Origin: a virus | Strand: one strand, 5' to 3' | IMG/VR virus record: IMGVR_UViG_3300045988_110337 | Length of the DNA stretch: 50,501 nucleotides | Shown here: piece after piece, positions 1-50,501 of the stretch | How positions within the stretch are numbered: position 1 is the first letter of the stretch | Layout: the number at the start of each line of letters is the position of its first letter | Position numbers and translations under genes: made by a program | The notes under the pieces: model-generated | What the model was told of the DNA's origin: nothing | What the model saw: only the letters and a program-made list of their open reading frames with translations | The model's database searches: none

Positions 1-99
1 ATTTTTTTGTACCTATAGACAAAACTGCAACAAATGCGGATTTTTTGGGCATTCCATGTTTTCTCGCCGACTGCATACGAGTGCCGCTCGTATGGCAAA
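1..99. repeat. Terminal direct repeat copy 1 (identical to 50403-50501); circular-contig overlap, unit length about 50402 bp
   Basis: ATTTTTTTGTACCTATAGAC...CGTATGGCAAA read at both window ends. Confidence 0.9.
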
Positions 100-350
100 A
101 AAGTTTTGAGCGATTTCTCGGTGATACCAAGTTCTTTTGCTATTTCTGCTCGTGTATATCCTTGAGCGGTGAGTTTAGTTACAATCTCGGCGTTACCTTG
201 CGGGATAATGCCGTTGGTTATCAGCACGCGGTTAACGACTTGATAATTTGTTCCCGCCCTCCGAGCGGTCGCGGCAACACTATTTTCCTCTTCGTATATT
301 TCGAGTATTTTTTGTTCACGTATCATTTCGCGCTCCCACTTTTTAACCAT
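1..350 (-). CDS. Small double-HTH DNA-binding protein (aca-like candidate). The ORF runs off base 1 and closes at TGA 50398-50396 on the circular map (about 119 aa)
   Basis: ATG at 350-348, six nt after GGAGG (361-357). Hand translation: MVKKWEREMIREQKILEIYEEENSVAATARRAGTNYQVVNRVLITNGIIPQGNAEIVTKLTAQGYTRAEIAKELGITEKSLKTFLPYERHSYAVGEKTWNAQKIRICCSFVYRYKKIN. Two HTH-like segments (SVAATARRAGTNYQVV; YTRAEIAKELGITEKSL). Absent from the ORF track only because it crosses the window edge. Confidence 0.6.
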   Translation of the reverse strand, partial: MVKKWEREMIREQKILEIYEEENSVAATARRAGTNYQVVNRVLITNGIIPQGNAEIVTKLTAQGYTRAEIAKELGITEKSLKTFLPYERHSYAVGEKTWNAQKIRICCSFVYRYKK

Positions 351-370
351 TGGGTTCCTCCTTTTGATTT

Positions 371-405
371 AATAAACAAAAAAGTCGGAGTTTCTTTACT
401 CCGAC
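371..405 (-). terminator. Rho-independent terminator (minus strand)
   Basis: Minus strand GTCGGAG-TAAAGAAA-CTCCGAC followed by TTTTTTGTTTATT. Confidence 0.7.
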
Positions 406-421
406 CGTGATATTCAAATTG

Positions 422-504
422 CCGTTAGGGATGCCAATCTCAAGCGGATTGACTATAGATCTTGTAGGATCACCCCCGCACACGCGGGGAATTATCCCTA
501 ACGG
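422..504 (-). ncRNA. Folded RNA element: an 11-bp clamp enclosing a CRISPR-repeat-like hairpin and a second small hairpin
   Basis: 422-432 CCGTTAGGGAT is the exact reverse complement of 494-504 ATCCCTAACGG. The interior holds CCCCGC/GCGGGG and CAATC/GATTG stems. Confidence 0.5.
467..494 (-). CRISPR. Solitary type I-E-like CRISPR repeat unit (single copy, no cas genes)
   Basis: Minus strand TAATTCCCCGCGTGTGCGGGGGTGATCC: 6-bp stem, 4-nt loop, and a GCGGGGGTGATCC 3' part as I recall it from Streptococcus/Lactobacillus I-E repeats. Confidence 0.55.
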
Positions 505-553
505 TGACTTAATTATATCTCACAATATCGGATTTGTCAAGTGCTTTTATAAA

Positions 554-856
554 TTAAATTGAGTCATGAGGTGTTATGTACACATTGCCACCAAAAAGAT
601 ACCCTGTTGTCATGTCATAATGAGCTTTAACACCACTTGGATAGCAGACTTTCTTAAGTTTTCGCACTTCTCCATGTATGCATCCGAGTCCTCGGGTAAC
701 TCTGCCTCTTTCGTCACATGGATCATCGCAAAGCCACTTTAAACCGTCAATAAAATCTTCTTTGTTTATGCCTTGGTATTCGTGCCAATTTTGGTAAACT
801 CTTGACTTGTCTTCCTCAACGAGTTTCTTCTTGACTTCAAAATAGTATTTATTCAT
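554..856 (-). CDS. Hypothetical 100-aa Cys/His-containing protein (anti-CRISPR candidate by context only)
   Basis: ORF with AAGGAG RBS, directly downstream of a consensus promoter and upstream of the repeat unit. Confidence 0.6.
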   Translation of the reverse strand: MNKYYFEVKKKLVEEDKSRVYQNWHEYQGINKEDFIDGLKWLCDDPCDERGRVTRGLGCIHGEVRKLKKVCYPSGVKAHYDMTTGYLFGGNVYITPHDSI

Positions 857-879
857 GTTTTTTCTCCTTGTTTTTGTTC

Positions 880-931
880 TTTTGTTTACGCTTATATTAT
901 ACCACCCATTGGCGCATTTGTCAATAGGTTT
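880..931. repeat. 52-bp promoter cassette, copy A (identical to 50322-50373)
   Basis: TTTTGTTTACGCTTATATTATACCACCCATTGGCGCATTTGTCAATAGGTTT present at both sites. Confidence 0.9.
896..924 (-). promoter_or_regulatory. Consensus sigma-A/70 promoter (TTGACA-17-TGgTATAAT), leftward
   Basis: Minus strand -35 TTGACA (924-919), 17-nt spacer, extended -10 TGGTATAAT (904-896). Confidence 0.7.
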
Positions 932-957
932 CGTATAATTTTTTTAGATTTTTTGAT

Positions 958-1215
958 TTATTTTTCGACAACGTTTGTGATTACGTCGTCCACTACTTTC
1001 TCCGTTCCCTCGTCGGATATGGTGACGAGGACGGAAGAGCCGGACGTGATAGACCGGTCGAAATAACTCCACACGTTGCCGTCGTTGGTGACGATGTAGC
1101 CACAGACGCTGTTGACGGCGGTATATGTGCCGCTCTGGTAACGCTCCTGCTTGATGGGAGAGCAGGAGACTATTCCCAGCAGGATGATGAGGGCGAGTGA
1201 TGTAAGTTTCTTCAT
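958..1215 (-). CDS. Small lipoprotein (superinfection-exclusion candidate)
   Basis: MKKLTSLALIILLGIVSC: signal peptide with lipobox IVSC; RBS GAAGAGGT. Confidence 0.65.
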   Translation of the reverse strand: MKKLTSLALIILLGIVSCSPIKQERYQSGTYTAVNSVCGYIVTNDGNVWSYFDRSITSGSSVLVTISDEGTEKVVDDVITNVVEK

Positions 1216-1328
1216 GATTCAAACCTCTTCGAGGATTCCTTTGATTCGATATTTTTTCATTGTTATTTGCTCCATTGCTTTTCGTTTCGCTCTTGCTCTT
1301 CAGAGCCGGACTTTTACCGGCTGACGAT

Positions 1329-1344
1329 TCCCGCCGAAGCGGGA
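1329..1344 (-). other. Intercistronic GC hairpin with UUCG tetraloop
   Basis: Minus strand TCCCGC-TTCG-GCGGGA, with no U tract after it. Confidence 0.6.
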
Positions 1345-1353
1345 TAACTTTTA

Positions 1354-2154
1354 TTATGAAATCGGTTTTGTGACGATGTTATAATAAAAGTTTGTTTCAA
1401 AGTAGTCCACCATGGCGTTTGATTCGTCATAGCGGTATGCGCTGATGATGGAGTTCACTTTTTTGATGGTTTCCATCGTTGCCGGTGTGTATACTTTATA
1501 TTTGTCGAGGTGGTAAACGTTCAATTCGTTCTCAATTTCCGCTTCGCGATGGTATTCCGAGGCTGCCGCGCTGATTCTGATTTTCTCCTGTTCTTCGGCT
1601 GATGTTCGATTGCTGTAGTATTCTCCCACAGATATTGTTTGACTTTTGCCGTCCTCGTCATCATAATAAATCCAGTTTGCGGACGTGGGAATCTGATAAT
1701 CAACGGCAAAATGCTGCTTTGTGACGTATGCGGATTGAGGGAGGGAAAGCGTGACAGTGATTGACTGCCCGCCGCTGTAAGTTTTACAGCGAACAGACGC
1801 ACCCTTAATGCCCGCCGCTTTGATGTCAGCGCGGATGGCTTTTGATAAGTCCGCGCCGTAGAGGTGCTTATCAGACTTTGAGCCGTAGACCGCGCCACCG
1901 CCGAGGTAGCCGTCAGTGTAGACCGTCGCGCCCTCCGTCTTTTCTCCGGTGATGTCCTCGCCGTCTCTGTCTCCGGCGATGATGGCACTAACAAGCTCGT
2001 GTTCCTGCGCGTAGCCGTACCAACAGGACTTGACGTGATTCCAGCGCATTTTTAACGCCTTCAGGGCGTCGAGAGTTGCGCGGGACGGCTTGCCGTCAAA
2101 ATACACCTCTCTGCTATTGTATTTATTATTTTCACGGATTTCGTAATTTGTCAT
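1354..2154 (-). CDS. Hypothetical 266-aa protein
   Basis: Long ORF with AAAGGAA RBS; no signature I can name with confidence. Confidence 0.65.
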   Translation of the reverse strand: MTNYEIRENNKYNSREVYFDGKPSRATLDALKALKMRWNHVKSCWYGYAQEHELVSAIIAGDRDGEDITGEKTEGATVYTDGYLGGGAVYGSKSDKHLYGADLSKAIRADIKAAGIKGASVRCKTYSGGQSITVTLSLPQSAYVTKQHFAVDYQIPTSANWIYYDDEDGKSQTISVGEYYSNRTSAEEQEKIRISAAASEYHREAEIENELNVYHLDKYKVYTPATMETIKKVNSIISAYRYDESNAMVDYFETNFYYNIVTKPIS

Positions 2155-2396
2155 TGTCTTGTTCCTTTCTTTTCGGCTGTCGGAGCTTGTGACCGTCTGC
2201 CGGGCTGCATTAACGGGATTTCTCCCGCCACTCTGCTATATTTCTACGTGCTCGGCGATGTAAATAAAAGTTTGACCTTTGTGCACTTCCAAGATGATAA
2301 AATGTGTCCAATCGATTTTAATTTAGCTTTCCGCGACCCCTTGCGGGGTTTCGGCTGGTTGCCGACCAGCCATCATCAGGCGGAGTTTAGACTAGT

Positions 2397-2588
2397 TTAG
2401 TCTGCGATGTAATATTCAACATAAATATAATTTGTCGTGTCGAATCGGGGACGGAGAATGATGTAGCCTTTGCCAAACTTACCCTTGTAAGATTCGACCT
2501 CTCCGGCTGACTTGCGGGAGATGTAGCCGCGGCGGCTGGCGATGTGGTGGAGCTTCATTGTTTTGGTGATTTCTTCGATGGTTTTCAT
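2397..2588 (-). CDS. Hypothetical 63-aa protein
   Basis: ORF with AAGGAG RBS, downstream of promoter 2659-2687. Confidence 0.5.
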   Translation of the reverse strand: MKTIEEITKTMKLHHIASRRGYISRKSAGEVESYKGKFGKGYIILRPRFDTTNYIYVEYYIAD

Positions 2589-2658
2589 TTTTGTTTCTCC
2601 TTTATTTCATTTTTTATTTTTTGGGGAGTTGCTTTTGCTCTCTCCCTTTGACACTTAT

Positions 2659-2687
2659 ATTATATCACTATTTGCGCAAATAGTCAA
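2659..2687 (-). promoter_or_regulatory. Leftward promoter TTGACT-17-TATAAT (third member of the CAATAGGTTT promoter family)
   Basis: Minus strand TTGACT (2687-2682), 17-nt spacer, TATAAT (2664-2659). Confidence 0.6.
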
Positions 2688-2772
2688 TAGGTTTTGCACA
2701 AATACATCGAATAATATTACACAAATATATTACATCTATTTTGTGCAAATAGTATATTGACATTTGCACATT
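2671..2772. promoter_or_regulatory. Four TTTG(C/T)(G/A)CAAA-type palindromic operator candidates in a divergent promoter region
   Basis: TTTGCGCAAA 2671-2680, TTTGCACAAA 2693-2702, TTTGTGCAAA 2740-2749, TTTGCACATT 2763-2772. Confidence 0.45.
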
Positions 2773-2786
2773 GCGCGTGCTAAAAT
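2757..2786 (+). promoter_or_regulatory. Rightward promoter TTGACA-17/18-TAAAAT
   Basis: TTGACA 2757-2762; TAAAAT 2781-2786. Confidence 0.5.
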
Positions 2787-2810
2787 TGGGGAAAAATGGA
2801 GGTGCTGAAA

Positions 2811-3134
2811 ATGGCAGAATTTGACGCTACAAAATACGCAAACGACTACATAAAGCAATCATACGACCGCATTAATTTAACGACCGAAAAAGGCAAAAAA
2901 TCCCAATGGACGGAGAAGGCGAAAGCGGCGGGGCTGTCGCTCAATGCTTACATCACAAGAGCGGTTGACAACTATGCAGGGATAGAGAATTTTACAAAAA
3001 TAGAAGAAAGAGCGAAAGAAGAAGCGCGTCGGGAAGTCCTGGCGAAAGTCGCGGACGCACTAAAGTCGGGCAAGCAGCCGGACAAATCAGACTTTGACGA
3101 GGCAATAAAAAAGCGGTTGCAAGGTCTTATATAA
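2811..3134 (+). CDS. Ribbon-helix-helix (CopG/Arc/MetJ-like) DNA-binding protein
   Basis: YDRINLTTEKGKKSQWTEKAKAAGLSLNAYITRAVDN fits a beta-strand/helix/helix RHH layout. ATG 2811 lies 6 nt after GGAGGTG (alternative ATG at 2796). Confidence 0.6.
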   Translation: MAEFDATKYANDYIKQSYDRINLTTEKGKKSQWTEKAKAAGLSLNAYITRAVDNYAGIENFTKIEERAKEEARREVLAKVADALKSGKQPDKSDFDEAIKKRLQGLI

Positions 3135-3136
3135 GC

Positions 3137-3168
3137 AAGAGGGGCGCAAGCCTCTTTTCTTTTTGTTG
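3137..3168 (+). terminator. Rho-independent terminator
   Basis: AAGAGG-GGCGCAAG-CCTCTT followed by TTCTTTTTG. Confidence 0.7.
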
Positions 3169-3204
3169 TTAATATTTCAGACATAATTTACTCCCATCCC
3201 ACAC

Positions 3205-3233
3205 TTGACAAACGTATAGTTTAGTGCTATAAT
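3205..3233 (+). promoter_or_regulatory. Consensus promoter of the packaging/structural operon (TTGACA-17-TGcTATAAT)
   Basis: TTGACA 3205-3210, 17-nt spacer, TATAAT 3228-3233 preceded by TGC. Confidence 0.7.
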
Positions 3234-3240
3234 CAATCAC

Positions 3241-3282
3241 GGGGGAGGGGGGGAGAGGAAGAAAAGGAAAGAAGAAGGAAAA
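3241..3282 (+). other. 42-nt uninterrupted polypurine tract at the predicted 5' end of the late transcript
   Basis: GGGGGAGGGGGGGGAGAGGAAGAAAAGGAAAGAAGAAGGAAAA read directly. Confidence 0.9.
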
Positions 3283-3406
3283 CAGCCTTAATATATCACT
3301 ATTACCAATACAGCTATATTATAGTAATAAATGGGATTATGTTAATATACAATATTATTGTTATAATATAGTTATATAATAAATTATACGGAAGGGAGAA
3401 AGCAAA

Positions 3407-4036
3407 ATGAAAGTTGAGCATATAGCAGACTTTGAGGCGCCGGAAGAACTTACAAATGTAGAACAACCGAAGAAGCGGAAGAAACAAGGGCGCAAGACAA
3501 GCAATCACAACAAAGCGATTGCAGCCCGAGAACGTTTGGAGTGTGAATTAAACGGATGTTCGGACCCGAGAACGCCGCTCACCGAAGTAAACCTCGATAC
3601 GCTTACAGCTCTGCAAGAGCTTATGGCGTTGCCGGCTGTTGACTTGGACAGCGCGGACGAGGTCGAGCAGCGTTGCAACGACTATATATCATGGTGCAGC
3701 CGGTATCACGCTTTTCCCTCGCTAGCAAGTCTCGCCGTTGCTCTCGGAGTCGACCGTGTTACACTTATAGAGTGGGGGACTAAGTCGCGTATAGGACAGC
3801 GTCATTCTACAATTATAAAAAGAATGAAGACGCTCATAGCCGCAAACACCGTCCAAAAGGGCGCGGACGGCTCTCTCAATCCCGTATACGCGATGTTTTT
3901 ACTTAACAACAGTTCACAAGGCTTTGCAAATAATACGCGCTTAGAGGTCGCACAAACGCCCACAGAGCAAATAGACGCGCCAAAACTTGATGATGTTATA
4001 GAGATATACGACAGCAAGGACATGAGCGACGTTTGA
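3407..4036 (+). CDS. terS: Terminase small subunit
   Basis: Position upstream of terL. ...FPSLASLAVALGVDRVTLIEW...NPVYAMFLLNN... matches the TerS HTH and C-terminal pattern as I recall it. Confidence 0.7.
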   Translation: MKVEHIADFEAPEELTNVEQPKKRKKQGRKTSNHNKAIAARERLECELNGCSDPRTPLTEVNLDTLTALQELMALPAVDLDSADEVEQRCNDYISWCSRYHAFPSLASLAVALGVDRVTLIEWGTKSRIGQRHSTIIKRMKTLIAANTVQKGADGSLNPVYAMFLLNNSSQGFANNTRLEVAQTPTEQIDAPKLDDVIEIYDSKDMSDV

Positions 4037-4372
4037 GACGCGCCACAAAGCCAAGAGAGCGACATATTCACGATTTTGCGACAGGGCAGGGAAGGACTTA
4101 GTTAAGCGTATAAAGCATTATGAGAGCGTACAGACACACCCAGGCAGACACATATCAAATTGGGCAAAATGAAGATTTTGTATAATTCGGGGAAGAGATA
4201 CCCTATATGCGACACTGGGTGGTTGACGGCTGTAGAGCGGCGGGCGCGTGTTAGCCCCTCAAACATTCTCAAAAGTTAAAAAACTTAGGGCTTTTGTAAT
4301 CAGGACTTTGTAAATGGCTTTGTTCTGTTTTTCGAAAATCGCGCAAAAACAAAAAAGACCTCCGAGGTGTGT

Positions 4373-4795
4373 ATGAGATATGTCGATATATACGTTTTCG
4401 GAGGTTTTATTGAAGATAGCGGAATTGGGTATTGGCAGACACTGTTGAGGTATGGAAAGCGCGAGAAATACATTAGCGGAAGAATCGCCGGATGGAACTC
4501 AATACGGTGTACGATGGTAGCTATAGCCGAAGGGTTGAAAGCATTGAAAGAACCGTGTAACGTTACGGTATATACACAATGTGACTTTATCCCGAAAACG
4601 TTTGAAGTCGGATGGAGAAGGAAAAGCAATCTGGATTTGTGGATGGTAATAGATGATTCTGCGGCTGTTCACACGGTACAGTATAGGTGGTATCAGAAGA
4701 TAAAGTCTGTATTTCGTGATTATTTCAGGCGGACGGAAGAGGTGAACGAGAATGGAAGCACTGCAAGCGGAGATAATGGCGGGCGAACACACTGA
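4373..4795 (+). CDS. RNase HI homolog with substituted catalytic residues (pseudo-enzyme or decaying gene)
   Basis: An ungapped hand alignment to E. coli RNase HI gives LRYGKREKYISG vs LRYRGREKTFSAG and GLKALKEPCNV vs ALEALKEHCEV. Positions D10/E48/D70 read F/T/Q. Alternative GTG start at 4367; the 3' end overlaps terL. Confidence 0.55.
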   Translation: MRYVDIYVFGGFIEDSGIGYWQTLLRYGKREKYISGRIAGWNSIRCTMVAIAEGLKALKEPCNVTVYTQCDFIPKTFEVGWRRKSNLDLWMVIDDSAAVHTVQYRWYQKIKSVFRDYFRRTEEVNENGSTASGDNGGRTH

Positions 4796-6422
4796 TAGGC
4801 GTTATCTTGACGTAGCGGAAAATATTCTTTCTCACATCAAAGCCGAGCCTGAGAACATGAAACATTATACGGCTATGTATTCGGTGCTGTCTTCGATGAA
4901 TAGCTGTGCGGAAAAGTGGCGGTATTCGGAGGTTTTGAAGAGATATTGCACCGAGCGAATTATACAAAATAAATCGAAAGACGCAAGTTCTCTTTTTAAG
5001 GCTGTGCTTTTGCTTGAAGCGCAGGGATTAAGGCTTGACAGCTATATGCAGTATATAGAGCTTCAGCGAGAGCCGGAGAAAAGATTCTGGATTCCGCGAA
5101 GAAAGCAGCTCGAGCCTGTATGCCGCGCAATGCAAAAACTTGTGGACGGAGAACTTGACATATTATCTATATCTGTTCCGCCCGGTTGCGGCAAAAGCAC
5201 GCTTGAAATTTTCCTGCATTCGATGATGATAGGCGCGTTTCCCGACAGCTGTTCCCTTGCTTCGGGACATTCGGGAACGCTTACTAACTCAATATATGAC
5301 GGCGTAAACAGCATTCTTTCAGACCCTGATTATTTATGGCACGACGTGTACCCTGCCGCAGGCACGATTATAACCAATGCAAAGGAACAGACAATAGACC
5401 TCGGCAAGAAACACCGCTTTTCGTCTCTTACCTGCCGTGCTATAGGTGCTTCCCTTACAGGTGCTACGCGTTGTGAAAAGCTTCTGACCGCCGATGACCT
5501 TGTGTCGGGTATTGAGGAAGCATTGAGCATAGACCGTCTTGACAAGCTCTGGACGGCTTACACAAACGATTTGAAGTCAAGAAAGAAGCTGAATTGTAAG
5601 GAACTGCACATTGCTACAAGATGGTCGGTGCATGACCCTATAGGGAGACTGCAAACAATGTACGCGGATTCTCCGAAAGCTCAGTTTCTCGTAATGCCTG
5701 CGGTTGACGAGGACGGCGAAAGCAATTTCAATTACCGCTATGGTGTCGGCTTTGATAAGGCGTACTTCGAGGACATGAAAAACAACCTCGACGATTGTTC
5801 ATGGCGGGCTTTGTTTATGAATCAGCCGATAGAGCGCGAGGGACTTCTCTACAACGAGGACGAACTCAGACGTTATTTTGAACTTCCATCGGATTCGCCG
5901 GACGCTGTTATATCTGTGTGTGACACAAAGGACAAAGGGGCGGACTACTGTGTAATGCCTATTGCTTACCAGTACGGCAATGACTTCTACATCGAAGAAA
6001 TAATCTGCGACAACAGTAATCCCGAAATAGTTGAAACAAGGCTAGTTGAGGTTCTTTTACGGCACAAAGTCAAATTGAGCCGCTTTGAATCAAACTCTGC
6101 GGGCGGAAAAATCGCGGAAAAGGTTCAAAAAGAGGTAAAATCGCGCGGCGGAATCACAAGGATTACTACAAAATATTCGACAGCAAACAAGGCTACGCGA
6201 ATTATAGTTGATTCTCCGTTTGTCAAAGAGCATTTCCTATTCAAAGATAACAGCATTATAAAGAACAACAAAGAGTATAAACGCGCTCTCGGTATGCTTT
6301 GCAGTTATACTATGGCGGGAAGAAACGCACATGACGATGTACCCGACGCATTCTCAATGCTTTCAGACTTCATTCAATCATTTGAGACGCAGACGGTAAG
6401 ATTAATACAAAGACCTTATTGA
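4752..6422 (+). CDS. terL: Terminase large subunit
   Basis: Walker A PPGCGKST; ATRWSVHDPIG; nuclease-domain motifs VCDTKDKGADY and HDDVPDAFSM. Confidence 0.9.
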   Translation: MEALQAEIMAGEHTDRRYLDVAENILSHIKAEPENMKHYTAMYSVLSSMNSCAEKWRYSEVLKRYCTERIIQNKSKDASSLFKAVLLLEAQGLRLDSYMQYIELQREPEKRFWIPRRKQLEPVCRAMQKLVDGELDILSISVPPGCGKSTLEIFLHSMMIGAFPDSCSLASGHSGTLTNSIYDGVNSILSDPDYLWHDVYPAAGTIITNAKEQTIDLGKKHRFSSLTCRAIGASLTGATRCEKLLTADDLVSGIEEALSIDRLDKLWTAYTNDLKSRKKLNCKELHIATRWSVHDPIGRLQTMYADSPKAQFLVMPAVDEDGESNFNYRYGVGFDKAYFEDMKNNLDDCSWRALFMNQPIEREGLLYNEDELRRYFELPSDSPDAVISVCDTKDKGADYCVMPIAYQYGNDFYIEEIICDNSNPEIVETRLVEVLLRHKVKLSRFESNSAGGKIAEKVQKEVKSRGGITRITTKYSTANKATRIIVDSPFVKEHFLFKDNSIIKNNKEYKRALGMLCSYTMAGRNAHDDVPDAFSMLSDFIQSFETQTVRLIQRPY

Positions 6423-6429
6423 GGTGGCT

Positions 6430-6606
6430 ATGGAAGAAGAGAAACACGCGCACCGTCTCAAGTACGTCAAAGAAGACGCGCTTATTATAATCAACGAGAT
6501 TTTAGAACGTGGTAATGACGTTAAAATAAAGAAATCTCGCGAAGAGGTCACTATACTTGAAATAACCGCTTCGAGAAAAGCTAAATACACTATAAAAACG
6601 CTGTAA
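6430..6606 (+). CDS. Hypothetical small protein
   Basis: Short ORF between terL and portal, GAGG RBS. Confidence 0.35.
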   Translation: MEEEKHAHRLKYVKEDALIIINEILERGNDVKIKKSREEVTILEITASRKAKYTIKTL

Positions 6607-6644
6607 CAATCGGGTTGCAGTAAGAGCCGATAGGGGCTATTCGT

Positions 6645-8168
6645 ATGGAAAACATACGGGTAGTTCCTATTTTTGTTTACACGGAGGTTTTTCTTGTGCT
6701 TGAAAATGATATTGTTCGCCTTGCTACTTGTGATAGCCTTCATGGTCGGCGAAAGATACTAACGAACAAACAAAAAATAACCAGCGACAATGTTGTGTTC
6801 GTGCTTGGAAATTCACTCGGCTTCGACAGCGCAAATGTCGCGGAAATAAATTACTTATATGACGTTTATCGCGGAATAATGGATATCCGCTATAAAGACA
6901 AATCCGTGAGACCCGACAACAACAACAAGGTCACTATCAACCTTCCGAACAAGATAGTTACTTTTAAATCCTCGTTCTTCCTAAGCTCTCCCATTCAGTA
7001 TGTAGCGGCTAACGGAAAAGAGGATATATCCGACAAGGTAGCTTATCTGAACGTTCTTATGACTTCCGAAGGAAAAGAATCAAAGGACAAAGAGTGCTCG
7101 GACTGGATGCACATCTGCGGAGTTGAACCGAGGATGGTTCTTCCCGACCCCGACAACGAGAAAGACGGCAGTCCCGCAGCTCTTTATTCCCTTGACCCGA
7201 GAGAAGCGTTTGTTATCTACTCTTCGGGCATTGGCAGAAAACCTCTCGCGGGTGTACTGAAACAGTACGACGAGGACGATAACCTCATTTACTACGTTTA
7301 TGTGCCGGAAGGAAGATACACCGTAAAGGGTAATGACGTTGTAGACTGGCTTGCTTACGACTTCGGGCGCGTTCCGATAGTGGAATATCCGCTGAATGAA
7401 GCTCGTTTGGGAGCGTTTGAGACGGTTCTCTCGCCTATCAACATGATAAACACTCTTGAGTCCGCTCGTGTTGACAATGTTGTTGACTTTGTAAACGCCT
7501 ATGACGTGTTCCAAAACTGCGAAATCGACGAGAACACATACAAGGAACTTGCAAGGGGCGGTCAGTGTATCTGCATCAGAAGCGGTCAGGGAACGGAAGC
7601 AAAGGTTTACCGCATATCCTCTGAAATCTCGCAGACGGGCGTTCAGACGGAAATAGACGCGCTGTATGACTACATTGATGAAATAACGGGTATGCCGACA
7701 AGAGCCGGAGATTCAGCCGCAGCAGACACGGGCATGGGAACGAGATTCCGCAACGGTTGGCAGGATGCTTCCGCGAGAGCTAACGACACTGAAAAGCTAT
7801 TTGCGCGTTCAGAAAGAGAGATTCTGAAGCTGATTCTCAAAATTTACAAAGACAAGGGCATTCTCGACCTTGACCCGACTGACGTTAAGATTCAGTTTAC
7901 CCGCGAAAACCTCACCGACATTCAATCGAAAGCACAGGTTCTTTGCGAACTGCTCAACAATGAAAAGGTTCATCCGCGCGACGCTTACGACATTTCCGGT
8001 TTGTTTACAGATGTAGAAAATGCATATCAGCGCGGTATGGAGTGGTATGAAGAAGCACAGTCCGAGCTTGAAAACAGCTTAGAAAAGGAGCTTGAGAATG
8101 CAAGAACGTTACATAACGACGGACAGAGCGATAGAAATACTGCGGAAGAAGACAATACGGCGGTTTGA
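6645..8168 (+). CDS. Portal protein (SPP1 gp6-like). The true start may be GTG 6696, which follows a GGAGG
   Basis: Size, position after terL, and portal-like core. Confidence 0.8.
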   Translation: MENIRVVPIFVYTEVFLVLENDIVRLATCDSLHGRRKILTNKQKITSDNVVFVLGNSLGFDSANVAEINYLYDVYRGIMDIRYKDKSVRPDNNNKVTINLPNKIVTFKSSFFLSSPIQYVAANGKEDISDKVAYLNVLMTSEGKESKDKECSDWMHICGVEPRMVLPDPDNEKDGSPAALYSLDPREAFVIYSSGIGRKPLAGVLKQYDEDDNLIYYVYVPEGRYTVKGNDVVDWLAYDFGRVPIVEYPLNEARLGAFETVLSPINMINTLESARVDNVVDFVNAYDVFQNCEIDENTYKELARGGQCICIRSGQGTEAKVYRISSEISQTGVQTEIDALYDYIDEITGMPTRAGDSAAADTGMGTRFRNGWQDASARANDTEKLFARSEREILKLILKIYKDKGILDLDPTDVKIQFTRENLTDIQSKAQVLCELLNNEKVHPRDAYDISGLFTDVENAYQRGMEWYEEAQSELENSLEKELENARTLHNDGQSDRNTAEEDNTAV

Positions 8169-8742
8169 AAAAGCTAAGTCCTCAATAAGGCTTGCTAAAT
8201 TCGACGAACTTCACGTTATAAAGACCGTCGCGACGCTTTACAAGAACCTTGATAACGATTTTCGGGAAACGATGTTGGAACTTGCCTTTGCCATATATGA
8301 AGAAATAGGTGAAGAAGTAAGCCGATACGGTTACAAGGACATCGGAAAAATTTCCGCAAAAGCAAAAAAGACCCTTGTCGAGACTGTCCTCTCGTCTCCG
8401 AATTCCGTAACAAAGTACGAATACGAGAACGAAGTCTTAAGAAAGCGCGACAGGCTTTCAGAAGCTCTCAGGGCGCGTTCGGACGTTAACAGCGAGTGGA
8501 GACGTGCAGTAAGCCTATGGTCGAATATGACCGCCCAATACGCCGATATAGTGACTGACGAGACGGCACTCAGAGCATACAAGGACGCGGGAGTTGAGTA
8601 TGTGATGTGGGTGACGCAAGAGGACGAAAAGGTATGCGAGATTTGCAAGCCGCTTGACGGAGAGATATTCCCTATTAACGAAGCGCCCGACAAGCAACAC
8701 TGGCATTGCAGATGTTACCTCGCACCTATAGAAAGAAAATAA
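8098..8742 (+). CDS. Minor head / head morphogenesis protein (Mu F / SPP1 gp7 family)
   Basis: C-terminal VMWVTQEDEKVCEICKPLDGEIF...HWHCRCYL signature; AAGGAG RBS; overlaps the portal 3' end. Confidence 0.8.
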   Translation: MQERYITTDRAIEILRKKTIRRFEKAKSSIRLAKFDELHVIKTVATLYKNLDNDFRETMLELAFAIYEEIGEEVSRYGYKDIGKISAKAKKTLVETVLSSPNSVTKYEYENEVLRKRDRLSEALRARSDVNSEWRRAVSLWSNMTAQYADIVTDETALRAYKDAGVEYVMWVTQEDEKVCEICKPLDGEIFPINEAPDKQHWHCRCYLAPIERK

Positions 8743-8878
8743 CGGATATACGGCTCATGCCTTAATATATCAGCGGCAGAGAAGTCGCTTTATAAAATTC
8801 GCAGACTGCGGAGATGCAGTATAAAAGCGCAAAAAATATCAGGTCAGAGAAGACCGAAAAACGCAAGGAGAATTTATT

Positions 8879-9448
8879 ATGCCTAACATTGACACCTCAA
8901 CAATCGAAGGATTCGACGCAATGAGCGCGGAAGACCAGGTCAAGGCTCTTCTCGGACTTGATATCCCTGAAAAAGTCGACTTATCGGGATATGTAAAGAA
9001 AGAGCTGCTTGACAAGACCGCGTCTGACCTCGCGGCGGCAAAGAGAAGCCTTAAAGAGAAAATGACTTCCGAAGAAGCGGCTAAGGCTCAGTCCGACGAA
9101 GCAATGAAGGAACTTCAGGACAAATACAATGAACTGCTGAAAAAGACCTCTATTGCAGAGAACACCGCTAAATACCTGGAAGTCGGATACTCTCCCGAAC
9201 TTGCAAAGTCTACCGCAGAAGCAATATTCAACGGTGACATGGATGCGGTTCTCGAAAATCAGAAGAAATATAACGCCGAATGTGAAAAGAGGTTCAAGGA
9301 AAATATTGAACGCGGGCTTCATCCGAACGGTGGGAGCAACACTGAAAAAGACAGTCCTGAAATTGCTCTCGCTAAGAAATTCGGCAAACAGAAAGCGGAT
9401 GCACGTTCAAGTTCTCAGGAAGCACTTAATTACTATATCAAGAGATAA
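8879..9448 (+). CDS. Scaffolding protein
   Basis: Charged, helical 189-aa protein immediately upstream of the capsid genes. Confidence 0.6.
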   Translation: MPNIDTSTIEGFDAMSAEDQVKALLGLDIPEKVDLSGYVKKELLDKTASDLAAAKRSLKEKMTSEEAAKAQSDEAMKELQDKYNELLKKTSIAENTAKYLEVGYSPELAKSTAEAIFNGDMDAVLENQKKYNAECEKRFKENIERGLHPNGGSNTEKDSPEIALAKKFGKQKADARSSSQEALNYYIKR

Positions 9449-9460
9449 GGAGATATGTAA

Positions 9461-9793
9461 ATGAAATTCACTTCAAAAAGCGCGGGCGAGATGTTTACTA
9501 TTCTCGCATCCGACAATTACAACGCAATTCCCATTACAGTGGGCGGCACATCCCTTGTTAAAGCCGGAACTCCGCTCACAGCAAGCGGCACAGCTCCCAC
9601 AAGCGGTGTTACGGGTGCTGTAGGCGTACTTCTTTATGACGTTGACCCGACAATCAATCCCAACGGCGCAATCGTTGTACAGGGTGTCATAGATGGCGTT
9701 AAGGCAAAGGCTCATTCCGGCGTAGACATTTCCACAATCGGAACCGTTGTCTCCGGACTTGTTGTACGCGGTGACACCGGCGTAACTGAGTAA
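9461..9793 (+). CDS. Head decoration / capsid cement-like protein
   Basis: 110 aa, Gly/Val/Thr-rich, directly upstream of an E-family capsid gene. Confidence 0.5.
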   Translation: MKFTSKSAGEMFTILASDNYNAIPITVGGTSLVKAGTPLTASGTAPTSGVTGAVGVLLYDVDPTINPNGAIVVQGVIDGVKAKAHSGVDISTIGTVVSGLVVRGDTGVTE

Positions 9794-9815
9794 CAATGAA
9801 CAGGAGGTATAACTA

Positions 9816-10883
9816 ATGGATTTTCTTAATCTTTTTACACCTAAAGCTGTAGCGGCTAACTATACAGAAGCCGCTTCAAACAAAATTCCCTATTTCGGCG
9901 CGTCTCTCTTCCCCGCTAAGAAAAAGGCGGGACTTGACCTTGCGTGGTTTCAGGGTGCGGGCGGACTTCCTGTTTCTCTCGCTCCTACCGCGTTTGACGC
10001 AAAGGCTACTTTCCGTTCAATCGGCAATGTTACAAAAGTAGAAACAGAAATGCCGTTCTTCCGCGAAGGATTCCTCATTTCCGAAAAGGACAGACAGGAA
10101 CTTATCCGCGCTTACGATGCCAACGACCCTTATATACAGGCTGTAATTGACCGTATATTCGATTTTACCAACAACCTTGTTGAGGGTGCGGAAGTTGTTG
10201 CCGAAAGAATGAGAATGTCCCTTCTCTTCCCTTCCGGCGGCGACGTGAAGATTACATTTAAGGCAAACGGCGTAGCTTACGAATATAACTACGATTCGGC
10301 AAGTGCATGGAAGACAAGCAACTACTCTTCCCTCACTACTACCGCTCTTTGGTCGGCTCCCAGTACGGCAGACCCGATTAAGGACTTTATGACAATGGCT
10401 GACAAGGCAGCAAGCGTTTCCGGCTCTGTCGTAAGATATGCCGTAATGTCAAACGATACATTTAACAAGATGATTGCAACAGAAGCGGTAAAGAACCGTT
10501 GGCTCTCCGCTTCCGGCATTAAGGCGGGATATCTCACTCCCGGCGACGCTACCAGTGCCATTGAATCAGCTACGGGCATTACTCCCGTTGTCTATACAAA
10601 GAAGTATAAGGACGAGAGCGGCACGGTTGCTTCGTTCGTTCCCGATGGATATGTAACGTTTATTCCTGAAGGAAACCTCGGCTCAACATGGTACGGCACA
10701 ACTCCCGAAGAAGCTGACCTTATGCGCAAGCCTGACACGGAAGTTTCCGTTGTGAACACAGGTGTTGCCATTACCAGAATCATAAAGGAACACCCTGTAA
10801 ACACCGAAATCCTCGCTTCCGAAATCGTTCTTCCTTCCTACGAGAGAATGAACGAAGTTGTAACTCTCAAGGTAACTGCCTGA
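9816..10883 (+). CDS. Major capsid protein (lambda gpE-like family)
   Basis: 355 aa. The C-terminal region parallels lambda gpE by recall (...FIPEGNLGSTWYG... ...HPVNTEILASEIVLP...). Confidence 0.75.
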   Translation: MDFLNLFTPKAVAANYTEAASNKIPYFGASLFPAKKKAGLDLAWFQGAGGLPVSLAPTAFDAKATFRSIGNVTKVETEMPFFREGFLISEKDRQELIRAYDANDPYIQAVIDRIFDFTNNLVEGAEVVAERMRMSLLFPSGGDVKITFKANGVAYEYNYDSASAWKTSNYSSLTTTALWSAPSTADPIKDFMTMADKAASVSGSVVRYAVMSNDTFNKMIATEAVKNRWLSASGIKAGYLTPGDATSAIESATGITPVVYTKKYKDESGTVASFVPDGYVTFIPEGNLGSTWYGTTPEEADLMRKPDTEVSVVNTGVAITRIIKEHPVNTEILASEIVLPSYERMNEVVTLKVTA

Positions 10884-11074
10884 TGATTTACCTCACACCT
10901 AAATATTCGGTTAATTACCGTGGTGTGTGGCACAATGCGGGAGAAAAGTTTGAGATATCTTCCTCCGATACTGCGGAACTTTCGGCGCACGGAGTGATAA
11001 CCGAAGAAAAAGAAAAGACTGTTGTAGCGGAAGAAAAGCCGAAGACAACAACTAACACACGCAAAAAGAAATGA
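10883..11074 (+). CDS. Hypothetical small protein with basic tail
   Basis: ATG overlaps the capsid stop (TGATG). Confidence 0.4.
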   Translation: MIYLTPKYSVNYRGVWHNAGEKFEISSSDTAELSAHGVITEEKEKTVVAEEKPKTTTNTRKKK

Positions 11075-11089
11075 GAAAGGCGGGAGAAA

Positions 11090-11395
11090 ATGACCGACAT
11101 TGAACGCTTGAAAATCAGAACGGAAGAAAGTGATACACGCATTCTCTATGAGCTGCTTGAAAGCGCGGAAAATATCATAATCTCCCGCCGTTTCCCCTTT
11201 GGGGGAGATAATGCTACATTTGAAGAACGGTACAGAGACCTCAAAATACGCATAGCGGAAGACATGTACAACAGGCTCGGCGCGTCTGGGCAGCTCTCTC
11301 ATTCCGAAAACGGTATTGACAGAAAGTGGAGTTCCGAATGGGTGTCCGAACAGCTTCTAAATGAAATCATTCCGAAAGTAGGCAGACCGACATGA
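11090..11395 (+). CDS. Head-tail connector (gp6-like) candidate
   Basis: Size and synteny after the capsid gene. Confidence 0.45.
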   Translation: MTDIERLKIRTEESDTRILYELLESAENIIISRRFPFGGDNATFEERYRDLKIRIAEDMYNRLGASGQLSHSENGIDRKWSSEWVSEQLLNEIIPKVGRPT

Positions 11396-11784
11396 GATGT
11401 TTGAGAAAGAACAAGCGCGAATTTTGGTATGCACTCTATCTCGGAAACGAGGACGGAAAAGACGAAAACGGACTATACACGGGAGAACACACTGCGAAAT
11501 ACTCAACTCCGAAGAAGTATAAGGCTAACATATCGGCGGCTAAGTCGGCTTCGATGTATGGCGACGTTATAGTTGAAACGTTCGGAACGGATATACAGTA
11601 CGACAAAATTATTGTGATAGATGAACCGAATTTTGAGATTGACGAACACACCGTATTGTGCATCGACAAGCCTTTGACCTATGACACGAACGGGCACATG
11701 GAATACGACTACATTGTAACAAAAGCTGCACGGTCGTTAAACAGCGTTTCCTATGCGATAAGGCGGGTGACGGTCGACGGATGA
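11392..11784 (+). CDS. Head-tail joining protein candidate
   Basis: ATGA start/stop coupling; synteny. Confidence 0.4.
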   Translation: MRCLRKNKREFWYALYLGNEDGKDENGLYTGEHTAKYSTPKKYKANISAAKSASMYGDVIVETFGTDIQYDKIIVIDEPNFEIDEHTVLCIDKPLTYDTNGHMEYDYIVTKAARSLNSVSYAIRRVTVDG

Positions 11785-12284
11785 TAAACATCAGAATAAG
11801 AAACACGTGGAAAGTCGCGCGTCAGATAAAGGACTACACGCGCAGTCTCGGTGCAAAGCTGAACACGTTTCTTGAAAAACTCGCCGACATAGGCATAACG
11901 CAGGCGGCAATCCATTTCCAAAGTGCGGAGTATGACGGCGTAAACGATGTTGTGGTTGATTCTTCGCCGACATGGCTTGACGAACATACGCTTGCCATCA
12001 ACGCTTCAGGTGAATCAATACTGTTTATCGAATTCGGAACCGGCGTATATAATCCCGTGACGCATCCCAAGGCTGACGAACTCGGCATGATTCGTGGTGC
12101 ATACGGCAAGGGCTACGGTCAAAACTACACATGGTACTATCGCGGAGACCCCGGAACGAACGGTGAAGACCTCGGCAACGGAAGAATAAGAACTCACGGC
12201 AACAATGCCAACCGCTGCATGTGGGACGCTTCCGAGGAAATGCGCCGAAGAATATACGATATCGCAAAGGAGGTGTTCTCATGA
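11781..12284 (+). CDS. Head-tail joining / tail component candidate
   Basis: ATGA coupling; synteny. Confidence 0.4.
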   Translation: MINIRIRNTWKVARQIKDYTRSLGAKLNTFLEKLADIGITQAAIHFQSAEYDGVNDVVVDSSPTWLDEHTLAINASGESILFIEFGTGVYNPVTHPKADELGMIRGAYGKGYGQNYTWYYRGDPGTNGEDLGNGRIRTHGNNANRCMWDASEEMRRRIYDIAKEVFS

Positions 12285-12682
12285 TTGACATTGAAAACGT
12301 GCTTTACACGGAGCTTTACAATGCGCTCAAAGAGAAGTTTCCTGCTCTGTCTATATCGGGCGTTGAAGAGCGTTTGCCATCGTCATTTCCGTTTGTGAGC
12401 GTTGTGGAAGCGGACAATCTTGTGCGTTCGGACACGATTGACAGCTCTAACCGCGAGAATCACGTGAATCTGCTTTATGAGGTGAATATTTACTCCAACA
12501 AAGCGGGAGAACGCAAAACGGAAGCGAAAGCAATTCTTGCTGAAATAGACCGACAGCTCACCATGCGCGGATTTTTGAGGACTGCGGCGCAGCCTGTTTC
12601 TTTAAACGACGGCACGATTTACAGAATTATCGCACGTTATACAGGATGTGCGGACAAGAATAATGTTATCTATAGGAGGTAA
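12281..12682 (+). CDS. Tail completion / terminator-like protein
   Basis: ATG 12281 after GGAGGTG; position just before the major tail gene. Confidence 0.45.
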   Translation: MIDIENVLYTELYNALKEKFPALSISGVEERLPSSFPFVSVVEADNLVRSDTIDSSNRENHVNLLYEVNIYSNKAGERKTEAKAILAEIDRQLTMRGFLRTAAQPVSLNDGTIYRIIARYTGCADKNNVIYRR

Positions 12683-12687
12683 TTTAG

Positions 12688-13134
12688 ATGGCTATACCTA
12701 CCCCTGTAACCTCGATGGGCGTATTCCTGATGAAGAAAGACACAGGAAGCACATACACAAAGCTCATTGATATAAACTCTTTCGGCGACCTCGGCGGTAC
12801 TCCCGAAACGCTTGATGCTACAACTCTTTCGCATTACGTATCTGTCAGTGTACTCGGCATTCAGCAGCAGGAAAGCATTGAGTTTGAAGCTAACTACACC
12901 AAGACGGAATATAAGGCTCTTGAGGCAGGTCAGAACACCGAAACAGACCTTTCCGTATGGTTTGGCGGTACAAGTGCGAACGACGGCACATACACGGCAA
13001 CAGGTATTAACGGCAAGTTCAATTTTAAGGGAATGTACTCTCTTAAAGTAAACGGCGCGGGAGTAAACGAAGTTGTTCATTGCACCGTCACCGTAACCGC
13101 GCTGACAGCTCCCTCACTTTCAGACGATACCTGA
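12688..13134 (+). CDS. Major tail protein
   Basis: 148 aa, strong RBS, located before the chaperone pair and the tape measure gene. Confidence 0.7.
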   Translation: MAIPTPVTSMGVFLMKKDTGSTYTKLIDINSFGDLGGTPETLDATTLSHYVSVSVLGIQQQESIEFEANYTKTEYKALEAGQNTETDLSVWFGGTSANDGTYTATGINGKFNFKGMYSLKVNGAGVNEVVHCTVTVTALTAPSLSDDT

Positions 13135-13156
13135 TTAAAGAAAGGAAATATAAACC

Positions 13157-13507
13157 ATGGCTAACAGAACTACAATTCAGTTTGAATACAACGGAACAGC
13201 ATATACCCTCGGCTACACAATTGCATCGCTCAAACGACTTGAAAGGAGCGGATTTTCCTTCGGAAACCTTGAAGACCATCTTCTGACGGCGCAGGAAGAC
13301 CTTTTCTGTGCGGCTTTCGATGCTTTCCACAAGAATGTACCGAGAAATGAAAGAATAGCTATTTACAAGGAATTTGCCAATTCGGAAGACGGAGAGGAAG
13401 GCGAAACTGCAAACACTCTTTCCGACATCCTTTTCAGAATGGTAAATGAGGTAATCGAAGAAATGTCTCCCAAGGGAAACGTGAAGTGGAAGACGGTGAA
13501 GGGATAA
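13157..13507 (+). CDS. Tail assembly chaperone (gpG-like)
   Basis: Acidic 116-aa ORF before the tape measure gene. Confidence 0.65.
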   Translation: MANRTTIQFEYNGTAYTLGYTIASLKRLERSGFSFGNLEDHLLTAQEDLFCAAFDAFHKNVPRNERIAIYKEFANSEDGEEGETANTLSDILFRMVNEVIEEMSPKGNVKWKTVKG

Positions 13508-13959
13508 CACCATCTTCCGGCGATACGGGCATAACTGACGCTGAACCGACAGTTGACAAGCCGTGGTTTGCGGAGTATGCGGATAATATGTGCTCCTACT
13601 ATATGTCTATAGGAGTTCCCTATGACACATACTGGAACGGAGACTTTACAGAACTTCGCTACTACCGAGAAGCAGAAGAATACAGACAGGAGCGAGATAA
13701 TTATGCGGCGTGGTTACAAGGAATCTATGTATACGAGGCTGTAGGTTGTCTCGCTCCTATTCTTCATGCTTTTGCAAAACGCGGTACAAAGCCCGGCAAA
13801 TATCCCGAAAAGCCGTATTCCGTAACCGAAAGGCAGAGAAAAGCCGAGGAAGAAGCGGAAAAAGCTAAAAAACAAGCGGAAGTACAAAATCAAGCGTTCT
13901 CGTGGCTTTCCGCTATGCGACAAAAATTCAGTGGAAAGGAGAACAAAAACAATGGCTGA
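13157..13959 (+). CDS. Tail assembly chaperone GT-like fusion via -1 programmed frameshift
   Basis: The downstream ORF (13486-13959) lies in the -1 frame and overlaps the end of the G-like ORF. A slippery heptamer sits at 13474-13480. Confidence 0.5.
13474..13480 (+). promoter_or_regulatory. -1 frameshift slippery heptamer G GGA AAC
   Basis: In-frame as aaG GGA AAC in the G-like ORF, analogous to lambda G GGA AAG. Confidence 0.5.
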
Positions 13960-16831
13960 CGGAACAATAGACAATCTACAAATAGTAGTCACTGCCGAGA
14001 CAAAGAAGGCGGAAAGCGCGCTGAAAAATCTTGTGAAAACGCTCGAACCGTTCAAAAAGTTTGCAAGCGAAATGGGTTCGGCAAGCGGCATCGACAAGAT
14101 GGTGGACACAAACGGTATCAAGAACGGCACGTCTGCACTTAGGAAAATGAGTGAAGAAGCCGCGAAGGTATCTAAACAATACAAAGTTACTGTAGGCTCT
14201 TATAAGCAGCTTATTGCGATGAGCAAAAAGTTGAAATCAAACAGCGGGAAAATCACAGATGATTATGGCATAACGGAAGCTGTCAATAGATACATGGACG
14301 CGAGAAAAGCCAAGAAGAGCGGCAGCGGAATTAATACCGGCGGAATGTCTGTGCCGTTTGATTGGGAAAAGTACAATGCCAAAGCGAAAAGGCAAAGAGC
14401 TGAAATACAAAAAGCTATGTTCGATTCAACGCTTGATTCCATGTTTGCCAAACCCACCTCAACGATGAAGAAGCAGTTTAACGACATACTCAAGTCAGCG
14501 GGCAAAGAGACAAGTCAAAGCGACATACTCGAAAGCCTTATCAAAAACGCGGAACAGCTTGACACTGTGGAAAAACCGCTTGCTTCGATATCGGCGAAAT
14601 TTGGCGAACTCAAAGCCAAAGCAAAAGGTGCTGCGAAGTCTATAAAAGACCTCGGCAAGCAGATGAGCAAGAGTTTCAAGAACTCGGTTCTCGGCGAAAC
14701 TATCGGCAAGGTTGCGGGTTCATTTGAAAGAATCCTTCGTTATCGTACCGTGAATGAGTTCTTGAAACAGATTGCTAAAGCATTCAGCGAGGGCGTAAAA
14801 AACCTATACCAATATAGTAAAGCTATGGGGACTGACTTTGCAAGCAGTATGGACAGTGCCGCTACTTCTCTGCAATATTTCCGAAATTCTGTAGGTGCTA
14901 TGACAGCTCCGATACTCAATGCGCTCATTCCCGTATTCGATTCGCTCATTGATAGAATAGTCGAGGGTGTAAACTGGCTGAATCAGCTTTTCGCGAAAAT
15001 GACTGGTGCTTCTTCGTGGACTAAGGCTATTCGCCAGCAGAAAGAATATGCGGAAGCGGCTAAGGATTCGGCGGCTGCTCAGAAACAGCTCCTTGCGGGA
15101 TTTGACGAGCTGAACGTTATATCGAGCACTGGCAGTTCTTCCGGCAAGACCACACCCGACTACAGCGGAATGTTTGAAGAGGTGACAATGGAGAACATAT
15201 CGTCAAGCGTTACGGAGTGGTCGGACAGGCTTCTTGACACATGGGCGAAAATCAAAGAGTATGCAACAGAAATTGTGGCGGCTCTTGTCGGTATAAAGGT
15301 ATCGGAGCTGTTCGGAGGAGGGTTTGGCACATCCGCTACGCTTGCTATATCTTTTGCGGGACTTGCGTTTGAGTTTGATGGAATAAAGAATCTTGTTTCA
15401 GGCGAAGTGACGAAAGAAAATATACTTAAAGCGGTTCTCGGTTCGCTTGCTACTATAGCGGGACTTACCGTTAAATGGGGCAAGGCTGGACTTGTGATAG
15501 GCATACTAGCTACAATTGCTACGGCTATTGCAGCTGTCAAGGTTGGACTTGATGAGAAAAAACAAAAATTTCTCGACACGCAGGAACTTCACGCCAAAAT
15601 CCAGAAAATTGCAGACAAGGCAAAGATAGACCTTGAAATAGCGGCTGAATTGCAATTGCGTGTAGACAAGCTCGATGCTCCGGTAAAAGAGGTTGAGCTA
15701 AAAATGGCTACACTTAAAAAGCTTATAAACGAAGCGTTCAAACTCAACGACATTCCGGCGGAACAAAGAACCACAACGGAAGCAGAACTTTTGAAAACTC
15801 TCGTAAACGAAATCAATTCAATGGGGATTATAGAAATTGAAGTTGACGACAAGGGTTCTATCATTCAGACGCGCGACGAACTTGACAAGCTCATCAAGTC
15901 GCGAGAAAAGGAACTTCTGCTTGAAGCGTACAATGAATCAATCAAAAACGCATACATCCTGCAATCGGACGCTGAATATAAACTTATCGAACTAAAGCAA
16001 GATAATATAGAAGCTACGGAGAGACAGAAAGAAGCACAACAGAAGATATATGACCTTATCAAAAGCGACAACAAGGGTTTCCTTGATTCTCTCGGGCTTA
16101 ACACAAGAGCGTTGCAGGACATTACAAGCGCGAGTGATATAACAACCGACAGCATACACTGGTTAAGCGTAAAAAACGCAGAACTTGCAAGCGTTTTAGG
16201 CGGAGAACTGTCAACTCAATTTATATCATGGATGGACGACCTCGCAGACGCGGAAGGAGCCGTTAAAGATACATCACTTGCGGTTAATAATGCGGAAACT
16301 GCGCTCCAAGACGCGGCGGATAAAGTCGATTATTTCAGCGGAAAAGTCAAAGACCTTGACGGTATGACCGCAGGTGTCACTATTGATGTAAAAGCCGATT
16401 TCAGCAAGGTTGAGGAAGCGAGAGAAAAGATTCGCAAGACTAAGACGGATTCCATTGTTGACGATTTGCTTTTCGGTTCTCTCGATAATCAGTTTGCGGA
16501 CGGCGGTTTCCCGACTATGGGACAGTTATTCGTTGCGCGTGAAGCAGGACCCGAATTGGTAGGCACTATAGGCGGCAGAAACGCTGTTGCGAACAACGGT
16601 CAGATTATAGCGGGCATTCAGGCGGGTGTCACAAACGCTATGAACGGTGTACTCCGCGCGAACAGTACCGGCTCGGATAAGGATACCGCAGAGCAGAACA
16701 AACTTCTCAGAGAACAAAACAGACTGTTACAAAAGATTGCTGACAAGGAACTTTCGATTTCTCCGTCTGTCGCTTTGGGACGCGCGGTAAAACGCTCCCA
16801 GAAGATGGTTGAACAGGTTACGGGTGGTTAA
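13952..16831 (+). CDS. Tape measure protein
   Basis: About 960 aa, helical, with a hydrophobic central segment. ATG 13952 follows AAAGGAG. Confidence 0.85.
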   Translation: MADGTIDNLQIVVTAETKKAESALKNLVKTLEPFKKFASEMGSASGIDKMVDTNGIKNGTSALRKMSEEAAKVSKQYKVTVGSYKQLIAMSKKLKSNSGKITDDYGITEAVNRYMDARKAKKSGSGINTGGMSVPFDWEKYNAKAKRQRAEIQKAMFDSTLDSMFAKPTSTMKKQFNDILKSAGKETSQSDILESLIKNAEQLDTVEKPLASISAKFGELKAKAKGAAKSIKDLGKQMSKSFKNSVLGETIGKVAGSFERILRYRTVNEFLKQIAKAFSEGVKNLYQYSKAMGTDFASSMDSAATSLQYFRNSVGAMTAPILNALIPVFDSLIDRIVEGVNWLNQLFAKMTGASSWTKAIRQQKEYAEAAKDSAAAQKQLLAGFDELNVISSTGSSSGKTTPDYSGMFEEVTMENISSSVTEWSDRLLDTWAKIKEYATEIVAALVGIKVSELFGGGFGTSATLAISFAGLAFEFDGIKNLVSGEVTKENILKAVLGSLATIAGLTVKWGKAGLVIGILATIATAIAAVKVGLDEKKQKFLDTQELHAKIQKIADKAKIDLEIAAELQLRVDKLDAPVKEVELKMATLKKLINEAFKLNDIPAEQRTTTEAELLKTLVNEINSMGIIEIEVDDKGSIIQTRDELDKLIKSREKELLLEAYNESIKNAYILQSDAEYKLIELKQDNIEATERQKEAQQKIYDLIKSDNKGFLDSLGLNTRALQDITSASDITTDSIHWLSVKNAELASVLGGELSTQFISWMDDLADAEGAVKDTSLAVNNAETALQDAADKVDYFSGKVKDLDGMTAGVTIDVKADFSKVEEAREKIRKTKTDSIVDDLLFGSLDNQFADGGFPTMGQLFVAREAGPELVGTIGGRNAVANNGQIIAGIQAGVTNAMNGVLRANSTGSDKDTAEQNKLLREQNRLLQKIADKELSISPSVALGRAVKRSQKMVEQVTGG

Positions 16832-16833
16832 AC

Positions 16834-17217
16834 ATGATATCATTACTCAATTACACAATGGGAATAAAGTTCGGGGGGGTTAGTATTCCCGACCCTTCCG
16901 AATGGAATCCCTCAATAGCAGACGTTGATGAAAGTGCAGAGAGAGACGCGACTTCTGTTTTGCACAGAAACCGTGTGGGACAGAAGATAAACTTCGGTTT
17001 CAAGTGGAACTGTCTGACATGGGCGGAAATGGCTTCAATACTCAACGCCGTCAATTCCGACAGTTTCACGGCAGTCTGCCCAGACCCGTATCAAAAAGGA
17101 GGGACGCGCTCCGGCACATACTACGCGGGCGACAGGTCGGCAACAACAAAATACTACTGGATTGACAAAGAAGAAGTTGCGCGGTTCGATTTGTCGTTCA
17201 ACATCATTGAATTTTAA
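16834..17217 (+). CDS. Distal tail protein candidate (small)
   Basis: Synteny after the tape measure gene. Confidence 0.4.
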   Translation: MISLLNYTMGIKFGGVSIPDPSEWNPSIADVDESAERDATSVLHRNRVGQKINFGFKWNCLTWAEMASILNAVNSDSFTAVCPDPYQKGGTRSGTYYAGDRSATTKYYWIDKEEVARFDLSFNIIEF

Positions 17218-17228
17218 GGGGGGATAAC

Positions 17229-20200
17229 GTGTCACAGGCTTTATCCAATCTTGCCGTAGGCTCAAAAGTCAAGTTCGGCAAGTATCAAGTGAACACAGAG
17301 GAAGCGCAGCCTATAATATGGACTATTGTTGCGAAAAATCATGTTTCCACTCCCGCTTATCCTTCGAACTCGGTAACTCTTCACACTACAAAAATAATTG
17401 ATTTAAGGTGCTTTGACGCTAAAGAACCGAACAATACGGCTTTTGGAAGAAGGGACTACGGAAATAACCGCTATGCTGTGTCGAACTTAAAGCAGTGGCT
17501 CAATTCAAGAGCGGCGGCTAACGCGTGGTATTCTTCACAGCATAGCTATGACCATTCGCCGAATTCGTCAGTTTACGTAAACAACGGAACGCAATATGCA
17601 TCAAAAGCAGGATTTCTCAGCTTGTTCTCCGATGATGAGTACAACGCGATACTTGACACGTCAATACTCACCGCGAAACCTACAGAAGACGGGGGAGGTT
17701 CCGAGACTATTGTTGCTAAAGTCTTTCTGCCGTCAAAAACCGAAGTTGGATGCGGTCAGGAAAACTTTATTTCCGAGGGCGCGGCATGGAAATATTACGA
17801 AAGCGATTCTTCGCGTATGGGGTACTTGACTACACAATGTTTCGGCAACACTGCGTCAAGCTCAAAACCCGACAGCAAAGATGAAGCGTGGCTATGGTGG
17901 CTCAGAAGTGCCGACTATTCCATGACATCCAACATTAGGACTATAGACACCGACGGAGGAGCGATAACAAAAAATGCATATAACGGCAGTGTCGGCGTTC
18001 GCCCTGCTTTGAACCTCTCTTCTTCTCAGCTCGTTTCGGACACTGCGGATTCAGACGGATGCTATACGGTCATGTTTGCAAACCCTTTAACACCTCCAGC
18101 TCCGGCGACTATTACTGTTCCTTCGGCAATCACGGTGGGAGACAGCATAGCGGTTTCGTGGGGTGCTGTGTCCGGCGCAGACAGTTACACGCTTGAACGT
18201 TCTGTAAACGGCGGTGACTTTACTCAAGTATACAGCGGCATAGCGACTTCATACACGGACACAGCCCTCGCAACATGGAGCAAGGTTCAATACAGAGTTG
18301 CTTCCGTAAAAGACAATGTTTCATCCAATTGGACTACAAGTGTAGAGAAAACTGTTGAAGCAAAAGAACCCGAACCGACAATCCCGTCAATGCCCGAGAC
18401 TATAACAGTTCCTGCCCTCACTGCGGGAGAATCGGCAACAATCACATGGGCGGGCGTTTCAAATGCGGCGGGATATGCGCTACAACGTTCTGTGGACGGC
18501 GCAAGCTACATGACGGTATATCGGGGCGAGAACACATCTTACGTCGACACAGTAGGCTCTGCGTGGCTTACAGTACAGTATAGAGTATGCGCTTACGATT
18601 CAAACAACAACAGTTCGGACTACAAGACTTCGGACGTGATTAGCGTTGCTCAACCTATCGCGAGTTTACTTGAAGCTATACGCGCTCATACCGAACAGGA
18701 TATCAAGATAACTTTTGCCGACAACACGGTTCTCGGAAAAGCTGACGTTGCGATAACGGGTGATGGTGTTAAGATTACTGACATTCTGAACGGAGACACT
18801 GACTATACTTTTGGCAAAGCTGTTTGTAAACAAGTTGAAATGACGTTGTTCAATGTTGACAACAAGTTTAACAACTTCGATTTTACACAGGAATTTACTT
18901 TGCAAATAGGCGTTAAGGTCGGCGCGGCATTTCAGTATGTGACGGTCGGCGTTTTCAAAGGCGAGAGACCCGACAAAGTTCGCGGCAAGCTCATAGACTT
19001 TACCGCTTATGACCGTATGCAGAAGTTTGAAGTTTCTGCTTCGGATTTCATCGAAAACATGACATTCCCCGTCACTCTCGGCGCGGTTTTCTCTTCCCTT
19101 TGCGCCGCAGTGGGTGTTGAACCTATCACGACAACGTTTACAAACTCTACAAAAAACTTTACTTTCAATCCGTTCTCAACCTCGGACTACACGGCGCGTG
19201 AAGTGCTTGCGTGGATTGCGGAAGCGGCGGGCTGTTACGCGAGAGTAAATGCGGATGGCAAAGTTGAGTTAAACACATTTACAACAAACTCCTACAAAAT
19301 TCTCAAAACAGACCGATTTGAGATGAGCGAGAGTGAGTTTGAAACTCCCGTTATAGGCAAACTCGAATGTTACACGTCATACGGAGACCAGCTCGTGACT
19401 GCGGGTACGGGAACAAACACTTATGTTATCAGCGACAATCCGTTTCTGTACATCGAGAACGACACGGAGATATCTGCGCTACAGCCTTATGTGAACGCGA
19501 TTTTTGCAAAGGCTTCACTCTTCCCTGCTTATTCTCCTATTGCGGTACGTGCCGAATGGTATCCCGAAATTAAATGCGGAGACATTATCACTGTAGTTAA
19601 TGATTATGACGAGGTGAAAACGCTCCCGATATTCTCCCAAACAATCAAATGGAACGGATTCGGCAAGGTTGAATATGAATCAACGGGCGGACTGGTACGC
19701 GAGATTGAGCCGGTACAGCAACGCGAACTTGAAGCAATCAAGAAGTCAATGCTACGCGACACGGATTTATCTACAGCTGTAGAGAGTTATCTGAACACGC
19801 AGGAGGGCAAAGCCTCTATTACCTCTGCTGTAGAGGGTAAATTCGTTGAGGTGTCGAGCGGAAGCACGATAACCACAACAACGGCAATCGAACAGCTTAT
19901 ACAGAAAACCGAGAAAGGCATTGAATCAAAAATATCCCTGTCGGCTTCCTATGGTTCGGGGACAATCGGTTCAAACGTCCGCGCGCTTTTGACTTTGTTT
20001 GCAAATGCCGACAGTTCATCCATACGTCTTTCTGCGAACGCGCTTGACCTTACTGCTACGGAAACTGCGGGAAGCACGTCAGAAGTTTCGGCGGGAACAT
20101 GGAGCTATGCACCTTGGTATTTCGGTGATGACATACCCGTAACTCCCGAGGAAGCATATGATTTCACGCTGACCTCTGACGGATATTACACTTCTCAGAA

Positions 20201-21008
20201 TGCGGGTGTTGCAAATTCATACGCATATGGCGGATTTAAGTTCACTTTCACTAAGCCTACGCAGGTGAAATTCCGTTGCATATCCTACGGCGAAAGCGAT
20301 TATGACTACGGCATAATGTCCAACCTTGACACTAGTCTGTCGACAGATAGCACTGCGGATTCAACGGGAGTTTACCACAGCTTCAAAGGAGAATCGAGCG
20401 CAACGCCACAGACGTTTTCAATGACAATTCCAGCAGGAAATCATTATGTGTCGTTCAAGTACATCAAAGACGGTTCGAACGACAAAAACGGAGACTATTT
20501 CAAAGTCAAATGTTTCACAACAACGCAGTCACGCGGCAAGGCTACAATATCTCTGAAAAGCGGAAATGTTCAAATTTCATCGGCTGATATCAACTTCAAC
20601 GGACTTGTAACGTTTACAGACCTGTCAACAAGCGGTGCAACAACAATAGACGGCGGCAATGTCATCACAGACAACCTTTATGTCAACAAGGTATTTTTTG
20701 CGGAAAACGAGAACTACACTATTGTCACATCAAAGATGAGCGCACAAAACGGTGTTGTTCAAGTCGGTGTACAGTCTCCAATATCGGGAATGGCGGCGTT
20801 CCTTGAATTGTACGGTTCGTTTATCTATTTTATAGACCCAGACAGTTCGTCTACAAACTATCAGTTGCAGGTGCAGACAGCTAACAGGAAAATAATCCCC
20901 GGAGGTAACGGATATTGGGATATAGGAGGCGTGCAAAACTATTTCAAAACGCTATATGTCGAAAAAATAATCTTTGGTGACAACTCATCTCAAACCACAG
21001 CACCATAA
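17229..21008 (+). CDS. Large tail tip / host-recognition protein with two tandem FN3-like domains
   Basis: 1259 aa, GTG start after AAGGGGGG. Repeated ...ITVP..(S/T)...I.W..VS.A..Y.L.RSV.G....VY.G..TSY.DT.....VQYRV segments lie at about 18.09-18.65 kb. Confidence 0.7.
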   Translation: MSQALSNLAVGSKVKFGKYQVNTEEAQPIIWTIVAKNHVSTPAYPSNSVTLHTTKIIDLRCFDAKEPNNTAFGRRDYGNNRYAVSNLKQWLNSRAAANAWYSSQHSYDHSPNSSVYVNNGTQYASKAGFLSLFSDDEYNAILDTSILTAKPTEDGGGSETIVAKVFLPSKTEVGCGQENFISEGAAWKYYESDSSRMGYLTTQCFGNTASSSKPDSKDEAWLWWLRSADYSMTSNIRTIDTDGGAITKNAYNGSVGVRPALNLSSSQLVSDTADSDGCYTVMFANPLTPPAPATITVPSAITVGDSIAVSWGAVSGADSYTLERSVNGGDFTQVYSGIATSYTDTALATWSKVQYRVASVKDNVSSNWTTSVEKTVEAKEPEPTIPSMPETITVPALTAGESATITWAGVSNAAGYALQRSVDGASYMTVYRGENTSYVDTVGSAWLTVQYRVCAYDSNNNSSDYKTSDVISVAQPIASLLEAIRAHTEQDIKITFADNTVLGKADVAITGDGVKITDILNGDTDYTFGKAVCKQVEMTLFNVDNKFNNFDFTQEFTLQIGVKVGAAFQYVTVGVFKGERPDKVRGKLIDFTAYDRMQKFEVSASDFIENMTFPVTLGAVFSSLCAAVGVEPITTTFTNSTKNFTFNPFSTSDYTAREVLAWIAEAAGCYARVNADGKVELNTFTTNSYKILKTDRFEMSESEFETPVIGKLECYTSYGDQLVTAGTGTNTYVISDNPFLYIENDTEISALQPYVNAIFAKASLFPAYSPIAVRAEWYPEIKCGDIITVVNDYDEVKTLPIFSQTIKWNGFGKVEYESTGGLVREIEPVQQRELEAIKKSMLRDTDLSTAVESYLNTQEGKASITSAVEGKFVEVSSGSTITTTTAIEQLIQKTEKGIESKISLSASYGSGTIGSNVRALLTLFANADSSSIRLSANALDLTATETAGSTSEVSAGTWSYAPWYFGDDIPVTPEEAYDFTLTSDGYYTSQNAGVANSYAYGGFKFTFTKPTQVKFRCISYGESDYDYGIMSNLDTSLSTDSTADSTGVYHSFKGESSATPQTFSMTIPAGNHYVSFKYIKDGSNDKNGDYFKVKCFTTTQSRGKATISLKSGNVQISSADINFNGLVTFTDLSTSGATTIDGGNVITDNLYVNKVFFAENENYTIVTSKMSAQNGVVQVGVQSPISGMAAFLELYGSFIYFIDPDSSSTNYQLQVQTANRKIIPGGNGYWDIGGVQNYFKTLYVEKIIFGDNSSQTTAP

Positions 21009-21023
21009 AGGAGATAACACAAC

Positions 21024-21398
21024 ATGAAAATGTCAGATTTAATCTATGCGCAGGAAGCGTTCAAAAAACTCTGTGCGCAGAACCTGTCGCTGAAAACGTT
21101 ATATAGGCTCTTCGGCTTTCTCGACAAGATAGAAGCGCAGATGAAGTTCTACGACGTTCAGCGAATGCGAATTCTCGGCGAGTATTGCAGGCTTGAAAAC
21201 GGCAGATATGAGCCTATTGCGGAAACGGAAGCGGAGTTCAACCAAAGATTCAATGAGCTTATGAACCTTGATGTTGACCTCGGAGATACCGAACTGCCGA
21301 TAGAAATATCGGAAAACGAGGATATAAAGTTATCCTACAGTGACTTAACCACACTTAGGAAATTCATCAAGCTCACAGGAGGTGAAAATGAATGCTAA
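21024..21398 (+). CDS. Hypothetical tail-associated protein
   Basis: ORF with AAAGGAG RBS. Confidence 0.45.
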   Translation: MKMSDLIYAQEAFKKLCAQNLSLKTLYRLFGFLDKIEAQMKFYDVQRMRILGEYCRLENGRYEPIAETEAEFNQRFNELMNLDVDLGDTELPIEISENEDIKLSYSDLTTLRKFIKLTGGENEC

Positions 21399-22045
21399 CC
21401 ACAATACACATCACGGTGCGTGACAGAGTGCCGACAATCACGGCTGGCGAGGACGTTATATCGCACAACTCGGACTATGTCGCGGAGTTTGAGTTTGACG
21501 AAGAGTGGCAGGACAAGGTCAAGACCGTGTACTTTGTCTGCGAGGACGGCAGCTATCAGGCGGTTGTGATGAGCGGAAACTCATGCGGCGTGCCTATGCT
21601 TGACGGCGAGCACAGACGTATCTTCGTCGGGGTGCAGGAAGGCTCAGCCGAAAAGCCGAGCGTACTCAAGACATCGCGTCCGTGCTGTCTCAAAGTCGCG
21701 GACAGTATCGCGGACTTGCTCGGTCAGCCTATACCGGACCCGACACCCGACGTATACCAGCAGATTATAGCAATGCTTGAAGACATCAAGAAAGGCGAGG
21801 TGTCGCCCGAAGACATCCAAAAAGCGGTTGACAATTATCTCACCGAAAATCCGATTAGCGTAGATATCGCGACTACGGAAAAAGCGGGCATTGTCACTGT
21901 CGGAAAAAACCTATCAATTACGAAAGACGGCGTATTGTCAGTAGATACTACCGATAGCGCCGAGCAGGACAACACCAAACCTATCACATCGGCGGGGGTT
22001 AATCTCGTCGTGGGAAACATTAACGCATTACTTGCGATTATTTAA
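21392..22045 (+). CDS. Tail fibre-like protein
   Basis: C-terminus ...TSAGVNLVVGNINALLAII; synteny. Confidence 0.45.
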   Translation: MLTTIHITVRDRVPTITAGEDVISHNSDYVAEFEFDEEWQDKVKTVYFVCEDGSYQAVVMSGNSCGVPMLDGEHRRIFVGVQEGSAEKPSVLKTSRPCCLKVADSIADLLGQPIPDPTPDVYQQIIAMLEDIKKGEVSPEDIQKAVDNYLTENPISVDIATTEKAGIVTVGKNLSITKDGVLSVDTTDSAEQDNTKPITSAGVNLVVGNINALLAII

Positions 22046-22061
22046 CGGAGGATTTTGAAAA

Positions 22062-22946
22062 ATGGCAGCTACAACATCGGAACTTTTAACAGCTCTCACA
22101 AATGCGCGAAACGCGATACGCACAAAACTCGTTGCACTCGGGCTTGTGGCGGCTACGGCAAAACTTGCGGACTGTGCTACAGCAATCGACGGTATAGACA
22201 ATAACGGTGCTGTGTCGGCGCAGGTTAAGGAAGGCGAAAGCTACACAATCCCGAAAGGTTATCACAACGGCAGCGGCACTGTGCAAGGTGTCTCGGGCGG
22301 CGGCAATTACAACACACAGGCGAAAACCGTCACGCCGACAAAAAAGCAGCAGCAGGTTACTCCCGACTCGGGTTACTATGCTCTGTCAGGCGTGACTGTT
22401 AACGCAATACCGGACAATTTTAACGACACATCGGCGGTGACGGCTACAGAAGGCGACGTGCTTGCGAACAAAACTATCGTAGGAGCAGACGGAACCACTA
22501 TTGCAGGAACAATGCCTAACAACGGAGCCGTTGAAAAGTCGCTCAGCACGACAGACACGTCCTATACCGTCCCCAAAGGCTATCACAGCGGTACAGGCAA
22601 GGTATCAATCACAACCGAGACAAAAACAGCTACTCCGACAGAAAAGGCGCAGGACATCACGCCGACTGCGGGAAAAGTGCTGTCTAAGGTTACAGTAGCC
22701 GCCATCCCTGCAAAGTACAAGGATGTGTCCGGCGTAACGGCAACCGCGGACAAAGTGCTTGACGGAGCTGTTTTTGTCGACAGCACAGGTGCAGCTGTTG
22801 AAGGTACTATGGTTAATCAGGGCACGAAAAAAATTACCATCGACGGACTTACTAATCTTAGCGCAACCATCCCCGCAGGTTATCACGACGGCACCGGCAC
22901 GGTATCACTCACAGATGATATCCGCGCGGCACTGGCGGCTATATGA
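22062..22946 (+). CDS. Tail fibre-like protein with internal (I/V)P(K/A)GYHxGxGxV repeats
   Basis: Three GYH(N/S/D)G(S/T)G(T/K)V repeats; ends ...DIRAALAAI. Confidence 0.5.
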   Translation: MAATTSELLTALTNARNAIRTKLVALGLVAATAKLADCATAIDGIDNNGAVSAQVKEGESYTIPKGYHNGSGTVQGVSGGGNYNTQAKTVTPTKKQQQVTPDSGYYALSGVTVNAIPDNFNDTSAVTATEGDVLANKTIVGADGTTIAGTMPNNGAVEKSLSTTDTSYTVPKGYHSGTGKVSITTETKTATPTEKAQDITPTAGKVLSKVTVAAIPAKYKDVSGVTATADKVLDGAVFVDSTGAAVEGTMVNQGTKKITIDGLTNLSATIPAGYHDGTGTVSLTDDIRAALAAI

Positions 22947-22954
22947 GGTGATGT

Positions 22955-23383
22955 ATGGCAAGTATAACTGCAATTAAAACAAATTTGGCTCGGATATCGA
23001 AAGCAAAAGCCGACATTATCTCCGCCATAACCGCAAAAGGCGGCACTGTCGCCAGCGGAGCGAAAATCGAGGACTTGCCTGCTTGCATTCGTGCGATTCC
23101 CTCGGGTGGGGGCGGAAAAGCAGTTGAGTTTGTTGTGAAATCGAGCGTAAATGTCGTCGCTTATACTAAAGATGGACAAACGCCTGTTGAAGCTGACGGA
23201 GACGAAGTTGCTTTGGAAGTGAATGTCGGCGATATGCTTGTCATTAGCGTTGCGTATCAATCGAATTATTTTGTTGTTAATGGCGGAAGCGGCTACAAAG
23301 AGCTTGGCTTTTTCCCAACAGCCCGCAGAATGTATGTGTATTGGATACTAATCGAAGAAGCAGGGAACTTAATGCTCTCTTAA
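22955..23383 (+). CDS. Hypothetical protein with an N-terminus paralogous to the 22062-22946 product
   Basis: Both N-termini share a similar helical pattern ending ...A(K)(L/I)xD...I..I. Confidence 0.4.
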   Translation: MASITAIKTNLARISKAKADIISAITAKGGTVASGAKIEDLPACIRAIPSGGGGKAVEFVVKSSVNVVAYTKDGQTPVEADGDEVALEVNVGDMLVISVAYQSNYFVVNGGSGYKELGFFPTARRMYVYWILIEEAGNLMLS

Positions 23384-23406
23384 TAACGAAATAATGAGGA
23401 GAAAAA

Positions 23407-23727
23407 ATGATAGTAGAGACAATTATCAAGTGGGCGGTGCCGTTTGTCTGCGGCGGTGCGGTAACATGGGCTGTTACATACATCAAGCTGCGGAAAAAAC
23501 GTGAAAGTGCGCTCGAGGAAGGATTAAAGTGCCTTCTCCGCGCAGAGATAATCCGCAATCACGACAAGTATCTCGATAGGGGATATTGCCCGATATATGC
23601 AAAGGAAGCACTCAAACGCGCCTATGCGGCTTATCACGCGCTCCGTGGCAACGACGTTGCAACACAGCTGTACAATGAGGTCATGGCACTGCCGACAGAA
23701 CCGCACAACGGAGGTGATGCAAAATGA
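23407..23727 (+). CDS. Single-pass membrane protein next to the lysis genes
   Basis: N-terminal hydrophobic helix WAVPFVCGGAVTWAVTYI. Confidence 0.5.
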   Translation: MIVETIIKWAVPFVCGGAVTWAVTYIKLRKKRESALEEGLKCLLRAEIIRNHDKYLDRGYCPIYAKEALKRAYAAYHALRGNDVATQLYNEVMALPTEPHNGGDAK

Positions 23728-24929
23728 AAATGAATCTGCCTTACAAGAGCGGCAAAGTCACGCTCACGTCACACTTTGGCTGGCGTACGCTCAACGGACA
23801 GCGCGACTACCACAAGGGCGTAGACCTCAGCGGCACGGACAAAACGCTTGTTGCGCCTTGTGACGGAGTTATCGGCTCATCGACAATCATCACGGATAAG
23901 AGCAATCTTACATGGCAGTGGGGCAACTACATTCGCATAGACACGCCGGACGGACTTAGGATTTTTATGTGTCACATGGCGCAGAGAAAAGTCAAGGTCG
24001 GGCAAAAGGTCAAGGCGGGGGATGTGGTAGGAATCGAGGGCAACACCGGCTACTCCTTCGGCAGTCACTGTCACTTTGAGGTCCGCAAAAACGGTGAATC
24101 TGTAGACCCTACTCCCTATCTCGGCATAACCAACGAGTGGGGACAGTACGATATAAAATCTATACCAAAAGGAGAAAAAAACGTGAACACAAACATCAGT
24201 CTCGACGTGTCCGGCAAAAAGGGCAATACCAACATCAAGGACAGCTACGACAAGGACGGAATCACATACACCCGCGCGAAGAATTTTGCAATCCTCTATC
24301 ACGACGCGGACAAGCGCAAGGGCGGCGTGAAGAGATATATTAACGGCGGATTTTTCGCAAACTACCGCTCGGAGGAAGGCGAAACATACACGCTCCCCGT
24401 CGCAAATCTCGCCTGTGATATCAAGGAGATTCCGGCGGCGGCAAAGGAAAATCTCTTTGAACACGTCTACGAAAACCACCTTGTATACAGTATCGCCGAC
24501 AACGCGACGAAGCAGTTTGCGGGCAAAAAGGTATCCACACTGCTCGTGCCGTACTCCGGCAAGCCGATAATCGAGCGCGTTGACAAAATCCCGTCTGGAA
24601 TCAAGTACGCCGTCAGCGGCGTGCCGGTTGTGGTCGACAAAAAGCCTGTCGATATGAGCTACGTTAACGCGGAGGGCTGGGACGGCTCAACCACTTACGG
24701 CACGTCAAGAAATATGCTCGGCATCAGGAGCGGCGAGATATGGGTACTCACGCTCAAGACCACCTCGGCAAACTACATCAAGTCCGGCGAGGTTTGGCGA
24801 AAGATACAGGGCGAGGGCTTTGAGGACGTTATTGCCCTTGACGGCGGCGGCTCGTACATCCGTGTCGAGGGAATCAAGAGACGGTCAACGGGCGGCAGTC
24901 GTGCGGTCAACAACATTATCGCGTTTTAA
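23724..24929 (+). CDS. Endolysin: M23 peptidase N-terminal domain plus a C-terminal domain ending ALDGGGS (phosphodiester-glycosidase-like?)
   Basis: HKGVDL and GSHCHFEV (HxxxD / HxH) M23 motifs. Confidence 0.75.
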   Translation: MKMNLPYKSGKVTLTSHFGWRTLNGQRDYHKGVDLSGTDKTLVAPCDGVIGSSTIITDKSNLTWQWGNYIRIDTPDGLRIFMCHMAQRKVKVGQKVKAGDVVGIEGNTGYSFGSHCHFEVRKNGESVDPTPYLGITNEWGQYDIKSIPKGEKNVNTNISLDVSGKKGNTNIKDSYDKDGITYTRAKNFAILYHDADKRKGGVKRYINGGFFANYRSEEGETYTLPVANLACDIKEIPAAAKENLFEHVYENHLVYSIADNATKQFAGKKVSTLLVPYSGKPIIERVDKIPSGIKYAVSGVPVVVDKKPVDMSYVNAEGWDGSTTYGTSRNMLGIRSGEIWVLTLKTTSANYIKSGEVWRKIQGEGFEDVIALDGGGSYIRVEGIKRRSTGGSRAVNNIIAF

Positions 24930-24966
24930 CGCAGTTTTAACGCAAACGTGAATTATTAACGCAATC

Positions 24967-25254
24967 ATGAAAAAGAAAGACGTTGAATACTCAAAACGTC
25001 AGCTCTCGGCAATTATAAAGCTGTGGTTTGCTGGTGCGGTTTTCGGTATGGCGTTTTGCGTAGTCCAGCTGATAATCGCTCCCGACATGGCATCTCTTGA
25101 CGGACTGCTGACATACATCGGCGCACCAATGAGCTGCGGCGTGGTGGGATATCTCATCAAATCCGCGATGGAAAACCGCGAGAAAATCAAACAAGAATAT
25201 CACTCCGACTACGGAGAGGAAGAAATAACTTATGAAGATGAAAAAGGAGAATAA
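24967..25254 (+). CDS. Holin candidate (two TM segments, charged C-terminus)
   Basis: LWFAGAVFGMAFCVVQLII and IGAPMSCGVVGYLI segments, acidic tail. Confidence 0.55.
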   Translation: MKKKDVEYSKRQLSAIIKLWFAGAVFGMAFCVVQLIIAPDMASLDGLLTYIGAPMSCGVVGYLIKSAMENREKIKQEYHSDYGEEEITYEDEKGE

Positions 25255-25255
25255 T

Positions 25256-25525
25256 ATGGACAACAAAATCAACTGGAAGCAGAAGCTGACCTCAAGAAAG
25301 CTGTGGGTGACAATCATCGGTATCATTATCGGCGTGGCAATGTCGTTTGGCGTGGGTGAGAGCGACTACGGCGAGATTGCGGGCAAAGTTGCGGGTGCGA
25401 TTACTGCGATATCCTCTATAATCGGCTACATCTACGGCGAGAGTAAAGTTGACGCGGCGCGGATTGACGCGGAGGGTGTGAAAAGTATTATCGAATCGGC
25501 AGAAAGTGAGGACAAGGAGGCATAA
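25256..25525 (+). CDS. Holin candidate (phi-LC3-like N-terminus)
   Basis: MDNKINWKQKLTSRKLWVTIIGIIIGV...; GGAG RBS. Confidence 0.55.
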   Translation: MDNKINWKQKLTSRKLWVTIIGIIIGVAMSFGVGESDYGEIAGKVAGAITAISSIIGYIYGESKVDAARIDAEGVKSIIESAESEDKEA

Positions 25526-25528
25526 AGA

Positions 25529-25786
25529 TTGACGGAGCACGTGCGGCAGAAAAACGCAGTGCAAGAGATAGACGATACGGAGCTGATATCCTCGGCTATC
25601 GACAAGTGCAATCTTAAACCGGAATACAAGCGACTTTTGAAAATCCTCTATGTGGAGCGTGGGTGTCTTGAGGACGTGTGTGATGCTGTCGGGCGCGACT
25701 ACTCGACGGTATCTAAGTGGCACAAACCGGCACTGATACGGCTCGTCCGTCTCTTGCAAAAACAAGGCAAAATAAACGCAAAATAA
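25529..25786 (+). CDS. Small sigma-70 region-4-like HTH protein (TTG start)
   Basis: LKPEYKRLLKILYVERGCLEDVCDAVGRDYSTVSKWHKPALIRLVRLL; GGAGG lies 8 nt upstream of the TTG. Confidence 0.5.
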   Translation: MTEHVRQKNAVQEIDDTELISSAIDKCNLKPEYKRLLKILYVERGCLEDVCDAVGRDYSTVSKWHKPALIRLVRLLQKQGKINAK

Positions 25787-25804
25787 ACGCAAAAATTGCG
25801 AAAG

Positions 25805-25855
25805 AAAAAATCTCTCTGCGATGGTACAATGGTATCAGATACAGAGAGATTTTTT
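25805..25855. terminator. Bidirectional terminator (14-bp perfect arms)
   Basis: AAAAAATCTCTCTG ... CAGAGAGATTTTTT. Confidence 0.7.
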
Positions 25856-25868
25856 GTATGGAGGATAT

Positions 25869-26297
25869 ATGGCGTACAATTTTGGTTACAACACAAATCC
25901 GTACTATAGCGGTTACAATCCGCAGATTCAGCAGGTGCAACCGCAACCACAGCAGACCGCGCCACAACCGCAGGTGCAGAGCGGATTTATCTGCCGTCCG
26001 GTCACAAGCCGTGAGGAAGCACTCGCGACACCTTGCGATTTTATGGCGGCGGGAGTGATTATGCCCGATATGGCGCACGGCATGATATATCTCAAGAGAT
26101 TCAACTCGCAGACCGGCGCGTCGGATTTTGCGGATTTTGCATACACACCTCCGACAGCTCCGGCTAAGGACACAGCGGACTACACGCCCCGCGCGGATTT
26201 TGACAAACTTTGCGCAGCTTTTGCCGCTCTCCAAACGGAGGTCGAAAAGATGAAAAATCCCACTAAGGGAAAGAAAGAGGTAACGGAAAATGCCTAA
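25869..26297 (+). CDS. Hypothetical protein with Y/N/Q/P-rich N-terminus
   Basis: MAYNFGYNTNPYYSGYNPQIQQVQPQPQQTAPQPQVQ...; GGAGG RBS. Confidence 0.5.
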   Translation: MAYNFGYNTNPYYSGYNPQIQQVQPQPQQTAPQPQVQSGFICRPVTSREEALATPCDFMAAGVIMPDMAHGMIYLKRFNSQTGASDFADFAYTPPTAPAKDTADYTPRADFDKLCAAFAALQTEVEKMKNPTKGKKEVTENA

Positions 26298-26517
26298 CCT
26301 TAATCCCGCAATGCTCGTAATGCAGGCTCTCGGCGCAGGTCAGCCGCTGAATAACATTCTCGGCAATCTCGCGGGACAGGGGGCGCAGTACGCTAAAGCC
26401 GTCGAGCTTATCAAGGGCAAGGACGCGCACCAGCTCCAGACCATGGCACAAAATATGGCGAAAGAGCGCGGTATAGACATTGGTGATTTAATGCGCTCAC
26501 TCGGTATCAGCAAATAA
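26290..26517 (+). CDS. Hypothetical 75-aa protein
   Basis: Coupled ORF with AGAGGT RBS. Confidence 0.45.
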   Translation: MPNLNPAMLVMQALGAGQPLNNILGNLAGQGAQYAKAVELIKGKDAHQLQTMAQNMAKERGIDIGDLMRSLGISK

Positions 26518-26645
26518 CAACAAATATCAACAAATAACACTTCCCTTTTTCGGTTTGACTGGAGACCTGATTAAAAAACTGTCCAAAATTTAAATTTTGA
26601 ACATCACGCGAAAGCGGATGAAATAAACCGAAAAGGAGAAAAAAC

Positions 26646-27473
26646 ATGGGCAACGAACTTTTGACAGGCTTCCTTGCGGGTCAGGGAGACAGCAACAACC
26701 GTGACGGAGGATTCTTCGGCAACGAAGGACTGTGGGCAGTAATCATCCTCGCTATCATCTTCGGCTGGGGACGTAACGGCTTCGGCGGCAACGGTGACGG
26801 CTCCGGCATGGGCGCGCTCCCCTACGTAATGGCGGCAGGCACTCAGGGCGGATTAACACGCGCAGACCTCCAGTCCGAGTTTGGATTCAACGGACTCGAG
26901 AATTCCGTCCGCGGCGTACAAGAGGGACTTTGTGACGGATTTTATGGACTTAACACGTCCATCCTCAACGGATTCCACGGCGTCGACAACGCGGTTTGCA
27001 ACCTCGGCTATCAGACGCAGCAGGGATTTAACGCAAATAACGTCGCAATGATGCAGGGCTTTAACGGCGTAGAGCGCGGACAGGCGGCTCTTGCGACACA
27101 GCTCCAGCAGTGTTGCTGCGAAAACGGCAGAGCGATGGAGCGCGGATTTGCCGACGTTGGCTACCGCATGGCGACCGACACCTGCGCGATTAACACTAAC
27201 GCCGCTAACAACACCCGCGACATCATCGACGCGATGAACTGCGGCTTCCGCGGCATATCCGACAGACTGACGGCGCAGGAAATAGCTGCGAAGGACGCGC
27301 AGATTGCGGCTCAGACACAGAAGATATTTGGCTTAGAGCTTGCAGCATCACAGCAGGCTCAGAATCAGTATCTTGTCTCGCAGCTCGGCTGTAAGGCTCC
27401 CGTACCCGCATTCAACGTCCCCACGCCTTGGCAGTACGGCAACTCCGGCTGTTCCGGCTGCGGCAACTATTGA
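26646..27473 (+). CDS. Membrane-anchored G/N/Q/C-rich repeat protein
   Basis: TM LWAVIILAIIFGW; recurring G(F/Y/L)xx.. units; CCC motif; C-terminal CSGCGNY. Confidence 0.55.
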   Translation: MGNELLTGFLAGQGDSNNRDGGFFGNEGLWAVIILAIIFGWGRNGFGGNGDGSGMGALPYVMAAGTQGGLTRADLQSEFGFNGLENSVRGVQEGLCDGFYGLNTSILNGFHGVDNAVCNLGYQTQQGFNANNVAMMQGFNGVERGQAALATQLQQCCCENGRAMERGFADVGYRMATDTCAINTNAANNTRDIIDAMNCGFRGISDRLTAQEIAAKDAQIAAQTQKIFGLELAASQQAQNQYLVSQLGCKAPVPAFNVPTPWQYGNSGCSGCGNY

Positions 27474-27553
27474 TTCACAACTCCGGCTCTAAGCCGTGAC
27501 CAACTTCGGGGGAGCGGCGTACCGCTTCCCTTTTGATTTTTTGGAGGTATAAA

Positions 27554-27964
27554 ATGGCTTGTACTAATGTATGCAGACTTTGCCCGCGCTTTATCCTGTC
27601 GCAGACGGTATCCTTTACCGGCGGCAACCTGATAATCAATCTCCCGGCGGGCGCGTATAACGCGGGAGAAAAATATTGCATAGTAGTCGCTCAGGCAATC
27701 CCGACAGCTACGACAATCACCGCTCCCGTGTACGTCACAATCGGAGATGGCACTACGCTATACCCGCTGACTAACCGTTGTTGCGCTCAGTTGACCGCTT
27801 GCTCGATAAGGACCCGGACAAGATACAGCGCAGTTGTAATCACCACACCGACAGGTGGAAGCTTTAGATTGCTTGGCAAACCGGCTTGCGCGCCTAACAA
27901 CGACCTGCGCTCAATCAACGGCACAGCGCCGACTACCACCACGCCGGGAGGTGAAACCGTATGA
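27554..27964 (+). CDS. Cys/Thr-rich hypothetical protein
   Basis: MACTNVCRLCPRF...; GGAGG RBS. Confidence 0.5.
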   Translation: MACTNVCRLCPRFILSQTVSFTGGNLIINLPAGAYNAGEKYCIVVAQAIPTATTITAPVYVTIGDGTTLYPLTNRCCAQLTACSIRTRTRYSAVVITTPTGGSFRLLGKPACAPNNDLRSINGTAPTTTTPGGETV

Positions 27965-28563
27965 AAAAGCTGAATCCAAACTGGCTGCTCATGATGTCGA
28001 GTAGCAAGGACAAGCGCGGCGAATACGGCGGCTACGACAGACACGAGCGAGACTATGACCGCAGACCGCGCGATTATGACAGATACGATAGGCGCGAGGA
28101 CAGATACCCTGATTATGACCGCCGCCGTCAGCCTGACTATGACGAGTACGACGGCTACGGCAAGCGCGACTACTACGGCGAGCACGACATGAGAGACCGC
28201 CGCGATTATGACGGACGTGAGCGTGAGAGCTACGGCAAACGTGGGAAAAAGCACGACAAGTTTACCCGTGAGGACGCGGACGAGTGGACGGAGAAAATGA
28301 AAAACGCCGACGGCTCGACCGGGAGACACTGGAATTTTGAGCAGACGGAGCAAGTGAGACGGCAGCACGGCTATGACTGCGACCCTGCTGAATTTTACGC
28401 TGCGATTAACATGATGTACTCCGATTACTACAAAATAGGCAAGGAGTTTAATCTCAACTCTGTTGACTTCTATGCGGCAATGGCTCACGCTTTCCTTGAC
28501 GATGAGGATGCGGAAGAAGATAAACTTGCAAAATACTATGAATGCATAGTTGAGAAACATTGA
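27961..28563 (+). CDS. Protein with an R/D/Y low-complexity N-terminal half and a globular C-terminal domain
   Basis: YDRHERDYDRRPRDYDRYDRREDRYPDYDRRRQPDYDEYDGYGKRDYY... Confidence 0.55.
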   Translation: MKKLNPNWLLMMSSSKDKRGEYGGYDRHERDYDRRPRDYDRYDRREDRYPDYDRRRQPDYDEYDGYGKRDYYGEHDMRDRRDYDGRERESYGKRGKKHDKFTREDADEWTEKMKNADGSTGRHWNFEQTEQVRRQHGYDCDPAEFYAAINMMYSDYYKIGKEFNLNSVDFYAAMAHAFLDDEDAEEDKLAKYYECIVEKH

Positions 28564-28593
28564 CAAATGTTGTGTAAACATGAGTAAATTTTA

Positions 28594-28628
28594 AAAGAGG
28601 ATAGTTGTAAAACTACCCTCTTTTATTG
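28594..28628 (+). terminator. Rho-independent terminator ending the rightward late/cargo unit
   Basis: AAGAGGATAG...CTACCCTCTT followed by TTATTG. Confidence 0.6.
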
Positions 28629-28724
28629 TTTATTCTTCTGCAAGTTGACTTAATCGTTAAGGACATGAGCAATAAACACGCTTGTCTTTATAAGTGGTGC
28701 TATAATAGAACTTAAGAATAGCAA

Positions 28725-28760
28725 GAAAAAAACTGTAAAGAATGGGCGATTCTTTACAGT
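28725..28760 (-). terminator. Terminator (12-bp perfect stem) with the U tract on the minus strand
   Basis: ACTGTAAAGAAT-GGGCG-ATTCTTTACAGT; A7 on the + strand (28725-28731) gives T7 on the minus strand. Confidence 0.6.
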
Positions 28761-28806
28761 TGGTTGCGGAACGTGATTGAGATACATTAATTTCGTTTCC
28801 TTCAAC

Positions 28807-28835
28807 AATATACACTATTTAGCGTGGTTTGTCAA
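28807..28835 (-). promoter_or_regulatory. Leftward promoter TTGACA-17-TATATT, which could drive an sRNA of about 70 nt ending at 28725-28760
   Basis: Minus strand TTGACA (28835-28830), 17-nt spacer, TATATT (28812-28807). Confidence 0.4.
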
Positions 28836-29001
28836 CAGGTTTGTCAATCTTTCTTTAAATTTACAAATACTATTCATCAAATCATTTTCGACATTTGCCT
28901 AAAATGCACTTCCCTGTCAATGTGTTTGTAAATTGGTTTATCAATGCGTTGAAAATGTTGATTTAGACGTTTGTCAATATTTAGATAACGTCTTGACAAG
29001 G
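28826..29001. repeat. Cluster of T(T/G)TGTCAA / TTATCAA boxes (five direct, one inverted)
   Basis: GGTTTGTCAA at 28826 and 28838, CTGTCAA 28913, TTTATCAA 28937, TTTGTCAA 28970, inverted TTGACAAG 28993. Confidence 0.5.
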
Positions 29002-29021
29002 CATGACAGATAGTTTAAAAT
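28993..29021 (+). promoter_or_regulatory. Rightward promoter TTGACA-17-TAAAAT facing the origin and rep
   Basis: TTGACA 28993-28998; TAAAAT 29016-29021. Confidence 0.5.
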
Positions 29022-29039
29022 TACATTATGGAAAATATT

Positions 29040-29190
29040 TTCTCTTTTTTTCTGTTTACTGACCGCGTATTCGCTTTTGAGTTTTCAACAGACAAAATTT
29101 ATGCGCTTTAGTTCGTGAAACAACATACTTATTACTTTTTATAAGAGATACTTATTATTTTACTATTTTTATATAATTAAAGTAGGGAAA
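29040..29190. other. AT-rich region (candidate DNA unwinding element) next to the iterons
   Basis: Visibly AT-rich, e.g. TTATTACTTTTTATAAGAGATACTTATTATTTTACTATTTTTATATAATTAAAG. Confidence 0.45.
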
Positions 29191-29194
29191 TGTT

Positions 29195-29302
29195 AAACAG
29201 GACATTTGGTAACGATAAACAGGACATTTGGTAACGGATAGCAGGACATTTGGTAACTGTAAAACAGGACACTTAGTAACGACAAACAGGACATTTGGTA
29301 AC
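29195..29302. repeat. Five 22-bp iterons (core CAGGACATTTGGTAAC)
   Basis: Cores at 29198, 29220, 29242, 29265 (2 mismatches) and 29287; spacing 22/22/23/22. Confidence 0.85.
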
Positions 29303-29343
29303 TGTAAAACCGAGAAAACACATGGGAAAATTGTTCTTTTGCA

Positions 29344-29389
29344 GTTTTCAACAATGTTTTCAACATAGTTTTGCACAGAGTTTTCAACA
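29344..29389. promoter_or_regulatory. Four GTTTTCAACA boxes at exact 12-bp phasing just upstream of rep (operator candidate)
   Basis: 29344, 29356, 29368 (variant GTTTTGCACA), 29380; one further copy at 29081. Confidence 0.5.
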
Positions 29390-29403
29390 TGAAGGGAGTA
29401 ACC

Positions 29404-30096
29404 ATGAAAAATAGCGATAAAAATATTAATAATTTAGTTGTCAAAAAGAACGAACTAATTCAAAAGTCAAGATACGGAATGACAACACAGGAGCAAAAAG
29501 TCATATTGTATACGATAAGCAAGGTAAAACCCGATGATAAAGAACTTTATGAGTATGATTTCAATCTGCAAGATATGTGTGAAGCACTTGGAATTACTCA
29601 AAACGGCAAGAATTACAAGAATCTCCGTGAAACGCTTCAATCCATACGCGACAAGTCATTCTGGATAGTGGACGGAAATGTAAGAAAACTATGCGCATGG
29701 ATTTCGGGTGCGGAAATATACGAAAATGAATCGCGGGTTAGGATTCAGCTTGACAAGCGGCTGGCACCTTATTTGCTTGAACTCAAAGAATCGTATACGG
29801 CATATCAGCTTCAAACCGTGTTAAACATGGAATCGAAACACACTATACGTTTGTACGAGATACTTAAAAGCTATGACAATATAGGCGAGTACACCGTTTC
29901 TGTTGAAAATTTGAAAACGCTTATGCAAATAGGCGGTTACTCGGATTTTATTGATTTTCGCAAGCGCGTAATCGACACTGCCGTTGACGAAATTAACGCC
30001 GTTAGTGATTTGCGTGTAGCCTATGAGCCGAAACGGACGGGAAGGAGTATAACTCACATTAAATTCTCAATCACAAAAGCAAGGAGTAATCCATGA
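29404..30096 (+). CDS. Rep_3-family (RepB-like) theta-replication initiator
   Basis: LVVKKNELIQKSRYGMTTQEQKVILYTISKV... and ...SKHTIRLYEILKSY... are typical of iteron-plasmid initiators; iterons lie immediately upstream. Confidence 0.8.
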   Translation: MKNSDKNINNLVVKKNELIQKSRYGMTTQEQKVILYTISKVKPDDKELYEYDFNLQDMCEALGITQNGKNYKNLRETLQSIRDKSFWIVDGNVRKLCAWISGAEIYENESRVRIQLDKRLAPYLLELKESYTAYQLQTVLNMESKHTIRLYEILKSYDNIGEYTVSVENLKTLMQIGGYSDFIDFRKRVIDTAVDEINAVSDLRVAYEPKRTGRSITHIKFSITKARSNP

Positions 30097-30710
30097 AATA
30101 CCTAACAATAGCCGAATTCGCCGACAGAGCCGGAGTGACAAGTCAATCGGTATATCAAAGAATTAAGCGGAACGGTCTTGAAGAATATATAGTGACAAGC
30201 GAAGACGGAGTAAAAAGAATCTCCGAGGATGCATTGAAACTATATAGCAACTCAAAAAAACACGAAGCAGTTGCGGAAAACGTGTGTGACGCACCACAGG
30301 ATTGTGAGAGCGAAGAAAACAAAGGACACGAGTGTTTGAACGCAGAAACAATAAAGAGCCTACAGGAGACTGTAGAAGCTCTCAGAAACGTAATTGACAG
30401 ACAGGCAGACGAACTGAAGCAGAAGACGGAAATGCTTGACGAACGTGATAAGCAGATTTCAGACTACGCCAGCAAGTTTGCCGAACTCGCTCACAACGCG
30501 TTACAAACCGCTGTGCAGGCGCAAACGCTCCATGCGGTCAGTGAATCCGACAAGTTTGTTAATGCGCCTCAGAACGTCTCCCAGAACGCCACAGTTGGTA
30601 AAAAAACTGTTGCAGACGAGAATGACGTTGAATCAACAAACGAATCCGATGTTGAACAAGATAACAAGCGTAAGTTGAATTGGTTTGCAAAGCTGTTTGG
30701 TAAACATTAA
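30093..30710 (+). CDS. MerR/excisionase-type HTH protein with a long coiled-coil tail
   Basis: MKYLTIAEFADRAGVTSQSVYQRIKRNGL...; translationally coupled to rep. Confidence 0.5.
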   Translation: MKYLTIAEFADRAGVTSQSVYQRIKRNGLEEYIVTSEDGVKRISEDALKLYSNSKKHEAVAENVCDAPQDCESEENKGHECLNAETIKSLQETVEALRNVIDRQADELKQKTEMLDERDKQISDYASKFAELAHNALQTAVQAQTLHAVSESDKFVNAPQNVSQNATVGKKTVADENDVESTNESDVEQDNKRKLNWFAKLFGKH

Positions 30711-30749
30711 ACGTGACAAATAATATGTTACTAAACGTTGACAGATATG

Positions 30750-30778
30750 TTGACAAACGCGTTTAAACGTGCTATAAT
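30750..30778 (+). promoter_or_regulatory. Consensus promoter TTGACA-17-TGcTATAAT with no ORF downstream
   Basis: TTGACA 30750-30755, 17-nt spacer, TATAAT 30773-30778 preceded by TGC. Confidence 0.7.
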
Positions 30779-30784
30779 ATTGTT

Positions 30785-31175
30785 GTGGAACAATGAACTC
30801 TGGTTGTTCTTCGTATTGAAACTCCTTTCTTTTAAAATATCCGAGCAACGTGGATGATTCCGCTGTGCAACCGCTCGGACATCGCGCCTATACGTTCAAC
30901 GGCAGAAGATACCATAACGTGTACAACGGCGGTTCAACTCCGCAAGGCGCGAATTGACATGACTACGTTCCTTTCGGTCTTGTTTTTCGTTTTTGGCGAC
31001 GGTTCGTAAGGACTGTCGCGCACGGGAACGGCGAATCGGTTGTATGGCGGTCAAAAGGCTGCCTTTGAGGGTTCAAAACCCTCCGTTTCCTTTCGCGACT
31101 TCTGTCATGTTCCTCCTTTGTTTATGAATTTGCTGTGTAAAAGAGCACTCTTCTGGATGGGGTGCTCTTTTACGT
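30785..31175 (+). ncRNA. Candidate structured ncRNA of about 390 nt, class unknown
   Basis: Bounded by the consensus promoter and the 31139-31171 terminator. No track ORF (60 aa or longer) lies within 30849-31546 on either strand. Contains T-arm-like hairpins and long-range pairings. Confidence 0.45.
31139..31171. terminator. Bidirectional terminator hairpin
   Basis: AAAAGAGCAC-13 nt-GTGCTCTTTT. Confidence 0.65.
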
Positions 31176-31354
31176 TGTTAAATGTTTGTCAACATTGAAT
31201 GTGCGCCGATAAGTGCATAAATTTGTCGAATGTAAAACTAATATATTTTTGTATCTGATTTTAATACGGAATATTAAACTCGGCTATTGCCTTCTCTCGA
31301 AAAGCATGTTACACTTGAATTAGAAAATATTTCCAACAAAGAAGGGACAGACAG

Positions 31355-31471
31355 ATGAAGAATTGCAGATTTGAGTTAGCGAATATCGTAAGCAAACTAA
31401 ACGACAAAGGCATAATCCTTCTTTTGCGCTTCGCGAAACTTCTCGAGAAAAATAAAAATTTTCTCAAATAA
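31355..31471 (+). CDS. Possible 38-aa ORF
   Basis: ATG after GAAGGGA; MKNCRFELANIVSKLNDKGIILLLRFAKLLEKNKNFLK. Confidence 0.25.
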   Translation: MKNCRFELANIVSKLNDKGIILLLRFAKLLEKNKNFLK

Positions 31472-31494
31472 ACACATTTTCTTTACAAAAGCTA

Positions 31495-31523
31495 TTTACA
31501 AACAAGCGTTCGTGTGATATAAT
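31495..31523 (+). promoter_or_regulatory. Promoter TTTACA-17-TGaTATAAT
   Basis: TTTACA 31495-31500; TATAAT 31518-31523. Confidence 0.55.
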
Positions 31524-31553
31524 CGACAGCAGAATAAAGAAGGGAAGTGCAAA

Positions 31554-31718
31554 ATGAAGGAGCAAATTATAACCGAGATAGCCGAGATACTACAAAGCTA
31601 CTCCGAGGAACGGCTAAGGCTGATTGTACGACTTGTAACAGTTCTCGCCACAGCGACCGACAAAACAGCGGGACTTTCGGAGAAAGCCGTACTAAGCATT
31701 GCAAGACACGCAAAATAG
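31554..31718 (+). CDS. Possible 54-aa ORF
   Basis: ATG after GAAGGGAAG; MKEQIITEIAEILQSYSEERLRLIVRLVTVLATATDK...; followed by a terminator. Confidence 0.4.
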   Translation: MKEQIITEIAEILQSYSEERLRLIVRLVTVLATATDKTAGLSEKAVLSIARHAK

Positions 31719-31720
31719 AA

Positions 31721-31747
31721 AAGAGCAGGGAAGTGATTCCTTGCTCT
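31721..31747. terminator. Bidirectional terminator; the 27-nt sequence is identical to 45230-45256
   Basis: AAGAGCAGGGAAGTGATTCCTTGCTCT present at both sites. Confidence 0.75.
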
Positions 31748-31753
31748 CTTTTT

Positions 31754-31948
31754 TCATTCGGCTTTTCTTCCACAAATTTTAGCCCAGTGTTTTACGAACC
31801 ATGCTTTAAATTCGGGACAATCAACATTTGAACAACGGCGTGCTCTGAAAAGCTGATTGCCTTGATATTTGCATTTTCCGCGTCCGCATGGATAGTCGGG
31901 GAATAGTTTTTGCATCTGTTCTATCGTTGGCAGTTCTTTCATATGCAC
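31754..31948 (-). CDS. Small Cys-rich protein
   Basis: Last ORF of the leftward early operon. Confidence 0.5.
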   Translation of the reverse strand: MHMKELPTIEQMQKLFPDYPCGRGKCKYQGNQLFRARRCSNVDCPEFKAWFVKHWAKICGRKAE

Positions 31949-31954
31949 CTCGCC

Positions 31955-32413
31955 TTAAAAAGGCAGTTCTTCCGAATCGGGGTTTATGTCCTCGAATACA
32001 GGTGTGGAGGGAGCTGTTTTCGGTTGAGTGTATGCGTCGGGGATGTAGCTTGACTGCGGAGCGGCTTGCGGCATTTCCGACTTTGCATCAACAAAATGTG
32101 CTTCGTCAGCGACAATATCTGTAGCAAAACGCTTCTGTCCCTGCTGGTCAGTCCATGTTCTTGTCTGAAGGGTTCCGACTACGCAGATAGAACTTGCTTT
32201 TCTGAAATAGCGCGTGATGAATTCAGCCGTCTGCCGCCACGCTGTTATATTGAAGAAGTCTGCTTTAGTTTCCTCTCCGTCTTTGCCGGAGTAACGTCTG
32301 TTGACCGCAACGGTAAATGATGTTACGGAAATTCCGGACGGCGTGGTTTTCAGCTCGGGGTCTGCCGTCAAACGACCTCCGAGGATAACGCGGTTAAAGT
32401 TAAAGTTTGCGAT
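31955..32413 (-). CDS. ssb: Single-stranded DNA-binding protein; the conserved N-terminus requires a non-canonical ATC start at 32413
   Basis: OB-fold core and acidic tip ...DSEELPF. In-frame upstream codons read IANFNFNRVILGGRLTADPELK, bounded by TGA; AAAGGAAG lies upstream. Confidence 0.8.
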   Translation of the reverse strand: MANFNFNRVILGGRLTADPELKTTPSGISVTSFTVAVNRRYSGKDGEETKADFFNITAWRQTAEFITRYFRKASSICVVGTLQTRTWTDQQGQKRFATDIVADEAHFVDAKSEMPQAAPQSSYIPDAYTQPKTAPSTPVFEDINPDSEELPF

Positions 32414-32429
32414 AAGTCAACACTTCCTT

Positions 32430-32612
32430 TCAGTTTTTAAGCAATAGTGTAGCGGCTATGACCTCTGCCGCTATTTGTCCGTACATCATCGCCTTTATTT
32501 TCGGCTTGACAGGTTTTGCGTTCGGTGCTTCATATAGTGCAAACGCTCCGATGAAATAACCGACGGCATACCCATACAGCAGTATTGCGACGATTATTTT
32601 AATTATCTGCAT
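32430..32612 (-). CDS. Small two-TM membrane protein
   Basis: Hydrophobic 60-aa ORF with GGGAG RBS. Confidence 0.5.
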   Translation of the reverse strand: MQIIKIIVAILLYGYAVGYFIGAFALYEAPNAKPVKPKIKAMMYGQIAAEVIAATLLLKN

Positions 32613-32937
32613 TGGTTTTCTCCCAGTTTGACGATTTCGGGTATTCGATATCCGTTGCGCAGGTCATATAGCCTATAGCGTCTATAAAGCTGTCGTAGCT
32701 CCAGAAAAAGCTTGTCTCCATGCGACCGAGCTTGAACAGCGCCATCAGTATAGCTACGTCTCGCGCTCCTAAATCACAGTCCGCGTCGGGTGCAATGCAA
32801 TTGTGCTTGAGATACGTTGTCCAGTAATCCGCTATCTTCTCAAAGCTGTTTTCCGGCTCGCCGTACTGCTCGTTGCGGTCGTTGCAGATTATTTTCTTTA
32901 CTTCGCTAAGGATTGCTTCGCGGTTTTCTTTGCTCAT
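32599..32937 (-). CDS. Conserved phage hypothetical protein
   Basis: ORF with AGAGGT RBS. Confidence 0.5.
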   Translation of the reverse strand: MSKENREAILSEVKKIICNDRNEQYGEPENSFEKIADYWTTYLKHNCIAPDADCDLGARDVAILMALFKLGRMETSFFWSYDSFIDAIGYMTCATDIEYPKSSNWEKTNADN

Positions 32938-33335
32938 GCGCTTACCTCTCTTAATATTACTTTTATGTAGTCCTCGTTGTGGAAGAACATTGACACGCCT
33001 TTGACGTATCTTCGGTTATCGTCGTGTATCAGTAGTCCTTTGAGTGAATCTTCCACCATTTTCAAAATGGCTGCGTGATTGCTTGCGTCCATGTTGTCAT
33101 TGAAATATGCTTCTATCACAACTGGATTATCAAGGATGACAGGCTTTTTAATGCACTCTCTGACTGCGGCGCGGGTTATTGTGTGCCAATACTCTGCGTC
33201 CTTTTTGCGTACCGCCCAATGCTTTCCCGCGTAGTATGCGTTCAGTCCGTAGCGTCTGCTCCATGCGGTCTTTCCAGCTTTGGTCGGCGGGTAGTCGATT
33301 TTAAACATTACCGTTTTCGTCGTTATCACCTCCAC
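32934..33335 (-). CDS. RusA-like Holliday junction resolvase
   Basis: DASNHAAILKMVEDSLKGLLIHDDNRRYV fits the D.xN..K...D.....DD pattern; start uncertain (GTG 33335). Confidence 0.5.
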   Translation of the reverse strand: MEVITTKTVMFKIDYPPTKAGKTAWSRRYGLNAYYAGKHWAVRKKDAEYWHTITRAAVRECIKKPVILDNPVVIEAYFNDNMDASNHAAILKMVEDSLKGLLIHDDNRRYVKGVSMFFHNEDYIKVILREVSA

Positions 33336-33573
33336 TCACACACTCGTCACCTCCGCAGAAGTGAAGATAATCGGTATCGTACATTCTCCCGCAGTCAGGG
33401 CAATTCACGACCTGCGGCAAGCGTGAGAGAATATACCGCGCATTGTTTATAGCTTCAAGCTCCTCCCACATTTCCTTGTCGGTTTTTCCCTTGCTGAGGA
33501 AAAGCTGCTGATTCCGCTCGACATAGCGTTGCATGGCTCTGTCTAAGATTTTTATAATTCCATCCCTTGTCAT
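33301..33573 (-). CDS. Hypothetical protein with zinc-ribbon-like CPDCG...HFCGG
   Basis: ORF in the operon. Confidence 0.45.
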   Translation of the reverse strand: MTRDGIIKILDRAMQRYVERNQQLFLSKGKTDKEMWEELEAINNARYILSRLPQVVNCPDCGRMYDTDYLHFCGGDECVSGGDNDENGNV

Positions 33574-34025
33574 TATCTCCCCCTCCAGTACGCTTCTATT
33601 GATGCTCTAAAGCCGTTGTTCGGCTGCTCTTTGCTGTCGGCGTGATTAAGATTGTCAAGGCATTTTTTAAAACACTCTTCACAAATCGTTCTTCCGTCAA
33701 CAGGCGGTCTTTTCCCACACAGCTTGCACAGTTTTACGCCATCCATCAGTTCACGCGGAGTAAATCTTTCCGTTTTGCGGCTGTATTCGCGGTTCTTCTT
33801 CGTTCGTTCTATCCGACACTCCGTGCAGGATTTATAACCTTTGTCCGCGGGCTTCTTTCCGCAGTAGATACACACTCCGTCCTCTCTTCGACGCGCAAGC
33901 ATTTTCTTCTTCAGCTCACACTGCCGTTTCTTCTGCTCCGGCGTAAACTCCCTCGGCGAGGTAAAGGTATCGTTGATGCAGTCGGGATAAGGGCAATTAA
34001 AGCAGTCGCTTATTTTGCAGTGCAT
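33573..34025 (-). CDS. Cys-rich (multiple CxxC) protein
   Basis: CIYCG..CTEC, CKLCG..CEEC pairs. Confidence 0.5.
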   Translation of the reverse strand: MHCKISDCFNCPYPDCINDTFTSPREFTPEQKKRQCELKKKMLARRREDGVCIYCGKKPADKGYKSCTECRIERTKKNREYSRKTERFTPRELMDGVKLCKLCGKRPPVDGRTICEECFKKCLDNLNHADSKEQPNNGFRASIEAYWRGR

Positions 34026-34294
34026 TCGTTTTGTGCTATCCTTTCTTTGCAGTCAATCAACAAAAAGGGAAGTGCTTCGGAGAACACATTCAGCAAGTTA
34101 AATCCTTCTTCTTTGCGTGCAAGCATCGCGTGAATGTACAAGTGCTTTCTTGCAAGTTCGAAAAATCCGCTGAGGTTGCAGTCTTCTCTTGCGCAGTTCA
34201 TGCATGGGGATTCTCCCGCAAGTTTTTCAACTTCTGGCGACGTAATGAACGCTAATCCACACTTTTTGAGAAGTTCATCTGATGTTGTTCTCAT
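34010..34294 (-). CDS. Hypothetical protein
   Basis: ORF in the operon. Confidence 0.4.
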   Translation of the reverse strand: MRTTSDELLKKCGLAFITSPEVEKLAGESPCMNCAREDCNLSGFFELARKHLYIHAMLARKEEGFNLLNVFSEALPFLLIDCKERIAQNECTAK

Positions 34295-34736
34295 TTTGTT
34301 TCACCTCGTCTTCTTCCTCCGTATTTCCACAACAGCAGCACTGTGCAAACGGTGGGAACACAAATGACTTGCTTTGGTCGTATACGAAATTTATCTCTTC
34401 GTAAACCTCGGGCAACGGCATCCACGCAATGACTTCGTCGTCAATCCCGCTGATTACCTCACTATACACGCCGACTTCCCACCATCCTTTCGGCACGATA
34501 TATCCGCCTTTTTCGCCATCCTCTGCTACATCTTCGTTGTCATACCAATCCGTGCCATTATCATCCCAGCAGTATTTACTGTCATATTCGTTGATTTTGC
34601 CGTCCTCATATATACCAATCGTGATATGCTCATACTTTTTTCCGCGCACGGTGCTCACTGTACACAAGAGCACTCTTTCTTCGGGGTCGGGCATCATTTC
34701 TTTGATGCTCATCCAACCATTAATACCGCTTTCCAT
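34275..34736 (-). CDS. DUF551-like protein
   Basis: WMSIKEMMPDPEERVLL resembles the DUF551 W..(E)..P signature by recall. Confidence 0.4.
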   Translation of the reverse strand: MESGINGWMSIKEMMPDPEERVLLCTVSTVRGKKYEHITIGIYEDGKINEYDSKYCWDDNGTDWYDNEDVAEDGEKGGYIVPKGWWEVGVYSEVISGIDDEVIAWMPLPEVYEEINFVYDQSKSFVFPPFAQCCCCGNTEEEDEVKQNENNIR

Positions 34737-35037
34737 AGTTTTCCTCCCAATGTTTCTTGATTCTCGCGAAAACGTCCTCTGCCGTCAGCCATCCTTTAAC
34801 GATGCCGTCTTTGCGTTCTTCCATTGTCAGCAGACCCATTATTTCAAGCCTGTCGCACACTCCGCCGTAGGTTAATGCGCCCTCTATAACACTGCACACT
34901 CTTCCTGCGGCGGCGGGGTAACATATCTTATAGCCGTCACAATCGTCGTTTATTACCTTTCGCGGGTAGAAGTCGAACACTATTCCCGCTTCTTCGAGCA
35001 TTGTTTTCAGCTTAAGGATTTCGTTATACTGTTCCAT
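34720..35037 (-). CDS. Hypothetical protein
   Basis: ATG 35037 after GGAGG. Confidence 0.45.
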   Translation of the reverse strand: MEQYNEILKLKTMLEEAGIVFDFYPRKVINDDCDGYKICYPAAAGRVCSVIEGALTYGGVCDRLEIMGLLTMEERKDGIVKGWLTAEDVFARIKKHWEENYGKRY

Positions 35038-35288
35038 TTGTTTCCTCCGTTGTTTGCGGCAAGGCTTTCCGCAAGACTCTTCGCCAGCTCGTTTATCTGG
35101 CAGTAAGCGAAATATCCTGAATATGTCGGCGGCATTTCCCGCGTCAAGTCTCCCTCGCTTTTCCATATGGCGTTGTTAAAGTTTGCTTTTTCACGCCATC
35201 TTACAATATCATCGGCGTATGCTCTCGCCTTATTTCGGGGATAGCGGAATTTCCCCATCAAAAGTTTAATGAATCTTTTCTTTGTCAT
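35007..35288 (-). CDS. Hypothetical protein
   Basis: ORF in the operon. Confidence 0.4.
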   Translation of the reverse strand: MTKKRFIKLLMGKFRYPRNKARAYADDIVRWREKANFNNAIWKSEGDLTREMPPTYSGYFAYCQINELAKSLAESLAANNGGNKWNSITKSLS

Positions 35289-35291
35289 ACC

Positions 35292-35498
35292 TTACCTCCC
35301 ATACTGACAGCCTATCATGTTTGACAGCTCCATCAGCTCACGTCTGAGACGCTTTATGTCGGACTGTAATTGTGTGTGATTAGCCATGCCGTTATATACA
35401 CTCGGCTTGTCCTGATTGCTTTCGATGTCCTTTTGCAGACGTGAGGCAAGTTCTTTCACGAAAATTGCCTGCGCGCTTATTTCTGTTTTGCTTGTCAT
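35292..35498 (-). CDS. Hypothetical protein
   Basis: ORF in the operon. Confidence 0.4.
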   Translation of the reverse strand: MTSKTEISAQAIFVKELASRLQKDIESNQDKPSVYNGMANHTQLQSDIKRLRRELMELSNMIGCQYGR

Positions 35499-35806
35499 TC
35501 TTCATCCTCGCTTTCTCTTCTTTTGCCATAGTCGCAGTATTGCCAAGGCATAACGCCGTCTCCGCGTCCCAGCATGCACCACAAACAGCCCTCGACGAAG
35601 CTGTCCTCGTAGCGGTCTTTGCGGTCAAGCTTTCTGTGATGGATGCAGTCTTTGCACCTCACTACCTCTACAACATCTTCGTCTGTGTCCTCGGCATACG
35701 CAAACACAATGTTGTACATCTCGTCGGCAACGGGATTCTCGCCTATCTCCGGCATTATCTCGCGCAGCCTGTACAGTAGCTCTTGTAATCTTTCGTATTC
35801 AGTCAT
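35495..35806 (-). CDS. Hypothetical Cys-containing protein
   Basis: ORF in the operon. Confidence 0.4.
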   Translation of the reverse strand: MTEYERLQELLYRLREIMPEIGENPVADEMYNIVFAYAEDTDEDVVEVVRCKDCIHHRKLDRKDRYEDSFVEGCLWCMLGRGDGVMPWQYCDYGKRRESEDEE

Positions 35807-36030
35807 TCCTCTTCTTCCTTGTACACATACTCGACCGCCGCGAGAAGCTGCTTTACTTCTTCGTATGATTCGGCGACGGTATAGTTTGAGCCCTCCGCTT
35901 CAAAATTTATTAGTGTGGCGTATTCTTCGCTCTCTAAATCAAACAGTGGCGTCACATAGGTAATGTGCCTTGTGCTTATGAGCACCGATTCTTTATGGTA
36001 AAAGTCGTGCAGTTCGATAAAGTTATTCAC
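35803..36030 (-). CDS. Hypothetical protein (GTG start after AAGGAG)
   Basis: Start refined from the RBS position. Confidence 0.4.
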   Translation of the reverse strand: MNNFIELHDFYHKESVLISTRHITYVTPLFDLESEEYATLINFEAEGSNYTVAESYEEVKQLLAAVEYVYKEEEE

Positions 36031-36763
36031 CCTTGTTCTCCTTGTTGTTAAGCCATTCGCAGAATTTTTCGCAGTCCTCTTTGCTCTCGAATACCGTATC
36101 ATAACTACAACCATAACTATCTATAATTTCCTGTTTAAAATCGCCGCTGCGTACTACATTACAGCGCACATATTCGCTGTAACTCTCACCGTCTCCCCGT
36201 ACCTTGTCGTAATAAAACTGTACTGTTTCAGGCGATTTGCTTGCGAAAATACGCGCAAGTCTTGTCTCAGCAGGGTAATATATCACGTTTTTATGGCGGC
36301 ATTTGCACTGCTCGCGGTATTTCGTGCCTTGCGGAGAGTAAAACGTGATATACCCGCCCTCATCGCACTTGTCGCATTTTTCTTTGGGTTCGTCGTATCG
36401 CCTTGCCGCTCTCCATCCTACCGCACAGCATTCAGCAAGTATTTCCTGCGCTTTCTTGTTGCGGTACTTGCGTTCAATATCCGCTTCGGCTTTTGCCATC
36501 TTTGCGATTTCGTCATGGTACTTGCGCTCGATTTCGTTTTTGCGTGCTTTGTAGTCTTTCAGCTCGTCGAGTTCCTTTTGGAGCTTTTCTATATGTGCCT
36601 TGGTTTCACGCTTGATATCCGCTCTAAGCGCAGTTTTAAAATCCTCTATCTGTTCATCAAATTCGGGCGTATCGTCCCAAAAATCCACAAAAACTCCAAA
36701 ATGCTCTTCTTCAAGGTCATTTTCATCTTCAAAGTATTCTTCTTCGTAGTTATTCATCGACAT
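36023..36763 (-). CDS. Hypothetical coiled-coil plus Cys-cluster protein
   Basis: 246-aa ORF. Confidence 0.5.
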   Translation of the reverse strand: MSMNNYEEEYFEDENDLEEEHFGVFVDFWDDTPEFDEQIEDFKTALRADIKRETKAHIEKLQKELDELKDYKARKNEIERKYHDEIAKMAKAEADIERKYRNKKAQEILAECCAVGWRAARRYDEPKEKCDKCDEGGYITFYSPQGTKYREQCKCRHKNVIYYPAETRLARIFASKSPETVQFYYDKVRGDGESYSEYVRCNVVRSGDFKQEIIDSYGCSYDTVFESKEDCEKFCEWLNNKENKGE

Positions 36764-36764
36764 T

Positions 36765-37484
36765 TCATTCGTCCTCCTGTAAAATGTAGTCTCCCCACTG
36801 CTCCGCGAATGCTTTCGCGATTCCAGGGAAGGTTTTGCTTCGTGTTTTTTCCCGGTCTGTGTTTCGCGTTTCTTCCCATGTTCTGTTTTTGCCGTTGCTG
36901 TACTTGCCGTATAGCTTTCCTAAATCGGGTTCATCGGTGCATTTTGGCACAAGCGAGGGAAGATTCTGCGTCCACAGGCAGGTTGTTTTCTTTGTGTAGT
37001 TTTCCGTATCGTTTTCACCGTCCGAAAACATATACGGATGTATTATTTGATTCGGCTTGCGGTACGCCGTATTCATAAAGCCTATCGGATTCTCTATTGC
37101 CTTATGCGGAATGTCGGCAAGAGCGAAATACATAAAGAATATCGCCGCTTTCGCTCTGTCTTCCCATCGCCGCACAACTTTTTCGGAGGGGGTACATCTG
37201 AGCGAAAACGCACGTGTCGCGACATTGCTTAGATATGTACACGGCGGGTGCGCAATCAGCAAGTCCCACTTCGATATGTGGTGTATCTGTCCGTCCATTG
37301 TGGTTATTTCTCCCGCGTCAAGTGCTTTCACCGCATCTCCGAGTATGTGATATTCGGGATGCCCGCCGGAACACTCCTGTATATCGCAGGAGAAAGCGTT
37401 AAATCCTCTCGCGCGGAACGCCATGCACACGCGCTGTGATTCTTCGCAAGCCACAAGGACGTTTATTTTCGTCGGGTCTTTCAT
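36765..37484 (-). CDS. Short phage-type C5 cytosine DNA methyltransferase-like protein
   Basis: VLVACEESQ..., AHPPCTYLS (PC motif), AIENP (ENV-like), and a C-terminal TFPGIAKAF. Confidence 0.55.
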   Translation of the reverse strand: MKDPTKINVLVACEESQRVCMAFRARGFNAFSCDIQECSGGHPEYHILGDAVKALDAGEITTMDGQIHHISKWDLLIAHPPCTYLSNVATRAFSLRCTPSEKVVRRWEDRAKAAIFFMYFALADIPHKAIENPIGFMNTAYRKPNQIIHPYMFSDGENDTENYTKKTTCLWTQNLPSLVPKCTDEPDLGKLYGKYSNGKNRTWEETRNTDREKTRSKTFPGIAKAFAEQWGDYILQEDE

Positions 37485-37494
37485 TTGTCCTCCA

Positions 37495-38073
37495 TCATTC
37501 CACTATCGGGAGAAAAATCTGAGAGTTTTTCATTTTTTCGATGGTATATGCCCCCATTTTGTCACCGGAATCGCTTGTAAGCTCTCCTTCAATACACTCA
37601 TATATTTTCCCCTTAGTAAATCCATCTCCGCTGTATGCCACGCAAACAACCTTGCCGTTAAACCAATCAACTTTCTTCTCGAAAATCTTCTTCACGACAG
37701 CTTCAACGGCGGCTTTCTCGCTGTATTCGTCTTTGCTGTAGCGCGTCACGGTTGCTTCTTTCGCTACGTCCTTGCCGAGTATCAGCTTTGCCGTGGTGGT
37801 GTCGCCGGATGATGTGATAATCAACTTAAATTCACGGGTTGGTTTGTCTTTGATTGGCTCTATGAGTTCGAAATTTTCCTCCGATGCCCATTGACCGTAG
37901 CCGGGCGTTGTTAACCCACGGCAGCCATGATAAGAAGGGCGTGGGATGTCAAACTCCACGGCATAACCTGTGCCGCTGTTATATGCCATTATTGTTCCTG
38001 TGTCTCCGATTTCGCACGTCAGATAATCATTACGAACTATCTTGACTCTGTCCCCAACTTTAAACTTTGCCAT
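37495..38073 (-). CDS. Hypothetical protein
   Basis: ATG 38073 after AAAGGAG. Confidence 0.5.
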   Translation of the reverse strand: MAKFKVGDRVKIVRNDYLTCEIGDTGTIMAYNSGTGYAVEFDIPRPSYHGCRGLTTPGYGQWASEENFELIEPIKDKPTREFKLIITSSGDTTTAKLILGKDVAKEATVTRYSKDEYSEKAAVEAVVKKIFEKKVDWFNGKVVCVAYSGDGFTKGKIYECIEGELTSDSGDKMGAYTIEKMKNSQIFLPIVE

Positions 38074-38636
38074 TACTGTACTCCTTTCAATTTTGCAAGC
38101 TTTTCTTCGAGTTCTCGCACTCTGTATTCTTTTATGCATTCTTCAAATTCTGTCTTTGTTGACGTGTAAATTTCGTCAAAGTCTTTGTAAAGTTTGTATC
38201 CACTCTGCACAGAGAAGATGTATTCCTTGTTTATGCGGTCATAGTCATATGGGTGGTAAGCGAGAATCGTGTCGTTGAATCTGTTCCAAACGTCGTTTGC
38301 TTTGCCACCGTACAGCAAATGCGAATCGTAGTTGCCGCAGAAGTTAAGTCTGCCGCATCCGCCAGTGTCGACGAGCATATGCCACACACTGTCGCTCGGC
38401 TCGTAATGCGTTTCCGAGTTGGTAAGTAGCGGCTTTTTTAGGATTTTGAAGCCGAAGCCGTGACCGCCGTTTAAAAAGTAACCGTAGCTGTAAGAGTAAA
38501 ATTCTTTAAGGGGTATATCATACATCTCGCTGATTCCCAATATATCCACTAATTCCTCGATTCTCCATCGGGGATATTTGCTTTTGAGGTACTTTGTGTT
38601 TTTAAGCGTTTCTCTCGCGAGTTCTAAGTCTTCCAT
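38073..38636 (-). CDS. Hypothetical 187-aa protein downstream of repeat array A
   Basis: ORF with AAAGGAAG RBS. Confidence 0.55.
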   Translation of the reverse strand: MEDLELARETLKNTKYLKSKYPRWRIEELVDILGISEMYDIPLKEFYSYSYGYFLNGGHGFGFKILKKPLLTNSETHYEPSDSVWHMLVDTGGCGRLNFCGNYDSHLLYGGKANDVWNRFNDTILAYHPYDYDRINKEYIFSVQSGYKLYKDFDEIYTSTKTEFEECIKEYRVRELEEKLAKLKGVQ

Positions 38637-38683
38637 ATTATCTTCCTTTCTGCCGGATTCCGTCCGGCGCGGTATTTTTGCTT

Positions 38684-38888
38684 TTCCGTTTCACCGCTTA
38701 TCTATGCGTTTCCATTCCGTTGCAAGTCCTCTCATTGCTCTTCGATTCCGTTTCGGGTCCCGTCGTAGCGATTCGGTGTCATTCCGTTGCCGCTCTCAGC
38801 GTCGCCTTTCCATTCGATTCCTTTTCGGCGCAGTGCGAGTCTGGGCTTTTCCGTTGCTAATCGTGTCGTAGCTTATCTGTTCCGTTGC
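38684..38888. repeat. Degenerate tandem array A: seven units of 31-36 bp, each starting TTCC(G/T)TT(G/T)C
   Basis: Unit starts at 38684, 38715, 38746, 38782, 38818, 38849, 38880. No track ORF on the minus (locally transcribed) strand; the three + strand track ORFs covering it are rejected. Confidence 0.75.
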
Positions 38889-38890
38889 GG

Positions 38891-39301
38891 TTATCTTCCT
38901 GTGCTGCCGAAGCCGTTTTCTCCGCGCTCTCCGCTTGCTATCTCGTCTGCTATAACTACATCGCTTGTGTCGCAGGCTGTTACCACAAGCTGTGATATCT
39001 TGTCTCCGCGTTTTACCGTGTAAATCTCGTGAGAGTGGTTGTATAGCTTTATCTTGATACTGCCGCCGTAGCCGCTGTCCACTAATCCAGTTGAGAGAAT
39101 GCCGTGGTTTATATTAAGTCCACTCTTTGACCATATCTGACCGCAGAATCCCTCGGGTATCTCCGCGCACACTCCCGTGTCTATTGTCGCGCTGTCTCCC
39201 GGGTAAATCGTGACCGTGACGGGGGATAAGAGGTCTACTCCCGCGTCCTGCTTATGCGCTCTTATCGGTGCGAACGCTCCTGCTTTAAGTTTGAAGTTCA
39301 T
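38891..39301 (-). CDS. dut: dUTPase
   Basis: AGVDL, GLVDSGY(G)G, and a C-terminal ERGENGFGSTG motif. Confidence 0.85.
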   Translation of the reverse strand: MNFKLKAGAFAPIRAHKQDAGVDLLSPVTVTIYPGDSATIDTGVCAEIPEGFCGQIWSKSGLNINHGILSTGLVDSGYGGSIKIKLYNHSHEIYTVKRGDKISQLVVTACDTSDVVIADEIASGERGENGFGSTGR

Positions 39302-39942
39302 TCTAAAATCCTTCCCATGCTGTCGGAAAGCTTTTTGTACGTATCACCCGCCATCAGCATTGTTACAACATTTTCCGACAATGCTTTCCTTGTCGTTTCG
39401 TCAAACATGTCCTTTATTTTGAAATTTATATCTTCTTTAAGTTTTTCCACTAATCTGTTTATTGTAATTCCGCAGTAATCGGTGACAGTCTTAGTTATCT
39501 TTTCCGAACTCAGTCCTGATTCCACAGCTTTAGCGGTGCATTCGCTGAGGTAGTCGTTCCTGCTTAGCGTTCTCTGGGATGAACTCCAGCAGTCGCCTAT
39601 GGTTATGTCTTTCTGCATATAGGCTTTTATTTCATCGTCAACGGCTTTTTCGAGCGATTTCTCAGCGTACACTTTAGCTGCTTTTTCTATTTCTGACCTC
39701 ACTGTTTCTCTCACATACTTGTCGATAATGTCATATATTGCGCGTTCCACGGTGTTTTCTACGGTGTGCTTGATATAATCATTAACATTTGGAATGTCGA
39801 GCGTGATTTTAAATTCGTTCTTGCTTATATCTCCGCTGTCGTTGTACGGACAACTGCTCGCGCCACCCTCGCAAGCGCAATTCGGCGTACCGTCGTAATA
39901 GTCAAACCCTTCACAGTATTCGCATTTTTCGCAATCTTTCAT
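39298..39942 (-). CDS. Hypothetical protein with a Cys-rich N-terminus
   Basis: ORF in the operon. Confidence 0.5.
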   Translation of the reverse strand: MKDCEKCEYCEGFDYYDGTPNCACEGGASSCPYNDSGDISKNEFKITLDIPNVNDYIKHTVENTVERAIYDIIDKYVRETVRSEIEKAAKVYAEKSLEKAVDDEIKAYMQKDITIGDCWSSSQRTLSRNDYLSECTAKAVESGLSSEKITKTVTDYCGITINRLVEKLKEDINFKIKDMFDETTRKALSENVVTMLMAGDTYKKLSDSMGRILE

Positions 39943-39957
39943 GTTTGTTTATCCTCC

Positions 39958-40317
39958 TTATAACGCCACTCGGGCAACTTCTTTCATGATTTTTTCGTAT
40001 TCGCCTATGTCAAGGTGTATCGGCGGGTTCTTTGGTTCTTTCGGCGGTTCTTTTCGGCTTACCGCTCCCGCGTCCTCCACAATGTTGATTATCGTGTACA
40101 GCATATCGCGCCTTTTGCGGAGGTTTGCGCGTTCTTCGTTCGGCGCGTTTCTCTTGTCGGCTGTTCTGAGACTGCTTTCGGTCTTTTTCAGCACCTTCCA
40201 GAGGTACGCCAGCTCTTCAGAGTAGTCGTTGTGGTATTTCGCATAGCATATCGGGCATACCTGTCTCCCTTCGGGTATCACAGCTCCGCACGTTACGCAT
40301 CTTTCTGCGTCAGTCAT
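39958..40317 (-). CDS. Zinc-ribbon protein
   Basis: CVTCG...CPIC. Confidence 0.45.
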   Translation of the reverse strand: MTDAERCVTCGAVIPEGRQVCPICYAKYHNDYSEELAYLWKVLKKTESSLRTADKRNAPNEERANLRKRRDMLYTIINIVEDAGAVSRKEPPKEPKNPPIHLDIGEYEKIMKEVARVAL

Positions 40318-40369
40318 TGTTTTGTTCCTTTCGTTTTTGGTTTTGCTCTGTGCCGCTTCCGTGAGGTGT

Positions 40370-40678
40370 TCATCTTCTGCACACCTCTCTGATTGTTTCC
40401 GCCGATACGTAGCCGAGACGCTGACTGTCGGTGTGCATTCCGCGGCTGTCGTATCTCACGCGGATTCTCCTGCGCTTCTTCGGCAGTATGCGCTCATACG
40501 CTCTGAGAAGCTCTCTGGCGGCTGTTATTGCTATGGTGAGCAAACACATTGCCAATCCGCTTACGGCGAACACGACGCATGAGGGAACGGTGTAGTACCA
40601 CATTCCGCATGAGGTTATAACTCCGAGCATTGTCACGCCGCTCGATATCAGCGTATTCTGTATCAGCCTTTGTTTCAT
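40370..40678 (-). CDS. Membrane protein (alternative start 40729)
   Basis: Two or three hydrophobic segments. Confidence 0.45.
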   Translation of the reverse strand: MKQRLIQNTLISSGVTMLGVITSCGMWYYTVPSCVVFAVSGLAMCLLTIAITAARELLRAYERILPKKRRRIRVRYDSRGMHTDSQRLGYVSAETIREVCRR

Positions 40679-40695
40679 TGCCTGTGTCCTTTCGG

Positions 40696-40926
40696 TTAGT
40701 ACATTGTCGGGAGGATAATGCTTGCCCATCTCTCAACGTCTTTGATTTCGTAATCTCTTTTTCCGTCGCTTGTGATTCCCCAGCCGTCGTATTTTGCGGA
40801 GTAGTTCGCTACGGTTGCTATGCCGCCGGAAGTCCAAATGAGGTAATCGCCGGACACCTTCGGCTTTTTGCTCGGGAGATTCCGGGAGGTGAGTGCAAAT
40901 TCGGTGAGTTCTATGTTATCAGTCAT
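40696..40926 (-). CDS. Hypothetical protein
   Basis: ORF in the operon. Confidence 0.4.
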   Translation of the reverse strand: MTDNIELTEFALTSRNLPSKKPKVSGDYLIWTSGGIATVANYSAKYDGWGITSDGKRDYEIKDVERWASIILPTMY

Positions 40927-41545
40927 GGTATTTTGTCCTTTCCAATGTGTCGAGCAGTCTGTTTCTGCTCGAGTTAAATTCGTTTTCGGTAAGTCTGTTT
41001 GTTTCCGCTGTTTGTGGCATTTGCTTTGTTACAGTGCCGAGCAGTGCCTTGATTTCGGACGGCGTTTCGTTGTCGAATCTCACTCTGTCACGGATGATGC
41101 CTATCTGTTTGAGGAACTGCCCGTGAGTGACGGTGTTAAACGTATCGGTGTCAACCTGTGAAAGTTCTCGGAGAGTGTTCGGTGTACCGAGGTATCTTTG
41201 CAGTTCGGGAGGAAGTTTCGCGAATTCCTCTTTTGCTCCGTAGTAGCCGTTCGACACTGCCGCCTTCAGCTGAGACCACAGTTCTTCGTCCGTCTTTTCT
41301 CCCGTCGCCGCTCTGCGCATTTCTCGTATCTGCGTCTTGATGTCCGCTATCGTCGGAGGAAAGCCTGTGTGTTCTTCAATGACCTTGTACAGAGCGATTT
41401 TGACAACGTTCACGTCCTCTTCGCGAAACATATCGCACCACACAGATACGGTGTCCTCTGCGTCCGTTTTGCTCATCTTCGAGTAAAACCCGGGATATGC
41501 GACTTTGAGAATTTTCAGCGTTGCTATTACGTCTGTTCTGTCCAT
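40919..41545 (-). CDS. Helicase-loader-like protein (SPP1 G39P-like N-terminal domain)
   Basis: LKILKVAYPGFY...VSVWCDMFREEDVNVVKIAL...GFPPTIADI matches my recollection of G39P. Confidence 0.45.
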   Translation of the reverse strand: MDRTDVIATLKILKVAYPGFYSKMSKTDAEDTVSVWCDMFREEDVNVVKIALYKVIEEHTGFPPTIADIKTQIREMRRAATGEKTDEELWSQLKAAVSNGYYGAKEEFAKLPPELQRYLGTPNTLRELSQVDTDTFNTVTHGQFLKQIGIIRDRVRFDNETPSEIKALLGTVTKQMPQTAETNRLTENEFNSSRNRLLDTLERTKYHD

Positions 41546-42375
41546 CGGCTTTCTCTTTTCGCTTTTTCTTTTTCAAGTTCCTCGTTGAGGTAATTTAGAA
41601 ATTCATCACCTCCCGATTTTTCGCTGCAAGTTGGTGCGGCTGATACGGTGTCGTATATGTCCTGCCATCGCCACTGGTAGAAGTATGTCGAGCCTGCAAG
41701 TATGTACTGTTCGCTCGTGCGCTTTGCGGCTATGTAGTCCTTGTACCTCCTGATACCGTCGGCTATAGTCTCGTCGGTCACTCCGGCTGCTATAGCTCTC
41801 TGATAGCTCTCAAAAGCGTTCTTTTTTCCGTTTTTCTTAGGGTATTCTGCCCATAAGGCTTCAAAACGCTCTCCAATCGTCGGTTTTCTGTGTTTAACCT
41901 CGGATTCCGGCGGGTCAATGGGTTCAAAGCCTTCGAAGAAGGGTATCTGCTCGTCCTCACACGCGCCCGCGCACACGCCCGTTAGTGCTTCTTCTCTTTT
42001 CTCTTCAAGAGGGGGATTATAGGGGGAGTTAATAAGGGGGTATGGGGGAAAAGAAGAGGGGGAACAAGGGGGAGACGCTTCTCTTTTCTCTTCTTGAATC
42101 ACTGTGACTTGTTTGTGACTATCACTGTGACCGTCACTGTGACTATCACTGTGATTTAACAGTGACGTCTCTGTGACTTTGTTTCTTGCCTTTCGGACTA
42201 TCAGCTTGTGATACTCCGCTCTTTTGCGGTCGACATAAATGTCGGTCGCAATATACTGCAATTTTCCTGTTATCTCGGGTTCGCTCTCGTCTCTCAGAAT
42301 CGCCATCACAAGTGTTTTGAAGTCCTTCGGAGGGAGCATATCGAGCTTAGCTATCCATCTGTCGGGGATGTTCAC
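41527..42375 (-). CDS. Replisome organizer / replication initiator candidate containing an internal iteron array
   Basis: Located upstream of the loader; internal CACTGTGAC repeats encode HSDSHSDGHSDSH. Confidence 0.45.
   Translation of the reverse strand: MNIPDRWIAKLDMLPPKDFKTLVMAILRDESEPEITGKLQYIATDIYVDRKRAEYHKLIVRKARNKVTETSLLNHSDSHSDGHSDSHKQVTVIQEEKREASPPCSPSSFPPYPLINSPYNPPLEEKREEALTGVCAGACEDEQIPFFEGFEPIDPPESEVKHRKPTIGERFEALWAEYPKKNGKKNAFESYQRAIAAGVTDETIADGIRRYKDYIAAKRTSEQYILAGSTYFYQWRWQDIYDTVSAAPTCSEKSGGDEFLNYLNEELEKEKAKRESRWTEQT
42011..42072 (+). other. Six G5 tracts within 62 nt (G-quadruplex-capable, + strand)
   Basis: GGGGG at 42011, 42022, 42036, 42044, 42058, 42068. Confidence 0.8.
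42100..42177. repeat. Seven CACTGTGAC-type iterons at 11-12 bp phasing (lytic origin candidate)
   Basis: Starts at 42100, 42111, 42123, 42135, 42147, 42158, 42169. Confidence 0.6.
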
Positions 42376-42629
42376 TTCACATCATCCTCTCTCACAAGAT
42401 AGAGCTTGAAGCCGAGATAGTGTATTATCTGCATTATCTCGTTCAACTTGAAATGCGCTTTTCTGCCGTTATTGGCGGGGTTGATTCCGCTGAGTTTATA
42501 GCTTATTGTTTTCGGTTCTATTTCAAGCAGGTCTGCTATTCCGCCGTCGGTGTAGCCGCGCGATTTCCAGTTGATGTGCAGCTCACTCACAAGGTGTCTC
42601 TCGCCTATTATTTCCGTTGCCTTTCTCAT
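42372..42629 (-). CDS. Small HTH-like protein
   Basis: GGIADLLEIEPKTISYKLSG. Confidence 0.4.
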   Translation of the reverse strand: MRKATEIIGERHLVSELHINWKSRGYTDGGIADLLEIEPKTISYKLSGINPANNGRKAHFKLNEIMQIIHYLGFKLYLVREDDVK

Positions 42630-42712
42630 CTTTCCGTGCCTCCTTTCGTCTGCATGATTGTATAGGGTTCTGTTGTTCGCCGTTCAGCTCGTAGAGTTTT
42701 CCGCTTCCGCGC

Positions 42713-43474
42713 TTAGGCATTAGCTTCGGTTCCTGTGCCCTGTTCTGTTGGAGTTTCGCTTGCGGGTATATCGTCGAGGTCTGCAAAATCAACGTCAAGA
42801 GGTTCGTTCTTCGGCTTCTGCGCTTTAGGAGCTTTCTGAGCGGGTTCTGCGGGGCTTAAATCGGGCATCTCGTTTTCTATATACATCTGTGAGAATTCCT
42901 GTGGGAATGCGGCTCTGAGTGCTCTTACGACAGCCACCTTTTCACACATTGTTGCGGGCTTATCTCTCCAGTTGGAGTTGAGTTCGCCGCTTGACTTGCG
43001 CTGTGCCACTTCGGAGAATGCTACCGACATATATTCGGGGTGGCTGCGGGATTTGCGGTAAACCTTGCACCATGCGCCGAGTAAGTCGTCATTGCTTGTG
43101 TTGTAGAAACATCCTAAAGTCTCTTTTATCTCGCCGGTTTCCTTATCTTGCAGGATAAGTCCGCTTTCCTTTCCGTCGTAGTCGGGGTGTGCATCCGCTC
43201 TCTCAACATACACGTCCTTTGACACAACGATTGTCGCGGGCTGTGTGCCGTACTTAATGCAGTATGCTTCTTTGAGGAACGGATTCAGCTTTCTTGCGCG
43301 GCAGAGTTCTGAGAAGAATTTGAACTCCGCGAGAGTGACATTTGCGTTATTGCCTGTGATGAATTTGGTGACGATTGAGGGGGAGAGTTTAACTGTATCT
43401 CCGCGAGAATCTTGAAACTCAACCATTGCTCTTTCATCTAATGTTTTCTTTTCCTGTGTCTGAGGTGCGTCCAT
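42713..43474 (-). CDS. recT: RecT-family single-strand annealing recombinase
   Basis: ...RKLNPFLKEAYCIKYG... ...KPATMCEKVAVVRALRAAFP... Confidence 0.75.
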   Translation of the reverse strand: MDAPQTQEKKTLDERAMVEFQDSRGDTVKLSPSIVTKFITGNNANVTLAEFKFFSELCRARKLNPFLKEAYCIKYGTQPATIVVSKDVYVERADAHPDYDGKESGLILQDKETGEIKETLGCFYNTSNDDLLGAWCKVYRKSRSHPEYMSVAFSEVAQRKSSGELNSNWRDKPATMCEKVAVVRALRAAFPQEFSQMYIENEMPDLSPAEPAQKAPKAQKPKNEPLDVDFADLDDIPASETPTEQGTGTEANA

Positions 43475-43476
43475 GT

Positions 43477-44016
43477 TCAGTTATCCTTTCTTGCGTTAAA
43501 CGGTTTATAATCTTCGTACTGTATGCCTTCTTGCTCCATGAAGTTTCTGAGCTTCACGAGCTGTTCCTTAGTGCCTGTGGCAATGTAAGTGAGCCTATAG
43601 AGCTTAGCGTCCTCTGACGGCGTTGTGGGCGTTTCTGGTGCGTTTTCTTTTAGGCTGTCGAGGGCTTCCTTCATGTGCTTGTCGGCGGCTTCAAGGCGTT
43701 TTTTGATGCTTTTTGCGTCGTTCTCAAAGTCGATATATCCGGCGAGGACTGCGGTTTTTATTCCGGCTACGTAGTCGCTGAAATTCGCCGTCATTTTGCG
43801 GAGCTTTGTTCTTGCCTTGCGGTAGTCCTTTGCGGTGTCTTCCGTTATCGGCACGTTTTCTACTCTGTCGCAGAACTCGTTTATCGGAGCTATGAGGTCT
43901 GCAAGGTGGTTTTCAAGGACAAGCTCGCTCTTTATCTCGACGAGGTTCACGCCTTCGGGAATGATATCCTCGGTGTAGATGTTGGCGAGAGCTGTTATCT
44001 CGTTTGTCTCGGTCAT
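43477..44016 (-). CDS. Hypothetical protein adjacent to recT
   Basis: ORF in the operon. Confidence 0.45.
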   Translation of the reverse strand: MTETNEITALANIYTEDIIPEGVNLVEIKSELVLENHLADLIAPINEFCDRVENVPITEDTAKDYRKARTKLRKMTANFSDYVAGIKTAVLAGYIDFENDAKSIKKRLEAADKHMKEALDSLKENAPETPTTPSEDAKLYRLTYIATGTKEQLVKLRNFMEQEGIQYEDYKPFNARKDN

Positions 44017-44207
44017 TTGGTTGTCTCCTTTTTTCTTCTCTTAAAGCAGGCATATGCGCCTGTGCATTTCTTTGCGGTGCAGGTCAGGCAGACGGCTGTA
44101 TCTGCCGGTTCTATTTTGTCATGTGATGCGGTTTTGCGTCCCTTGCGTGGCTTCACTTCCGGCGGCTGGGTGTGCAGATTGGACACATCATAAAGGTATC
44201 TCGGCAT
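44013..44207 (-). CDS. Small Cys-containing protein
   Basis: ORF in the operon. Confidence 0.35.
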   Translation of the reverse strand: MPRYLYDVSNLHTQPPEVKPRKGRKTASHDKIEPADTAVCLTCTAKKCTGAYACFKRRKKETTK

Positions 44208-44481
44208 TCTTCATCCGCTCCTTTCGGTCTTCTTCGCCCTGTTCGGTGTCTACGGGGTCGCAGTTCAGTGCTTCCAGCGTCTTGCCGAGGGAGTAGAAGA
44301 AGAAGTCTGCTGTGCAGTCGGGACAGATATACTCGACATTGTCTCCGTCGTATGTGATGAGGACGGGCTTTCCGATGTGGTCTGATGTGATATCGCCGTG
44401 ACAGCGGGTGCATATGTGGTGATTTTCGGCGATTGCCTTATCAACGTATGTCCACTCGCTGAATTTGTAGGGGCTGCTCAT
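44188..44481 (-). CDS. Small zinc-ribbon-like protein
   Basis: CTRCH...CPDC. Confidence 0.4.
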   Translation of the reverse strand: MSSPYKFSEWTYVDKAIAENHHICTRCHGDITSDHIGKPVLITYDGDNVEYICPDCTADFFFYSLGKTLEALNCDPVDTEQGEEDRKERMKNAEIPL

Positions 44482-44660
44482 TTGATGTCCTCTTTCTTTT
44501 CGTCAGCCTTGTTGTCTTTGTGGTACTTTTTCTTAGCCGCAGCATATCCCTGCACATACGCGAGGAGAAGCGCGCGCCCTTCCTTGTCGGTTTCGAGACA
44601 AGCTGTTTCAATATTTTCGAGAATAGAATTGTCGAATTCTTTCAGCTGTTCTTTTTTCAT
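44478..44660 (-). CDS. First early gene (60 aa; Cro-position protein)
   Basis: ATG 44660 after GGAGGTG. Confidence 0.45.
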   Translation of the reverse strand: MKKEQLKEFDNSILENIETACLETDKEGRALLLAYVQGYAAAKKKYHKDNKADEKKEDIK

Positions 44661-44708
44661 ATTATCACCTCCATGTGTTGTACACTCATTAATTTGTGGT
44701 ACATACAC

Positions 44709-44737
44709 ATTATATCACCGCGTGTTGTGTTTGTCAA
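44709..44737 (-). promoter_or_regulatory. Early leftward consensus promoter TTGACA-17-TATAAT
   Basis: Minus strand TTGACA (44737-44732), TATAAT (44714-44709). Confidence 0.7.
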
Positions 44738-44775
44738 CACTATTTAAATAAAAAAATAAAAAAATTTTGCTCATT

Positions 44776-44790
44776 TGTGTTGACAACACA
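44776..44790. promoter_or_regulatory. 15-bp palindromic operator TGTGTTGACAACACA overlapping the -35 of the repressor promoter
   Basis: Read directly; related half-sites GTGTTG 44722-44727 and CAACAC 44735-44740. Confidence 0.55.
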
Positions 44791-44808
44791 TTAAATAAAG
44801 AGTATAAT
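44780..44808 (+). promoter_or_regulatory. Rightward consensus promoter TTGACA-17-TATAAT for the repressor gene
   Basis: TTGACA 44780-44785; TATAAT 44803-44808. Confidence 0.7.
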
Positions 44809-44830
44809 ATTACACGAAGGAGGTGATGAT

Positions 44831-45217
44831 ATGATAGCTGAGAATATAAGAACTTTGAGAAAAGAACTCGGCTTATCACAAACGGAATTCGCCAAAAGAA
44901 TTTACGTCTCGCGCGATGTCATAAGCAATATCGAGTTGAAAAGAGTTGAACCAACTGAGCTAATAGTAAATGTCATATGCGTTGAATTCGGCGTAAATGA
45001 ATCTTGGCTGAAAACTGGCGAAGGCAATATGTTCCAATTGAAAGTCGCTGAAGACAAGATATTTGATGCATTCGGCAAACTGGCTCATGAAGCGGATTCT
45101 TCGTTTGTTAAACAGTTTGTGGCGGCACTTGCAGAACTTACGCCTGAAGAGTGGAAGACAATAGAAAACTTTGCTTGGAAAGTAGTCGAACGTCAGAAAG
45201 AAGCAGACGATAAGTAA
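44831..45217 (+). CDS. XRE/CI-type repressor
   Basis: IRTLRKELGLSQTEFAKRIYVSRDVISNIELKRVEP HTH; divergent from the early operon. Confidence 0.8.
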   Translation: MIAENIRTLRKELGLSQTEFAKRIYVSRDVISNIELKRVEPTELIVNVICVEFGVNESWLKTGEGNMFQLKVAEDKIFDAFGKLAHEADSSFVKQFVAALAELTPEEWKTIENFAWKVVERQKEADDK

Positions 45218-45229
45218 AGCAAATAAAAA

Positions 45230-45256
45230 AAGAGCAGGGAAGTGATTCCTTGCTCT
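45230..45256. terminator. Bidirectional terminator; the 27-nt sequence is identical to 31721-31747
   Basis: AAGAGCAGGGAAGTGATTCCTTGCTCT flanked by A7 and T4. Confidence 0.75.
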
Positions 45257-45273
45257 TTTGAGTTGATTTGATT

Positions 45274-45504
45274 TTACTTTAATCCTTCGAGTTCTTTGAT
45301 TCTTTCGTCAATTTCGTCTAACGCTTGTCTGATACTCTCGTTATTCTTGTTGATTTCTTTGGTCTTTTCGGAAATTTCGTGGTTGCGTTTGCCTAATTCG
45401 GTTTGCTCGTATTCCCTATCCCATTTCGCCCTGAGCCAAAACGTACACGCGCCCATGAGAACCATTACAAGCAGAAACGCGAGGAAAATTTTCAGTGCTT
45501 TCAT
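45274..45504 (-). CDS. Small membrane-anchored or lipoprotein-like coiled-coil protein
   Basis: MKALKIFLAFLLVMVLMGAC...; AAAGGAG RBS. Confidence 0.55.
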   Translation of the reverse strand: MKALKIFLAFLLVMVLMGACTFWLRAKWDREYEQTELGKRNHEISEKTKEINKNNESIRQALDEIDERIKELEGLK

Positions 45505-45625
45505 ATTGATGCTCCTTTCGGTTTTGAAAAAATGATACCACAAGTTGTACAAAAATGCAATAAAACATTGACAAGTTGTCAAAAATATAATAAAATAGTG
45601 AAAAAGAGAAGGGAAGAATAACAAA

Positions 45626-46273
45626 ATGGATGATGGAGATAGAGCACGGAAGTACAGGCGAAAACTCAAAAGGGAAAGAACGCTTTGGACAATAGCGATT
45701 ATACTGCCGATTCTTACTATAGCTTTTGTTTTCTATGCTTCTGTGCGGTCTGACGCTAAAGTGAAAGAATTCAGGGAACGACAGGAAGCCGAAAGCATAG
45801 AACAAGCTCGGCTGGAAGCTGAAAAGGCGGCTGAGACAAGCGAAGAAACCTCGCGCACTGTGACTATAAGAAAGCAAGTCCCCGCCGAAACCAAAAAGGT
45901 TGTTGAGATACCCGAAGGAACTGTACTTTACGATGGCGATTACGCTAAAATCACATATCAGGGAACGGTTCTCGATAAAGAATGGTTTCCTAATGTCGGA
46001 AGCATGAGAGTAACTATCGAAAACAAATGTGATAAGGAAATTGATGTATCTTTCGGCGAGGTGGCTATAAATGGCGAAAGTTACTCTGTCGTATCTCTCG
46101 GAGGTTCATGCGCGGCGAACGCGAAGAAAACGGTGAATTACCGCTCATTCGGAGAGCCGGAAATTCCTTATTACGTGGTGGTTAAAACCTTATCGACAAC
46201 AATTACGATTATGGATAGCGACTACAATTTCCCTGTATCTAATTATCAGGTTAATATAACTGCGGAAGATTGA
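45626..46273 (+). CDS. Single-pass membrane protein in the lysogeny module (exclusion candidate)
   Basis: TM LWTIAIILPILTIAFVFY followed by a beta-rich ectodomain. Confidence 0.55.
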   Translation: MDDGDRARKYRRKLKRERTLWTIAIILPILTIAFVFYASVRSDAKVKEFRERQEAESIEQARLEAEKAAETSEETSRTVTIRKQVPAETKKVVEIPEGTVLYDGDYAKITYQGTVLDKEWFPNVGSMRVTIENKCDKEIDVSFGEVAINGESYSVVSLGGSCAANAKKTVNYRSFGEPEIPYYVVVKTLSTTITIMDSDYNFPVSNYQVNITAED

Positions 46274-46281
46274 CAGCGAAT

Positions 46282-46311
46282 AAAAAAAGAGCCTTTCGGC
46301 TCTCTTTTTTT
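46282..46311. terminator. Bidirectional terminator
   Basis: A7-GAGCC-TTTC-GGCTC-TC-T7. Confidence 0.7.
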
Positions 46312-46315
46312 GGCT

Positions 46316-46939
46316 TTATTTGATTTCTTCCCAGGTGAATCTGCCTTTACGGGTTTTGCCGCCTGTATGGTTAATGCAATGTGAAAGTGCTCCGCTGTTA
46401 ATGCGGAAAAAATCAGCAGCCTCTCTAACCGAGCGGAAAACTCTACCACTCTCAACATGGCGAACCGCCTTGCGTTGATTCCCGTAATCCTTGGGCACGT
46501 ATCCGTTGACCAATGCGTCTTTGATGCGTTTTTCTGCGTAAGAAAATCCTTTTGTCTCAGCCCAAACCTTGATTGAACCGCGTGGAATGCCCGACAACTC
46601 TGCCCATGAAGAGCACGAAAGCCTTTTTCCGTCGACGGTAAAGAACAACGTCTTTCGGCGGTTATTTATGTTCGCTTGACGCGTTATCCACCGGCAATTT
46701 TCGGGGCAATAATTTCCGTCGTTGTCTACGCGGTCGAGGTCAAGACCTTGTTGATAGCCATTTGTCAACGCCCATTCGCAAAACGGCTCGAACGCTTGCC
46801 ATTCCGCGCAAACCGAGATGCCTCTTGCTCCATAATTTTTGTAAGCATGACATTTAGGGTTCTGTGTCCGCTGTTTCATGGCTTTCCATGCCCAGTAAAG
46901 AGACTTATTCCTTTGTCTTAACGTACTCATTGTTCCCAC
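46316..46939 (-). CDS. HNH homing-endonuclease-like protein
   Basis: LDLDRVDNDGNYCPENCRWITRQANINN HNH core, plus C-terminal DNA-binding-like repeats. Confidence 0.7.
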   Translation of the reverse strand: MGTMSTLRQRNKSLYWAWKAMKQRTQNPKCHAYKNYGARGISVCAEWQAFEPFCEWALTNGYQQGLDLDRVDNDGNYCPENCRWITRQANINNRRKTLFFTVDGKRLSCSSWAELSGIPRGSIKVWAETKGFSYAEKRIKDALVNGYVPKDYGNQRKAVRHVESGRVFRSVREAADFFRINSGALSHCINHTGGKTRKGRFTWEEIK

Positions 46940-47555
46940 CGATTATATTGCCGTCTGTGTCGAGTTCGTCCCACAGATGTCTTCCTTTTCCGGAATTTCT
47001 CCACTGACCGAAGCCGCTGTACTTGCCGTAATCAAGCCATTCGCGGACTGCCGGCTCGAGTTTTTCATCGAACAGCAGAATTGTGAACTCGACGGAAGAA
47101 CCGGCGGGAAGAGTTTCAGACGCGGCAAGGGCTGTTCTTTCGCCTGTTGCGCCGTTGGTTCTCAGCGGTCGTTCGCATATGCCAAGCTCGCCGTTGACTT
47201 TATACGGTGCGAAACGCGGCTCGACGAATATCAGCTTGTCAATTACCTTTTTGTAAGCCTTGATTTTGGCTGATTCTGTCGTCTTGACGCGGGAAAGTCC
47301 GCCGCAGGCATCCTTAAACGCGCCTTTGATTTGGTAATCCCAAACGCCGGGATTACCGTCCTGTTTAGGGAAGACCGTCACTCCTTTGTCTTCCTCGTTT
47401 CCGATTGCATCTATCTCGTCCTCTGTATCAAGCGAGTCCGGTGCTTTGCTTGCTATGTACTCGCTATAGATTTTCTCACTCGATGGGGACGAGCCTAACA
47501 CCTCTTCTACAAACGTCAGTCTAACTTTCATTTCTTTTGCTACAAATTCCGCCAT
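46905..47555 (-). CDS. Hypothetical 216-aa protein with a RAMP-like glycine-rich loop
   Basis: C-terminal GFGQWRNSGKG fits GhGxxxxxGhG. Also KVRLTFVEEVLGS and YQIKGAFKDACG. Confidence 0.55.
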   Translation of the reverse strand: MAEFVAKEMKVRLTFVEEVLGSSPSSEKIYSEYIASKAPDSLDTEDEIDAIGNEEDKGVTVFPKQDGNPGVWDYQIKGAFKDACGGLSRVKTTESAKIKAYKKVIDKLIFVEPRFAPYKVNGELGICERPLRTNGATGERTALAASETLPAGSSVEFTILLFDEKLEPAVREWLDYGKYSGFGQWRNSGKGRHLWDELDTDGNIIGGNNEYVKTKE

Positions 47556-47599
47556 TTTTTTATTCCTTTCCTTTCTTTTCCTTTACGCCGCATGTCCTT

Positions 47600-48010
47600 C
47601 TTTGTGACGCAATGCATTGCATTTCCTTTTCGTTTCTGGTCCGGACCAAGCTTCTCTACTCCGTGCCTTTGCTTCTCTCGTCCTTTCCAACTGTGCTATG
47701 CATATCCTTTGCTTTTCCATCTATTGGTTGCAGTGCCTTTGCATTTCTGGTCCACGCTAAACTTTTCGCGACGGTTCATTACTGACCCAATCTGTGCCAA
47801 TCCGTCGCTGTGCGAAGCGTTGCTGCTCCTCTCCACTCCACGCCGTTTCTTTGCCAGCATATCTGTGCCTTTGCTTATCGTTGCATTTCTCCGCATACCA
47901 ACTGTGCCATTCCGTTGCTGCGCGTCGTGATGCAAAGCCCCTCTTTTCCGCGCGAATCCGTTTCTGTGCCGGACAAATCAATGCCCAACTATGCCGAGCC
48001 GTTGCATCAA
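47600..48010. repeat. Degenerate repeat array B, sharing CATTCCGTTGC with array A
   Basis: CATTCCGTTGC 47908-47918; CCGTTTC 47843 and 47958; GTGCCTTTGC three times; TTTCTGGTCC twice; CCAACTGTGC twice. Confidence 0.7.
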
Positions 48011-48014
48011 TTTT

Positions 48015-48374
48015 TTAGTTTTCCTCCATCACCTCCTTAATTTTCGCCGACACAACATCCGCCGCCAGCAGTTCAAGGACGTAGGACGGCGGCGTTCGCT
48101 CGCCCACATCCCAATGTTCGACGGTTCTTCTCGGGATGCGATACTCGCGGACAAATGATTCCTGCGTTAATCCGCTGATGGCGCGGAGCTTTTTAAAATT
48201 AAAATCGTGCGCCAGCTCCCAGATGATGGTTAGGATTTTGATGGGCGCGTCTCCGCTTCCGTCGGCGGGATAGCATTCCTCCGGCAGGCTGCCGCCTACC
48301 TCGGCGATGTACTGCTCCAATGATGAGCAGTCCTCCGCGTCGATTCTCAAGCGGTGAAAAACCGATAACAGCAT
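48015..48374 (-). CDS. Protein with a C-terminal XRE-type HTH
   Basis: FKKLRAISGLTQESFVREYRIPRRTVEHWDVGERTPPSYV. Confidence 0.6.
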   Translation of the reverse strand: MLLSVFHRLRIDAEDCSSLEQYIAEVGGSLPEECYPADGSGDAPIKILTIIWELAHDFNFKKLRAISGLTQESFVREYRIPRRTVEHWDVGERTPPSYVLELLAADVVSAKIKEVMEEN

Positions 48375-48376
48375 GA

Positions 48377-49273
48377 TTATACCTCCTGATGATACATAAT
48401 ATTTTTAACAACCTCGTCGATTGTGACGTAACGCGGGTCGTCGACGGGGTTGGAGTAGACATCGTCATCTTCGCGATAAAAGAGGGCAAACGTAGCGGGG
48501 GAACACGTCGGCAGCTGCGCCAACCTGCGGAGGGTGGGAATATCGCTCTCCAAAAAGTTGTCGGCGTAGGCTTTAACCGCGAGGGAGTGGAGCTGACGCG
48601 AGATTTTGAGCGTCAGTTTGGAGAGTGTCTCGCGGTGCTGACCGTTGAGGACTTCCGTCCATGACAGAATAGAATCTGCTTGGTCACGTTCCTCACTTGC
48701 ACTGTGTTCTTCGCGGGAGTAATATTCGTCCTGCTCGGCGTAGAGATTGTCGAGCATTTTGATGACGTTCGCGACTTCGCCGCCCGCGAGTTCGGAAAGC
48801 GGGGAGGAAGACACGGAGTTAATAAGAACTTCCGCTTCTTCGGCTCTCGATGTGTCGCGGACGAACAGAAATGTGCCTGCTATGTCGTCGAGAAAACCGA
48901 AGTCGGCTATGCCTGCCTTGATGTAGTCGGAGAAAATGATATCTCCGATGGGACGGACAGTAGCGAGGTCGAGCTTGTCCCCGCCATCGAAAATGACGGT
49001 AGCGAGGTCAAACGCGTTGTCCGAACCCCATCTGTCGGGACAGGTGCGGGAGCTGTCTCTCCACTCGCGGTCGAGGAAGAAATGCGCGTCTTCTTCCCTC
49101 CACAGGCAGCAGTACGAAGTGTCGCCTATGCGGATTTCCTCGACATAGGCGGATGCGCGGTCGCTCTCGGTTTCCCCCAGAGAACGGAAGAACGCGGTGC
49201 AGTGGGCGAAAAATGAGTTTGCTCCGTTGACGGGGACGAAACGGTGGGAAGATGATGATGCGTATTTATACAT
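48377..49273 (-). CDS. Hypothetical 298-aa protein
   Basis: Long ORF with AAAGGAG RBS, 2 nt from the downstream HTH gene. Confidence 0.6.
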   Translation of the reverse strand: MYKYASSSSHRFVPVNGANSFFAHCTAFFRSLGETESDRASAYVEEIRIGDTSYCCLWREEDAHFFLDREWRDSSRTCPDRWGSDNAFDLATVIFDGGDKLDLATVRPIGDIIFSDYIKAGIADFGFLDDIAGTFLFVRDTSRAEEAEVLINSVSSSPLSELAGGEVANVIKMLDNLYAEQDEYYSREEHSASEERDQADSILSWTEVLNGQHRETLSKLTLKISRQLHSLAVKAYADNFLESDIPTLRRLAQLPTCSPATFALFYREDDDVYSNPVDDPRYVTIDEVVKNIMYHQEV

Positions 49274-49310
49274 GATTGTACTCCTTTATTTTCCTTATTT
49301 TTGATACCTC

Positions 49311-49324
49311 CCTCCGAAGAGGGA
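49311..49324 (-). other. Intercistronic hairpin with UUCG tetraloop
   Basis: Minus strand CCCTC-TTCG-GAGGG. Confidence 0.6.
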
Positions 49325-49369
49325 ACGCACCGAGCCTGAATCCTATTTAGAGCCGCTCGGTCGGCTTGA

Positions 49370-50293
49370 TTAAAGGACCGCCCCCTCTGGGAAACAGTCG
49401 CACTTTGCCAGCTTTTCGATGAGCTCTACTTGTGTCATGTGGTAGCCGGGTTCGGCGAGTCTCTTAATCGTGTGAGCGTAGCTGTGCTCATCGTCGTAGT
49501 AGTCGTTTTTCTCGTCGTCGTCATATTTCTCGTGATATTCGCCGATGATGTCTAGTGCGTACTCCTTGTATACGTAGCACTTTTGTGCGAAAATGTCGTC
49601 GATGAGGCGGAGAAAACCGTATCTTTTAATAGCTTCCTCGGCGGTGATTCGCTTGCCCTGGTCGATGATGACCTCCTTGGCGAGCTCGGCGAAGGAGTAG
49701 GAGAAGCTGAGTTCAACCGCACTGCTGTGCTTGGTTTCGAGGAGCTCTCGGAGTTCGATTGCCCCCTCCGTGTCCTCGTCGGCTACCTTGAGAAGATTTC
49801 CGTCGTCGATGACGTAAGAATAAAGGAGGTTTTCGGCGGGCTGCGTGTTGAGAATGATGTGGAGTTCGGGAGATGACTCAAAAGCTATCTCGTAGCCGTC
49901 GACACCTCCGTCAGTCGGGAGGTCGTCGGGGCGGCGTGAGCGGCGAGAATGGGAATCTTCCCATTTGTCGATTCTCTCGGCTATGAAGCGAGCATCTTCT
50001 ACTGCTTCGGCGAATCCGTAGTAAACTTTGGTGTCGCCGTCGTAGGGGTAGTCTTCGTGGAGGAGAGCGATTCTCACCGCCCAGCTTTTGGGTTCTTCCG
50101 GCTCGTCGTCGGGCTGGTAGCTGTCGGCTACCCAGTCGAGGTCTTCGTATGAGTATTCCTCGCCGTCGATGATGTAGGTCTGGTCTTCGGTGGCTTCCGC
50201 TCCTGCCCACTCGATAGCTTCGTCGAGGGTGAGGTTTTCTCCGCCGAGAACTGAATAGAGGGTTTTTCCTGTGTTTTTGTCGATAAGCTTCAT
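49370..50293 (-). CDS. Highly acidic 307-aa protein (DNA-mimic / anti-restriction candidate)
   Basis: 15 of the first 60 residues are D/E against 3 K/R (hand count). Acidic runs such as DDEPEEP and EKYDDDEKNDYYDDE. Driven by a consensus promoter. Confidence 0.6.
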   Translation of the reverse strand: MKLIDKNTGKTLYSVLGGENLTLDEAIEWAGAEATEDQTYIIDGEEYSYEDLDWVADSYQPDDEPEEPKSWAVRIALLHEDYPYDGDTKVYYGFAEAVEDARFIAERIDKWEDSHSRRSRRPDDLPTDGGVDGYEIAFESSPELHIILNTQPAENLLYSYVIDDGNLLKVADEDTEGAIELRELLETKHSSAVELSFSYSFAELAKEVIIDQGKRITAEEAIKRYGFLRLIDDIFAQKCYVYKEYALDIIGEYHEKYDDDEKNDYYDDEHSYAHTIKRLAEPGYHMTQVELIEKLAKCDCFPEGAVL

Positions 50294-50321
50294 GATTTTT
50301 CTCCTTTTGTTTCGTTCTTTC

Positions 50322-50373
50322 TTTTGTTTACGCTTATATTATACCACCCATTGGCGCATTTGTCAATAGGTTT
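50322..50373. repeat. 52-bp promoter cassette, copy B (identical to 880-931)
   Basis: Same 52-mer. Confidence 0.9.
50338..50366 (-). promoter_or_regulatory. Consensus promoter TTGACA-17-TGgTATAAT, leftward
   Basis: Minus strand TTGACA (50366-50361), TATAAT (50343-50338). Confidence 0.7.
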
Positions 50374-50402
50374 TGATAAATTTCTTTTGATTTTCTCAAT
50401 TT

Positions 50403-50501
50403 ATTTTTTTGTACCTATAGACAAAACTGCAACAAATGCGGATTTTTTGGGCATTCCATGTTTTCTCGCCGACTGCATACGAGTGCCGCTCGTATGGCAA
50501 A
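50403..50501. repeat. Terminal direct repeat copy 2 (identical to 1-99)
   Basis: Same 99 bases as window start. Confidence 0.9.

Follow-up and report, generated by a model that had tools for sequence, protein, structure and literature searches.

A mobile phage cassette carrying a small gene and a candidate type I-E RNA anti-CRISPR upstream of a resident double-HTH gene

The window (the whole 50,501-nt stretch of viral DNA analysed here) carries a single type I-E CRISPR repeat immediately behind its own consensus promoter, and its sequence indicates that the predicted repeat RNA of this gut phage is most likely an RNA anti-CRISPR of known kind. The locus appears best explained as two units with different histories: a cassette (~877..290), comprising a 100-aa ORF (ORF100) and the repeat RNA gene, and a double-HTH gene. 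We give roughly an even chance to the fuller reading, in which a mobile cassette of ORF100 and a Racr-type or crRNA-like anti-CRISPR RNA recombined upstream of a resident HTH gene. The original prediction had interpreted the same locus as an acr-aca-like operon, consisting of a promoter, a small ORF, a CRISPR repeat, a terminator and a Shine-Dalgarno-led double-HTH gene. Re-analysis of the sequence recovered each of these parts, all five on the minus strand (Table 1), and partly supported the operon interpretation.

A terminal redundancy of 99 nt reduces the window to a circular unit of 50,402 bp. The junction is confirmed by an independent contig (L062), which is 100% identical over window positions 931..1/50402..50319, so that the HTH gene does close on the circle, as had been proposed, and is missing from the ORF list because it crosses the window edge. 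Among the proteins encoded in the window are a terminase, Peptidase_M23, RecT, G39P and SSB; no cas match was seen, and searches for annotated relatives gave 0 matches in GenBank phages or PLSDB plasmids.

Table 1. Features of the cassette, the HTH gene and the associated promoters, with positions in the window
Feature	Position	Strand	Basis or remark
P1, consensus sigma-70 promoter TTGACA-17-TGgTATAAT	896..924	-	12/12 match, extended -10
Exchanged ORF100 and RNA cassette, high-identity block of ~590 bp	290..877	-	Identity to L011, L001 and L063
ORF100, 100-aa protein, candidate partner or Acr	554..856	-	ATG start, AAGGAG Shine-Dalgarno
Ps, further perfect promoter (TTGACA-17-TATAAT), serving the repeat RNA only	512..540	-	12/12 match
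Predicted small RNA gene, ~130 nt	372..505	-	Closing stem, I-E repeat hairpin, spacer-length segment, terminator
Closing stem, 5' arm (CCGUUAGGGAU)	494..504	-	Inverted repeat; paired in MFE and centroid structures
Solitary type I-E repeat unit (TAATTCCCCGCGTGTGCGGGGGTGATCC), crRNA-sense	467..494	-	25-nt core exact in 14 genome loci
Spacer-like segment, 34 nt	433..466	-	U466 completes the 8-nt handle; 32-nt guide equivalent at 465..434
Closing stem, 3' arm (AUCCCUAACGG)	422..432	-	Inverted repeat; paired in MFE and centroid structures
Intrinsic terminator: 9-bp stem, 6-nt loop, U-run	371..406	-	Terminator scan
Double-HTH gene, main part (residues 1-116 of 118)	1..350	-	GGAGGA Shine-Dalgarno, ATG at 350
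Double-HTH gene, last two codons and stop, across the junction	50396..50402	-	Junction confirmed by L062
P2, duplicate of P1	50338..50366	-	Drives ORF307 (50293..49370), then Pistol ribozyme

A solitary type I-E repeat with its own promoter and terminator

The core of the repeat (491..467, 25 of 28 nt) is an exact match to genuine type I-E arrays of 28-nt repeats and 33-nt spacers, which form 61-nt periodic arrays in 14 genome loci. These arrays belong to Lachnospiraceae, Kineothrix, Ruminococcus and others, and the phage's own host may differ. The 70 spacers taken from the 14 array loci gave only chance-level matches to the window. In one locus (L014), an array of this repeat adjoins a complete I-E cas operon (cse1-cse2-cas7e-cas5e-cas6e-cas1-cas2). 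The window holds a single copy of the repeat, even when up to 3 mismatches are allowed. Neither a second repeat nor a hairpin follows the 34-nt spacer-like segment, and the sequence beyond it (CATCCCTAACGGCAATTT...) bears no similarity to the repeat.

A second perfect promoter (Ps), overlooked in the original prediction, lies between ORF100 and the repeat. Its -10 box ends 17 nt ahead of the repeat on the strand that gives the crRNA sense, and its sequence is invariant in all five cassette copies. Racr candidates are recognized by a predicted promoter at most 250 bp upstream of the repeat and in sense orientation, and Ps is such a promoter. The CRISPR-repeat element reported previously is thus upheld, as a promoter-driven, sense-oriented, solitary type I-E repeat that makes a Racr-type candidate. 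Judging by the spacing to Ps, transcription would start at about A505.

Folding of the predicted RNA (372..505) gave an MFE of -58.3 kcal/mol (z = -6.8), with the hairpin of the repeat present in the MFE structure, and its 84-nt core (505..422) gave -40.7 kcal/mol (z = -6.2). The closing stem is a perfect 11 bp, a length for which the rough chance expectation is ~0.002 in 140 nt. A single substitution in its 3' arm in L001 turns a G-C into a G-U pair, and the five copies of the RNA region differ at 2 of ~220 positions. The 11-nt arms were also considered as an operator for the HTH protein and rejected, the arm motif being confined to the five cassette-bearing loci. No Rfam family was found for the repeat RNA; in a 200-nt search the best match, STnc100, reached 12.9 bits where the gathering score is 47. 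The terminator stem (406..383) is followed by TTTTTTGTTTATT and folds at -17 kcal/mol (z = -4.5). A terminator had been placed here previously (371-405) and described as leaky; it is present, but it carries no sequence sign of leakiness and appears strong.

Phage genomes occasionally capture fragments of host arrays, and several IMG/VR contigs with this repeat are plain arrays. It is nonetheless very improbable that the repeat is a non-functional relic of a host array, acquired by illegitimate recombination and flanked by coincidental signals. Against such an origin, a 12/12 promoter is correctly spaced and oriented, a terminator follows, and the perfect closing stem begins at the predicted 5' end of the RNA. 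Moreover, the Cas6e hairpin and handle are intact, and only the less critical first three bases differ from the array repeats. In L001, L011 and L063, the noncoding RNA gene is also better conserved than the flanking coding sequence.

A possible, if rather unlikely, alternative is that the RNA is a working guide (viral crRNA-like) and not a decoy. Three forms of such a guide are conceivable. As a Cracr-type RNA, it would redirect host Cascade so that a cas or toxin promoter is repressed; it could instead be a full guide aimed at a competing mobile element, or a circularly permuted single-repeat crRNA, whose closing stem places the Cas6e-bound hairpin at the spacer's 3' end. The order of repeat, spacer-like segment and rho-independent terminator is that of CracrVA1 (bioRxiv 10.1101/2024.10.29.618823), and the 34 nt of the segment approximate the 33-nt spacers of the host arrays. 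The 5' handle (8 nt, GUGAUCCU) is complete and U-terminated, as in many host units, and the segment by itself shows no unusual degree of structure (z = -1.2). Promoter-driven repeat-spacer-truncated-repeat units of the same subtype also occur in other phages, some of them with a closing stem (L105, L123, L110 and L088). A segment of exact spacer length with an intact 5' handle would suit a guide no less than a pure decoy. However, no protospacer for the segment was found in IMG/VR or in a metagenome scan (27 fixed positions), and the window contains no self-target besides the segment's own locus. Across 459 kb of I-E loci from hosts and viruses, PAM-proximal runs of at least 9 occurred at chance level (3 observed versus 3.5 expected). 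In addition, a single repeat and hairpin would yield no canonical Cas6e-capped crRNA by the normal route, and the segment is of full spacer length, whereas I-E Cracr arrays are described with 21-24-nt spacers (bioRxiv 10.1101/2024.10.29.618823).

The third of these forms, a circularly permuted crRNA gene with a single repeat, is improbable in its own right. Cas6e would cut past the hairpin, and the 11-bp closing stem would hold the two resulting fragments annealed. The 3' end of the spacer (32-33 nt) would thereby come to lie beside AAU and the Cas6e-bound hairpin at a three-way junction, and the handle, spacer, GUGUU and hairpin geometry of a canonical crRNA would be obtained from one repeat instead of two. 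If this were true, the phage could supply its own guide to a complete host Cascade instead of merely absorbing Cas proteins.

Exchange of the cassette and the ORF100 family

The cassette (877..~290) is 96-99.5% identical to its counterparts in L011, L001 and L063, whereas the rest of the HTH gene is 68-84% identical. Broken down by gene, identity in these three contigs is 96% for ORF100, 99-99.5% for the RNA gene (100% in L062) and 82% for the flanking HTH gene. The edges are marked by a loss of homology upstream of 877 and by a fall in identity past ~290. All five copies sit directly upstream of this HTH family, and in L001, L011 and L063 a Pistol ribozyme and another gene, not P1, precede ORF100.

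Beyond these copies, the I-E repeat was absent from 35 other viral loci with ORF100 relatives, and relatives of ORF100 and of the HTH protein were absent from 49 other viral loci with this repeat subtype. A recurrent association of the repeat with either ORF100 or the HTH gene is thereby ruled out, and the link between ORF100 and the RNA derives from one cassette lineage.

ORF100 ends 14 nt upstream of the -35 box of the repeat RNA promoter. It had been described as a 100-aa Cys/His ORF of no recognisable family; the ORF stands at 554-856, but it matches phrog_35298 (E = 1.4e-7), and its family comprises 171 representative clusters of hypothetical phage proteins at E ≤ 1e-3. The invariant residues of this family are W24, F35 and W41. 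Neither the cysteines nor the Cys/His residues as a set are conserved, which rules out a Cys/His zinc protein. Between ORF100 and its copy in L011, 12 nt but only 3 aa differ (9/12 substitutions are synonymous), which points to purifying selection. Together with the large family and a confident AF2 model (pLDDT 95), this indicates that ORF100 is a genuine gene.

Comparison with known proteins did not support the acr-like status given to ORF100 in the original prediction. No match was found in Pfam or PADLOC or among PDB sequences, with no similarity to any solved Acr. Despite the pLDDT of 95, the predicted fold had no match in PDB or BFVD at E ≤ 0.1, and no Pfam domain was found in the fusion partners within longer family members. 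ORF100 was hence rejected as a known Acr or defence-related protein. Its co-travel with the RNA suggests that it may be a partner of that RNA or a protein Acr.

The double-HTH gene and its promoters

The gene downstream of the terminator had been proposed as an SD-led, 119-aa double-HTH protein (350->1, closing at 50396). The gene, its Shine-Dalgarno sequence and its closure hold, but the product is 118 aa long. In relatives, the HTH protein always begins at Met9 (position 326). Only the window and L062 have the ATG at 350 in frame, because the copies differ in the length of an A-run (5, 6 or 7 A). Since homology to relatives stops at position 35, the C-terminal tail (about residue 107 onwards) derives from the promoter element, and the window protein lacks the basic C-terminal tail that is conserved in the family.

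Pfam searches gave sub-threshold matches to HTH_28, HTH_23 and Sigma70_r4_2 at residues 14-43 and 53-85, and an AF2 model (pLDDT 70) predicts two tri-helical units. A search against PDB sequences at E ≤ 10 returned no Aca. The top Foldseek match, a Sulfolobus CRISPR-repeat DNA-binding protein (2lvs), was dismissed as noise (E = 0.32, TM ~0.3, from a pLDDT-70 model). The comparison with Aca proteins and solved regulators through Pfam, PDB sequences and Foldseek thus gave nothing above noise, in contrast to the regulator role that had been predicted.

Homologues of the HTH protein fall into 24 clusters, and the family occurs in at least 20 related protein clusters that have neither ORF100 nor the repeat. 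In those cassette-free phages the gene is located mid-operon, with overlapping genes on both sides. The slot upstream of it is occupied by at least four unrelated gene families across relatives. The genes downstream shuffle too, and a pattern of variable neighbours is therefore not specific to aca loci. The neighbouring genes in relatives yielded no informative annotation from Pfam or PHROG. These comparisons indicate that the HTH gene is a resident, conserved gene of an accessory or early block in this phage group, not a demonstrated anti-CRISPR regulator.

The promoter reported ahead of ORF100 (P1) is perfect, as predicted: TTGACA at 924..919 is followed by a 17-nt spacer and TGgTATAAT ending at 896. 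Its role as a locus-specific acr promoter is not borne out, since P1 is one member of a repeated ~100-nt promoter element. An exact 44-nt duplicate lies at 50366..50323, ahead of an unrelated 307-aa gene, and the similarity between P1 and P2 spans ~115 nt, including the 5'UTR and Shine-Dalgarno sequence. A third, divergent copy is found at 2687, and relatives L008 and L011 have two copies each. Seven 12/12 consensus promoters were counted in this genome. Neither P1 nor Ps contains inverted repeats with arms of at least 6 nt, and the sole palindrome of P1 and P2 is CCAATGG (3-bp arms). A different promoter-spacer palindrome, CCACCGAaTCGGTGG, is present in relatives whose HTH recognition helices are identical, which argues against the HTH protein as an operator-binding autorepressor.

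These results bear on the original model, in which P1 drives an ORF100 (acr)-racr-aca operon and the HTH protein, as an Aca, represses P1 once an early burst is over. The order of small ORF, repeat RNA and HTH gene on one strand agrees with it, as do the consistent adjacency of the cassette to this HTH family, the variable slot ahead of the HTH gene (as at aca-anchored loci) and the promoter scan, which detected no promoter between the terminator and the HTH gene. Moreover, an enrichment of acr genes is reported within 1 kb of racr candidates (PMC10651486). Nonetheless, we assign this model a low probability. P1 is duplicated and generic, also serves ORF307 and is not the element ahead of ORF100 in three of the four other cassette contigs; the genome holds further perfect promoters; and the P1 palindrome is short and differs from that of relatives with the same recognition helices. 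The HTH gene is conserved without the cassette, mid-operon among overlapping neighbours that shuffle, and its product has no significant match to an Aca or solved regulator and lacks the conserved basic tail, while ORF100 has no match to a known Acr. The layout as a whole is therefore probably not a canonical acr-aca locus.

Proposed action and comparison with known systems

Our preferred reading, that of an exchanged cassette with an anti-CRISPR RNA, would proceed as follows. The cassette recombined in directly upstream of the HTH gene. Ps would initiate the RNA around A505 and the terminator (406..371) would end it, leaving the 11-bp closing stem to bracket one I-E repeat and the 34-nt spacer-length segment. 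Made abundantly early in infection, the RNA would be bound by host Cas6e, and its handle-bearing 3' product by Cas5e and Cas7e. Cascade subunits would thereby be diverted from phage-targeting crRNAs, with the RNA acting as a Racr-type decoy or as a non-targeting crRNA competitor, and ORF100, co-travelling with the RNA, could serve as a partner or as a protein Acr. The HTH gene would be transcribed by read-through from P1 or Ps. A strong terminator just upstream of it, and in relatives upstream of another two genes as well, fits poorly with this unless much of the transcription passes it.

Validated Racrs are few, and the tested I-E examples are from Pseudomonas. If the preferred reading is true, the locus would provide a compact, clearly bounded candidate directed at the Firmicutes-type I-E systems found in gut Lachnospiraceae and Ruminococcaceae, and at 590 bp the cassette is small enough to be synthesized and tested unaltered. 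Through its travel with the RNA, ORF100 is also a guilt-by-association lead for its unannotated phage family, which counts more than 170 clusters and has a confident fold that is unmatched in PDB or BFVD. More generally, a strong promoter, a small ORF and an HTH gene are insufficient for an acr-aca call where consensus promoters abound.

The closest likeness is to the Racrs (RacrIE1/IE2; Camara-Wilpert et al. 2023, PMC10651486). In that work, solitary repeats lying behind promoters in viral genomes were found to function as Racrs, including two I-E examples, and an acr-racr bicistron has been documented (AcrIC5-RacrIC1) (PMC10651486), in line with the original statement that RNA anti-CRISPRs are reported beside acr genes. 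As in those systems, a cas-less phage genome holds one repeat copy, immediately past a strong promoter, in sense orientation, with the hairpin preserved and a small ORF directly upstream, and the subtype (I-E) is one with validated Racrs. The repeat here differs in being of the Firmicutes I-E type (...GGGGGTGATCC) and not of the Pseudomonas type, and this repeat unit was not found among the supplementary-table rows of PMC10651486 that were available for comparison. The RNA also has an 11-bp closing stem, an exact spacer-length segment and its own terminator, and the upstream ORF is not a known Acr.

Cracr RNAs are often co-encoded with Acr proteins, and their defining trait is a partial match, over 9 or more PAM-proximal bp, to the cas or creT promoter of a host or to its CreR/CreA (bioRxiv 10.1101/2024.10.29.618823). 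The predicted RNA resembles CracrVA1 in its single repeat-like sequence, spacer-like sequence and terminator, and I-E examples exist. It differs in that this defining match was not found, the 459 kb of I-E loci, from which the phage's own host may differ, giving only chance-level runs. Resemblance to acr-aca loci lies in a strong promoter followed, on the same strand, by a small ORF and an HTH gene, with the HTH gene conserved and its upstream neighbour variable. Unlike in those loci, ORF100 is set apart from the HTH gene by a separate promoter, an RNA gene and a canonical terminator. The HTH protein itself is a tandem double, transposase/sigma-r4-like protein with no detectable Aca relationship, encoded mid-operon in relatives, and P1 is a generic duplicated element with no convincing operator.

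Viral mini-CRISPR arrays are repeat-spacer-repeat units in phages (reviewed in PMC11656645). The locus differs from these in having one repeat only, with no second repeat or hairpin and no target found. It shares with them a promoter, a cas-less genome and a place in an accessory region, and the repeat subtype is common to other IMG/VR phage mini-arrays. The combination of a closing stem and a spacer-length segment recurs in phage I-E mini-arrays, which raises the question of how phage CRISPR-like RNAs are built.

Predicted repeat RNA gene and its promoter

The original prediction read positions 1-931 as an acr-aca-like operon (an anti-CRISPR gene with its regulator), and all five of its elements were found, all on the minus strand (see table). 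Bases 1-99 recur at 50403-50501, giving a circular contig with a unit of 50,402 bp. An independent metagenome contig of 1,015 nt, L062, matches the window at 100% identity along its entire length, from 931 across the origin to 50319; hence, both the circle junction and the unusual C-terminus encoded by the helix-turn-helix (HTH) gene are real.

A second perfect promoter, overlooked in the original prediction, lies between the 100-aa ORF (ORF100) and the CRISPR repeat, its -10 box ending 17 nt ahead of the repeat. By the usual promoter spacing, transcription would start near A505. The 11-nt CCGUUAGGGAU (504..494) begins one base later and is the perfect complement of 432..422. The predicted RNA of ~130 nt comprises, in order, the 5' arm of this closing stem, AAU, the repeat hairpin, the handle GUGAUCCU, 32 nt followed by C, the 3' arm, a 15-nt linker and the terminator. 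Its fold is strong (-58.3 kcal/mol, z = -6.8), as is that of the 84-nt core (z = -6.2), while the 34-nt spacer-like segment alone is unremarkable (z = -1.2).

Judged by sequence, the phage repeat is genuine type I-E. Its 25-nt core, TTCCCCGCGTGTGCGGGGGTGATCC, is matched exactly at 14 genomic loci, including those of Lachnospiraceae, Kineothrix, Ruminococcus, Secundilactobacillus collinoides and Paenibacillus, and 11 of these carry at least two exact copies at 61-nt spacing (28-nt repeat plus 33-nt spacer). Phage and host repeats differ only within the first three bases, and in one Lachnospiraceae locus (L014) the array lies downstream of cse1-cse2-cas7e-cas5e-cas6e-cas1-cas2. The phage repeat is in crRNA-sense orientation relative to its own promoter, and no second copy was found in the window at up to three mismatches.

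Features of the locus and of the circular genome
Feature	Position	Strand	Evidence
Promoter P1, TTGACA-17-TGgTATAAT, 12/12	924..896	-	consensus match
ORF100, 100 aa	856..554	-	ORF listing
Second promoter, TTGACA-17-TATAAT	540..512	-	
One CRISPR repeat	494..467	-	sequence
Terminator, 9-bp stem + U-run	406..371	-	terminator prediction
HTH gene, 118 aa, GGAGGA-led	start 350, across origin, end 50396	-	translation over circle
A-run site in relatives	L001 1141-1170; L011 ~5505-5545; L063		
85-aa ORF	958-1215	-	
Perfect TTGACA-17-TATAAT promoters, whole genome	3205, 30750, 44780	+	
Perfect TTGACA-17-TATAAT promoters, whole genome	50366, 44737, 924, 540	-	
Pistol ribozyme	49302-49366	-	Rfam RF02679, 61.1 bits vs gathering score 34.5
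Type-P5 twister ribozyme	2180-2237	-	RF02684, 46.9 bits vs 37.6
gut-2 RNA motif	6597-6644	+	RF02990, 48.9 bits vs 39.8
Two-hairpin element like sul1 RNA motif	1299-1349	+	28.9 bits, under gathering score 36.2; E = 7e-4, 171-nt search
Rep_3 plasmid-type replication initiator	29371-30096	+	Rep3_N 3e-35, Rep3_C 5e-19

Cassette exchange and the two proteins

The arrangement of ORF100 and RNA is present in four further contigs (L001/L026, L011, L062 and L063). Compared with the window, L001, L011 and L063 are 99-99.5% identical in the intergenic RNA gene, 96% in ORF100 (12 nucleotide and 3 amino acid changes) and 82% in the HTH gene overall, falling to 68-84% in 50-nt windows beyond ~290. Upstream of 877, homology is lost completely; in these relatives ORF100 has a Pistol ribozyme plus another gene in front of it instead of P1. 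This pattern indicates that a ~590-bp block (877..~290) was exchanged between diverged backbones, with the HTH gene as the right-hand homology.

ORF100 has no Pfam match, but matches phrog_35298 (unknown function; 1.4e-7), and an exhaustive search placed it in a family of 171 representative clusters, all unannotated, with invariant W24, F35 and W41 and variable cysteines. An AF2 model (pLDDT 95) has three helices and a three-stranded sheet, with no PDB or BFVD fold match below E = 0.1. ORF100 thus counts as a real, selected accessory gene. Other members were located in accessory regions of prophages, close to lysis genes or to the prophage ends, with neither an I-E repeat nor an HTH gene of this family, and 49 other viral loci with the same repeat subtype have no relative of ORF100 or of the HTH gene. 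The link between ORF100 and CRISPR is accordingly best described as adjacency and co-transfer in this single cassette.

The HTH protein has homologs in 24 clusters (107-113 aa, on phage contigs of ~20-45 kb); every one of them begins at the position of the window's Met9 and carries a conserved basic tail (RERKKEK...) at its C-terminus. In the window this tail is replaced from about residue 107, since homology ends at position 35, where a promoter element begins. Further upstream, the ATG at 350 is followed by an A-run (window 326-350) of five A in the window and L062, six in L001 and seven in L011 and L063; only the five-A form keeps this ATG in frame. In L011 it begins a uORF of nine codons, and the overlap of the uORF's TGA with the conserved Met9 ATG (ATGA) suggests translational coupling. 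In relatives the HTH gene lies in the middle of an operon and overlaps the genes before and after it; the upstream neighbors come from at least four unrelated families, and some neighbors are found upstream in one phage and downstream in another.

Pfam gave only sub-threshold generic HTH matches, in two segments, and two tri-helical units are seen in the AF2 model (pLDDT 70); searches of the PDB by sequence and by fold returned no significant match and no Aca (anti-CRISPR-associated regulator). The recognition helices are identical across phages whose promoter-spacer palindromes differ (CCACCGAaTCGGTGG in L008 and L011, CTATTTGCGCAAATAG at 2687), which argues against the protein being an operator-binding autorepressor. 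The 11-nt stem arms were ruled out as its operator, being confined to cassette loci.

The acr-aca reading is supported only in part: its elements are confirmed and the repeat RNA is a candidate RNA anti-CRISPR (Racr), but P1 is generic, the HTH protein lacks an Aca match and ORF100 is tied to CRISPR by adjacency and co-transfer in one cassette. The evidence best supports a mobile RNA gene of Racr type (or crRNA-like) that, along with an unknown ORF travelling with it, has been inserted in front of a resident double-HTH gene; the accessory block that received it is mosaic, and repeated consensus promoters drive this block. The cassette is a good, compact experimental candidate.

Promoter elements and other genome features

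P1 is a generic promoter. An exact 44-nt copy at 50366..50323, with ~115 nt of similarity including UTR and Shine-Dalgarno, drives an unrelated 307-aa gene and then the Pistol ribozyme, located between ORF307 and ORF298 of that operon. At 2687 there is a third, divergent copy, L008 and L011 have two copies each, and the genome holds seven 12/12 consensus promoters against ~0.006 expected by chance. Several have spacer palindromes, such as that of the 11/12 promoter at 2687 and CGTTTAAACG at 30750; P1 and its copy have CCAATGG only. The ~100-nt element (35/34 boundary; 50334-50402), at whose start homology to relatives' HTH genes stops exactly, appears to be a recombination joint. Back-to-back promoters at 44737/44780 flank a CI-like HTH_19 gene (44831-45217) and look like a genetic switch.

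Directly upstream of P1, the 85-aa ORF has a lipoprotein-type signal (..LLGIVSC..) and no match in a family search, and is typical of candidate morons or superinfection-exclusion genes. In relatives, the Pistol copy is directly upstream of ORF100 (L001, L011, L063) or of a 143-aa gene (L008). The twister ribozyme lies between 63-aa and 266-aa ORFs in the operon of the 2687 promoter, the sul1-like element in the ORF266-ORF85 intergenic region opposite the genes, and the gut-2 motif ends one base short of a 507-aa ORF of the packaging/head region that starts at 6645. The Rep_3 initiator, with no integrase among the ORFs scanned in the window while a serine recombinase is carried by relatives of the HTH block, may indicate a phage-plasmid lifestyle.

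Decoy or guide RNA

Promoter-driven mini-arrays of the same I-E subtype in other IMG/VR phages (L105, L123, L110, L088, L084/L095/L098/L100 and L086/L093/L114/L116) are varied. Some (L105, L123) have 10-11-bp closing stems; L110 and L088 are repeat-spacer-truncated repeat-terminator units; L084/L095/L098/L100 have two units with 24-nt spacers. In some, the second repeat is cut exactly at the Cas6e site with a terminator next, and in one group the I-E repeat is followed, ~32 nt on, by GTGTGTGGATTTAAAC, which resembles a type I-C repeat at its 3' end.

Solitary viral repeats downstream of promoters are reported to work as Racrs that sequester Cas6 and Cas7, with two I-E examples, and to adjoin acr genes more often than expected by chance (PMC10651486). 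Cracrs are the subject of a later preprint (10.1101/2024.10.29.618823): these viral crRNA-like RNAs combine a repeat, a spacer-like sequence and a terminator, and are described as steering Cas proteins to promoters of cas or toxin genes. The short paired spacers of some mini-arrays recall Cracr arrays. For the window's spacer-like segment no target was found: the only match in IMG/VR, a metagenome scan and the window was the locus itself, and across 459 kb of I-E-bearing loci seed matches were no more frequent than chance predicts. Since similar stems enclose the promoter-driven repeat-spacer-truncated-repeat units of L105 and L123, the closing stem may serve generally as a clamp for folding or stability; alternatively, it could allow a single repeat to provide the handle at the 5' end as well as, in trans, the Cas6e hairpin at the 3' end. 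The window RNA agrees with those features of a Racr that can be checked by sequence, and it is likewise compatible with a guide, having an intact handle and a segment of exactly spacer length.

Follow-up and report, generated by a model that had tools for sequence, protein, structure and literature searches.

What is a single type I-E CRISPR repeat doing on a phage, and why is it enclosed, together with a segment the length of a spacer, by an 11-bp inverted repeat? The locus in question occupies positions 422-504 of the window (the entire 50,501-nucleotide stretch of viral DNA analysed here) and was originally predicted, from the sequence alone, to be a solitary repeat unit (SRU) or Racr-type RNA anti-CRISPR, or else a one-spacer mini-array. 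Our analysis supports a model whereby positions 540-373 of the minus strand form a self-contained accessory gene for an RNA of ~130 nt, which would act as a crRNA look-alike and decoy for Cascade; we put the probability of this reading at roughly 0.6.

The window represents a complete genome, circular or terminally redundant, of 50,402 bp, with a 99-nt overlap of the termini. By Pfam, the content of its ~38 ORFs is that of an SPP1-like siphovirus (portal, capsid E, G39P, RecT, SSB, a Rep3 initiator and an M23 lysin). The same search detected no cas genes, as had been claimed, and no integrase or recombinase domain. The Rep3 initiator together with iterons in the genome suggests plasmid-like maintenance of the phage, and the initiator and the relatives of the phage point to Firmicutes/Lachnospiraceae as its likely hosts. 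None of the 157 spacers in the arrays that we collected matches the phage. Among its structured RNAs are also pistol, twister and gut-2; no tRNA or tmRNA genes were found on it.

The minus strand reads TAATTCCCCGCGTGTGCGGGGGTGATCC from 494 to 467, with the CCCCGC/GCGGGG stem, 4-nt loop and GTGATCC 3' flank that had been described for it. Within this 28-mer, the 25-mer TTCCCCGCGTGTGCGGGGGTGATCC agrees at 25/25 nt with the repeats of type I-E arrays from Lachnospiraceae MAGs, Kineothrix, Ruminococcus, Flemingibacterium, Secundilactobacillus collinoides and Paenibacillus ginsengihumi, in which a 28-nt repeat and a 33-nt spacer give a period of 61 bp. Clostridia of the gut and rumen that possess type I-E systems carry the identical repeat. 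At two of the host loci, L040 and L101, the array lies directly 3' of a type I-E operon of the order cas3-cse1-cse2-cas7e-cas5e-cas6e-cas1-cas2. The first five bases vary among host repeats (GTGTT, GTATT, GTTTT, CTTTT, ATGTT), and the TAATT of the phage agrees with GTATT, GTTTT and GTGTT at only 3/5 nt; what is identical is thus precisely the Cas6e hairpin plus the stretch that would become the 5' handle. The assignment to a Firmicutes type I-E repeat holds for these 25 nt, and the 5' end is only partly conserved. The S. thermophilus repeat that had been named in support of the assignment found no match in a literature search, and the direct match to real arrays supersedes that comparison.

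The repeat hairpin is intergenic and, as expected, occurs once in the genome. Local alignment of the 100-nt flanks on both strands stayed at chance level for a second repeat, degenerate copies included, and no repeat array is present elsewhere in the phage genome. The same repeat family is found on dozens of other phages, either solitary or as mini-arrays. A search of Rfam at the RNA locus returned nothing at gathering threshold and only chance-level matches (E 0.9-10), none of them to a CRISPR repeat family.

Judging from its signals, the repeat is part of a predicted stand-alone small-RNA gene (540-373, minus strand), the RNA of which would extend from ~505 to ~375 (Table 1). The promoter, which the original prediction does not mention, is one of seven perfect TTGACA-17-TATAAT promoters genome-wide; the RNA locus sits in a variable region made of repeated promoter modules. 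The promoter ends 18 nt before the repeat and points in crRNA sense, bearing out the proposed orientation. With transcription predicted to start at ~505-508, the 5' arm of the closing stem would begin 1-4 nt from the RNA 5' end; promoter and arm are ~7 nt apart. The two arms are perfect Watson-Crick complements, and T494 is shared by the closing stem and the 28-mer repeat. The spacer-length insert with its CAATC/GATTG hairpin is likewise present, and the terminator thought to bound the locus on the side away from ORF 554-856 is seen at 406-373. Cas6e would presumably cut between 474 and 473 (between GCGGGG and GUGAUCC), as in established type I-E crRNA processing. The S. thermophilus crRNA consists of a 7-nt handle, a 33-nt spacer and a 21-nt 3' handle.

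Table 1 Features of the predicted RNA gene and its two neighbours, in the order of minus-strand transcription
Feature	Position	Strand	Remarks
100-aa protein, upstream neighbour	554-856	-	phrog_35298 (function unknown); own perfect promoter at 924-896
Promoter, sigma-70-type	540-512	-	TTGACA-17-TATAAT, 12/12 consensus; kept in all copies
Closing stem, 5' arm	504-494	-	DNA CCGTTAGGGAT, RNA CCGUUAGGGAU; perfect complement of 432-422
Linker, 4 nt	493-490	-	AAUU; stands where host repeats have a 5-nt 5' tail (GUUUU, GUAUU)
Repeat hairpin	489-474	-	CCCCGC-GUGU-GCGGGG; expected Cas6e binding site; identical to repeats of arrays beside a complete I-E cas operon
Repeat stem, left	489-484	-	CCCCGC
Repeat loop	483-480	-	GTGT
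Repeat stem, right	479-474	-	GCGGGG
Repeat 3' flank	473-467	-	GTGATCC (RNA GUGAUCC); identical to the part of host repeats that becomes the crRNA 5' handle
Spacer-length segment, 34 nt	466-433	-	Two small hairpins: GAUC/GAUC and CAAUC (451-447)/GAUUG (439-435)
Closing stem, 3' arm	432-422	-	DNA ATCCCTAACGG, RNA AUCCCUAACGG; perfect Watson-Crick 11-bp partner
Single-stranded A/U-rich tail, 15 nt	421-407	-	From the predicted fold
Intrinsic terminator	406-373	-	9-bp stem (within 406-383), 6-nt loop, then U-run
118-aa protein with two HTH motifs, downstream neighbour	1-350	-	Wraps the circular junction; starts ~30 nt past the RNA terminator

In the predicted fold of the minus-strand RNA (~505 to ~375), the 11-bp closing stem and the repeat hairpin are accompanied by two smaller hairpins, one of 4 bp, in which the GAUC of the handle (471-468) pairs with the GAUC at 461-458, and one formed by CAAUC/GAUUG; the terminator comes last. 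The fold is more stable than expected (z = -7.15 for 143 nt, z = -5.7 for the 95-nt core), with pair probabilities of 0.87-1.0 across the helices, including 0.87-1.0 for the closing stem and at least 0.995 for the repeat hairpin. The pieces left by a Cas6e cut are predicted to remain paired through the closing stem (ddG ~-16 kcal/mol). Because the opposite strand folds equally well, folding energy was dropped as a strand criterion, and the strand assignment relies on promoter, terminator and a single polymorphism (see below). Perfect 11-bp inverted repeats are not in themselves rare, as the phage genome has six such loci, and when G-U pairs are allowed an 11-bp run appears in 10% of shuffles; this statistic being too permissive, duplex energies were used instead. 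By that measure, the pairing between the leader and the downstream sequence (z -5.2) was better than in all shuffles (0/200).

Ten contigs carry the element, and wherever the source is known it is a gut or faecal metagenome. The ten copies are nearly identical and therefore lend no covariation support to the fold. They differ by an A/T (A/U in RNA) polymorphism at 493, just past the 5' arm, by a C to A change in the third hairpin, within the 34-nt segment (L093), by an A to G change in the terminator loop (L091), and by a C to T change in the 3' arm (L001), which gives a G-U pair in the minus-sense RNA and an A-C mismatch on the opposite strand. Among contigs that share an identical 100-aa upstream protein, the cassette of promoter, RNA and terminator is present in six and cleanly absent from four, in which the next TTGACAAAT promoter module comes after the stop codon of the ORF. 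In L086 the RNA is present with a different downstream gene. This pattern of presence and absence identifies the RNA gene as a self-contained accessory module.

The two neighbouring genes are taken here as context. The 100-aa upstream protein, which occurs in relatives with and without the cassette, has no relative in Pfam, NCBIfam or PDB, and a search of the same three resources gave no match to a known Acr. The downstream HTH gene lacks a promoter of its own and sits where an aca gene would sit. In NCBIfam its product comes closest to Cbp1, a CRISPR repeat-binding protein, with a score of 27 bits where the cut-off is 140, and PDB holds no relative. Homologues with 67-78% identity are found in tight operons with no repeat RNA adjoining. 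We rejected the HTH gene as a dedicated Aca- or Cbp1-like partner, given the subthreshold Cbp1 match, the homologues that lack the RNA and the RNA of L086 that lacks the HTH gene.

The closing stem recurs in other phage units. In 29 non-redundant viral units with a GTGATCC-type repeat, we let the 30-nt leader pair with the 110 nt following the first repeat and compared the best duplex with those of shuffled leaders. The present locus scored best of the 29 (z -5.2), and four more independent families fell at or below the 3% level, against about one expected by chance. Their layouts vary. The stem surrounds a repeat-spacer-repeat unit in L022/L036 and a single repeat with ~16 nt enclosed in L008/L015/L029/L030; in L071 there are two repeats, with the 3' arm after the last spacer-like segment, and in L081/L055 the last spacer provides the 3' arm with its end. 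In L012 the stem is weaker. The stem is found in about half of the low-GC families and in no high-GC unit. We also considered the closing stem as a general trait of solitary I-E repeats and rejected this, as single repeats of the Proteobacteria type show no enrichment (2/43 at the 3% level versus 1.3 expected). One of these two is L136, which is organised like the present locus and sits on an unrelated phage whose type I-E repeat is a different one. The closing stem is thus recurrent, with one Proteobacteria-type unit and about five low-GC phage I-E units that are unrelated to one another, and not general. The original prediction called such a clamp unfamiliar, and we found no mention of it in the Racr paper (PMC10651486), the Cracr preprint (bioRxiv 10.1101/2024.10.29.618823) or the repeat-like-regulator paper of Shmakov et al.

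Measured across the stem, the spacing of the RNA resembles that of a crRNA. The two arms run antiparallel, so that the AAUU linker emerges from the same end of the stem as the 3' terminus of the 34-nt segment, and the path from handle to hairpin is 34 + 4 = 38 nt, compared with 33 + 5 = 38 nt in the host crRNA. In L136 the path is 31 + 7 = 38 nt, against a canonical 37 for its repeat type, and in the L008 family it is 16 + 4 = 20 nt, which equals 38 minus three 6-nt Cas7 steps; the 30-nt path of L071 does not fit crRNA spacing. The stem is also found in mini-arrays that retain a terminal repeat, and it must therefore have a stabilising or insulating role as well, or solely such a role. Candidate roles are protection of the 5' end, insulation of the fold from read-through transcripts initiated at the 924 promoter and keeping Cas7 off the leader.

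Support for the idea that the element belongs to the solitary repeats comes from the SRU list of Camara-Wilpert et al. 2023 (PMC10651486), in which the row UGV-GENOME-0311599, 467-492, I-E, has the same sequence and coordinates as the present locus (SRUFinder, 100% identity, 92.9% coverage); a second row, UGV-GENOME-0228117, is the L001/L054 variant. The solitary repeat is therefore of a known kind and a catalogued Racr candidate, one of 2,103 published SRUs. It shares with the Racrs the lone repeat, the cas-less phage, a promoter of its own and a repeat that would match the subtype of the likely hosts. At the level of sequence, the original reading as a solitary repeat unit or Racr-type RNA is thus upheld by the identity of the repeat, its solitary and intergenic position, its promoter and its catalogue entry. 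SRUs of types I-E, I-F, I-C and V-A act as anti-CRISPRs, phage SRUs are expressed as small RNAs, a non-targeting crRNA lowers interference through competition, and the type I-E candidates RacrIE1 and RacrIE2 were inhibitory when assayed on a Pseudomonas type I-E system (PMC10651486). RacrIF1 assembles its complex, a Cas6f and Cas7f filament without Cas5f or Cas8f, on an unpaired piece of ~70 nt upstream of the cut (PMC10651486). In the present RNA, by contrast, the upstream piece is ~37 nt including the hairpin, has 11 nt paired in the closing stem and, besides the hairpin and 4-10 nt, is base-paired. For an upstream piece this short and this paired, the RacrIF1 mechanism is not simply transferable.

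Three further systems offer partial likenesses. Cracrs, such as the CracrIE array of a Salmonella prophage, are phage-borne, combine a repeat with a spacer-like segment and have their own promoter and terminator, as does the present locus; they compete for Cas proteins, type I-E examples exist, their defining trait is that they match host CreR/CreA or a cas promoter over at least 9 PAM-proximal bp, and they usually have two repeat-like elements and segments of 21-24 nt (bioRxiv 10.1101/2024.10.29.618823). The present locus differs in its one repeat, its 34-nt segment and the lack of such a match in 23 host loci. With viral mini-arrays (PMC11656645) it shares a host-identical repeat, a spacer-length segment and a virus without cas genes, and in many sibling phages the same repeat family indeed takes the form of repeat-spacer-truncated repeat units; what sets it apart is that neither a second repeat nor a matching related virus was found. 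The repeat-like regulators of Shmakov et al. are likewise standalone elements that use Cas proteins for non-immune ends, but they lie inside cas loci, typically flanked by cas3 and cas8e, and have the cas promoter as their target, whereas the present locus is on a phage.

We infer transcription, Cas6e cleavage, protein binding and an effect on immunity, and propose the following course of events. The consensus promoter would yield an abundant RNA, in which host Cas6e would bind the perfect repeat hairpin and cleave between GCGGGG and GUGAUCC. The downstream piece would then carry an authentic handle at its 5' end, with 34 nt behind it, and for this reason it could nucleate Cas5e, Cas7e and Cas8e. 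Cas6e would stay on the upstream piece, while the 11-bp closing stem would join the two pieces and shield the 5' end of the RNA. Such an abundant crRNA mimic would titrate Cascade subunits and rival the host crRNAs that target the phage. In its conservative form, this model describes a Racr-class mimic with a closing stem for stability and cohesion. It is tempting to speculate, although we regard this as a doubtful extension, that the closing stem turns one repeat into a two-piece, circularly permuted crRNA, which might assemble full Cascade either as a decoy of perfect stoichiometry or as a guide. Such an RNA would comprise the 7-nt handle, 38 nt and the hairpin, so that a single repeat would supply both crRNA ends, for which two repeats are normally needed.

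The main competitor of the decoy is a guide, in which the 34-nt segment would direct Cascade to the promoter of a host cas gene or toxin, as a Cracr does, or to a rival phage or plasmid; in a mini-array form of this idea, the clamp replaces the missing second repeat. Cracrs and mini-arrays of type I-E are firmly known from viruses, and the segment is led by an authentic 5' handle, is close in length to the 33-nt host spacers and, with the leader concealed by the closing stem, would be the only part left for Cas7. The siblings L055/L081 and L007, moreover, carry several spacer-like segments with common 5' seeds, in the manner of Cracrs. Against a guide stand the missing second repeat, a segment predicted to be internally structured, which is unusual for guides, and the searches for a target. 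Allowing every 6th position to vary, we found only self copies or chance matches in IMG/VR and the JGI metagenomes; blastn against INPHARED and PLSDB gave no protospacer above chance; and there was none in the phage itself or in 650 kb of collected loci, cassette-less relatives included. Matches other than self were chance 9-18-mers. As positive controls, spacers from L022 and L025, both genuine mini-arrays, were put through the same search and found only those arrays, so that the negative result is weak. A Cracr-type, PAM-proximal seed match was sought in 23 host type I-E loci (14, then 9, including the complete L101); the best covered 8 positions (3.7 expected), and none of the 8-position matches lay in a promoter region. 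The search for a protospacer of 433-466 that had been recommended thus gave no target, and the one-spacer mini-array, lacking both a second repeat and a protospacer in this low-power search, finds no support. Because the negative is weak, we keep the decoy as the default reading and consider the guide the less likely alternative.

The remaining explanations are much less probable than the decoy. A role at the DNA level, as a recombination or attachment site for host CRISPR arrays or with the inverted repeat serving as a protein-binding or cruciform site, is very unlikely. Array integration has been proposed as a role of viral SRUs (PMC10651486), the fold is equally stable on either strand, and in L015 a clamped repeat directly follows an integrase-like gene; yet no integrase or recombinase of this sort was found among the ~38 ORFs of this phage, which has a Rep3 initiator and iterons instead, the element is framed exactly and in crRNA sense by a perfect promoter and a terminator, and the sole polymorphism of the clamp keeps a G-U pair in the RNA sense and would leave A-C on the other strand. 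An attP mimic, with the repeat next to an integrase, was considered and set aside, no integrase having been found. It is hardly credible that the likeness to a CRISPR repeat is accidental and the element a structured small RNA of some other kind or a GC hairpin formed by chance. The lack of an Rfam family and the presence of pistol, twister and gut-2 RNAs on the same phage would fit such an RNA, but the sequence agrees exactly with real type I-E arrays over 25 nt that take in hairpin, loop and 7-nt handle, dozens of phages carry the same repeat family, and SRUFinder picked the locus independently. As far as sequence comparison can tell, the exact repeat match effectively refutes the chance hairpin.

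Since phage-borne solitary type I-E repeats are already a known kind, the locus adds one further Racr candidate, and for an uncultured gut phage it offers a clue to the host, namely Clostridia with this repeat. What is new is the anatomy of a stand-alone gene, its behaviour as a cassette and the recurrent closing stem with exact crRNA spacing. If the stem merely stabilises the RNA, the element is an ordinary Racr candidate. If the RNA is indeed a permuted crRNA, it would represent a second Racr mechanism, in which a full-complex decoy or a hijacked guide takes the place of the open Cas7 filament of RacrIF1. This would explain how single-repeat units engage Cas5 and Cas8, and it would provide a compact one-repeat design for the expression of type I guides.

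The layout of the repeat RNA, the small minus-strand cassette in which an 11-bp closing stem encloses one type I-E CRISPR repeat and a 34-nt segment, is matched in L136, a phage unrelated to the window phage, where an outer stem is followed by a 7-nt linker, a hairpin, an 8-nt handle, 31 nt, the 3' arm and then a U-run. A second family of clamped single-repeat RNAs, exemplified by locus L015, carries a TG-extended promoter and a terminator, and its structural elements are the repeat hairpin, a GAUC/GAUC mini-hairpin and a nested closing stem. Common to both clamped single-repeat families is a predicted pairing between the GAUC within what would become the 5' handle and a second GAUC 6-8 nt 3' of it (458-471 on the minus strand of the window; also L008 and L015). 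This pairing would keep the 5' handle masked until the structure opens. In the L015 family, the repeat RNA is directly preceded by a tyrosine-integrase-like gene (4186-5310), and because the two adjoin each other, a connection of this RNA with integration is conceivable.

Phage type I-E units of another kind (L055, L081, L007, L017, L018, L019) contain two spacer-like segments each, which either have the first ~12 nt in common (ttctgtgtttcg / ttctatgtttcg) or are near-identical 25-mers. This pattern is the one reported for viral Cracr arrays, crRNA-like regulatory RNAs aimed at the variants of one target.

The top NCBIfam match of the double-HTH protein encoded next to the repeat RNA is "CRISPR DNA repeat-binding protein Cbp1", at 27 bits, far under the cut-off of 140, and linkage to repeat RNAs was absent when homologues of this protein were checked. 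Each of the repeated promoter modules stands at the head of a separate small leftward gene, and in relatives the gene cassettes lying between such modules are gained or lost by swapping. For the ORF with the lipoprotein-like N-terminus in the accessory region, a search for a family match returned none.

The variable early region of the window is home to both the repeat RNA and a Pistol ribozyme, the latter lying between ORF 49370-50293 and ORF 48377-49273, both leftward and of unknown function. A twister, immediately 5' of the start of ORF 1354-2154, is the second self-cleaving ribozyme of the phage. The SPP1-type portal gene (6645-8168) has a gut-2 motif just ahead of it, the 3' end of which lies 1 base short of the start codon.

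Features of the window phage and of related repeat loci
Feature	Position	Strand	Details
Double-HTH protein gene	window 1-350, wrapping to about 50396-50402	-	118 aa
Repeated promoter modules	window 877-959, 2648-2701, 50319-50401		TTGACAAATGCGCCAATGGGTGGTATAAT plus flanks; 89-93% identity
ORF, lipoprotein-like N-terminus	window 958-1215	-	85 aa; MKKLTSLALIILLGIVSCSP...; accessory region
Type-P5 twister ribozyme	window 2180-2237	-	RF02684, 46.9 bits
gut-2 RNA motif	window 6597-6644	+	RF02990, 48.9 bits
Five 22-bp iterons	window 29163-29324	+	AAACAGGACATTTGGTAAC core
Rep3-type replication initiator	window 29371-30096	+	
Pistol self-cleaving ribozyme	window 49302-49366	-	Rfam RF02679, 61.1 bits (gathering score 34.5)
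Clamped solitary type I-E repeat RNA, second family	L015 5338-5580		also L008, L029, L030
Clamped unit, E. coli-type type I-E repeat	L136, around locus position 595-617	-	…GCGGGGATAAACC

No integrase was detected in the phage. The iterons lie immediately 5' of the gene for the Rep3-type initiator, the closest relatives of which are those of rumen and Butyrivibrio plasmids. The phage may be maintained as a plasmid.

Follow-up and report, generated by a model that had tools for sequence, protein, structure and literature searches.

Maintenance of a prophage as a plasmid is already known from other phages, including KS14, phiSemix9P1, and coliphage P1. Phage-plasmids are established, most of the well-studied ones coming from Proteobacteria, and to our knowledge few from uncultured gut Clostridia have been studied in detail. 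Coliphage P1 possesses a plasmid origin composed of iterons and an initiator (oriR/RepA) with flanking DnaA boxes, together with a separate lytic origin, and its repressor decides which replicon is used; P1 also bears a second iteron array for copy control (incA), the ParAB-parS partition system, phd/doc addiction, and Cre-lox dimer resolution. Host DnaA boxes are common, but not universal, in iteron-type origins of the Rep_3 family. For the P2-like Burkholderia phage KS14, plasmid maintenance was shown experimentally, while its relatives KS5 and KL3 encode integrases and enter the chromosome by integration (PMC3091744). In Clostridioides difficile, phiSemix9P1 is described as persisting extrachromosomally in lysogenic cells and carries the partition gene parA (PMC6127314); phage HGP05 was grouped with it here as a close known system. 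Approximately 20% of the cluster A mycobacteriophages have no integration module, and the plasmid functions of mycophages are mostly partition systems (PMC7969092).

The window analyzed in this work, 50,501 nucleotides in length, is the IMG/VR record IMGVR_UViG_3300045988_110337 and represents a complete tailed phage of approximately 50 kb from the human gut. Its cassette at 28561–31871 is probably a self-contained, plasmid-derived iteron theta replicon that replaces the integration module, and lysogens would carry the prophage as a circular plasmid. The window ends share an exact 99-bp overlap, which closes the genome into a circle of 50,402 bp, and the identical circle was found in independent assemblies (k = 119) as 50,521-bp contigs with break points elsewhere. 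Circular assembly is equally expected from a headful-packaging phage. The full set of phage functions was present, with packaging and head genes encoding the small (gp3-type) and large terminases, an SPP1-type portal, MuF, and capsid E, and tail and lysis genes comprising a tape-measure-sized ORF, a DUF6273 tail protein, and an M23/NAGPA lysin. The phage is temperate and siphovirus-like, and its host was placed among 'uncultured Eubacteriales'. Neither the cassette nor 22 kb of the structural region showed DNA similarity to known phages in INPHARED, and by this measure the phage is without a close sequenced relative in that collection. An exact-match search with RecT returned the same phage only, and the scan of species-representative genomes gave one close match, a 36.9-kb MAG contig without host flanks; this contig was the sole match in the genome collection, where no isolate genome carried the element as a plasmid. 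The exact Rep protein was recorded in 47 collection blocks and was 100% conserved in at least 24 contigs from independent samples, and the origin was intact across 21 sequence variants. The top lysin cluster comprised 698 member sequences. The backbones were highly mosaic, with identical lysins found on differing structural modules.

The rep gene (29404–30096, + strand) encodes an initiator of 230 aa of the Rep_3 family with WH1 and WH2 domains. The first-pass annotation had called a Rep_3-like protein at this position, and the call passed the profile search: residues 12–155 matched PF01051 (Rep3_N; E = 2.7e-35, 122 bits against a cutoff of 22.4) and residues 166–223 matched PF21205 (Rep3_C; E = 4.5e-19, 68.9 bits against a cutoff of 21.1). 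The protein also aligned over its full length with the structure of F-plasmid RepE (PDB 1rep; E = 6e-14) and matched PHROG 4402 (replication initiation protein), and its matches to NCBIfam RepM/RepE fell below the cutoff. Its homologs were found in more than 5000 plasmid records versus only 23 phage records, the phages including KS14 and phiSemix9P1. The nearest relatives, with 38–42% identity, belong to plasmids of 3–8 kb from uncultured bacteria and Butyrivibrio. Downstream, orf205 (30093–30710, + strand) starts within the stop of rep (ATGA) and encodes a putative Rep partner composed of an HTH (HTH_17-like) and a coiled coil, which always accompanies Rep in the cassette types A to D described below. 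NF038291 ('plasmid replication DNA-binding protein') was matched by 11 of the 12 members of the orf205 family (best E = 3.6e-07), all under the curated cutoff, and the rep–orf205 pair resembles the RepM–ORF2 pair of Acinetobacter Rep_3 plasmids. A search of PDB with the orf205 profile gave no meaningful match. Kinship with the HTH protein beside staphylococcal repB was ruled out, the two being unrelated, and the most distant orf205 homolog, considered as a possible small-plasmid gene, sits on a truncated phage contig.

Among the described systems, KS14 resembles our phage in being tailed and temperate and in having a repressor and an initiator of the Rep_3 family (gp37; 28% identity to the window Rep over the C-terminal half, E = 4e-13), but it is a myovirus, infects a Gram-negative bacterium, and additionally carries a small serine invertase. 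Iterons and a slot-for-slot cassette exchange with sharp breakpoints are not described in the available part of the KS14 report (PMC3091744). The phage phiSemix9P1 shares with the window a Clostridia host, a similar genome (56.6 kb), and a RepB-family protein (26.5% identity to the window Rep over 96%, E = 8e-12); it differs in its toxin locus, in the absence of detectable DNA similarity, and in its parA gene, of which none was found in the window. The presence of two replicons in one phage resembles P1 in organization, and no counterpart of its incA, ParAB-parS, phd/doc, or Cre-lox was detected in the window. The iteron plasmids of the Rep_3 family (F RepE, Acinetobacter RepM with ORF2, staphylococcal RepB, and the small plasmids of Butyrivibrio and uncultured bacteria) have initiators of the same fold family, 22-bp iterons approximately 100–200 bp upstream of rep, an AT-rich block, and a downstream HTH partner related to NF038291. 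Unlike them, the window replicon is embedded in a 50-kb phage without mobilization genes, and the best plasmid Rep is 42% identical. As in the cluster A mycobacteriophages, some members of one lineage swap the integration module for plasmid-maintenance functions; the replacement in cluster A is parABS, whereas in the window it is an initiator with its origin, no partition system being detected.

The putative origin is located upstream of rep. Five 22-bp iterons with the core CAGGACATTTGGTAAC occupy positions 29194–29302 (+ strand), where the first-pass annotation had seen them. Tandem Repeats Finder (TRF) reported a 22-bp period with 4.9 copies and a score of 148, and the core was present in five copies (four perfect and one with two mismatches). 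In the window, CAGGACATTTGGTAAC had 6 matches versus 0.28 expected, a count reached by none of 100 shuffles; the sixth is a site with three mismatches at 5263. The array ends 102 bp upstream of the rep start, and in relatives the iterons hold fixed positions relative to that start, with six copies in one lineage. The array is 73–76% identical to one located approximately 120 bp upstream of a RepB gene in Staphylococcus plasmids; that array shares the 22-bp period and has an almost identical core. Adjoining the iterons on the left is an AT-rich block (29100–29190), presumably a DNA unwinding element, with a GC content of 22% at 29100–29199 compared to 46.8% genome-wide and a sequence conserved across cassette types. 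The stretch of 29040–29190 given earlier for this block was slightly too wide. Four Rep types were distinguished (A to C being 53–62% identical to each other), each with its own iteron core on an origin scaffold that is homologous among them. Such a change of the iteron core with the Rep type would be expected if the pairs are cognate and determine incompatibility, and the comparison across types indicates a Rep–iteron specificity pairing.

Box-like elements lie on both sides of the AT-rich block. On its far side, a distal DnaA-box-like site, GTTTTCAACA (29081–29090, + strand), was found at approximately −324 from the rep start in 21 of 21 distinct origin sequences; in types B, C, and D it reads GTTTTCCACA, matching TTWTNCACA. 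Between the iterons and the ribosome-binding site of rep, a proximal cluster of four 12-bp-phased boxes (29343–29390, + strand; repeat search and TRF) is composed of GTTTTCAACA at 29344, 29356, and 29380 and the variant GTTTTGCACA at 29368. All four exact occurrences of GTTTTCMACA in the 50.5 kb fall within the origin (0.26 expected; 0 of 100 shuffles). The proximal boxes number from two to four in relatives and read TTATCAACA, TTTTACACA, and AAATCCACA in type D. Because the boxes vary around the DnaA-box consensus, with TTATCCACA as the center of the variation across cassette types, the GTTTTCAACA boxes are more likely to be host DnaA sites than a Rep operator, although a single box of the window fits TTWTNCACA exactly. 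The operator alternative was rejected as the leading reading, as the boxes have no sequence in common with the iterons and remain alike across types that differ in Rep and iterons. The four phased boxes had been noted before, together with a rep promoter beneath them; the boxes stand, but no promoter was detected in the scan over them, and the strong, conserved promoter is found ahead of the origin at 28993–29021 (TTGACA-17-TAAAAT, 11/12 consensus match, + strand), directed through the origin towards rep. Equivalents of it (TTGACA-17-TAAAAT or TATAAT) occur in types B and D. Boxes of the GTTTGTCAA type are distributed over 28826–28999, with four direct copies at 28826, 28838, 28935, and 28968 and an inverted TTGACAA overlapping the −35 element at 28993. 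Cassettes of types B and C retain them, while type D, whose partner protein differs, has GTTGAATCAA boxes in their place; the GTTTGTCAA boxes are a candidate operator for orf205.

The cassette as a whole was delimited by homology breakpoints against relatives. On the left it is bordered by the DUF7841 stop codon, and on the right by the end of the SSB operon. A relative with a serine integrase (L011) is 95.7% identical over 6.6 kb, and the homology stops at 28560; homology to the integrase-bearing relatives restarts at 31872 or 31958. Likewise, the relatives L152 and L153 are 97.7% identical to each other up to a break at the 3′ terminus of the DUF7841 gene. In near-identical relatives, the slot holds either a 558-aa serine recombinase or a tyrosine integrase of 349–360 aa, with sharp breakpoints, and among the sampled relatives Rep_3 was its commonest occupant (15 of the 22 SSB-anchored loci with enough flank). 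By these breakpoints, the Rep_3 cassette and the integrase cassettes occupy equivalent slots. Since the Rep cassette sits where relatives have their integrase, the phage most likely persists as a free plasmid, and the integrases in the same slot of close relatives lend strong, if indirect, support to episomal lysogeny. While the phage-plasmid lifestyle has precedents, the sequence comparison with integrase-bearing relatives is the new evidence.

Apart from the cassette, the genome contains a phage replication module (40919–42375, − strand) and an immunity switch (44709–45259), both of which the first-pass annotation had recognized. The module consists of a G39P-type helicase loader (40919–41545; PF11417, E = 4.8e-14) and a DnaD-like organizer/initiator (41527–42375) with internal 12-bp repeats at 42098–42177 (TRF), and it matches PHROG 270 (E = 3.1e-27). 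Integrase-bearing relatives retain the organizer, RecT, SSB, and a G39P loader of 94% identity, the serine-integrase relatives (IMGVR_UViG_3300045988_129024, _105776, _072341, and _076231) being partial contigs with early regions lying outside them. Because relatives without Rep_3 (absent from the stretches retrieved) keep the organizer/G39P-loader/RecT module, Rep_3 would not be needed for lytic replication and appears dispensable for the shared replication module. The switch is composed of back-to-back promoters, both with 12/12 consensus matches (44737–44709, − strand; 44780–44808, + strand), an XRE/CI-like repressor gene (44831–45217, + strand; Pfam HTH_19/HTH_3 and PHROG repressor families), and a terminator at 45228–45259.

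Genes for integration or stable inheritance were sought throughout the genome. No integrase, recombinase, transposase, or ParA/ParB was found with Pfam in ORFs of 70 aa or longer from all six frames (apart from several short antisense ones) or with PHROGs in 20 selected ORFs. The closed circle has no recognizable recombinase, in agreement with the first-pass annotation. Pfam and PHROGs likewise detected no toxin–antitoxin pair, multimer-resolution recombinase, or partition system, and the absence of partition, addiction, and resolution functions is unusual for a stable low-copy plasmid of 50 kb. Several ORFs of 187–307 aa matched no family in Pfam, PHROGs, and NCBIfam, or solely families without an assigned function. 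A search for host flanks on the contigs of the element yielded none, and no integrated element was seen.

The right half of the cassette contains a candidate structured RNA (30750–31175, + strand), consisting of a promoter (30750–30778, 12/12 consensus with TG), approximately 390 nt without an ORF, and a terminator hairpin. Its predicted fold has a z-score of −4.17, and in 21 homologs conserved blocks alternate with variable hairpins. The candidate RNA holds two tRNA-like modules, with 98.8% of cells paired and four compensatory pairs in the cloverleaf core. It was not recognized by Rfam (gathering and E ≤ 1) or ARAGORN and had no blastn match in PLSDB and INPHARED. A role as replication-control RNA was rejected, as integrase-bearing relatives also have the core at places with no Rep gene nearby. 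Next to it, two micro-ORFs with their own promoter and terminator (31356–31747, + strand) were recognized from the gene calls of relatives; they encode 38 aa (31356–31472) and 54 aa (31554–31718), with the promoter at 31495–31523 and the terminator at 31722–31747. The 54-aa product, the only one of the pair scanned against PHROGs, had no match. It is tempting, albeit doubtful, to regard the cassette as an 'episomal lysogeny cassette' that is portable among unrelated phage backbones and directly interchangeable with integrase cassettes, with the RNA and the micro-ORFs supplying stability; the right half would then stand in for ParAB or a toxin–antitoxin pair, and the RNA would define a new class of structured RNAs with a part in maintaining plasmids or prophages.

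From these sequence comparisons, we infer a plasmid state of the prophage, with replication proceeding as follows. Rep monomers would bind the five iterons via their two winged-helix domains, while host DnaA would occupy the distal box beyond the AT-rich block and the four-box cluster beside rep. Together, Rep and DnaA would melt the block of 22% GC, after which the replisome of the host would be loaded for theta replication. Rep and the translationally coupled orf205 would be expressed from the promoter at 28993–29021, reading through the origin, and orf205 would probably regulate this promoter via the GTTTGTCAA boxes. The CI-like repressor at 44.8 kb would silence the lytic genes, including the organizer/loader module, which on induction would take over replication.

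The missing stability functions also fit another explanation, in which the Rep_3 origin serves as an additional vegetative or early theta-phase origin, or supports a transient carrier state (pseudolysogeny), in a phage that lost its integrase and has no stable inheritance. Headful packaging would explain the circular contigs, and a few Rep_3 matches come from phages without a known temperate lifestyle, such as a Skunavirus. Metagenomic contig extents fail to separate the Rep_3 from the integrase variants: no lysin-bearing contig exceeds 84 kb in any of the variants, those with an integrase among them, and the observation that the Rep_3 element never occurs on a long contig was consequently dropped as evidence. 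However, relatives without Rep_3 retain the organizer, loader, RecT, and SSB, the cassette exactly occupies the integrase slot, the repressor switch is intact, and so are Rep and the origin in all the contigs and variants mentioned above, making this explanation unlikely.

We consider it highly unlikely that a small Rep_3 plasmid recombined into the phage as selfish or neutral cargo without a role in the life cycle, even though the closest Rep relatives reside on small plasmids, the rep–orf205 pair resembles a plasmid gene pair, and the backbones are mosaic. Such cargo is at odds with insert borders that are the same as, and as sharp as, those of the integrase cassettes, with four Rep/iteron types kept in one slot, with Rep_3 as the commonest occupant among the loci sampled, and with a Rep_3 phage devoid of any other lysogeny-maintenance gene. 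Integration through host recombinases (similar to CTX-phi and XerCD) or an unrecognized recombinase, with Rep_3 acting only after excision, could draw on the ORFs of 187–307 aa without an informative family and on the tRNA-like element inside the cassette. Nevertheless, this element is also located far from the integrase in integrase-bearing relatives, none of the contigs had host flanks, and an iteron replicon serves no obvious purpose in an integrated element; an integrating prophage is thus very improbable. The phage-plasmid with a Rep_3 replicon in place of its integration module accordingly remains our preferred reading.

The lineage recurs in many metagenome samples and offers a natural experiment, as near-identical phages differ only in the slot, which holds Rep_3 (at least four types), a serine integrase, or a tyrosine integrase. 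This allows direct tests of what episomal lysogeny costs and gains relative to integrated lysogeny, and of the incompatibility-driven diversification of phage replicons. The segment from the origin through orf205, approximately 2.2 kb, is a candidate compact replicon for vectors in gut Firmicutes that are hard to manipulate. Finally, lifestyle callers based on integrases would misclassify this common gut phage as virulent.

The genome is a closed circle of 50,402 bp with a GC content of 46.8%, bases 1–99 being an exact copy of positions 50403–50501. The same circle is represented by the JGI contig of 50,501 bp and, in an independent assembly with another k-mer and other break points, by two ENA contigs of 50,521 bp (50,402 + 119). 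According to a Pfam scan of the six-frame ORFs of at least 70 aa (a few short antisense ORFs excepted), the left 28 kb comprised a late operon encoding a gp3-type small terminase, the large terminase, an SPP1-type portal, a MuF protein, a capsid-E protein, a 966-aa product of tape-measure size, a 1259-aa DUF6273 tail protein, and an M23/NAGPA lysin. The right 18 kb formed a minus-strand early region with genes encoding SSB, dUTPase, a methyltransferase, a G39P-type helicase loader, RecT, a DUF1351 protein, and a DnaD-like organizer/initiator with internal 12-bp repeats (41527–42375, minus strand; PHROG 270, E = 3e-27). The loader and the organizer bear out the second replication module described in the first-pass annotation, and its CI-type switch was recovered as the gene for a 128-aa XRE repressor (44831–45217) flanked by two back-to-back perfect consensus promoters, which together read as a textbook divergent immunity switch. 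The 12-bp tandem repeats at 42098–42177, earlier taken for internal iterons, also encode the Ser/Asp/His-rich peptide SDSHSDGHSDSH and could either serve as an origin in the manner of SPP1 gene 38 or simply be a low-complexity coding repeat.

The early-region genes include those for a DNA methyltransferase (36765–37484, minus strand; PHROG 757, E = 6.7e-57) and a free-standing HNH endonuclease (46316–46939, minus strand; PHROG 3377, E = 4.5e-45), and relatives carried further inserts there, such as a PAPS reductase and another HNH endonuclease. Rfam matches included a pistol ribozyme (RF02679; 49302–49366, minus strand; 61 bits vs. a gathering score of 34.5) flanked by two ORFs of unknown function with acidic products (298 and 307 aa), a Type-P5 twister ribozyme (RF02684; 2180–2237, minus strand; 46.9 vs. 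37.6 bits) just upstream of a 266-aa minus-strand ORF (1354–2154), and a gut-2 RNA motif (RF02990; 6597–6644, plus strand; 48.9 vs. 39.8 bits) directly 5′ of the portal gene start at 6645.

The replicon lies between the DUF7841 gene, whose stop codon is at 28563, and the end of the SSB operon. From left to right, it is composed of GTTTGTCAA boxes at 28826, 28838, 28935, and 28968 plus an inverted TTGACAA at 28993, a rightward sigma-70-type promoter with an 11/12 match (28993–29021), a single GTTTTCAACA box at 29081, an AT-rich block of 22% GC (29100–29199), five 22-bp iterons (29194–29302), a cluster of four 12-bp-phased boxes (29343–29390), and the ribosome-binding site GAAGGGAG followed by the rep ATG at 29404. 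Iterons, boxes, and Rep thus stand as first annotated at 28.8–30.1 kb; the AT-rich stretch is likewise present, its extent narrowing from 29040–29190 to a core at about 29100–29190. The iteron core CAGGACATTTGGTAAC occurred five times in the origin vs. 0.28 expected, the sole other match in the genome (5263, three mismatches) being probably due to chance, and all four exact matches to GTTTTCMACA in the 50.5 kb fell within this origin (0.26 expected). The 230-aa Rep (29404–30096) matched both Rep_3 Pfam domains (122 and 69 bits), in agreement with its earlier assignment, and aligned over its whole length with F-plasmid RepE, for which a crystal structure exists; together with the iteron and box counts, these matches confirm the observation. 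At the left edge, a minus-strand promoter with an 11/12 match (28807–28835) points away from the origin and is followed about 40–75 nt downstream by a hairpin with a 13-bp stem and a T-run (28731–28761), which suggests a short divergent transcript.

The start codon of the next gene, orf205 (30093–30710, plus strand; 205 aa), overlaps the rep stop codon (ATGA). Its product, which accompanies Rep in all four cassette types, consists of a near-invariant N-terminal HTH with a weak HTH_17/excisionase-type match, a coiled coil, and the invariant motif KFAELAHNALQTAVQAQTLHAVSES. Eleven of 12 family members matched NCBIfam NF038291, "plasmid replication DNA-binding protein", all under the curated cutoff (best E = 3.6e-07). 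This model takes its name from ORF2 of the Acinetobacter plasmid pAB02 and describes a protein that accompanies RepM-type Rep_3 initiators; since RepM was also the best NCBIfam match of our Rep, the rep-orf205 pair resembles the replicon unit of a plasmid. The GTTTGTCAA boxes overlap the −35 element of the 28993 promoter and are replaced in type D by GTTGAATCAA boxes, where the partner protein has a somewhat different HTH, which hints, from two classes only, that orf205 may regulate this promoter. In a distant relative, the truncated contig L160, an orf205 homolog (39% identity) is convergent to, and directly after, the DUF7841 gene (L160:50-676 and L160:750-1229); the cassette may also exist in inverted orientation in this one case.

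Four Rep types were distinguished among the relatives, A–C being 53–62% identical and D having a 223-aa Rep; each was associated with its own iteron core, while the rest of the origin scaffold was homologous. Type A, found here, has five copies of CAGGACATTTGGTAAC spaced by 22 bp; type B (locus L030), two copies of AGGGACGTTTGGTTAT at 33 bp; type C (L152), five copies of CCGTACATTTTGTAAC at 22–23 bp; and type D (L161), five copies of (C/A)GGACATTTGGTAAC at 22–23 bp. The type A array kept a fixed distance to the rep start in 21 distinct origin sequences, with a sixth copy in one lineage. Moreover, the iterons were 73–76% identical to the 22-bp array AGTAAAAGGGACATTTTGTAAC of nine Staphylococcus plasmids, which precedes an annotated RepB gene by about 120 bp. 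Such diversification of Rep/iteron specificity is what plasmid incompatibility would select for, and in P1-like phage-plasmids replicase exchange has been proposed, "possibly to avoid incompatibility" (PMC10879196).

The 12-bp-phased boxes had been interpreted as an operator covering the promoter of rep. The promoter scan gave no hit at this place, the boxes have nothing in common with the iterons, and they stay similar while Rep and iterons vary, so that we no longer take this as the leading reading. They read TTTTCAACA and TTTTGCACA in type A and TTTTCCACA in types B, C, and D, the proximal cluster of type D comprising three copies of TTATCAACA plus TTTTACACA and AAATCCACA. Every box differs from the canonical DnaA box TTATCCACA at no more than two positions, and the boxes flank the AT-rich/iteron core on both sides, the arrangement of P1 oriR and other iteron plasmids. 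We therefore slightly favor host DnaA boxes; TTWTNCACA fits exactly in only one of the window's boxes, and the alternative is that they are bound by the conserved HTH of orf205.

To place the cassette among its relatives, 29 related IMG/VR loci were fetched with the lysin as anchor, and the content downstream of the DUF7841 gene was compared. Rep_3 and orf205 occupied this position in 10 loci, a 558-aa large serine recombinase (Pfam Resolvase, Recombinase, Zn_ribbon_recom) in four, and a 349–360-aa tyrosine integrase followed by a giant polyvalent protein in four. The serine-integrase locus L011 was 95.7% identical to the window over 6.6 kb, homology ending at 28560, essentially at the DUF7841 stop codon; on the right, homology to integrase-bearing relatives resumed shortly after the SSB stop codon, at 31872 or 31958. 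Likewise, L152 and L153 form a second, independent pair with the same exchange: the former carries Rep_3 and the latter a tyrosine integrase, their lysin proteins are identical, and their DNA is 97.7% identical for 4.5 kb until the 3′ end of the DUF7841 gene is reached, after which they differ. Because of these occupants and sharp breakpoints, the Rep_3 module is one of three modules that replace each other in a single, clearly delimited slot of about 3.3 kb (28561–31871).

The polyvalent protein adjoining the tyrosine integrase measured 1,700 to about 3,450 aa (L022:15627-21140; L153 from 15775 and L154 from 15774 onward) and contained SNF2 helicase, LPD38, PBECR5, MuF_C, and ART-PolyVal domains. 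The identical lysin (384 aa) and 97.7% identical downstream DNA of L152 and L153/L154 sit on two different virion modules, one siphovirus-like with the DUF6273 tail protein and the other with an SU10-type adaptor and a GDSL lipase, and the late-gene backbones are highly mosaic around the same lysis/lysogeny region. A 29-bp exact direct repeat (31719–31747 and 45228–45256, 13.5 kb apart), perhaps a shared module or a substrate for recombination, corresponds to one terminator hairpin, AAAGAGCAGGGAAGTGATTCCTTGCTCT, that ends both a 54-aa cassette ORF and the gene for the CI-like repressor.

Downstream of orf205, a perfect sigma-70-type promoter with an upstream TG (TTGACA-17-TATAAT; 30750–30778, plus strand) precedes about 390 nt without an ORF, closed by a terminator hairpin (30750–31175, plus strand), whose plus strand folds with z = −4.2. 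Across 21 distinct homologs, invariant blocks alternate with hairpins of differing sequence that still pair. The RNA holds two tRNA-like modules. Both have an acceptor-like stem, of 7 bp in the first, and a T-arm; the first also has a D-like arm, and the loop of its T-arm reads TTCAACT. The 93-nt first module showed compensatory changes in three helices (98.8% of cells paired) and a covariation score of 0.181 (shuffles, 0.109; slid controls, 0.053 or less), which lends modest support, as all changes trace to one lineage. Neither Rfam nor ARAGORN recognised the RNA, and PLSDB and INPHARED gave no match. The first module recurs at other positions in six loci that lack both Rep and orf205, including three on tyrosine-integrase contigs; copies in integrase-bearing relatives include L053:546-638, L050:5346-5435, L060:6601-6693, and L065:113-202. 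Since this core also exists outside the Rep cassette, the RNA is unlikely to act in replication control.

Regarding lysogeny, no tyrosine or serine recombinase or DDE transposase was detected by Pfam among the window's six-frame ORFs of at least 70 aa, nor were ParA/ParB, ParM, TubZ, or toxin–antitoxin domains. A PHROGs pass over the ten largest Pfam-unannotated ORFs returned zero integration, excision, or partition families; the lack of an integrase noted previously holds by both, with several 187–307-aa proteins matching no family or only families of unknown function. Rep_3 was not found in the retrieved stretches of tyrosine-integrase contigs, which share with Rep_3 carriers the G39P loader (94% identity), organizer (54–81%), RecT (98%), and dUTPase and SSB (95–97%), a comparison covering the tyrosine-integrase contigs, as the serine-integrase contigs are partial and the early regions lie outside them. 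Because of this sharing, lytic replication is supplied by the common module, with the Rep_3 cassette as an accessory alternating with integrases; this is the strongest argument that the cassette serves maintenance in lysogeny.

The proposed phage-plasmid gains support from the Rep_3 replicon, the lack of a detected integrase, and the integrases in the same slot of relatives, and we consider it a probable one, with a plasmid state that we infer. The circular assembly is equally expected from headful packaging, a gp3-type small terminase being present. The exact Rep protein occurred in 47 collection blocks, in none of which the longest carrying contig exceeded 200 kb, and the ten contigs listed were all 50.5–54.9 kb; this statistic is non-discriminating, because in a control with the shared lysin, integrase-bearing relatives were likewise on contigs of at most 84 kb. 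Among 185,579 species-representative genomes, the sole hit was a 36.9-kb contig in a Hadza-gut "uncultured Eubacteriales" MAG. The stable-plasmid reading is weakest in that no partition, addiction, or dimer-resolution functions were recognised in the window.

Rep homologs were present in more than 5000 plasmid records vs. only 23 phage records. The latter include Burkholderia KS14, a plasmid prophage by experiment with a RepB initiator, whose relatives KS5 and KL3 integrate (PMC3091744), and C. difficile phiSemix9P1, described as extrachromosomal in lysogens (PMC6127314). Phage-plasmids made up 5–7% of the phages and plasmids in RefSeq and occur frequently in Clostridia, and about 20% of cluster A actinophages have no integration module (PMC7969092); conversions between phage-plasmid and integrative prophage have been described in P1-like elements (PMC10879196). 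Given KS14, phiSemix9P1, and these conversions, phage-plasmids are an already known kind of element, to which this one belongs. Its contribution is an unusually clean exchange among three kinds of cassette, with four specificities of Rep and iterons, in a recurrent gut phage lineage without a detectable partition system.

What the first reader, a model, noticed from the sequence alone, without database searches (positions are those of the whole stretch)
30750..31175. Candidate ncRNA of about 390 nt with a perfect promoter, a strong terminator, tRNA-like modules and an anti-SD-like tract
A TTGACA-17-TGcTATAAT promoter (30750-30778) faces about 390 nt with no ORF, ending at hairpin 31139-31171. 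Inside it:
- A 7-bp acceptor-like helix (30883-30889 / 30945-30951) abuts a T-arm-like GGCGG-TTCAACT-CCGC(A).
- A second such pair is present: GGGAACG 31024-31030 / CGTTTCC 31084-31090, with GAGGG-TTCAAAA-CCCTC.
- There is long-range pairing between ACATGAC (30956) and GTCATGT (31104).
- Pyrimidine tracts are present, including TTCCTCCTTTG (31110-31120), which resembles the 16S 3' end.

Neither tRNA-like unit has D or anticodon arms, so they are not tRNAs. The C/U tracts could pair with purine-rich leaders such as 3241-3282. That link is pure speculation.
Basis: partly seen in the sequence, partly recalled or inferred. Interest (0 to 1): 0.7.

Follow-up and report, generated by a model that had tools for sequence, protein, structure and literature searches.

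The report
Phage RNA gene with tRNA mimics
A gut phage-plasmid carries a strongly promoted, roughly 390-nt non-coding RNA gene that holds two conserved tRNA-shaped modules with no anticodon loop, plus several pyrimidine motifs complementary to ribosome-binding sites; this RNA family is not in Rfam and its function has not been tested.

Summary
A 12/12 sigma-70 promoter with an extended -10 (30750-30778) and a 10-bp terminator hairpin (31139-31171) bracket about 387 nt with no conserved ORF.

I found 22 distinct homologues (360-401 nt), always just downstream of a Rep3 initiator gene and a 205-aa HTH-like gene in related ~50-kb gut phage contigs. Conservation is patchy in the way expected of a structured RNA.

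Both "tRNA-like units" are full cloverleaves, not just acceptor and T arms. Each has a 7-bp acceptor, a D arm with a GG loop, and a canonical T arm. In the anticodon position each has a hairpin capped by a 4-5 nt loop of variable sequence. Compensatory changes support both cloverleaves. ARAGORN and Rfam do not call them tRNAs (13-20 bits against a cut-off of 29).

A second locus type pairs module 1 with a genuine tRNA-Gln, so the transcript very probably goes through tRNA processing.

The motifs UCCUUUCG and GUUCCUCCUUU are kept in all rep-adjacent lineages examined. The first is 16-bp complementary to the RBS region of an early ORF at 44207(-).

Best reading: a tRNA-punctuated precursor that yields stable anticodon-less tRNA mimics and an anti-SD sRNA. 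Function is inferred, not shown.

The parts
30747..30758 (+). ATGTTGACAAAC, left arm of a 12-nt perfect inverted repeat that overlaps the -35. Upstream lie TTAAACGTG / ATATGTT..AAACG repeats that look like operators.
   Evidence: I2, D1, D4. Similar GTTTAAA repeats precede the promoter in L135/L136.
30750..30778 (+). Sigma-70 promoter TTGACA-17-TG(c)TATAAT. Inferred transcription start near G30785.
   Evidence: 12/12, TG extension. Conserved in all lineages.
30787..30810 (+). 5' hairpin P1 (8 bp).
   Evidence: 99% of cells paired, with five one-sided G-U/A-U changes.
30816..30835 (+). A-U-rich hairpin UUGAAA/UUUUAA that presents CUCCUUUC (30822-30829) in its loop. This is the first anti-SD-like motif.
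   Evidence: pair G-U to G-C in L014; segment 89% invariant. CCUC-type motifs occur in the leaders of L077, L135 and L136.
30840..30879 (+). Hairpin 2: conserved base UCCGAGC/GCUCGGA with a variable apex, including a 6-nt indel.
   Evidence: 100% paired base helix.
30883..30952 (+). Module 1, an anticodon-less tRNA-like cloverleaf. Acceptor CGCGCCU/AGGCGCG. D arm CGUU-CAACGGCA-GA(A/C)G. Short stem plus a 5-nt loop (or 8-nt loop) in the anticodon position. T arm GGCGG-UUCAACU-CCGCA. Position 73 is A.
   Evidence: tRNA model matched 1-71 at 13.3 bits.: 5 pairs and 11 cells with changes on both sides, 0/500 shuffles.: D-stem C-G to U-A, and a 5-bp stem with a 5-nt loop in L117.: model R2 scores 72-95 bits in relatives against at most 33.5 bits for real tRNAs.
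30967..30977 (+). GUUCCUUUCGG, the invariant core of the inter-module spacer and the second anti-SD-like motif. In the window it extends to a 16-bp complement (one G-U) of 44215-44236(-).
   Evidence: invariant UCCUUUCG inside a 36%-invariant spacer; -31.0 kcal/mol, 0/30 shuffles reach it; motif kept in L077, L135, L136, L117.
30994..31018 (+). Hairpin 3 (7 bp), with different sequence in each lineage.
   Evidence: U-G / U-A / C-G at the closing pair. Replaced by unrelated hairpins in L135 and L136.
31024..31091 (+). Module 2, an anticodon-less tRNA-like cloverleaf. Acceptor GGGAACG/CGUUUCC with G3.U70. 4-bp D-like stem with loop AUCGG. 7-bp stem plus tetraloop AAAA in the anticodon position. 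T arm GAGGG-UUCAAAA-CCCUC. Position 73 is U, followed by UU.
   Evidence: tRNA-Sec 16 bits; tRNA 19.7 bits in L135; 97.9% paired, 4 pairs with changes on both sides, 1/500 shuffles; cloverleaf is the MFE fold in most variants; tRNA-Ser(GCU)-like acceptor and T arm; model R1 92.9 bits, unique in the window.
31087..31095 (+). Second copy of UUCCUUUCG, spanning the 3' end of module 2 and its trailer.
   Evidence: D5. GUUUCCUUU is invariant in A4.
31094..31109 (+). 3' hairpin CGCGAC-UUCU-GUCAUG.
   Evidence: 98.9% paired; A-U to G-C; GCAGC/GCUGC in L136 and ACGGC/GCUGU in L139.
31110..31120 (+). UUCCUCCUUUG, an anti-SD-like tract predicted to be single-stranded between the 3' hairpin and the terminator.
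   Evidence: unpaired in the MFE fold of the trailer. Kept as GUUCCUCCUU in L135 and L136, as UUUCCACCUUUC in L139, and relocated but kept in L102, L138, L141 and L142.
31139..31171 (+). Intrinsic terminator AAAAGAGCAC-N13-GUGCUCUUUU. It is symmetric, so it could terminate in both directions.
   Evidence: I4. Covaries in L139: AAAAAAGCACCU/AGGUGCUUUUUU.
31184..31195 (+). GTTTGTCAACAT, right arm of the 12-nt inverted repeat.
   Evidence: I2.
44215..44236 (-). Candidate target CGAAGAAGACCGAAAGGAGCGG. It is the SD region of the 64-aa ORF 44013-44207(-), at the end of the 97-aa zinc-finger-like ORF 44188-44481(-).
   Evidence: The link to the RNA is an inference.

Best explanation
30785-31171 (+) is an autonomous, strongly transcribed non-coding RNA gene of a Rep3-type phage-plasmid. 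Its transcript is a precursor laid out like a small tRNA operon.

It holds two tRNA-derived cloverleaves. Both keep everything that tRNA-processing enzymes read: a 7-bp acceptor stacked on a 5-bp T arm, the T-loop UUCRANN, a GG-bearing D loop, and no encoded CCA. In both, the anticodon loop has been replaced by a short capped hairpin.

Inferred steps:
- RNase P, RNase Z and the CCA-adding enzyme cut out two stable, non-decoding tRNA mimics of about 70 nt.
- The same cuts release the flanking pieces: a 5' leader, an inter-module spacer, and a 3' trailer of about 84 nt that ends in the terminator.
- These pieces carry pyrimidine motifs (CUCCUUUC, UUCCUUUCG twice, UUCCUCCUUUG) complementary to the phage and host Shine-Dalgarno consensus GAAAGGAGG. 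They act as antisense sRNAs that occlude ribosome-binding sites.
- The best candidate targets are the CCGAAAGGA-type RBSs of early or accessory genes that start at 44207, 40678 and 45504 on the minus strand.

Shown here: the gene, its strand, its conservation, both cloverleaves, and the motif conservation. Inferred: processing, stability and targets.
For: Gene boundaries:
- Perfect promoter and terminator.
- Both are conserved, and the terminator covaries, across lineages whose neighbouring protein is only 52-54% identical.

Strand:
- Six G-U/U-G pairs are invariant across A3. They would be A-C mismatches on the minus strand.
- T-loops read UUCAANN only on the + strand.

Structure:
- z = -4.3.
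- 97% of cells are paired against 41-49% in slid controls.
- Covariation for module 1 and module 2.
- The hairpin in the anticodon position changes length and sequence but stays a hairpin: AAAA, AACA, AAUA and UAUA tetraloops in module 2, and 5-nt loops in module 1.

Selection:
- The modules and the CU tract are 81-89% invariant against 36-48% in the spacers.

tRNA-operon logic:
- In five other contigs module 1 sits behind a similar promoter. About 70 nt further on lies a bona fide tRNA-Gln(UUG), which must be processed out of that transcript.

Anti-SD motifs:
- TCCTTTC is the reverse complement of the SD used by this phage. It occurs 23 times against 8.7 expected, mostly antisense to genes.
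- The mid tract pairs 16 bp with the RBS region at 44215-44236(-). No shuffle of 30 reached that energy.
- CCGAAAGGA occurs 5 times against 0.5 expected, and three of those sites are RBSs.
- The 3' tract is unpaired in the trailer fold.

Independence from downstream genes:
- In L136, L139 and L140 the terminator is followed by a convergent gene.
Against: - No expression or processing data exist for this RNA.
- Complementarity outside the UCCUUUCG(G) core is not conserved. It is 10-14 bp in other variants, while the target site is invariant. No sRNA-target covariation can therefore be shown, and shuffled tracts reach -28.8 kcal/mol.
- Any CU-rich RNA will match SD sequences.
- RNase Z cleavage after module 2 would split the second UUCCUUUCG copy.
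- The strict invariance of the module 2 acceptor and T arm goes beyond what processing alone needs. It hints that the tRNA mimics themselves are the functional product.
- The alignments hold only 10-22 distinct, related sequences, so the shuffle statistics are generous.
Confidence: 0.45

Rival explanations
1. The functional products are the anticodon-less tRNA mimics themselves, and the pyrimidine tracts are just processing trailers. After CCA addition the mimics would bind tRNA-recognising factors without ever decoding. They could act as decoys for tRNA-targeting toxins or defence enzymes that read the acceptor, CCA end or elbow. They could titrate RNase P, RNase Z, EF-Tu or aminoacyl-tRNA synthetases. 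Or they could carry an amino acid: module 2 has G3.U70 and a tRNA-Ser-like acceptor, and AlaRS and SerRS both ignore the anticodon.
For: - The module 2 acceptor, G3.U70 and T arm are invariant in all 10 distinct variants across lineages.
- Module 1 is the only part shared by the two locus types, at 88% identity over 93 nt amid unalignable flanks.
- Selection keeps the shape of the arm but not its loop.
- The elbow features G53-C61, U54-A58 and a GG D loop are intact.
- Bacterial Ala identity has no anticodon determinant (PMC9976931).
- The T arm and acceptor are 86-89% identical to tRNA-Ser(GCU).
Against: - Module 2 has U73 and A4-U69. The bacterial Ala identity set is A73, G2-C71, G3.U70 and G4-C69. 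S. aureus tRNA-Ser(GCU) has G73.
- The module 1 discriminator varies (A, U or G).
- No tRNA-related enzyme, toxin or antitoxin was found among 30 neighbouring proteins scanned.
- This reading does not explain why UCCUUUCG and CCUCC persist inside otherwise free-drifting spacers.
Confidence: 0.3
2. The modules are decaying phage tRNA genes (pseudo-tRNAs) in a former tRNA operon, with no present function.
For: - Both modules clearly derive from tRNAs but fall below the tRNA thresholds.
- A relative still has a real tRNA-Gln in the second slot.
Against: - The modules are far more conserved than their spacers.
- Compensatory changes keep every stem.
- The perfect promoter and the terminator are retained in all 22 variants.
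- The same non-decoding architecture persists across lineages whose neighbouring protein has diverged to 52% identity.
Confidence: 0.07
3. The region is a cis-acting leader or attenuator. It would control read-through into the downstream small ORFs (38 aa at 31355, 54 aa at 31554) or plasmid replication.
For: - No promoter-like site scoring 9/12 or better lies between 31172 and 31355.
- The RNA always sits next to the rep3 module.
Against: - In L136, L139 and L140 the terminator is followed directly by a convergent HTH gene.
- In the second locus type the cassette lies elsewhere, near the immunity region.
- I did not notice an antiterminator sequence complementary to the terminator when reading the sequence, but I did not search for one.
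- No T-box or riboswitch hit.
Confidence: 0.03
4. The region is protein-coding: a frameshifted gene, or tiny ORFs on the minus strand behind the SD-like GAAAGGA/AAAGGAGG sequences. Alternatively it is an attP remnant of integration into a tRNA or ssrA gene.
For: - The minus strand reads AAAGGAGGAAcATG (11 codons) and GAAAGGAAcgtagtcATG (8 codons).
- The 3' part of module 2 resembles the 3' ends of tRNA-Ser and tmRNA, which are common att sites.
Against: - The ORFs are 8-11 codons long.
- Indels are not multiples of three.
- Substitutions in the open frame across module 1 are mostly non-synonymous (my reading).
- G-U pairs fix the RNA on the + strand.
- Both halves of each cloverleaf are present, not just a 3' half.
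- No integrase was found among 30 proteins scanned, and the element carries Rep3 plus iterons.
Confidence: 0.03

Closest known systems
Phage T4 stable RNAs RNAC and RNAD (species 1 and 2) in the T4 tRNA gene region
   Same: - Phage-encoded, stable, non-decoding small RNAs.
- Linked to tRNA genes and matured with them (from my own knowledge).
- Function still unknown (PMC9697503).
   Different: - No sequence relationship was tested.
- The T4 RNAs belong to a lytic coliphage and sit inside a cluster of eight real tRNAs.
- Here the cassette has its own perfect promoter and terminator, two anticodon-less cloverleaves and anti-SD motifs, and it lies in a Firmicute-type phage-plasmid.
tRNA (Rfam RF00005), in particular Firmicute tRNA-Ser(GCU) for module 2
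   Same: - Cloverleaf with a 7-bp acceptor, a 5-bp T arm, the T-loop UUCRANN, G53-C61 and a GG D loop.
- The module 2 T arm and acceptor are 86-89% identical to tRNA-Ser(GCU).
   Different: - No 7-nt anticodon loop and no U33.
- Bit scores of 13-20 against a cut-off of 29.
- ARAGORN is negative.
- Module 2 has A3-to-G, which creates G3.U70, and it lacks the long variable arm plus anticodon arm pair of a class II tRNA.
tRNA-like domain of tmRNA, and bacterial Y-RNA-like YrlA
   Same: - tRNA mimics that keep the acceptor, T arm and elbow but replace the anticodon arm with another helix.
- tmRNA also has G1-C, G2-C and G3.U.
- The module 2 3' end is 88% identical over 26 nt to a staphylococcal-type tmRNA 3' end.
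   Different: - No mRNA-like ORF and no pseudoknots.
- ARAGORN finds no tmRNA.
- No ACCA is encoded.
- No Ro/TROVE gene was seen, though not every ORF was scanned.
- No Rfam hit.
3' external transcribed spacer sRNAs of tRNA operons (E. coli 3'ETS-leuZ), and RNase P-processed phage antisense RNAs (P1/P7 C4, P4 CI)
   Same: A regulatory RNA released from a precursor by tRNA-processing enzymes. In P1 and P7 it is a phage-plasmid antisense RNA that blocks an RBS. Both statements are from my own knowledge.
   Different: - Those are single short RNAs with defined targets.
- No homology: the whole-window gathering scan and the E-value scan of 30600-31400 list no such family.
- Processing and targets here are only inferred.

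Membership tests
tRNA (RF00005 / ARAGORN) | Score at or above the Rfam gathering cut-off (29 bits), or a call by ARAGORN | tested here: not met
   Module 1 scores 13.3 bits. Module 2 scores 16 bits against tRNA-Sec and 19.7 bits in L135. ARAGORN finds 0 genes in the window and in L135-L138.
tRNA (RF00005 / ARAGORN) | 7-bp acceptor stacked on a 5-bp T arm, with T-loop U54-U55-C56-R57-A58 and G53-C61 | tested here: met
   Both modules, with covariation in the module 1 T stem. The 49-65 pair of module 1 is a mismatch in most variants.
tRNA (RF00005 / ARAGORN) | 5-bp anticodon stem with a 7-nt loop (U33 and an anticodon) | tested here: not met
   Module 1 has a 3-5 bp stem with a 5-nt or 8-nt loop of variable sequence. 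Module 2 has a 7-10 bp stem with a tetraloop.
tmRNA | tRNA-like domain plus a tag-peptide reading frame and pseudoknots; detected by ARAGORN or Rfam | tested here: not met
   ARAGORN is negative and there is no Rfam tmRNA hit. Only 53 nt lie between the acceptor strands. G3.U70 is present.
Alanine-accepting tRNA or minihelix (bacterial AlaRS identity set) | A73, G2-C71, G3.U70, G4-C69 (PMC9976931) | tested here: inconclusive
   Module 2 has G2-C71 and G3.U70, but also U73 and A4-U69. Charging cannot be tested with these tools.
YrlA / bacterial Y RNA | tRNA-like domain joined to a Ro-binding helix, encoded next to an rsr (Ro60/TROVE) gene | tested here: not met
   No Rfam hit. None of the 30 proteins scanned has a TROVE domain. 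The structural-gene ORFs were not scanned.
P1/P7 C4 and P4 CI antisense RNAs | Sequence and structure match to the curated family; target repeats in the same operon | tested here: not met
   No such family appears in the gathering or E-value scans. The candidate target lies 13 kb away on the other strand.
Type III toxin-antitoxin RNA (ToxI-like) | Tandem direct repeats followed by a terminator and a toxin gene | tested here: not met
   The repeats found are short two-copy pairs of 9-15 nt, not a tandem array. The downstream ORFs are 38 and 54 aa with no Pfam hit.
T-box or riboswitch leader | Rfam match and a terminator/antiterminator switch ahead of a regulated gene | tested here: not met
   No hit. 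In L136, L139 and L140 the downstream gene is convergent.
Trans-acting base-pairing sRNA (functional class) | Conserved single-stranded seed complementary to a conserved mRNA site, ideally with covariation between the two | tested here: inconclusive
   The seed UCCUUUCG(G) and the target CCGAAAGGA are both invariant. The window has a 16-bp match that no shuffle of 30 reached. The flanks do not covary.

The most novel reading that the evidence does not exclude
The phage makes anticodon-less tRNA mimics as its active product. After RNase P and RNase Z cleavage and CCA addition, module 2 (G3.U70, tRNA-Ser-type acceptor and T arm) is charged by AlaRS or SerRS. Alternatively it is bound by an enzyme that recognises the tRNA acceptor or elbow. 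Either way it never enters decoding. It would act as a decoy against host systems that attack tRNA ends or elbows, or as an amino-acid carrier or sink. Module 1 would be a portable companion that travels between loci with either a real tRNA or a mimic.
Probability: 0.2. Interest if true: 0.85.

Novelty: new variant of a known kind. Interest (0 to 1): 0.6.

Why it matters
Phage tRNA genes are usually explained by codon usage or by escape from anticodon nucleases. Here two tRNA-derived genes have been kept under selection for tRNA shape while losing the anticodon loop. They are wired to one of the strongest possible promoters in a phage-plasmid of gut Firmicutes.

If the mimics or the linked anti-SD pieces are functional, this is a compact natural example of a tRNA scaffold put to regulatory or counter-defence use. 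It is also a new RNA family for Rfam.

It gives a concrete system to test:
- 22 sequence variants.
- Two locus architectures.
- Defined predicted processing sites.
- Candidate RBS targets.

The system bears on what non-decoding tRNA-like RNAs do in phages. That question is still open for T4 RNAC and RNAD, which are still described as being of unknown function (PMC9697503).

Tried and rejected
- **Rfam.** Neither the gathering scan nor the E-value scans gave a family for the region, only sub-threshold tRNA-type hits.
- **blastn.** The locus has no match in the phage or plasmid collections.
- **Exact-pattern scans.** GGGAACGGCGAATCGGT and GTACAACNGCGGTTCAA gave only the same lineage plus chance hits in coding DNA.
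- **D-arm/T-arm pattern.** It mostly hit real phage tRNAs, which turned out to be informative.
- **GTDB and metagenome scans.** They returned only the same phage lineage. One MAG is labelled Eubacteriales.
- **Long-range helix ACAUGAC/GUCAUGU.** Not conserved, so I replaced it with a local 3' hairpin.
- **RNAalifold's long AUACGUU/AACGUGU helix in module 1.** Rejected in favour of the cloverleaf after L135, L136 and L117 showed compensatory changes in the D and anticodon-position stems.
- **5'-3' closing helix UUCGUA/UAUGAA.** Lost in L102 and L111.
- **Extended targets for the 5' and 3' CU tracts.** There is no match with 3 or fewer mismatches over 20 nt. RNAduplex gives only generic SD hits.
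- **Polypurine leader 3241-3285.** Not an outlier target.
- **tmRNA-TLD idea.** The 3'-end similarity is explained equally well by tRNA-Ser(GCU).
- **Origin from an rrn spacer (16S end, tRNA-Ile, tRNA-Ala).** I considered this but found no sequence support.
- **Extra module copies in the window.** None.
Full report
**1. What is in the sequence**

- TTGACA-17-TATAAT with a TG extension lies at 30750-30778 and scores 12 of 12.
- The hairpin AAAAGAGCAC-N13-GUGCUCUUUU lies at 31139-31171.
- Between them the longest ORF on either strand is 52 aa.
- The 394-nt stretch folds better than all 100 shuffles, with z = -4.3.
- ARAGORN finds no tRNA or tmRNA anywhere in the window.
- Rfam places nothing here at gathering thresholds. 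Permissive scans give only sub-threshold tRNA-type hits: 16 bits to tRNA-Sec for 31024-31090 and 13.3 bits to tRNA for 30884-30951, against cut-offs of 47 and 29.

**2. Context**

The window is a phage.
- It carries 22-nt iterons at 29194-29302, a Rep3 initiator at 29371-30096, and a 205-aa HTH-like protein at 30093-30710.
- The RNA gene follows. After it come two small ORFs.
- A long minus-strand early operon holds SSB, a G39P-like loader and RecT. It ends at a cI-like repressor gene at 44831-45217.
- No integrase was found among 30 proteins scanned. This fits a phage-plasmid.

**3. Relatives**

- blastn against GenBank phages and PLSDB found nothing.
- Searches seeded on the neighbouring proteins and on conserved words found the locus in IMG/VR, in one GTDB MAG labelled Eubacteriales, and in metagenome contigs.
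- A search of the 5.8-billion-protein collection with the 205-aa protein gave homologues down to 52% identity. Their contigs carry much more divergent copies of the RNA in the same position.
- In all I have 22 distinct full-length genes of 360-401 nt.
- Conservation is mosaic. Module 1 is 89% invariant, module 2 81% and the 5' CU tract 89%. The spacer is 36% invariant and the variable hairpins 45-48%.
- Indels of 1, 2, 4 and 6 nt, and mostly non-synonymous changes in the frame left open across module 1, rule out coding.

**4. Structure**

On the 15 close variants my model has 97% of cells paired, against 41-49% when partners are slid. Few changes are on both sides, because the set is narrow. 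Six pairs are invariant G-U or U-G, which fixes the RNA on the + strand.

Adding the divergent lineages gives real covariation.
- **Module 1 (A5).** Five pairs and 11 cells change on both sides. No shuffle of 500 reaches the observed cell count or covariation score, and slid controls give 0-1 such pairs.
- **Module 2 (A6).** 97.9% of cells are paired and four pairs change on both sides (1/500 shuffles for cells).
- **L117.** It adds a C-G to U-A change in the module 1 D stem. It also shows a clean 5-bp stem with a 5-nt loop in the anticodon position.

Both modules are therefore complete cloverleaves. Each has a 7-bp acceptor, a D arm whose loop holds GG, and a 5-bp T arm (the 49-65 pair is mismatched in most module 1 variants) closed by G53-C61 with UUCAANN. 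In the anticodon position each has a hairpin whose length and sequence drift while the pairing is kept. Module 2 is capped by AAAA, AACA, AAUA or UAUA. Module 1 is capped by AUAAC, AAAAU or ACAGU. They are tRNA-shaped but cannot decode.

The long-range ACAUGAC/GUCAUGU helix fails in a third of the variants. A local hairpin at 31094-31109 is kept and covaries: GCAGC/GCUGC in L136 and ACGGC/GCUGU in L139.

**5. Origin**

- The module 1 D arm and T arm match a signature found in many genuine phage tRNAs.
- The module 2 T arm and acceptor are 86-89% identical to Firmicute tRNA-Ser(GCU), GGAAACG...GAGGGTTCGAATCCCTCCGTTTCC. One A3-to-G change creates an invariant G3.U70.
- Its similarity to a tmRNA 3' end is no greater than its similarity to tRNA-Ser.

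**6. A second locus type**

In contigs 108218, 152192, 100616, 109091 and 111499, module 1 scores 72-92 bits with my model. Real tRNAs score at most 33.5 bits. There it sits behind a TTGACT-18-TATAAT promoter beside the cI-like gene. About 70 nt downstream lies a bona fide tRNA-Gln(UUG) scoring 59.7 bits in Rfam, where the window has module 2.

A real tRNA must be cut out of that transcript. The cassette is therefore a tRNA-type precursor, and module 1 has every feature the same enzymes use. Neither the modules nor the tRNA-Gln encode CCA. Module 2 is always followed by UUU.

**7. Pyrimidine motifs**

- CUCCUUUC sits in a hairpin loop at 30822-30829.
- UUCCUUUCG occurs twice, at 30968 and 31087.
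- UUCCUCCUUUG at 31110-31120 is unpaired in the trailer fold.
- UCCUUUCG is kept in every lineage examined, including the tRNA-Gln type. A CCUCC-type tract before the terminator is kept in all rep-adjacent lineages, even where the surrounding sequence is rearranged.
- They are the complement of the SD consensus this phage uses. TCCTTTC occurs 23 times against 8.7 expected, mostly antisense to genes.
- An RNAduplex scan found one outlier. The mid tract pairs 16 bp (one G-U) with AAGACCGAAAGGAGCG at 44215-44236(-), at -31.0 kcal/mol. That site is the SD region of a 64-aa ORF at the end of a 97-aa zinc-finger-like ORF. Thirty shuffled tracts reached at best -28.8 kcal/mol.
- CCGAAAGGA occurs five times against 0.5 expected, and three of those sites are RBSs.
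- The target is invariant in 20 relatives, but the flanking complementarity is not kept in other RNA variants. The link is suggestive only.

**8. Interpretation**

I commit to a tRNA-punctuated precursor. Host RNase P, RNase Z and the CCA-adding enzyme would release two stable anticodon-less tRNA mimics. They would also release leader, spacer and trailer fragments whose anti-SD seeds block RBSs of phage early or accessory genes, and perhaps host genes.
- Confidence that this is a real, structured, tRNA-derived ncRNA gene is about 0.9.
- Confidence in the full mechanism is 0.45.
- The main rival, at 0.3, is that the mimics themselves are the effectors, acting as decoys or as chargeable non-decoding tRNAs. 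The absolute invariance of the module 2 acceptor and T arm, and the portability of module 1, argue for this.
- Pseudogene decay, a cis leader, coding and attP remnants are each unlikely (see rivals).

**9. Novelty**

No Rfam family matches, and I found no description in the literature searches.

The nearest known things, from my own knowledge unless a call is cited, are:
- T4 RNAC and RNAD, still described as of unknown function.
- The tRNA-like domains of tmRNA and YrlA.
- 3'ETS-derived sRNAs.
- The RNase P-processed C4 and CI RNAs of P1, P7 and P4.

This is a new RNA family and a new variant of the tRNA-mimic and tRNA-linked-sRNA theme. It is not a new category.

Noticed in passing
window 49302-49366 (-), 2180-2237 (-), 6597-6644 (+): Rfam gathering-level hits: Pistol ribozyme (61 bits), type-P5 Twister ribozyme (47 bits) and gut-2 RNA (49 bits). 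The related phage L077 also has Pistol and Twister-P5.
   Followed up: no
window 3205-3285 (+): A second perfect promoter, TTGACAAACG..GTGCTATAAT, nearly the same as the RNA gene's. It is followed by a pure-purine tract of about 45 nt (GGGGGAGGGGGGGAGAGGAAGAAAAGGAAAGAAGAAGGAAAA) and an AT-rich stretch before the ORF at 3407. Its pairing with the RNA's CU tracts is not an outlier.
   Followed up: partly
window 29194-29302 and 29343-29390: Iterons: 22-nt unit in 4.9 copies, plus a 12-nt unit in 3.9 copies, directly upstream of the Rep3 gene.
   Followed up: partly
window 30747-30758 / 31184-31195, and 30703-30771: A perfect 12-nt inverted repeat, ATGTTGACAAAC, brackets the whole RNA gene. TTAAACGTG and ATATGTT..AAACG repeats precede the promoter. 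GTTTAAA repeats occupy the same place in L135 and L136. They could be operators, possibly for the 205-aa HTH-like protein. The right arm looks like a -35 with no -10.
   Followed up: partly
L070 1027-1103 (+) and L074 7797-7723 (-): Another gut phage carries a tRNA-like gene: GCGGTGGTAGTTCAACGGCAGAAC..GCTATC-CTCCC-GATAGC..GGTTCAACCCC..CACCGCTCCA. Its anticodon-position stem is capped by a 5-nt loop, CUCCC. ARAGORN and Rfam do not call it. My module 1 model scores it 21 bits. Anticodon-less tRNA mimics may be more widespread.
   Followed up: partly
window 31355-31471 and 31554-31718 (+); promoter 31495-31523: Two small ORFs (38 and 54 aa) with no Pfam hit. The 38-aa ORF's sequence recurs in L135, L141 and L142, and 38-aa and 54-aa genes are called at the same positions in relatives. 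The C-terminal motif of the 38-aa protein (LNDKGI..L.RFAKLL) recurs in a 95-aa ORF of L077.
   Followed up: no
L136 4019-4474 (-), L139 1920-2366 (-), L140 1480-1935 (-); L077 5295-5735 (+): In other lineages the RNA cassette lies directly next to an XRE/cI-type HTH gene. It is convergent in L136, L139 and L140 and divergent in L077. This hints at a link with the immunity switch.
   Followed up: no
L142 2778-2846 versus L077 5140-5208: Module 1 of the rep-adjacent variant L142 (ACCAAAATGCGTAC, AGCGG) is closer to that of the tRNA-Gln-type loci than to other rep-adjacent variants. This suggests recombination of module 1 between the two locus types.
   Followed up: no
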